A stretch of 21,169 bases of DNA from Chthonomonas calidirosea (GCA_945859975.1 CAMAPH010000044.1:1-21169), one strand, 5' to 3'; counted from the first letter of the stretch, positions 1-21,169 are shown. Made by a program: numbers and translations. Notes: generated by a model from the letters alone, not told the origin.

Positions 1-900
1 ACCCCACTCATCGACTACTAAGTTGATCCGCTTGCCCGGATCCTTAATGTCCATGATTGCGCTATGTCGCTCGACAAGTCGCTCCGTATTGATTGCCGCG
101 CGCAGGATGCTGTAGTACTCCTGGGTGCCGAACTCGGTTGCCGATCCGCTTGGTGGCCACTTCTGGTTTAGGATCGTGTAGTTGTGCAGCGAGAGCCCAT
201 CCATGTGAGTATGAGCGCGCTCCATGAGGACAGTCGTCCAGTTGTAGTCGGCGACGTTCGCGCCACACGCAAAGCGCGTGATCTTGTTCGGTCCGTAGGT
301 TCTAACAAAGGTGTTGTACTGACGGTACAGGTCCGCATAGAACTCAGGTCGCATGTTGCCGCCACAACCCCAGCTTTCGTTTCCAACGCCAAAGTAGGTG
401 AGCTTCCATGGCTCTTCGCGTCCGTTCTTTCGACGAAGGTTTGCCATAGGAGACTGGGCCGGGGAGGTCATATACTCCACCCAGTCGGACATCTCCTTAA
501 CCGTTCCGGAACCCACATTTCCGCAGACATACGGCTCGGCGCCAACTTGCTCGCAGAGGTCAAGGAACTCGTGAGTACCAAAGTGGTTGTTCTCGACCAC
601 GCCGCCCCAGTGCGAGTTGTACATGCTTGGCCGCTCTTCGCGAGGGCCAATTCCGTCCATCCAGTGGTACTCATCCGCAAAGCAACCACCCGGCCAGCGA
701 ATGACGGGAACCTTGATGTTCTTCAGCGCCGTGACGACGTCGTTCCGGATGCCTCTAGTGTTAGGGATCGGGGAATCTTCACCAACCCAAACGCCCTCGT
801 AAATGCATCGACCGAGGTGCTCGGCGAATTGGCTGTAGATTTCGCGCGGGATCAATGGCGCGTCGTCTTTGGGTTGGAGGGTGATTTTTGTGATGCTCAT
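1..900 (-). CDS. GH51 alpha-L-arabinofuranosidase (Abf2/Xsa-like), 3' end outside the window; absent from the ORF track
   Basis: Manual translation from ATG at 900: [40 protein letters not shown]...[20 protein letters not shown]...NHFGTHEF...[13 protein letters not shown]...INLVVDEWG. It is open for 300 codons to base 1 and contains the GH51 acid/base (GNE) and nucleophile (DEW) motifs. Confidence 0.95.
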
Positions 901-905
901 GGTGC

Positions 906-2537
906 TTACGCTGCGCTCCGGATTTCGATGAGCCGCTTCATGACGGGGAACAGGTCAATGTTCGAGTTCTTGACGCCGAATCCATCGTGCAGTTGTCGGT
1001 AAAGCGTGTAGATTTCTTGGTAAATCTTAACGTTTTCCGGCTTCGGCACATATGTAATGTCTTTGAGTCCGGCCATCTTTTCTTGGGCGGAAAGGGTGTC
1101 GGGGTAGGCGCCAGCGGCGACGGCGGCAAAGATGGCCGACCCGAGCGCGCAAGTCTGTTCAGACTTCGCAACGTTTACCGGTCGGTTGAAGACGTCCGCA
1201 TAGATCTGCATGGTCAGCGCGCTCTTGTCGGCGATTCCGCCACAGGCTACAACGCGCTCCACTGCCACTCCGTACTCTTCCATCCGGTCGATGATTCGAA
1301 GGGCACCAAATGCGGTGGCTTCGACAAACGCCCGATAAACCTCGGCGGGTTTGGAGTGCAGGGTGAGCCCAACGATCAGACCGGAAAGCAGCGGGTCCAC
1401 CAAGATGGTGCGATTCCCGTTGTTCCAGTCCAGCGCAAGCAGTCCGCTTTCTCCAGGCTTGAGTTCCAGGGCGTCTCGGTTGAGCTCTTCGTGCGATTTG
1501 CCGGTGAACTTGGCAACCCAGTTGAAGATGTCGCCGACCGCCGATTGTCCGGCTTCGAGACCATAGAAGCCCGGCAAGACAGAACCGCGTACGATGCCGC
1601 ACATTCCAGGCACGTCGGCCAGCGGCTGGTCTAGCGGATGCACCATACAGTCGCAGGTACTGGTGCCTACGATCTTCACCAGCGTGCCTGGCTTCGCGCC
1701 GGAGGCCACTGCACCAAAGTGCGCATCAAACGCTCCGACGGCAACTGGAATGCCTGCCTTCAATCCCGTTTCCGCGGCGAACGCTTCGCTCACATAGCCT
1801 GCAATCTCGTCGCTCGTATGCGCCGATTCGTATAGGTTTGAACGAAATGCCGCTAGCTTTGGATCAAGAGTAGCTAAGAACTCGACGGACGGCAAACCGC
1901 CCCAAGCTTCTTCGAACATCGCTTTGTGCCCAGCCGCGCAACGGCTTCGCTTCACCAGTTTTGGATCGGTGATTCCACAAATGGTCGCCGGAATCCAGTC
2001 GCAAATCTCGACCCAAGATGCCGCTGCTTCAACGACATCTGGGGCTACGCGCAGGCACCGAAGCAACTTGCTCCAGAACCATTCGCTGCTATAGGTCCCA
2101 CCGCATTTTGCTAAATAAGGCAGTCCCTGAGCGGTTGCCTTCTCGGTAATTTCCGCGGCCTCGGCATAACCCGTGTGGTCCTTCCAAAGCCAAACGTTTG
2201 CGGCAAGCGAATCGGCAAATGAAGGATCAGCAGAAAGTGCGGAATTGTCGGCTTTCACTGGCATTGGGCTGGAACCCGTGGTGTCGACGCCGATGCCGAT
2301 CACGTCATCCAGGTTTACCGTTCGGCCAATTTCCCTCGTGACGGCGATGAACCCGGCAATATAGTCCGCCGGATTTTGGCGCGCCAAGTGGGGATCTGAT
2401 GGATCGAGAAGGATGCCGGCCTCGCCGGAGGGATAGGGAAACACGGCGGTAGCGAGTTCTTCGCCCGTCGCCACGTCCACCACGAGCCCGCGGACGCTGT
2501 TTGTTCCGTAATCCAGACCTAATGTGAGCTTAGCCAT
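906..2537 (-). CDS. araB: L-ribulokinase (FGGY family)
   Basis: [44 protein letters not shown] and [10 protein letters not shown] motifs; overlaps the araA stop. Confidence 0.93.
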
Positions 2538-4017
2538 TGAATTTGTATGCTGCCTCGTTCCAGCGGAGTTCGTTCTTGAAGTTGTTCAGTTTGGTTTCGG
2601 AGTCGATGACCAGGCACTCGACGTTCGCGATCTCCGCGAAGTCGCGGACCTGTTGGGACGTGACGTTATAGCTGTAAACGGTGTGGTGCGCGCCGCCGCC
2701 GTAGATCCAAGCGGCAACTCCTTCTTGGAAGTTCGGGTGGACCTTCCACAGGGCACTTGCCACCGGTAGGTTTGGCATCTCGGGCACCTCGACAGCAGTG
2801 ACATCGTTCACGATGAATCGGAATCGGTGACCGAGGTCCACGACCGTCGTGTTCGTTGCCGCGCCAACGCGGGAGCTGAACTTCAATCGAACCGGGTCCG
2901 ACTTTCCGCCGATGCCCAGCGGGTGAATTTCGAGTCGTGGCTTGTTACTTGCAATGCTCGGGCAGATTTCCAGCATGTGAGCACCGAGGACCTGTTCTTG
3001 GCCCTGGACGAGGTCGTAGGTGTAATCCTCCATGAAGCTGGTTCCGGGGAGAAGCCCTGTTTCGAGAGTCTTGAACGCTCGCAGGAGAGCAGCGGTCTTC
3101 CAGTCTCCTTCTCCGCCGAATCCATAACCGGCAGCCATGAGTCGCTGGCACGCCAGGCCAGGAAGTTGGTCGAGGCCGTGCAGGTCTTCGAAAGTTGTCG
3201 TGAAGCCCTTAAAGTTTCCGTCCTCCAAGAAGGCTCGGATTCCAATCTCTTGCCGTGCGGCGTAGCGCAACGCATCGTGCCGAGCTCCGCTGACCGCGAG
3301 TTCCGGTGCGATGTCGTACAGGTCGGCATATTCGGAAACCAGTTGCGTGACCGAGTCATCGGACGCGCCGTCGACGAACTTCACGAGATCGCCCACGCCG
3401 AAGCCGTTGACGCTGAATCCGAATTTGGCTTCGGCGGCGACCTTATCACCCTCGGTGACCGAAACGAACCGCATGTTGTCGCCGAATCGGGCGAACTTGG
3501 CTCCCTGCCAGTCGGCCCACGCCAGAGCGACTCGCGACCAATCGCCGAGCTGCTTTTGGACCGAGGTGTGGCTCCAATGTCCAACCACGACTTTTCGGCG
3601 AAGGCCCAGGCGAGTGTGAATGTGACCCGCCTCGCGGTCGCCGTGGGCGGCCTGGTTGAGGTTCATGAAGTCCATGTCGATGGTGCTCCATGGCAACTCG
3701 GCATTGAACTGGGTGTGAAGGTGGCAGGCTGGCTTGTTAAGCTGGCTCAGTCCGCCGATCCACATCTTGCCGGGCGAGAAGGTGTGCATCCAAAGCACGA
3801 GTCCGATGCAGTCTGGATCGGAATTGGCGGCAAGCACCAAGGCGCGAACGGCCTCAGGGTCGGTGATGACCGGTTTGAAGATGACGCCCACGGGAATATC
3901 CGAGGAACTGTCGAGCTCTTGGGCGATCTTCGCGGAGTTTTCCGCGACTTGCTTGAGAACTTCGGGGCCGTAGAGGTGCTGACTGCCGGTAACAAACCAA
4001 ACGCTAGGATTCGCCAT
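2530..4017 (-). CDS. araA: L-arabinose isomerase
   Basis: [48 protein letters not shown] and GGAHH motifs; 495 aa. Confidence 0.97.
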
Positions 4018-4030
4018 TAAATTCTGTTCC

Positions 4031-4139
4031 TTTTATATTCCGAAGTGTGAATATATATCGTGACTTCGTGCGACCGACAATGTTAGCCCATACGGTGCTT
4101 GCATCAACGACCGAGACAATTTTAGCCCCGTGGTATAGT
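4031..4139. promoter_or_regulatory. Divergent araA / regulator promoter region with candidate operator
   Basis: Plus strand: extended -10 TGGTATAGT (4131-4139). Minus strand: TTGATG (4107-4102), 16 nt, TAACAT (4085-4080). AAGTGTGAATAT (4043-4054) is the exact reverse complement of 5182-5193. Confidence 0.55.
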
Positions 4140-4153
4140 GCCGCATCAGCGAG

Positions 4154-5131
4154 ATGCAGCATCACATCAAGGAACTTTCCGCGCACGAGAGCGTGGCGCT
4201 GTTCCGTGCGCTGGGTTCTTCCACTCGAGCGCGCATCATCGAACTCCTTGCCGAGCGCGAATTGAACATCGGCGAACTGAGTTTGGCCCTCGGCCTAACG
4301 CAGCCGAGTGTGACGAAGCACATTCAAATCTTGGAAGAAGCCGGCATCGTTGTCAGCGACTACATCGCCGCACCGCAGGGAACCCAGAAGCGATGTCGGT
4401 GCGTTTTCGAGCGCTTACTGGTTGATCTCGCACCGAAAGTTCCGGTGCTGGATGGCTTCGCAGAGACGGAAGTGCCGGTCGGAATGTATACGGATGTTGA
4501 CGTTCGGCCGACCTGCGGACTTGCGACGAAAGAGAAGTTTATCGGTCTGGTTGACGCCCCGGTTTCGTTCTTTTTGCCCGAGCGATCACAGGCAGAAATC
4601 CTCTGGTCAGCCGGTGGCTGGGTTCAATATGCGTTCCCAAACACCATTCCAGTCAACTGCCACATAAAGTCGATCGAGCTCGTGATGGAACTCGGGTCGG
4701 AAGCGCCGGGATACAACAACCAATATCCATCAGACATCACGGTTTGGGTAAATGAAGTTGAAGTGGGAACCTGGACGTCTCCAGGAGACTTCGGAGGTAG
4801 CCGGGGACAGTTGAACCCGAGTTGGTACCCCGATAACATGAACCAATGGGGCGTTTTGAAGACGTGGCTGGTGGACGGCGAGGGCGGCTACATCGACGGA
4901 TTCCAAATTTCCGACGTCAAGATTGATTCGCTTAACATCCTTCCATGGGCACCGACGAAGGTGCGGATAGGAGTGAAGCCAGACGCAAAAAACCAAGGTG
5001 GATTCACTTTGTACGGCCGCTCGTTCGGAAACTATCAGCTTGGACTCATCTTCCGGGTTCGTCACGAGACTGAGGAACAGGAAGCGAAAACAAAACCGAA
5101 GCGGAAGAGCAAAGCTGTCGATTCCAAGTAG
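4154..5131 (+). CDS. ArsR-family HTH transcriptional regulator with long C-terminal domain (COG4189-like); probable arabinose-locus regulator
   Basis: N-terminal FRALGSSTRARIIELL...LNIGELSLALGLTQPSVTKHIQILEEAGIV wHTH. The C-terminal PTCGLA, ELGSEAPG, WTSPGDFGGSRGQLNPSW and NQWGVLK motifs are recalled as COG4189-type. Divergent from araA. Confidence 0.85.
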   Translation: MQHHIKELSAHESVALFRALGSSTRARIIELLAERELNIGELSLALGLTQPSVTKHIQILEEAGIVVSDYIAAPQGTQKRCRCVFERLLVDLAPKVPVLDGFAETEVPVGMYTDVDVRPTCGLATKEKFIGLVDAPVSFFLPERSQAEILWSAGGWVQYAFPNTIPVNCHIKSIELVMELGSEAPGYNNQYPSDITVWVNEVEVGTWTSPGDFGGSRGQLNPSWYPDNMNQWGVLKTWLVDGEGGYIDGFQISDVKIDSLNILPWAPTKVRIGVKPDAKNQGGFTLYGRSFGNYQLGLIFRVRHETEEQEAKTKPKRKSKAVDSK

Positions 5132-5181
5132 TTTTGCTTGATTTGTTTCTAAATCTGGCCTTGGTAGATTTTTCGAAGTTC

Positions 5182-5214
5182 ATATTCACACTTGGCTATG
5201 AAGTGTGTTATAGT
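5182..5214 (+). promoter_or_regulatory. Sigma70-type promoter of the prepilin/arabinan operon, overlapped by a candidate operator
   Basis: TTCACA (5185-5190), 18 nt, TATAGT (5209-5214) with an extended TG; inverted repeat CACACTT-N7-AAGTGTG (5187-5207). Confidence 0.6.
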
Positions 5215-5308
5215 GGAATAGCCTTAAGTGACAGACCTTAGTCCGCCACGAGAAGGATCGCGTTGGCACCCGTGTCAGCGCGTGGGCATGTTCTCATCGG
5301 TGAGGATT

Positions 5309-6169
5309 ATGAGCACGAAAAAACTAGCATTTACACTTATCGAACTCCTCGTAGTCATCGCAATCATCGCGATTCTGGCTGCCATTCTATTCCCCGTGTT
5401 TGCTCAGGCAAAGCAAGCCGCTAAGAAGACCTCTTCTCTTTCCAACGTCAAGCAGCTTTCCGTTGCGAACGTGCTTTACGCCGGCGATTACGACGACATT
5501 TTCCCGGATCAGAGCCGAGATGCCAACGGCTTCCCATTCTGGACCGCTGGTTCGGAAGAGCCTTGCGGCGCCGTTGCAACTGGCGGTTGCGCTCTCGGAT
5601 TCATGGATCCTGGTGCACACCAGAACTGGGGCCGATTGCTTTTCCCTTACACGAAGAGCCTCGACATCTTCAAGTCGTCCGCCGCTAAGATCGGTGGCAC
5701 GGTTCCCTGGAGCTACTCGAACGTAGCTAATGCAGGCAACGGCAGCTACGCTTACAACGGCGTTGTTTTGGCCAAGTCGCAGACCCAGATCAGCGACGTT
5801 GCCAGCCTCATCGTTATTCAAGGCAAGATCGACACCGGTCGAGAAGCCCTCGTTCAGCCAACTCAGTTCGCCGCAAACTTCGCTAGCCCGGAGCTAGGCG
5901 GATCGGGCCCAGCTTGTAACGGTATCGACCTGAGCTGGATGGGTAACACCTACGACAAGGGCGACAACTACGGCTTTGCCGATGGTCACGCCAAGTACTT
6001 CAAGCGCACCGGCGTCAAGTTCCGCAACTTTGGAATCAGCAGCAACGCTGTTTGCTACAAGACCCAGAGCTGTGGCGCGACCGTGCCAAACACCACCGGT
6101 CTTACGGAAACTCCAGAGAACACTAACTTCTGGTACACGTACGGCTACTGCGACGTTTCGGCTCTCTAA
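5309..6169 (+). CDS. Prepilin-type N-terminal cleavage/methylation domain protein (DUF1559 / H-X9-DG-like)
   Basis: [35 protein letters not shown] class III signal; C-terminal [15 protein letters not shown]. Start moved from 5228 to ATG 5309, which follows a GAGG SD. Confidence 0.9.
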
Positions 6170-6184
6170 GAAACGCCCCTTCCG

Positions 6185-6220
6185 ACCCTCGCTGTATCTC
6201 TTGCGGCGAGGGTATTGCTT
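6185..6220 (+). terminator. Stem-loop after the prepilin-like gene (leaky terminator or mRNA stabiliser)
   Basis: ACCCTCGCTGTA-TCTCT-TGCGGCGAGGGT, a 12-bp stem including G-U pairs, followed by ATTGCTT. Confidence 0.6.
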
Positions 6221-6256
6221 TATGGGACAACCTCTTCCTTAAGCGGAGTGAAGAAA

Positions 6257-6442
6257 ATGAAAAACAAATCAACTTTAATCGTGTTGGGCTGCTTGCTCAT
6301 GGCTGGTTCGTTCGTCACCGTCGGTTGCAACGACGAAACCGTGCCTGATCCAAAAATTGTCGAAGCTCGCGACAAACAGCGCGAGCAGATGCGCCAAGGC
6401 GGCACCACCGCACCGGCAACTGCACCCGGTACCGGCAACTGA
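6257..6442 (+). CDS. Small predicted lipoprotein (61 aa)
   Basis: GGAG SD 8 nt before ATG 6257; MKNKSTLIVLGCLLMAGSFVTVG|C lipobox-like signal; short charged and Thr/Pro/Gly-rich mature part; tightly packed between its neighbours. Confidence 0.75.
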   Translation: MKNKSTLIVLGCLLMAGSFVTVGCNDETVPDPKIVEARDKQREQMRQGGTTAPATAPGTGN

Positions 6443-6448
6443 TCTCAA

Positions 6449-7786
6449 ATGATCGGAGCACTCCTAATGGCACTCATGCTCACCGAATCGCAGACAAAGC
6501 CTGCGAGCACCTTCATCGAGTCCGCGCTCGACGCCGCCTTTCCGTTTGACGGAGCGCGTTACGAAGGTGGGAATGTCCATGACCCGAGCATTTTGTTGTT
6601 CGGTGACATGTACGTCATGGTCAACACGAGTGGCAATGAGCTGGCTCCGATCAGCACTTCAAAAGACCTGATCACCTGGAAGTCAAACGGCCCGATCTTG
6701 CCAGACCAGCCGGAATGGCTCAAGAAGGCAGTTCCCGATCATCGTTCGGTGTGGGCTCCGGCGCCCGTGAGGGTCGGAGAAAGTCTCCGGATTTACTACT
6801 GTGCGAGCGAGAAGTTTGGCTCGAATACTTCGTACATCGCTTATGCTGAATGCGAAAAGTTTGACCCAGCTGTACCAGCCCATGGGTGGGTGGATAAGGG
6901 CCTTCTCATCAAAAGTAAGGCAGGAGAGTCCAACTTTAATGCGATTGATCCGGACGTTCTGATTGCGCCGGATGGACGGCATTGGATGGTGTATGGCTCG
7001 TACTGGTCCGGCATGTATCAGGTTGAGCTCGATCCAACGACCGGTGCGCTCAAGGACCCGGCCGCGCCTCCCCTGCATGTTGCGAGCAATACCGCAGATC
7101 GCGGAAATCCGTTGGAAGCTCCAACGTTGCTGTATCGCAATGGGTTCTACTATCTGTTCGTGACTTACGGTCTGGCTGCGCAGGGTATTCGAAGTACTTA
7201 CCGGATGGTCTGCGGGCGTTCTGAGTCTCCCACGGGTCCATTTCTCGGATTCGATGGTAAGCCGATGACCGAAGGAGGGAACACCGTTCTTCTGAGGAGT
7301 TCGGCTCCAATGTTTGGGCCAGGCGGCGGCAACTTCTTTACCAATGAGAAGGGAGACTTTCTCATGGCTTATCACTACTATGACGGCCGACGATTCTGGA
7401 ATCGTGACCTCTGGGGTGCGCCAACCTTGCAGATTCGGAACCTTATCTGGGGCGCTGATGGTTGGCCGTTGTCTGGTCTGCCCGTTGGTATCGATCTAAA
7501 GGCCGCTTCGAATTCGCCCGCAGGAGATTGGAATCTGCAGGTAGATTTCGGTCACATCCAAGAGGTCAAGCTTGGCAAGAACGGGACCATGACAATGCGA
7601 GATCAATCGGGTACTTGGCGGCAAGACGGGGATGAGCTCATTCTTACTTGGCCCAACCGGAATCCAAATGAGCCTGCTTTCATAGACACTTTGAGGGTGG
7701 ACTCGACATTTCAGTATGCGGTCGGCCGCAATCAAGCCGGCGTAGTGATTCGTGCCGTGAAACAGAATGTCCAGACAGCGCGGTAG
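6449..7786 (+). CDS. Secreted GH43 endo-1,5-alpha-L-arabinanase with C-terminal beta domain
   Basis: VHDPSI, VWAP, NAIDPD, YGSYWSG, LEAP, GRSESPTGPF and GPGG motifs; short hydrophobic N-terminus. Confidence 0.85.
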   Translation: MIGALLMALMLTESQTKPASTFIESALDAAFPFDGARYEGGNVHDPSILLFGDMYVMVNTSGNELAPISTSKDLITWKSNGPILPDQPEWLKKAVPDHRSVWAPAPVRVGESLRIYYCASEKFGSNTSYIAYAECEKFDPAVPAHGWVDKGLLIKSKAGESNFNAIDPDVLIAPDGRHWMVYGSYWSGMYQVELDPTTGALKDPAAPPLHVASNTADRGNPLEAPTLLYRNGFYYLFVTYGLAAQGIRSTYRMVCGRSESPTGPFLGFDGKPMTEGGNTVLLRSSAPMFGPGGGNFFTNEKGDFLMAYHYYDGRRFWNRDLWGAPTLQIRNLIWGADGWPLSGLPVGIDLKAASNSPAGDWNLQVDFGHIQEVKLGKNGTMTMRDQSGTWRQDGDELILTWPNRNPNEPAFIDTLRVDSTFQYAVGRNQAGVVIRAVKQNVQTAR

Positions 7787-9101
7787 CTTCAATATCCACG
7801 CGCTTGTGCTGGGAGTACTCGTGCTCGTGTTGACCACGGGCGTTATTCGTTGGTCGATGCTCGGCGGCGGGATCGGGAGCAAGAAAACTCGTCTGGCTTT
7901 CTGGAACGGCTTCACCGGGCCCGACGGCGTGGTGATGCTCAAAATCATCGAAGACTTCAACCGGCAAAATCCTGATGTTGAGGTCGCGATGCAGCGAATT
8001 CCCTGGGCGACTTACTACAACAAACTCACCGTCGCGGGGAGCGATGGCCGTGGTCCAGAAATCTTCGTAGTCCATACCGACGCCCTACCGCGCATTCGCC
8101 GGGCCGGGTTTGTGGCCGATATCTCGGATTTATATACGGGCAAGGATGCCATCGATATCAAAGACTTCGATCAAGTTGTGGTGGATCAGGTCCAGTTTGA
8201 TGGTCACCTGGAAGGAGTGCCGCTCGATATTCACCCGCAAGGTGCGTTCCTCAACAAGCAGATGTTGAAAGACGCGGGTTATGTGGATTCGAACGGTAAC
8301 GCGCGTGCCCCGCGAGATCGTGTTGAGATGATGGACTTCATCGAAAAAGCGACCCGAGAGGCCGGCGGCGATCTTAAAGACAAGCAATGGGCGTTTGCGT
8401 TTACCTACTGGGGAGCGAACTTTCGTAGCTTGGTGCCGCAGTTCGGCGGAAGATATCTAGATGAAGAAGGGAATGCCGACCTGGATAGCAAGCCGAATTT
8501 GAAGGCTCTTGAGTTCCTTGCAGGCATCGCAAAGAACAAGCAGGCACCTCCGGCAGATAACGGACTGGGCTGGTTCGGGTTCCGAACAAAGCGTGTCGCG
8601 ATGGTTTGGGACGGCGTCTTTATGCTCGGCGACCTGACCCGCCTTAACGATTTCGAATACTTAGGCGCGCCGATTCCGCAGATCGGCGACAAGCCAGGGA
8701 CGCTGGCAAACTCGCATGTCTTGTGCGTCAACAAAACGGTTTCGGAGATTGAGCGGGAAGCCTCAGGCCGGTTCCTTAAGTACCTTTCGGATCACAGCTT
8801 GGAGTGGGCGAGTGCGGGCCAAGTTCCGGCCAGAAAGAGTGTGCGGGAGAACCCGGAGTTTGCAAAAATGCCCGTGCAGTTTGCCTTCTCGAAGCAGATT
8901 CCCACCATGATGTATCCGCCACGCACGCCCGTCATTTTCGAGTTCATGCTGGAACTTGATCGGGCGGTGGAGCGGGTGGTGCGCGGTCAGATTGGGCCGA
9001 AAGAGGCTCTCGCCGAGGCTAACAAGAATGCCCAGACGGTCATCGACCGTGACCGTCGCGAGTATCCGACCACGCAGAATCAAAGCGAGGTAAAGCCATG
9101 A
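7767..9101 (+). CDS. Carbohydrate (CUT1) ABC transporter solute-binding protein, likely for arabino-oligosaccharides
   Basis: N-terminal TM anchor; FWNGFTGPDG, GVPLDIHP, NSHVL and AGQVPAR motifs; directly upstream of two permeases. Confidence 0.88.
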   Translation: MSRQRGSFNIHALVLGVLVLVLTTGVIRWSMLGGGIGSKKTRLAFWNGFTGPDGVVMLKIIEDFNRQNPDVEVAMQRIPWATYYNKLTVAGSDGRGPEIFVVHTDALPRIRRAGFVADISDLYTGKDAIDIKDFDQVVVDQVQFDGHLEGVPLDIHPQGAFLNKQMLKDAGYVDSNGNARAPRDRVEMMDFIEKATREAGGDLKDKQWAFAFTYWGANFRSLVPQFGGRYLDEEGNADLDSKPNLKALEFLAGIAKNKQAPPADNGLGWFGFRTKRVAMVWDGVFMLGDLTRLNDFEYLGAPIPQIGDKPGTLANSHVLCVNKTVSEIEREASGRFLKYLSDHSLEWASAGQVPARKSVRENPEFAKMPVQFAFSKQIPTMMYPPRTPVIFEFMLELDRAVERVVRGQIGPKEALAEANKNAQTVIDRDRREYPTTQNQSEVKP

Positions 9102-9976
9102 ACGCGCGACGAAAAGAGGAACTGGTCGGCTACCTGTTCCTGGTCCCGTATCTGGTCCTGTTCGTCATTTTTATAATCGTTCCAGTACTGGTGTCGGCTT
9201 GGTTGTCCGTGGTCCAATTGGATCTGACCAACGCCTCAAAGTCGGCATTCATTGGCGCGCAGAACTTTACCGATGCGCTGAAGGACGACTTCTTCTGGCA
9301 GGCCACCGGCGCTACGGGTCGCTTCGCTTTGCTCATGGTTCCGAGCGTTCTGGTGCTGGGAACGGCGATGGCACTGGGAATGAACCGCATGGCGCAGGGG
9401 CGCGACATGGTTCGAGCACTGGTCTATACGCCGAGCATGTTGAACGTCGCGGCGACGGGCATTCTCTGGCAGTGGTTCTTTAACAACGAGTTCGGTCTGT
9501 TCAACTACACGATTCGAAAAGCCGGCGGCTCTCCAGTGCCTTGGTTGACCGACGCCAACATGGCGATGCCGAGCGTCGTGCTGATGAGTCTCTGGTGGAC
9601 GGTCGGCGGGACGAGCGTGGTGGTGCTGACCGCGCTTCAGCAAATTCCGAAGATGTACTTCGAAGCGGCATCGTTGGATGGCGCAACTGGGCAACACATT
9701 TTCTTCCGCATCATGATTCCGTCGCTGAAGCCAGTGCTGCTCTTTGTATTTGTGACAACAACGATTGCTTCGTTTCAGATGTTCGGCCAAGCAGCGATTC
9801 TTACGGGCGGCGGGCCCACTTTTGCCACCCGAGGCGTTGTTCAGTACATGTTTGAGACTGCCTTCAATGGCTATCGTTTTGGCTATGGAGCGGCGATCAG
9901 TTGGCTCCTATTTGCGGCGATCTTGGTGTTTAGCTCCATTCAAGCGCGAGTCTTGAAAAGTCAGGTGGAAGGATGA
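9098..9976 (+). CDS. Sugar ABC permease (MalF/UgpA-like)
   Basis: Multiple TM segments; LQQIPKMYFEAASLDGA EAA loop; ATGA overlap with the SBP gene. Confidence 0.93.
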   Translation: MNARRKEELVGYLFLVPYLVLFVIFIIVPVLVSAWLSVVQLDLTNASKSAFIGAQNFTDALKDDFFWQATGATGRFALLMVPSVLVLGTAMALGMNRMAQGRDMVRALVYTPSMLNVAATGILWQWFFNNEFGLFNYTIRKAGGSPVPWLTDANMAMPSVVLMSLWWTVGGTSVVVLTALQQIPKMYFEAASLDGATGQHIFFRIMIPSLKPVLLFVFVTTTIASFQMFGQAAILTGGGPTFATRGVVQYMFETAFNGYRFGYGAAISWLLFAAILVFSSIQARVLKSQVEG

Positions 9977-10791
9977 AGCGGAACCCGTTGCCGAGCATGA
10001 TCATGGTTCTGATCGGTGGACTCTTTATCCTTCCGTTCGTTTTCATGATCTTTGCTTCGTTTAAGCGTGAAGCTGAGGTCCTACAGCCGGATCAGATTTT
10101 GCCCAAGACTTGGGATCTCGCCAACTACGAGGCGGTGAGTCGAAACTCCGTCGAAGCGCCAGTGGGGCTTTGGTTTGTGAACAGCGTCTTCATCTCGTCG
10201 GCGACCACGCTCCTTGTGATTTGTCTTTCGTCGCTCGTGGCTTTTGCGATTACGAGAATCCGCGTTCGGGGAGCTAAGTTCCTGCTGAACATGATCGTTG
10301 GAACGATGATGATTCCGGCGCAGCTGTTCCTCATTCCGCTGTACGTCATCCTTAGTCGAATGGGCCTGTTGGATACGCCGTATGCCTTGATTCTTCCTGC
10401 GGCGGCAAGTGGCTACGGCGTGTTCATGCTGAGTCAGTTCATGAGGAATCTTCCGGTGGCCATCGAAGAAGCCGCGATGATCGACGGATGCACGTTGCCG
10501 GTGGTGTTTTGGAAAGTGACCTTGCCGTTGTGCGGCCCTTCAATTGCTACCTTGGCTGTTTTCACTTTCATTGGTTCGTGGAACGATTACATCACACCGC
10601 TGGTGTTTATGGAATCGGTGACGAACTATACTTTGCCGGTCGGAATTGCTTTGTTCCAAAGCAGCTACTCAACTCAGTATGGCTTGACGATCGCGACAAG
10701 CCTTCTCTCAACTTTGCCTCTACTCATCATGTTTCTGGTGTTCCAGAAACAGATTATCGAAAGCATGACCTCTTCTGGCCTAAAAGACTAG
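9973..10791 (+). CDS. Sugar ABC permease (MalG/UgpE-like)
   Basis: LPVAIEEAAMIDGC EAA loop, SWNDY and YTLPVGIA motifs. Confidence 0.93.
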   Translation: MKRNPLPSMIMVLIGGLFILPFVFMIFASFKREAEVLQPDQILPKTWDLANYEAVSRNSVEAPVGLWFVNSVFISSATTLLVICLSSLVAFAITRIRVRGAKFLLNMIVGTMMIPAQLFLIPLYVILSRMGLLDTPYALILPAAASGYGVFMLSQFMRNLPVAIEEAAMIDGCTLPVVFWKVTLPLCGPSIATLAVFTFIGSWNDYITPLVFMESVTNYTLPVGIALFQSSYSTQYGLTIATSLLSTLPLLIMFLVFQKQIIESMTSSGLKD

Positions 10792-10800
10792 GAATCTCAT

Positions 10801-12297
10801 ATGAATAAGACAAACATCTCCCTTCATCCTGCCTTTACCATCGACACCGTAGACCCGCGAGTTTTTGGTGGATTCTTAGAGCACCTCGGTCGTGCGGTTT
10901 ACGAAGGCGTTTACCACCCCGGTTCTGTTCACGCCGACAACAAAGGCTTCCGATGGGACGTTCTTGATGCACTGAAGCGGTTGAAGTTCACCGCCATGCG
11001 ATATCCCGGTGGCAACTTTGTCAGCGGCTACGATTGGCTTGATGGCGTTGGTCCAAGGGAGAACCGACCTACCAAGATGGATCTGGCATGGCAGAGCGCC
11101 GAACCCAATCAGTTCGGCACGAATGAGTTCATGGAGATGTCGAACGAGATGGATTGGACGCCGATGATGGCGGTCAATTTGGGGACCGGCACGCCGGCTG
11201 AGGCGCGCAACTGGCTCGAGTACTGTAACGGCAAGGGCGGCACTTACTGGGCAGACAAGCGGATCTCACATGGCTACGATAAGCCTCACGATATCAAGCT
11301 TTGGTGCCTGGGTAACGAGATGGATGGACCGTGGCAGATCGGCCACGTTCCGGCGGAAGAGTATGCGATTCGAGCCCAACAAACGGCGCGCTTGATGAAG
11401 ATGTGCGACCCGGAAGTAGAGCTGGTTTTGTGCGGTTCATGCGCGGTTAACCTTCCGACCTACATGGAATGGGACCGAAAAGCCTTGGAGTATTGTCACA
11501 ACGATGTTGACTACATCAGTCTGCATTGCTACGTTGGAAATGACGCTAACGATACAGAAGACTTCCTAGCCGTTGGTCTTGCGATTGACAAGCAGATTGA
11601 AGAACTCGATTTCGCGACTCGTTATGTGCAGGCTAAAACTCGATCCAAGAAGCGCGTGAAGCTCAGCTTCGACGAATGGAACGTCTGGTATCGCGCACGA
11701 TCTGGCGAACACGTTGACGGTCGAGGAAAGCTTGCGCCGCCACTTCTCGAGGAGGTTTACAATCTCGAAGATGCGTTGGTCGTCATGCAGTTCTTGAACA
11801 GCTTTATCCGACACGCAGACTCGGTAAAGATCGCCAACATCGCGCAGATTGTGAACGTGATCGCACCAATTTTGACCCGTGGGGACGAGATGGTAATTCA
11901 GTCGATCTTCTACCCAATCGAAATGTTTGCCAATCGAAGAACTGGTACGTCACTCCAAGTTGGAGTCGATGGACCAACGGTCGCAAGCAAGACCCACCCA
12001 ACGGCTAAGCAGATTGACGCGAGCGCGATTCTCAATGAGAATGAGCTGTATTGCTTCTTTGTGAATCGAAGTACGACGGAGAGCGCGGAAGTTCGAGTTG
12101 ACTTGTCCACCCGACAACTGACCAGCCTTAGCTCCGGCGAAATCATCACCGGAACCGATCCGAAGGCGTTCAATGACTTTGGACAGCCGGAGAAAGTCCG
12201 GTCAGAAGAGTTCAATGAAGTGATCTTCCAGGACGGAGTTGCTGTGATCTCACTTCCGCCACTGTCCGCCTTCGGTGGAACGTTCGTCGTCGGCTAA
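10801..12297 (+). CDS. abfA: Cytoplasmic GH51 alpha-L-arabinofuranosidase (AbfA-like)
   Basis: FLEHLGRAVYEG, RYPGGNFVSGY, WCLGNEMDGPWQIG, SFDEWNVWY and AQIVNVIAPI motifs; no signal peptide. Confidence 0.93.
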   Translation: MNKTNISLHPAFTIDTVDPRVFGGFLEHLGRAVYEGVYHPGSVHADNKGFRWDVLDALKRLKFTAMRYPGGNFVSGYDWLDGVGPRENRPTKMDLAWQSAEPNQFGTNEFMEMSNEMDWTPMMAVNLGTGTPAEARNWLEYCNGKGGTYWADKRISHGYDKPHDIKLWCLGNEMDGPWQIGHVPAEEYAIRAQQTARLMKMCDPEVELVLCGSCAVNLPTYMEWDRKALEYCHNDVDYISLHCYVGNDANDTEDFLAVGLAIDKQIEELDFATRYVQAKTRSKKRVKLSFDEWNVWYRARSGEHVDGRGKLAPPLLEEVYNLEDALVVMQFLNSFIRHADSVKIANIAQIVNVIAPILTRGDEMVIQSIFYPIEMFANRRTGTSLQVGVDGPTVASKTHPTAKQIDASAILNENELYCFFVNRSTTESAEVRVDLSTRQLTSLSSGEIITGTDPKAFNDFGQPEKVRSEEFNEVIFQDGVAVISLPPLSAFGGTFVVG

Positions 12298-12300
12298 GAC

Positions 12301-12340
12301 AATTTGATGGGCTCCCATGCTTCGGGAGCCCAAACAAATT
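12301..12340. terminator. Hairpin downstream of abfA
   Basis: TGGGCTCCC-ATGCTTC-GGGAGCCCA (12308-12332), extended by AATTTG/CAAATT; only a weak U-tail. Confidence 0.55.
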
Positions 12341-12366
12341 CCCTCTGACACCCCCGTCCACAAAAG

Positions 12367-12418
12367 CCTGAATATTCATTGCTCGCTATGAATATTCAGG
12401 GATTCATGTGGTTAGAAT
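12367..12418 (+). promoter_or_regulatory. Perfect palindromic operator and -10 box upstream of the third GH51 / monosaccharide ABC operon
   Basis: CCTGAATATTCAT-N8-ATGAATATTCAGG (12367-12400); TAGAAT at 12413-12418. Confidence 0.7.
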
Positions 12419-12430
12419 AAACAAAGCACT

Positions 12431-14821
12431 ATGGCTCTCATTGTAATTGCTGCTTGGGCAATGGCCGCCCAGGAAACGCCGTCAGTTTCCATCAACCTCG
12501 ATAAGGCGACGGTTGCCGTGCCCCGTTCCTTGTTTGGAATCTTCTTCGAGGAAATCAACAACGCGGGCGAAGGCGGTCTCTATGCCGAGTTACTTTCAAA
12601 CCGGGGCATGTTGCGCGGAAACGCTGGTCTGCCGGAAGGCTGGAAATCTGTTTCCAAGTCCGTGACCTTTGATTCCCAAACAAAGCTCAACGACGCTTCT
12701 GCTGGTTCCATCATCTTGGACGCAAAGGATTCCTCCGTTGCGGTCGAGAATGGCGGCTTTTGGGGCATCCCGGTCAAAAGCGGGAAGCGTTTGGCCGGCT
12801 CAGTTTGGGTGAAGGGTACGGGCAATCTTTCGGTGGCTCTTGCCGGGACCAAGGGAGCAGCGGTGTCGAACTCGGTGAATGTCCAAGCTGCCTCATCTTG
12901 GAAAGAGGTTCCGCTCGCTTTCTCTCCGATCGGTTCGGACTCAAAGGCCAAGTTGGTCATCACGGCAGAAAAGGGAAGTAGCGTTTCCATTGGCTACGCA
13001 TCGCTGATGCCGGAGAAGACTTGGAAGAACCGAGCTAATGGCCTGCGACCAGACTTGGCGGAACGAATCGCCGAGCTGGAACCTGGCTTCCTGCGGTTCC
13101 CGGGCGGCTGCTACGTTGAGGGCAATAACCTCGGCAACGCTTTCGAGTGGCGCGGAACTCTGGCTCCAATCGAGAAGCGTCCTGGTACGCCTCGGTCCTT
13201 TTGGGGATACACCTCCAGTAACGGTCTCGGATATCACGAGTACTTGCAGCTCTGTGAAGATGTTCAGGCAGAGCCGCTGTTCGTCATCAACTGCGGAATG
13301 TCGCACTCGGAAATCACTCCGATGGACAAGATGGATCGGCACGTCAAAGACGCGCTCGATGCGATCGAATACGCGAACGGACCGGTGAGCTCAAAGATGG
13401 GGGCTCTCCGCGCGGCCAACGGACACCCAAAGTCGTTCAACCTGAAATACGTCGAAATCGGGAACGAGAACGGCTATTCCTGGTCCTTCGGTGGACCGGC
13501 GCCATATTACGAGCGGTTCAAACTCATTAACGAAGCCATCAAGGCCAAGCACCCAGAAATCGTTACGATTTCGAACGTCGAAGTACCGAACCCTGGAGAC
13601 CTGACGAGCGAGCACTACTACGACACGCCGCGCTGGTTCTGGGCAAACAAGGATCGGTACAACACCTACAACCGGAACGGTAACAAGGTGTACATCGGCG
13701 AGTACGCGGTAACCCGAGACAACGGGCGGGGAAGCCTTGCCGGAGCACTTGGCGAAGCCGCCTTCATGACCGGGATGGAGCGAAACGCCGACATCGTCGC
13801 GATGGGATCGTACGCGCCACTATTCGAAAACATTAACAATCGGCAGTGGAACCCAAATGCCATCGTGTTCGACGGAACTCGCAGCTATGGCACCCCAAGC
13901 TACTGGGTGCAGCAGATGTTCGCCTCGAATCGAACCGACTTGATGTTCGACTCAAAGGCTGTTGCCCCGCCAACGCCACCGCAGCCGGTCGCGGGTGGAT
14001 TTGGACTGAAGACTTGGAACACCGCCGCAGAGTTTAAGGATGTTAAAGTCGTGATCAACGGCAAAACCGAATACTCTGCCGCGATTCCGAAGCTAACCGA
14101 TCTTGCCGATGTCCGCGGCGATTGGAAAGTTGGCGATGGGGCGCTGCGGCAGACTGCGGAAGTTGAAGACCGACATGCAGTCATTAAGGGAATTACTGCA
14201 AAGGCCACTGACGATTGGACCTTCGAGTTCACGGCGAAAACCTTAAGCGGGAGAGAAGGGTTCCTTGCTTCCTTCGCGATCAAGCCAACTGGCGAATTCG
14301 CTCATTGGAACCTGGGCGGATGGAATAACACCGAGCACGGCTTTGAGCGCGGCGGAAGAGTCGGCGCAAACCTTAAGGGCAAGATCGAACTTGGAAAGTG
14401 GTACCAGGTCCGCCTTGTAAAGCAGGGTGAGAAAGTTCTTGGCTACTTGGATGGCAAGCTGTTGCAGACCTTTGCTGAGGGCCCAGGTCCATCGGACTTG
14501 GCCGCTTCTGCCGGCATTGATATCAAGCGCAAAGAGTTGGTGCTTAAGTTCGTAAGCGGCGCAAACTCCGACCGTGTGATCAATCTGAGCGGACTATCCT
14601 TCAAGCCAAACGAAATGTGGTCTGGACAAATTCTCTCGCACGCCCTTGCGACGGCCGAGAATAGCCTAGATCAACCAAACGTGGTGATTCCTCGTACAAT
14701 CAAGCTCAAAGCGGCTAAAACCATCACGCTTCCTCCGAATTCTCTGCTAATCTTGCGGGTGCCCGCCAGCGAAAATCTGGTTCGACAATCTCAGGCTGAG
14801 CTTAAGAAACGAAATCCATGA
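12431..14821 (+). CDS. Secreted multidomain GH51 alpha-L-arabinofuranosidase (N-terminal CBM-like domain, inserted beta-sandwich domain)
   Basis: GIFFEEINNAGEGGLYAELL, LRFPGGCYVEG, VEIGNEN, YIGEYAV, MERNADIV and SYAPLF motifs; about 170-aa insert containing HWNLGGWNN; short signal peptide. Confidence 0.9.
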   Translation: MALIVIAAWAMAAQETPSVSINLDKATVAVPRSLFGIFFEEINNAGEGGLYAELLSNRGMLRGNAGLPEGWKSVSKSVTFDSQTKLNDASAGSIILDAKDSSVAVENGGFWGIPVKSGKRLAGSVWVKGTGNLSVALAGTKGAAVSNSVNVQAASSWKEVPLAFSPIGSDSKAKLVITAEKGSSVSIGYASLMPEKTWKNRANGLRPDLAERIAELEPGFLRFPGGCYVEGNNLGNAFEWRGTLAPIEKRPGTPRSFWGYTSSNGLGYHEYLQLCEDVQAEPLFVINCGMSHSEITPMDKMDRHVKDALDAIEYANGPVSSKMGALRAANGHPKSFNLKYVEIGNENGYSWSFGGPAPYYERFKLINEAIKAKHPEIVTISNVEVPNPGDLTSEHYYDTPRWFWANKDRYNTYNRNGNKVYIGEYAVTRDNGRGSLAGALGEAAFMTGMERNADIVAMGSYAPLFENINNRQWNPNAIVFDGTRSYGTPSYWVQQMFASNRTDLMFDSKAVAPPTPPQPVAGGFGLKTWNTAAEFKDVKVVINGKTEYSAAIPKLTDLADVRGDWKVGDGALRQTAEVEDRHAVIKGITAKATDDWTFEFTAKTLSGREGFLASFAIKPTGEFAHWNLGGWNNTEHGFERGGRVGANLKGKIELGKWYQVRLVKQGEKVLGYLDGKLLQTFAEGPGPSDLAASAGIDIKRKELVLKFVSGANSDRVINLSGLSFKPNEMWSGQILSHALATAENSLDQPNVVIPRTIKLKAAKTITLPPNSLLILRVPASENLVRQSQAELKKRNP

Positions 14822-15822
14822 ACAAAACAACGTTAGCAACCTTACTCCTCTGTGGCGTCGTCCTTTTCTCCGGACTTGGATGCTCCGTTACCGCTGAGCC
14901 GAGCGCCGAGAAAGACGGCAAGGCAACCGAAACGACGGGCAAGAAGCTCCAGTTGGCGTTCGTTACGAATAACGCATCTGACTTCTGGACCATTGCACGA
15001 AAGGGCGTTGAAAAGGCAGATGGCGAACTCGATAACGTCGAGGTCAACTTTCAGATGCCAAGCGAAGGCACGGCCGCGGAGCAGAAGCGAATCGTCGATG
15101 ACCTTCTCGCCAAGGGTGTAGATGGCATCGCCATCAGCCCGGTTGACCCGAAGAACCAGACCGAGATGCTCGACGGCGTTGCTAAGCAAGTTCTTTTGGT
15201 CACCCAGGACAGCGACGCGCCAGACAGTCAGCGCGCTTGCTATGTCGGAACCGACAATGTTGCCGCTGGTCGCCAGGCTGGCGAAGAGCTCAAGAAGGCG
15301 CTTCCGAACGGCGGCAAGGTCATGGTCTTCGTAGGCAACGCCGATGCTCAGAACGCAGCCGAGCGGTTTAAGGGACTTAAGGAAGCGATCGAAGGATCGA
15401 AGATCACGATCCTCGATATTCGAACCGACGGCACCGACCGAGTTAAGGCGAAGGCCAACGTTGAAGACACTCTTGTCAACACACCAGACATTGCTGGCCT
15501 CGTGGGACTCTGGAGCTACAACGGCCCAGCGATCCTCAGCGCAGTTAAGGAAGCAGGCAAGGTTGGCAAGGTCAAGATCGTTTGCTTCGATGAAGAAGAC
15601 GACACGCTTGCCGGAGTTGCGGCGGGTGAGATCGAAGTCACGATCGTCCAGCAGCCGTTTGAGTTCGGCTACCAGTCAGTGAAACTGATGTCCGAAGTTA
15701 AGGGTGGAAAGGCCGACGCGATTCCAGCCGACAAGAAGATGATCGTTGAAACGAAGGCAATCGGAAAAGACACCGTTGCCGATTTCAAGAAGAACCTCGA
15801 CGAACTTCGTGGCCGAAAGTAA
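14818..15822 (+). CDS. Monosaccharide (CUT2, RbsB-like) ABC binding lipoprotein
   Basis: FSGLG|C lipobox; FVTNNASDFW, GIAISPVD, YVGTDNVAAG and IVQQPFEFGY motifs. Confidence 0.92.
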   Translation: MNKTTLATLLLCGVVLFSGLGCSVTAEPSAEKDGKATETTGKKLQLAFVTNNASDFWTIARKGVEKADGELDNVEVNFQMPSEGTAAEQKRIVDDLLAKGVDGIAISPVDPKNQTEMLDGVAKQVLLVTQDSDAPDSQRACYVGTDNVAAGRQAGEELKKALPNGGKVMVFVGNADAQNAAERFKGLKEAIEGSKITILDIRTDGTDRVKAKANVEDTLVNTPDIAGLVGLWSYNGPAILSAVKEAGKVGKVKIVCFDEEDDTLAGVAAGEIEVTIVQQPFEFGYQSVKLMSEVKGGKADAIPADKKMIVETKAIGKDTVADFKKNLDELRGRK

Positions 15823-17290
15823 GTCGCTGCTGTCAGCGTCGAACCTCACCAAATCGTATGGTGGGGTTCGCGCGCTCGACACGGTCTCGCTGGAGCTTAA
15901 TACCGGCGAGACCGTCGGCTTGCTAGGCGCCAACGGTGCTGGAAAGTCGACCCTCATCAAGATCCTTTGTGGACTTGTGACGCCTGATTCAGGCTCGATC
16001 ATTTTTGAAGGCAGGCAGGTTGGGCCGCTTTCGCCCAAGGTCTCGGAGCAACTTGGGATCTCGGTGATCCACCAAGAACGGCACGCGCTCGAGAACTTGA
16101 CCGTTGCGGAGAATATTTATCTTGGTCGCGAGCCAAAGATTGGGCCGTTCTTGGATAACCGAAGCCTCAACGCTAACACTCAGGTTGTGTTGGACCGGCT
16201 TAGGCTGGATGTTTCGCCTTCGACTCCGGTTCAGGACCTTTCGAACGCGCAGCGGCAGATGGTGGAGATTGCCCGGGCGCTGAGTTTTAACGCGAAGCTC
16301 GTCATCATGGATGAGCCGACTTCGAGCTTGTCCGAGACGGAAGCGGAGCGGTTGCTGACCATCGTCGATGAGCTTCGAGCGCAGGGCGTGACGGTGCTTT
16401 ACGTTTCGCACCGAATTGATGAGATTCTGCGGATCGCTACTCGGACCGTGAGTTTGACGGACGGAAAGAACTCGGGGAATCTAGCCGGGGGCGAGATGAC
16501 GCGGGAGAACATTATCCAGAGCATCATCGGTCGAACCGAGGCGGCGCGGCGGTCGGAGTCGCGAGTTGCCGGAGAGGCTCGGCTGGTGGTTTCTAACGTT
16601 CGCACAACGAAGTATCCGGACATCCCGGTTTCGTTTGAGGTTCGGCGGGGTGAAGTTCTTGGCATTACCGGGCTAGTGGGTTCTGGGCGGTCTGAGGTCG
16701 CGCGGGTGATTTTTGGGATCGATCGTCCGGTTGGCGGAGAAGTCACCATTGACGGTGAGCCGTTGAGTCTGGGCGATACTTTGAACACGATCAAGAAGGG
16801 TGTGTTCCTGGTTCCGGAAGATCGGCGGAATCTCGGGGTGATTTTGGATTTCTCCATTGAGCGCAATATCACCTTGCCTTCGGTGAAGGATGCCGGTGGG
16901 CCGATTGTGAGCGAGGCGGGGTCGCGAACGATGGCGGCGACGCAGATTAAGAACCTGAGCATCAAGTGCGCGACGATGGATCAGCCGGTGTCTTCACTGA
17001 GCGGCGGGAACCAGCAGAAGGTGGCCCTTGGCAAGTGGCTGGCGAAGGATGCGCGGTGCCTGGTGCTGGATGAGCCGACTTGCGGAGTTGACATCGGGGC
17101 GCGCGGAGAGATTTATGACCAGATCGATGCGCTGGCCAAACAAGGGTTGGCGGTGTTGATGATCAGTAGCGATACCGACGAAGTTTTGACCCAGTGCGAT
17201 CGGGTTTTGGTGTTCTCGCGAGGCGGCGTTGCCGGAGAGCTATCACGTGACCAACTGTCTAAGGACGCCATCATGAGGCTCGCAATTTAA
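15809..17290 (+). CDS. Monosaccharide ABC transporter ATP-binding protein (RbsA/AraG-like, two NBDs)
   Basis: GANGAGKST, MDEPTSSL, GLVGSGRSE, LSGGNQQKV and LDEPTCGVD motifs. Start probably GTG 15809 rather than 15746. Confidence 0.92.
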   Translation: MAESKSLLSASNLTKSYGGVRALDTVSLELNTGETVGLLGANGAGKSTLIKILCGLVTPDSGSIIFEGRQVGPLSPKVSEQLGISVIHQERHALENLTVAENIYLGREPKIGPFLDNRSLNANTQVVLDRLRLDVSPSTPVQDLSNAQRQMVEIARALSFNAKLVIMDEPTSSLSETEAERLLTIVDELRAQGVTVLYVSHRIDEILRIATRTVSLTDGKNSGNLAGGEMTRENIIQSIIGRTEAARRSESRVAGEARLVVSNVRTTKYPDIPVSFEVRRGEVLGITGLVGSGRSEVARVIFGIDRPVGGEVTIDGEPLSLGDTLNTIKKGVFLVPEDRRNLGVILDFSIERNITLPSVKDAGGPIVSEAGSRTMAATQIKNLSIKCATMDQPVSSLSGGNQQKVALGKWLAKDARCLVLDEPTCGVDIGARGEIYDQIDALAKQGLAVLMISSDTDEVLTQCDRVLVFSRGGVAGELSRDQLSKDAIMRLAI

Positions 17291-18240
17291 TGTTGAATCG
17301 ATATCGAAAAGAACTGCTCCTGCTCGCGGTGCTTGTGGTGGTTTGTATTTTCTTAACCATCCGAAATCCGCAGTTTTTGTCCCCGACTAATTTGCAAAAC
17401 ATTACTCGGCAGATTGGAATGTACGGCATCCTGAGCATCGGCGTAGCAGTGGTTGTGGTTACCGGCGGGATTGATTTGTCCGTCGGTTCGATGTGTGCGC
17501 TGCTGGGCGTACTGATGGCGATGGGGCTGGTGGAGAAGAAGATGCCACCGGCGATTGTCATCCCCGGAATCTTGGCGATTGGCGGGGCTCTGGGTTGGCT
17601 TCATGGGATTTTGGTGTCCCGATTGAAGCTGCAGCCGTTCATCGTGACGCTCTGCGGATTGCTGCTTTACCGAGGTGCGGCGCGGTTTGTGGCTTCGGAC
17701 GAGTCGAAAGGTTTTGGCGACTCGGCGGGGTTTGAGCCGCTGAAGCAACTGGCTACGGGCAGCATCGCAGGGATGTCGACGGCGTTTGTGCTGTTCCTGA
17801 TCGTTACCGTTCTGGTCGGAGTTTTGCTCCACAAGTCGGTTTTGGGTCGACACCTATATGCAGTCGGTAAGAACAGCGAGGCGGCGCGGTATGCGGGCGT
17901 TAACGTGCTGCGCGTTGAGACGATTGCCTACGTGATCGCCGGGGTTTGTACCGGGGTTGCGGCGATCTTGTTCGCGTTTTACACGAACTCGATTGCGCCG
18001 AGTTCGCATGGTAGCTACTACGAGCTTTATGGCGTTGCCGCCGTGGTTCTCGGCGGCTTTTCGCTGCGCGGTGGCGAAGGCACGGTTATTGGCGTCGTGC
18101 TCGGCGTGATCTTGCTGCAGGTTTTGCAGAACTTGGTCAACCTGCTCGGCGTTCCAAGTTCCTTGAACTTCGCGGTTATGGGATTTGTGATCCTGATCGG
18201 CGCGCTGCTGGAGAAGGCTTTCCAGAAGAAAGCGGCTTAG
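17290..18240 (+). CDS. Monosaccharide ABC permease (RbsC-like)
   Basis: GGIDLSVGS, PFIVTL, GRHLYAVGKN, YELYGVAAVVLGG motifs. Its stop overlaps the convergent DUF1684 stop (TTAG 18237-18240). Confidence 0.93.
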   Translation: MLNRYRKELLLLAVLVVVCIFLTIRNPQFLSPTNLQNITRQIGMYGILSIGVAVVVVTGGIDLSVGSMCALLGVLMAMGLVEKKMPPAIVIPGILAIGGALGWLHGILVSRLKLQPFIVTLCGLLLYRGAARFVASDESKGFGDSAGFEPLKQLATGSIAGMSTAFVLFLIVTVLVGVLLHKSVLGRHLYAVGKNSEAARYAGVNVLRVETIAYVIAGVCTGVAAILFAFYTNSIAPSSHGSYYELYGVAAVVLGGFSLRGGEGTVIGVVLGVILLQVLQNLVNLLGVPSSLNFAVMGFVILIGALLEKAFQKKAA

Positions 18241-19058
18241 TCCTTGTGGGCCGGTTGGTCCTTTTCGCCCGCCCGAATGGCTACCGGCAGGAAGTTCTCC
18301 TTCGGTGGCCTTGGGCAGGTGGCGAAGTCGGTGTAGGCACAGGGCGGATTGTAGGCTCGATTGAAGTCGATGACGACCTTGCCGTCCTTAGGTAGCTCTG
18401 AGTAGAGGAACCGGCCTGGGGTGTAGGTTTCCTTTCCGGCGGTTTTGTCGACGAAGTTGAAGAAGAGGACATCGCCTTCTTGCTGGGCTTCCATTCGGCA
18501 GGTTTTGCCTTCGAACTTGAACTCAACGTAGCCGGGGTTTGGCACGTCGTTGATATCGCCGATGACGTTGGCGATCTTCAGCGTTCGGACGGTTTTGTGC
18601 GGGACGAACTTGGCCTCGATGCGGTACTTCTCGTCGATCGGGAACCAGTTCAGGCCCTTGAACTCCTGCTGGAACTTCGACTTTGGATCGTAGAGGCGGA
18701 CGCCGATGCGGGTTCCGCGTTCGATGATCGTGAAGATGGCTTCCTGAACCGTGACTTGGTCCGGCGTTCCTTCGCCGTCGGTTTTCAGAACTCTGTCCGC
18801 TTCTCCGGGGACTTTTAAGGTGACGACTTTGCCGGCGCGGACGAGGGTGCCGTAAGCTTTCGGGGTGTAGTCAGGGAGTTTGACATCGCCTTCCGAGCCG
18901 ACGGTGTTTTCACCTTCCTTTAGCCAAAAGAGGCCGGCGACGCTGAGCCAGCCCGTGTTCCGCTTCAGCCCGACCTCGCGGTTCTCTCGCCACTTGAGTT
19001 CGGCGGTTTCGTAGGCGTCCAGATCGGCGGGCATGGCGGCGAGGGCGAGAAAGATCAT
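18237..19058 (-). CDS. DUF1684 domain protein
   Basis: GWLSVAGLFWL, LFFNFVDKTAGKETYTPGRFL and IDFNRAYNPPCAYTDFATCPRPPKENFL motifs. Start likely MIFLALAAM at 19058; the upstream 51 codons of the called ORF look non-coding. Confidence 0.88.
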   Translation of the reverse strand: MIFLALAAMPADLDAYETAELKWRENREVGLKRNTGWLSVAGLFWLKEGENTVGSEGDVKLPDYTPKAYGTLVRAGKVVTLKVPGEADRVLKTDGEGTPDQVTVQEAIFTIIERGTRIGVRLYDPKSKFQQEFKGLNWFPIDEKYRIEAKFVPHKTVRTLKIANVIGDINDVPNPGYVEFKFEGKTCRMEAQQEGDVLFFNFVDKTAGKETYTPGRFLYSELPKDGKVVIDFNRAYNPPCAYTDFATCPRPPKENFLPVAIRAGEKDQPAHKD

Positions 19059-19267
19059 GCTTTTAAAATACTCCGAGTTTTTGGATTGGTTGTGTAGGAC
19101 GAACGAATTGAAGGCAATTTGGGTCGAGAAGGGTGGATCAGGGCGTCGCTTTGAGCTTCTGCCGGGGCGCTTTGAGCTTCGCGCCTTGTCTAGCTTTGCG
19201 TGGCCTTGCATGGCCGGGGAACCTTTGGGGGCGTAGTGTAATTAATGTTCCCCCCCAGACGGATTAA

Positions 19268-20272
19268 TTAATTACAGCCCATGTTAGGTTCAAATTCTTC
19301 TTCAACCAGGGCGTAGGGGCGGGACTGGGAGGTGGAGGTTAGGGGCATGGTTTTGCCTTTGCGGCTGAGGACGCTTAGGGTAACTCGGACGGATTCGTAT
19401 TTCAGCCCGAGGGCTTCGGAGATTTCGGTTGCGGTGGCGGGGCCTTCTTTTAGGAAGTTCATGATTTGTTCGGTGTTGGTTTGCGGGCGTTCGGCGGTTG
19501 CTTCGTCGGCTAATCGCCAATCGAAGAAGCCGCGGCTCTCGACTTCCACTCGGGACGGCGGGGCGGGGTGGCGGCCTTGGCCGTGGATGGCGTAGCGGCG
19601 CGGGTTTTCCCCGGTCCCGATTCTTTCGAAGAAGAGATGGGTGCTGCTGGTGGCGAGGATTTGGGCGGAATCGGCGAAGCGCTCGGGGTAGTAGCCTCGG
19701 TGGGCACTTTTGGTGAGGTGGTGCAGGACGAGGGTGGCGCAGCCGAAGTAGTAGCTCCACTGACTGATTTTCGACATGATGTGCCGTGCCGACTGGTTGT
19801 CGGCGAGGTTGGTTCGTTCGACGGCGGCTTGGAGGCAGTCGATGACGACGAGCTTTGCGCCGAGCTTCATGGCCTCGACATAGACGTAGTGGGTTCGGTC
19901 TTTGTCGGGTTCATATTTGGGCTGGTTCAGGAAGCAATCGGGGTCGTCGAGGCGCGGGATTCCGCGGCGGTAGCCGATGTAGAAGGGGTCTTCGGGGGTG
20001 AGTCCGGCGTGGAGGGGTACTCGCTCGCGCGGGGATTCTTCGTGGGCGCACCAGACGACGGGAGCGGCTTGTAGCTGGTGGCCGAGGAAGGACTCGCCGC
20101 GACACAGAGCGCGGGCGAGGGCAGTGGCGAAGACGGTCTTGCCGACTTTGGGAGCGCTGGCGAGGACGACCATGCCCTGGGTGGGGATGAGGTTGGGGAC
20201 GAGCCAGTCGGGCTCGGTGGTGTGGGCGTGCTTGGACGGTTCTCCGGCACGCTCAAGGAAAATGGGTCGCAT
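19268..20272 (-). CDS. RecA-like (AAA_25/RepA-helicase-like) P-loop ATPase with C-terminal winged HTH
   Basis: WLVPNLIPTQGMVVLASAPKVGKT (Walker A), HEES, LVVID (Walker B), LVLHHLTK; C-terminal GPATATEISEALGLKYESVRVTLSVL HTH. Confidence 0.8.
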   Translation of the reverse strand: MRPIFLERAGEPSKHAHTTEPDWLVPNLIPTQGMVVLASAPKVGKTVFATALARALCRGESFLGHQLQAAPVVWCAHEESPRERVPLHAGLTPEDPFYIGYRRGIPRLDDPDCFLNQPKYEPDKDRTHYVYVEAMKLGAKLVVIDCLQAAVERTNLADNQSARHIMSKISQWSYYFGCATLVLHHLTKSAHRGYYPERFADSAQILATSSTHLFFERIGTGENPRRYAIHGQGRHPAPPSRVEVESRGFFDWRLADEATAERPQTNTEQIMNFLKEGPATATEISEALGLKYESVRVTLSVLSRKGKTMPLTSTSQSRPYALVEEEFEPNMGCN

Positions 20273-20318
20273 ACCTTATGAGGGCGTTGGGAGGGGAAAA
20301 GTCAACCAAGGTTTTTGC

Positions 20319-20333
20319 GGGGGGGGGGGGGGG
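20319..20333. repeat. G15 homopolymer
   Basis: 15 consecutive G between the ATPase start codon and the array. Confidence 0.9.
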
Positions 20334-20372
20334 AAGATATGGTAGCTTACAATATCTAAGAATATCAACCTG

Positions 20373-21169
20373 GCTGGGAAAGCTTCGGAAGCCATGATCT
20401 GATACACTTCTTCTGATAAGGACAAACCAAGTCATGTTGGGAAAGCGGTTGAAGGTTTGATCTGATACACTTTCAATATTCACAGGACGGCAGATTTGGT
20501 TTGGAAAGCCGGCAAAGTCCTGATCTGATACACTTTTCCGGCTGTTCGACACCGAAGTTGTCTTGTTGGGAAAGCCGGTCAAGCCCTGATCTGATACACT
20601 GGCCAACCCTACACCCTCTCTGGCCAGCAGGTTGGGAAAGCCGGTCAAGCCCTGATCTGATACACTCCACTCTTCGGTCGGTTCCCATTCACGTATGTTG
20701 GGAAAGCCGGTCAAGCCCTGATCTGATACACTCGGCGCGTTGAAGGTTCGGAGTGATCTTTAGTTGGGAAAGCCGGTCAAGCCCTGATCTGATACACTCG
20801 GTCCGCTCAACACAACCACGCCGATTGTGTTGGGAAAGCCGGTCAAGCCCTGATCTGATACACTTCGATCGGCGGTACAACCTTCTCTCGCAACGTTGGG
20901 AAAGCCGGTCAAGCCCTGATCTGATACACTCTTCAAACTCGGCTTGTTACCGTCGAATCGGTTGGGAAAGCCGGTCAAGCCCTGATCTGATACACTACCG
21001 GTCAAATCATCATCAGCTCACGCCTAGTTGGGAAAGCCGGTCAAGCCCTGATCTGATACACTAAGGTGTTAGTTTCATAACAGTTATTATTGGTTGGGAA
21101 AGCCGGTCAAGCCCTGATCTGATACACTTTCTCTTCTCTTCTCTTCTCTTCTCTTCTCTTCTGGTTGGG
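20373..21169 (+). CRISPR. CRISPR array; 36-nt repeat GTTGGGAAAGCCGGTCAAGCCCTGATCTGATACACT; 12 full repeats plus 1 truncated, 12 spacers; type II-C-like
   Basis: Repeats start at 20373, 20436, 20499 (degenerate), then 20565, 20631, 20697, 20763, 20829, 20895, 20961, 21027, 21093 (identical) and 21164 (cut). Spacer lengths are 27, 27, nine of 30, and 35 nt. Strand and subtype are inferred from the 36/30 geometry and the terminal TGnTACACT. Confidence 0.97.

Follow-up and report, generated by a model that had tools for sequence, protein, structure and literature searches.

Worn repeats and shortened spacers at the oldest end of a type II-C CRISPR array in Chthonomonas calidirosea: old crRNA units possibly kept by selection

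What are the three degenerate repeats and two shortened spacers that open a CRISPR array in Chthonomonas calidirosea: inert relics of an old array end, crRNA genes still in use, or guides turned towards the host's own genes? The window, that is the whole stretch of 21,169 nucleotides analysed here, is the complete contig C44 (GCA_945859975.1 CAMAPH010000044.1:1-21169), which carries 12 copies of a 36-nt repeat on the plus strand, the first three of them degenerate (starts at 20373, 20436 and 20499). R1 (20373..20408) departs from the 36-nt consensus at seven positions (2, 12-16 and 22), R2 (20436..20471) at six (12, 14, 16 and 20-22) and R3 (20499..20534) at four (4, 15, 16 and 20). An initial annotation had counted the same 7, 6 and 4 mismatches and had placed 15 of these 17 in positions 12-22; both counts were confirmed against the consensus, and such crowding is hardly expected if changes were spread evenly over 36 positions (binomial P = 1.3e-6). 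The last 14 nt, described there as perfect in all three repeats, are indeed intact and identical to one another. Only one change, at position 16 (G), is common to two of the three repeats, so the mismatch block is not one inherited change but was hit repeatedly and differently. Spacers 1 (20409..20435, plus strand) and 2 (20472..20498, plus strand) both have 27 nt, again as annotated, against 30 nt in 24 of the 26 later spacers (one further spacer has 29 nt, and one low-complexity spacer at the contig break is of uncertain length), and the repeat starts at this end accordingly lie 63, 63 and then 66 nt apart.

A still more worn unit precedes R1. The 13-nt relic and the 24-nt 'spacer 0' reported earlier were found again at 20336..20348 (R0) and 20349..20372, both on the plus strand, the latter being either the oldest unit's guide or merely flanking DNA. 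Of the 14 nt up to and including 20348, 8 agree with the consensus tail, and the motif TGnTAnnnT is preserved, which marks R0 as a possible promoter for spacer 0; on one strand of the genome, 191 of 3,117,836 windows show this combination of features (6.1e-5 per position). The mismatch count thus climbs towards the array end, from four in R3 through six in R2 and seven in R1 to R0, which is almost gone. There is no sign of a structured RNA spanning the cassette (z = -0.32).

The array does not stop at the border of the window. Its remainder on C44 (spacers 3-12, nine consensus repeats and a further one cut off after 6 nt; 20535..21169, plus strand) continues on contig C66, whose reverse complement overlaps the end of C44 by 36 exact nt, running through the low-complexity spacer 12, and whose end holds the consensus repeat another 17 times; joined, the two contigs give one array of 29 repeats. 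Beyond the last repeat on C66 follow a short conserved stretch, then a terminator-like hairpin with a T run, oriented along the repeats, and then cas2, cas1 and cas9, reading towards the array. These three genes lie in a row, with neither csn2 nor cas4, and their products match TIGR01865 (Cas9, 1.2e-173), the NMENI type of Cas1 (7.2e-79) and TIGR01573 (Cas2, 3.7e-18). No further ORF of at least 90 aa lies between cas2 and the array, and five ORFs scanned 5' of cas9 matched no cas family. The closest solved Cas9 structure is that of the Neisseria enzyme, the similarity being confined to residues 9-763, and the C66 Cas9 presumably has kept the RuvC and HNH motifs. The strand opposite to cas9 carries, immediately upstream of that gene, an anti-repeat with a promoter-like site before it and hairpins and a terminator-like stem after it; Rfam gave no match at this predicted tracrRNA, nor at the cassette. 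The order cas9-cas1-cas2 together with the predicted tracrRNA and its anti-repeat assigns the system to type II-C.

Which end of the array is old can be read from a second lineage, recovered from a lake metagenome: three loci, all in one sample (L012, L013 and L014), fitted a loose repeat pattern, which no genome contig matched. The first locus, L012, is the end of an 81-kb contig and carries the same flanking gene, a shorter run of G and everything from spacer 0 through R3, but entirely different spacers beyond R3. L013 represents the cas2 side, where the last spacer is a different one, and L014 is a further stretch of the same lineage's array. None of the 26 later spacers of the window recurs among the 32 sampled from the second lineage (best match 17/30). 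As the far-end units are common to both lineages and the cas2-proximal spacer differs, the degenerate end is ancestral and spacers enter beside cas2, in keeping with what two studies report for type II-C arrays, in which new spacers are gained at the last repeat and each repeat contains a promoter (PMC12080349; PMC5965381). The degenerate repeats of the window consequently stand, by sequence comparison, at the far (trailer), oldest end of the 29-repeat type II-C array. Four further sequencing runs revealed no third allele: the runs X2-X4 have the letters of L012, as far as tabulated, and X1 has the allele of the window.

The position of the worn block gains meaning when the repeat is aligned with the predicted tracrRNA. 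According to the pairing, worked out by hand and with RNAduplex, repeat positions 1-10 form a lower stem, 11-15 an internal loop and those from 16 on an upper stem with a mismatch at 22. The motif TGnTAnnnT makes up the last 9 nt of the repeat and is present in all 29 repeats; in the type II-C arrays of Neisseria and Campylobacter, a promoter lies inside each repeat and transcription begins within the spacer (PMC5965381; PMC12080349). Only 2 of the 17 mismatches of R1-R3 fall in positions 1-11, compared with 8 of 17 in positions 12-15, which lie in the internal loop or next to it. Given these pairing zones, the wear is concentrated in the loop and the upper stem, and what has stayed intact at the ends is the lower stem and the promoter motif. 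The predicted duplex energies grade the three repeats further. The consensus repeat pairs with the tracrRNA at -41.7 kcal/mol and R1 at -40.6 kcal/mol, a stability reached by only 0.5% of 2000 random mutants with seven mismatches, and R1 of the second lineage even reaches -42.6 kcal/mol; R2 (-35.2 kcal/mol) is equalled or beaten by 10% of random mutants and R3 (-32.2 kcal/mol) by 55%. In the model, tracrRNA pairing is hence clearly spared in R1; the effect is marginal in R2 and absent from R3. The mismatch at position 4 of R3 lies in the lower stem, and together with the random-level pairing energy it implies that a crRNA of spacer 2 may load poorly.

From these zones a route to mature guides can be proposed. 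The extended -10-like motif in the last 9 nt of each repeat would start transcription about 7 nt into the following spacer, and the transcript would run on into the next repeat, whose first 10 nt would form the lower stem with the tracrRNA; the resulting crRNA, made of the spacer from about its seventh base plus the start of the next repeat, would presumably be loaded into Cas9 as a crRNA:tracrRNA duplex. Units 1 and 2 would in this way yield guides of about 21 nt and unit 0 perhaps one of 18 nt, and R3 is predicted to act both as the promoter for spacer 3 and as the repeat part of the spacer 2 crRNA. Changes in the middle of R1-R3, which touch the internal loop and the partly mismatched upper stem, would cost little. 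The initial annotation had proposed short guides of the truncated kind that bind without cutting; at about 21 nt, the predicted guides are not below cutting length.

A comparison with related arrays shows which of these features belong to the repeat family and which to this locus. The exact repeat (with at most three mismatches) occurs in 0 of 174 other genomes of the family, and the same repeat family is found in 8 of 175, the present genome included. Its members have the 5' TGGG and the final 14-15 nt in common, and positions 7-21 vary between species, so that conserved ends around a variable middle are, as judged by sequence, a general pattern of the repeat family. In each of three related arrays (G037, G088 and G055), the old end has a single terminal repeat that is worn in its first 6-10 nt, next to 30-nt spacers, and none of the related arrays examined has another spacing as short as that given by 27-nt spacers. 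R0 fits this pattern of terminal-repeat wear; by the same comparison, R1-R3 with their two 27-nt spacers are unusual among related arrays.

Could R1-R3 then simply be inert, either older forms of the repeat or the decay of an end that is no longer renewed, with spacers 1 and 2 dead and the likeness between the lineages due to ancestry only? A good deal fits such an account. In the type II-C arrays surveyed in PMC12080349, first repeats are mutated in 60% of cases, compared with 5% of other repeats; the mismatches increase endward (4, 6, 7, with R0 almost gone); the variable block coincides with the part of the repeat family that differs between species; and the middle of R3 differs between the two lineages at 5 of 11 positions. 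The substitution pattern between the lineages speaks against it. Their overall identity is 92.8% over 2.2 kb on the side of the old array end and 90.0% over 2.1 kb on the cas side, and fourfold degenerate sites differ at 30 of 176 and 24 of 133 positions in two flanking genes and at 34 of 241 in cas1 (about 0.14-0.18), compared with 26 of 1232 at codon positions 1-2. From spacer 0 to R3, window and L012 differ at 16 of 186 sites, against 54 of 309 fourfold sites, by which uniform neutral decay is rejected (P = 0.007). As both the cas side and the side of the flanking gene are as diverged as free sites, a recent transfer of the cassette is unlikely, and as the changes at the same positions differ among R1, R2 and R3, they do not line up as a simple succession of ancestral states.

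R0, which lies outside this count, differs at 2 of 13 nt with the motif kept. The 16 differences are distributed unevenly. Spacer 0 differs at 1 of 24 nt (position 4), R1 at 2 of 36 (positions 2 and 22), spacer 1 at positions 5, 7 and 12, R2 at none of its 36, spacer 2 at positions 1-3 and 12, and R3 at 6 of 36 (positions 12, 14, 15, 20, 22 and 26), five of these within 12-22. Using the classes of the earlier annotation, repeat ends differ at 2 of 75 sites and repeat middles at 6 of 33 (Fisher P = 0.0097); the ends evolve more slowly than fourfold sites (2/75 against 54/309, P = 4e-4) and the middles do not (P = 1.0). None of the seven differences in spacers 1 and 2 lies beyond nucleotide 12 (P = 0.002), and over the final 15 nt of either spacer the two lineages are identical (0/30, P = 0.007 against fourfold sites). 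Among the crRNA-relevant sites that were preset from type II-C biology (in R1 and R2 the tail, in the spacers positions 7-27, in R2 and R3 the first 11 nt), only 3 of 92 differ; the constrained class shows 2 differences in 105 sites (P = 9e-6). It should be noted that only two alleles are available and that these statistics rest on 16 differences, some of which perhaps are single multi-base events; counting the differences in spacers 1 and 2 as about five events raises their P = 0.002 to about 0.02. The contrast of middles and ends between lineages comes almost wholly from R3, which holds five of the six middle differences, R1 and R2 being conserved over their full length. Gene conversion from the consensus repeats could help to keep repeat ends alike and cannot explain the spacers. 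The claim that decay was non-random, with selection on the promoter and tracrRNA-pairing ends, accordingly gains support from the second lineage. The other suggestion of the annotation, that the units are relics of an ancestral repeat variant, survives in part: they are the oldest units, and their variable block corresponds to the family-variable positions 7-21, but inert relics would lack the constraint observed, and to the inert reading as a whole we give little credence.

We lean, with some caution, towards units 1 and 2, and possibly unit 0, being working crRNA genes under purifying selection instead of dead relics. This reading is drawn from the fact that the second lineage has replaced every later spacer sampled, while the promoter motif, the 3' part of the guides and the lower stem are nearly unchanged. 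The initial annotation had advised comparing the array in relatives for conservation of spacers 0-2, and the whole stretch from spacer 0 to R3 is indeed kept in the second lineage; as any spacer at the oldest end would be conserved among relatives in this manner, such conservation cannot separate working crRNA genes from guides for gene repression.

For spacer 0 and R0 only, a different source of conservation has to be weighed, the promoter of a divergent gene. This neighbouring gene (19268..20272, minus strand) lies in the array flank, outside the cassette, and encodes a 334-aa, mobile-element-like 'ATPase' with a P-loop-like motif, recognised by eye; the product belongs to no NCBIfam family and is 94% identical in L012. 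Elsewhere, the genome G028 has the gene without an array and G021 has two copies. At the boundary between gene and array lies a run of 15 G (20319..20333), the length of which varies between samples (9 G in L012; contigs of X2, X4 and X3 are short by 7, 8 and 9), and similarity to G028 stops at this run. A promoter-like site, TTGATA and TACCAT separated by 18 nt, points towards the ATPase gene (20339..20368, minus strand, hence read from 20368 to 20339); one such site was found where shuffled sequences lead one to expect 0.4. Both hexamers are unchanged in L012, the nearby differences (20338, 20345 and 20352) falling outside them, the TGGTA of R0 is the complement of the minus-strand -10 hexamer, and spacer 0 overlaps the site. 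Spacer 0 and R0 may thus be conserved as the promoter of the ATPase gene and not as a crRNA unit, an explanation that we take seriously while holding it to be somewhat short of probable. That R0 looks like the tail of a repeat, and lies roughly where one would be expected 5' of R1, is unlikely to be due to chance (at the per-position rate given above), and the 5' part of R1 as well as its tracrRNA pairing have been kept, which is useful only with an upstream spacer. Besides, the roles of this segment as promoter and as crRNA unit are not mutually exclusive.

If units 1 and 2 still are working crRNA genes, their targets should be sought in foreign DNA and in the host itself. Within the own genome (96% complete), self-targets were found neither for the 29 spacers nor for the 30 of the other lineage. 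The longest exact host matches anchored at the 3' end are 10 nt for spacer 0 and 12 nt each for spacers 1 and 2, the match of spacer 2 falling inside an ORF; 25 of the 26 other spacers reach 10-13 nt, and the low-complexity spacer 12 scored 30. For spacers 0, 1 and 2, agreement at 13 of the last 15 nt is found at 4, 2 and 4 host sites, against 0-11 for the others, and no host site reaches 14 of 15. On C44 and C66, the cas9 promoter and tracrRNA region included, there is no seed match of at least 9 nt. The search for host seed matches that the annotation had recommended, above all in promoters such as that of cas9, has thus yielded 10-12 nt, no longer than in ordinary spacers, and none at the cas9/tracrRNA region.

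Foreign DNA was equally silent. A blastn comparison of both array halves with 50,697 phage records gave no match, and scans of IMG/VR with exact 20-mers of spacers 1 and 2 gave none either, nor did 21-mer scans, run for the PAM, with the most recently acquired spacers (two from this genome, one from the other lineage). Starting from 16-mer seeds in IMG/VR, spacer 1 had 60 matches, the best extending to 22/27 with the distribution peaking at 18 as chance predicts, and spacer 2 had 14 matches, the best reaching 20/27. The general repeat pattern was absent from IMG/VR, and the C66 part of the array met only related arrays and chance fragments in 46 genomes of the genus. With up to two mismatches, a 20-mer of spacer 1 matched five times in 175 family genomes, exactly as often as its backwards control; across all species genomes it matched once, in a Sphingobacterium chromosome, without extension. 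Full-length phage matches, by which the annotation had expected to recognise spacers 1 and 2 as ordinary old spacers, were found neither in the phage records nor in IMG/VR. The viral collections are expected to hold little from this lineage. Our best guess is that units 1 and 2 target a persistent mobile element not represented in these collections; a host-regulating role is the less likely alternative. On the other side of the balance, the working-crRNA reading is confronted with two facts: no target of any kind was found in the searches, and ordinary acquisition does not account for the two 27-nt spacers.

The one host match that deserves a closer look belongs to spacer 1: in two RHS/YD-repeat paralogues (C3:52528 and C15:45068; genes for 1254 and 1274 aa), the start codon together with the three codons after it is complementary to the final 12 and 11 nt of this spacer. 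A spacer 1 guide would pair with the coding strand of these RHS genes, and the same 6 nt stand on the PAM side of both sites. Since the genes are paralogues, the two matches count as one event; the position at the RHS starts is suggestive, no more, and the length of the match is that expected by chance. Still, it permits a reading in which units 0-2 are fixed regulatory guides and a nuclease-active Cas9, paired over about 11-15 nt next to the PAM, represses host genes without cutting, resembling the scaRNA of Francisella, tracr-L and the cr-like mini-arrays. Such guides would account for the invariant 3' 15 nt of spacers 1 and 2 (position 12 differing in both) in an array whose later sampled spacers have all been replaced, and for the 27-nt length of both spacers, unlike the rest of the array and its relatives. 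A Cas9 that, as we presume, has both RuvC and HNH would tolerate only partial chromosomal pairing. The matches at the start codons of the two RHS toxin paralogues, with their common PAM-side flank, would also agree with such guides. Regulatory mini-arrays are also known in I-B, I-F1, II-A and II-B systems (PMC10120712). Against regulatory guides stand the 3'-anchored matches of 12, 12 and 10 nt, within the range of ordinary spacers, the 2-4 host sites at 13 of 15 nt and none at 14 of 15, the counting of the RHS matches as a single event and the lack of seeds of at least 9 nt on C44 and C66. Moreover, the units are contiguous and in register with the array and do not stand alone, and guides of about 21 nt are not truncated. 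Altogether we regard fixed regulatory guides as unlikely. Slightly more doubtful still is the specific form of natural CRISPRi within an adaptive array, in which two or three guides of about 21 nt, with some 12-15 nt under selection, would let a nuclease-active Cas9 repress the two RHS polymorphic-toxin genes, and perhaps others, without cutting. The scaRNA-like CRISPRi function put forward in the initial annotation did not find support, the host matches being at chance level and none lying at the cas9/tracrRNA region.

Several known systems can be set beside the locus. Like the type II-C systems of Neisseria meningitidis and Campylobacter jejuni, it has only cas9-cas1-cas2, 36-nt repeats and 30-nt spacers (PMC5965381; PMC12080349), carries TGnTAnnnT at the 3' end of the repeat, has an array read towards the cas genes, and adds spacers at the cas2 end, the first transcribed repeat being the oldest. 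It departs from the descriptions available of these systems in having three successive repeats worn in their middle, not one first repeat worn in its first 15 nt, and in having two 27-nt spacers as well as sequence-level constraint across lineages. A mutated 'extra' first repeat has been described for type II-C arrays, which suppresses extraneous crRNA and whose changes lie in the first 15 nt, so that tracrRNA pairing is lost (Feussner et al. 2025, PMC12080349). R0, which lacks the 5' part and keeps the tail, resembles this extra repeat, as do the terminal repeats of G037, G088 and G055. R1-R3 do not: their first 11 nt are almost intact (2 changes in 33 positions), and whereas extra repeats are described there as pairing more weakly, the predicted duplex of R1 with the tracrRNA is about as stable as that of the consensus.

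Regulatory RNAs offer the other comparison. With the scaRNA of Francisella novicida, tracr-L of S. pyogenes and the cr-like mini-arrays (CreA, CreR), the cassette shares a degenerate repeat beside a short spacer-like segment, a unit conserved among relatives and a short PAM-proximal stretch that apparently is selected (PMC10120712; PMC13431127; 10.1101/2020.05.21.102756). Unlike those RNAs, the present units are not stand-alone, no partial PAM-flanked promoter target was found for them, nothing in them matches the promoter of the own cas genes, and any regulatory role is putative. The scaRNA of N. meningitidis is presented by Pytlik et al. (2026, PMC13431127) as mainly an sRNA acting on efeO mRNA, with a Cas9 contribution that is at most indirect; it likewise is a small RNA of a type II-C locus with a host target at a translation start site, which in the present case is a candidate only. 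For a scaRNA-like reading, the positive support comes from the constraint itself and one chance-level match, and we judge this reading improbable. A gene-regulating role of the old units is only a possibility, with no target found in the searches that were run.

Old spacers usually are seen as passive records of past encounters. Here, to judge from the substitutions between the two lineages, selection may have preserved certain old crRNA units, together with their promoter and their tracrRNA-pairing stem, while the rest of the array turned over. Should further alleles dissolve this pattern, the locus would merely illustrate the decay expected at the old end of a type II-C array. If the signal of selection holds, sequence alone could tell which members of an array still matter, and the trailer end of this one would offer a candidate route leading from the end of an ordinary array to a regulatory guide of the scaRNA or cr-like RNA type.

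The array seems to border a region of mobile-element-like character. Its neighbouring gene, at 19268-20272 on the minus strand of the window, has no match among the NCBIfam families. Relatives carry it too (loci L016 and L017): the genome G021 has two copies, and in G028 it stands beside small repeated ORFs without any array. In the sequencing run X1, which holds the allele of the window, the contigs of other strains depart from the window sequence at 20299 and 20306. It may also be mentioned that a 56-nt intergenic stretch at 19212-19267 is 100% identical between the two lineages compared, although the genes on either side of it show a difference of about 6%.

Similarity to relatives without the array ends exactly at a homopolymer of 15 G (window 20319-20333). 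This run counts only 9 G in L012, the corresponding locus of a second lineage from a lake metagenome, and is 7-9 shorter than that of the window in contigs from three other runs; these differences may reflect true variation in length or an assembly artefact. Where the array begins in the genome of the window, G028 carries a promoter-like stretch (L016, approximately 2560-2600), which agrees with the latter half of the repeat at 14 of 20 bases, those of the TCTGATAC core among them, a likeness that may be coincidental or a clue to the origin of the repeat.

On contig C66, which carries the remainder of the array and the cas genes, the tracrRNA and cas9 are preceded upstream by a tRNA gene and a weak match to an MntA-like antitoxin (L009, 3544-3628 and 3645-4608), suggesting that the cas locus resides in a variable island. 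The assembly broke within spacer 12, a microsatellite-like (TTCTC)n sequence of uncertain true length, which lies at 21129-21169 of the window and at the end of C66; a 15-nt piece of it also occurs at C2:77008-77022. The two RHS/YD-repeat paralogues, whose start codons match the end of spacer 1 (C3:52528-56292 and C15:45068-48892, both on the plus strand), are near-identical in their N-terminal and core regions and differ at their C-terminal ends, the C3 copy ending, as judged by eye, in a putative HNH-type nuclease motif.

Within the lake metagenome, two versions of the array, in L012 and in a further stretch, L014, have the spacer following the third worn repeat (R3) in common and diverge thereafter, so that, judging from these sequences, sub-strains carrying different arrays coexist there.
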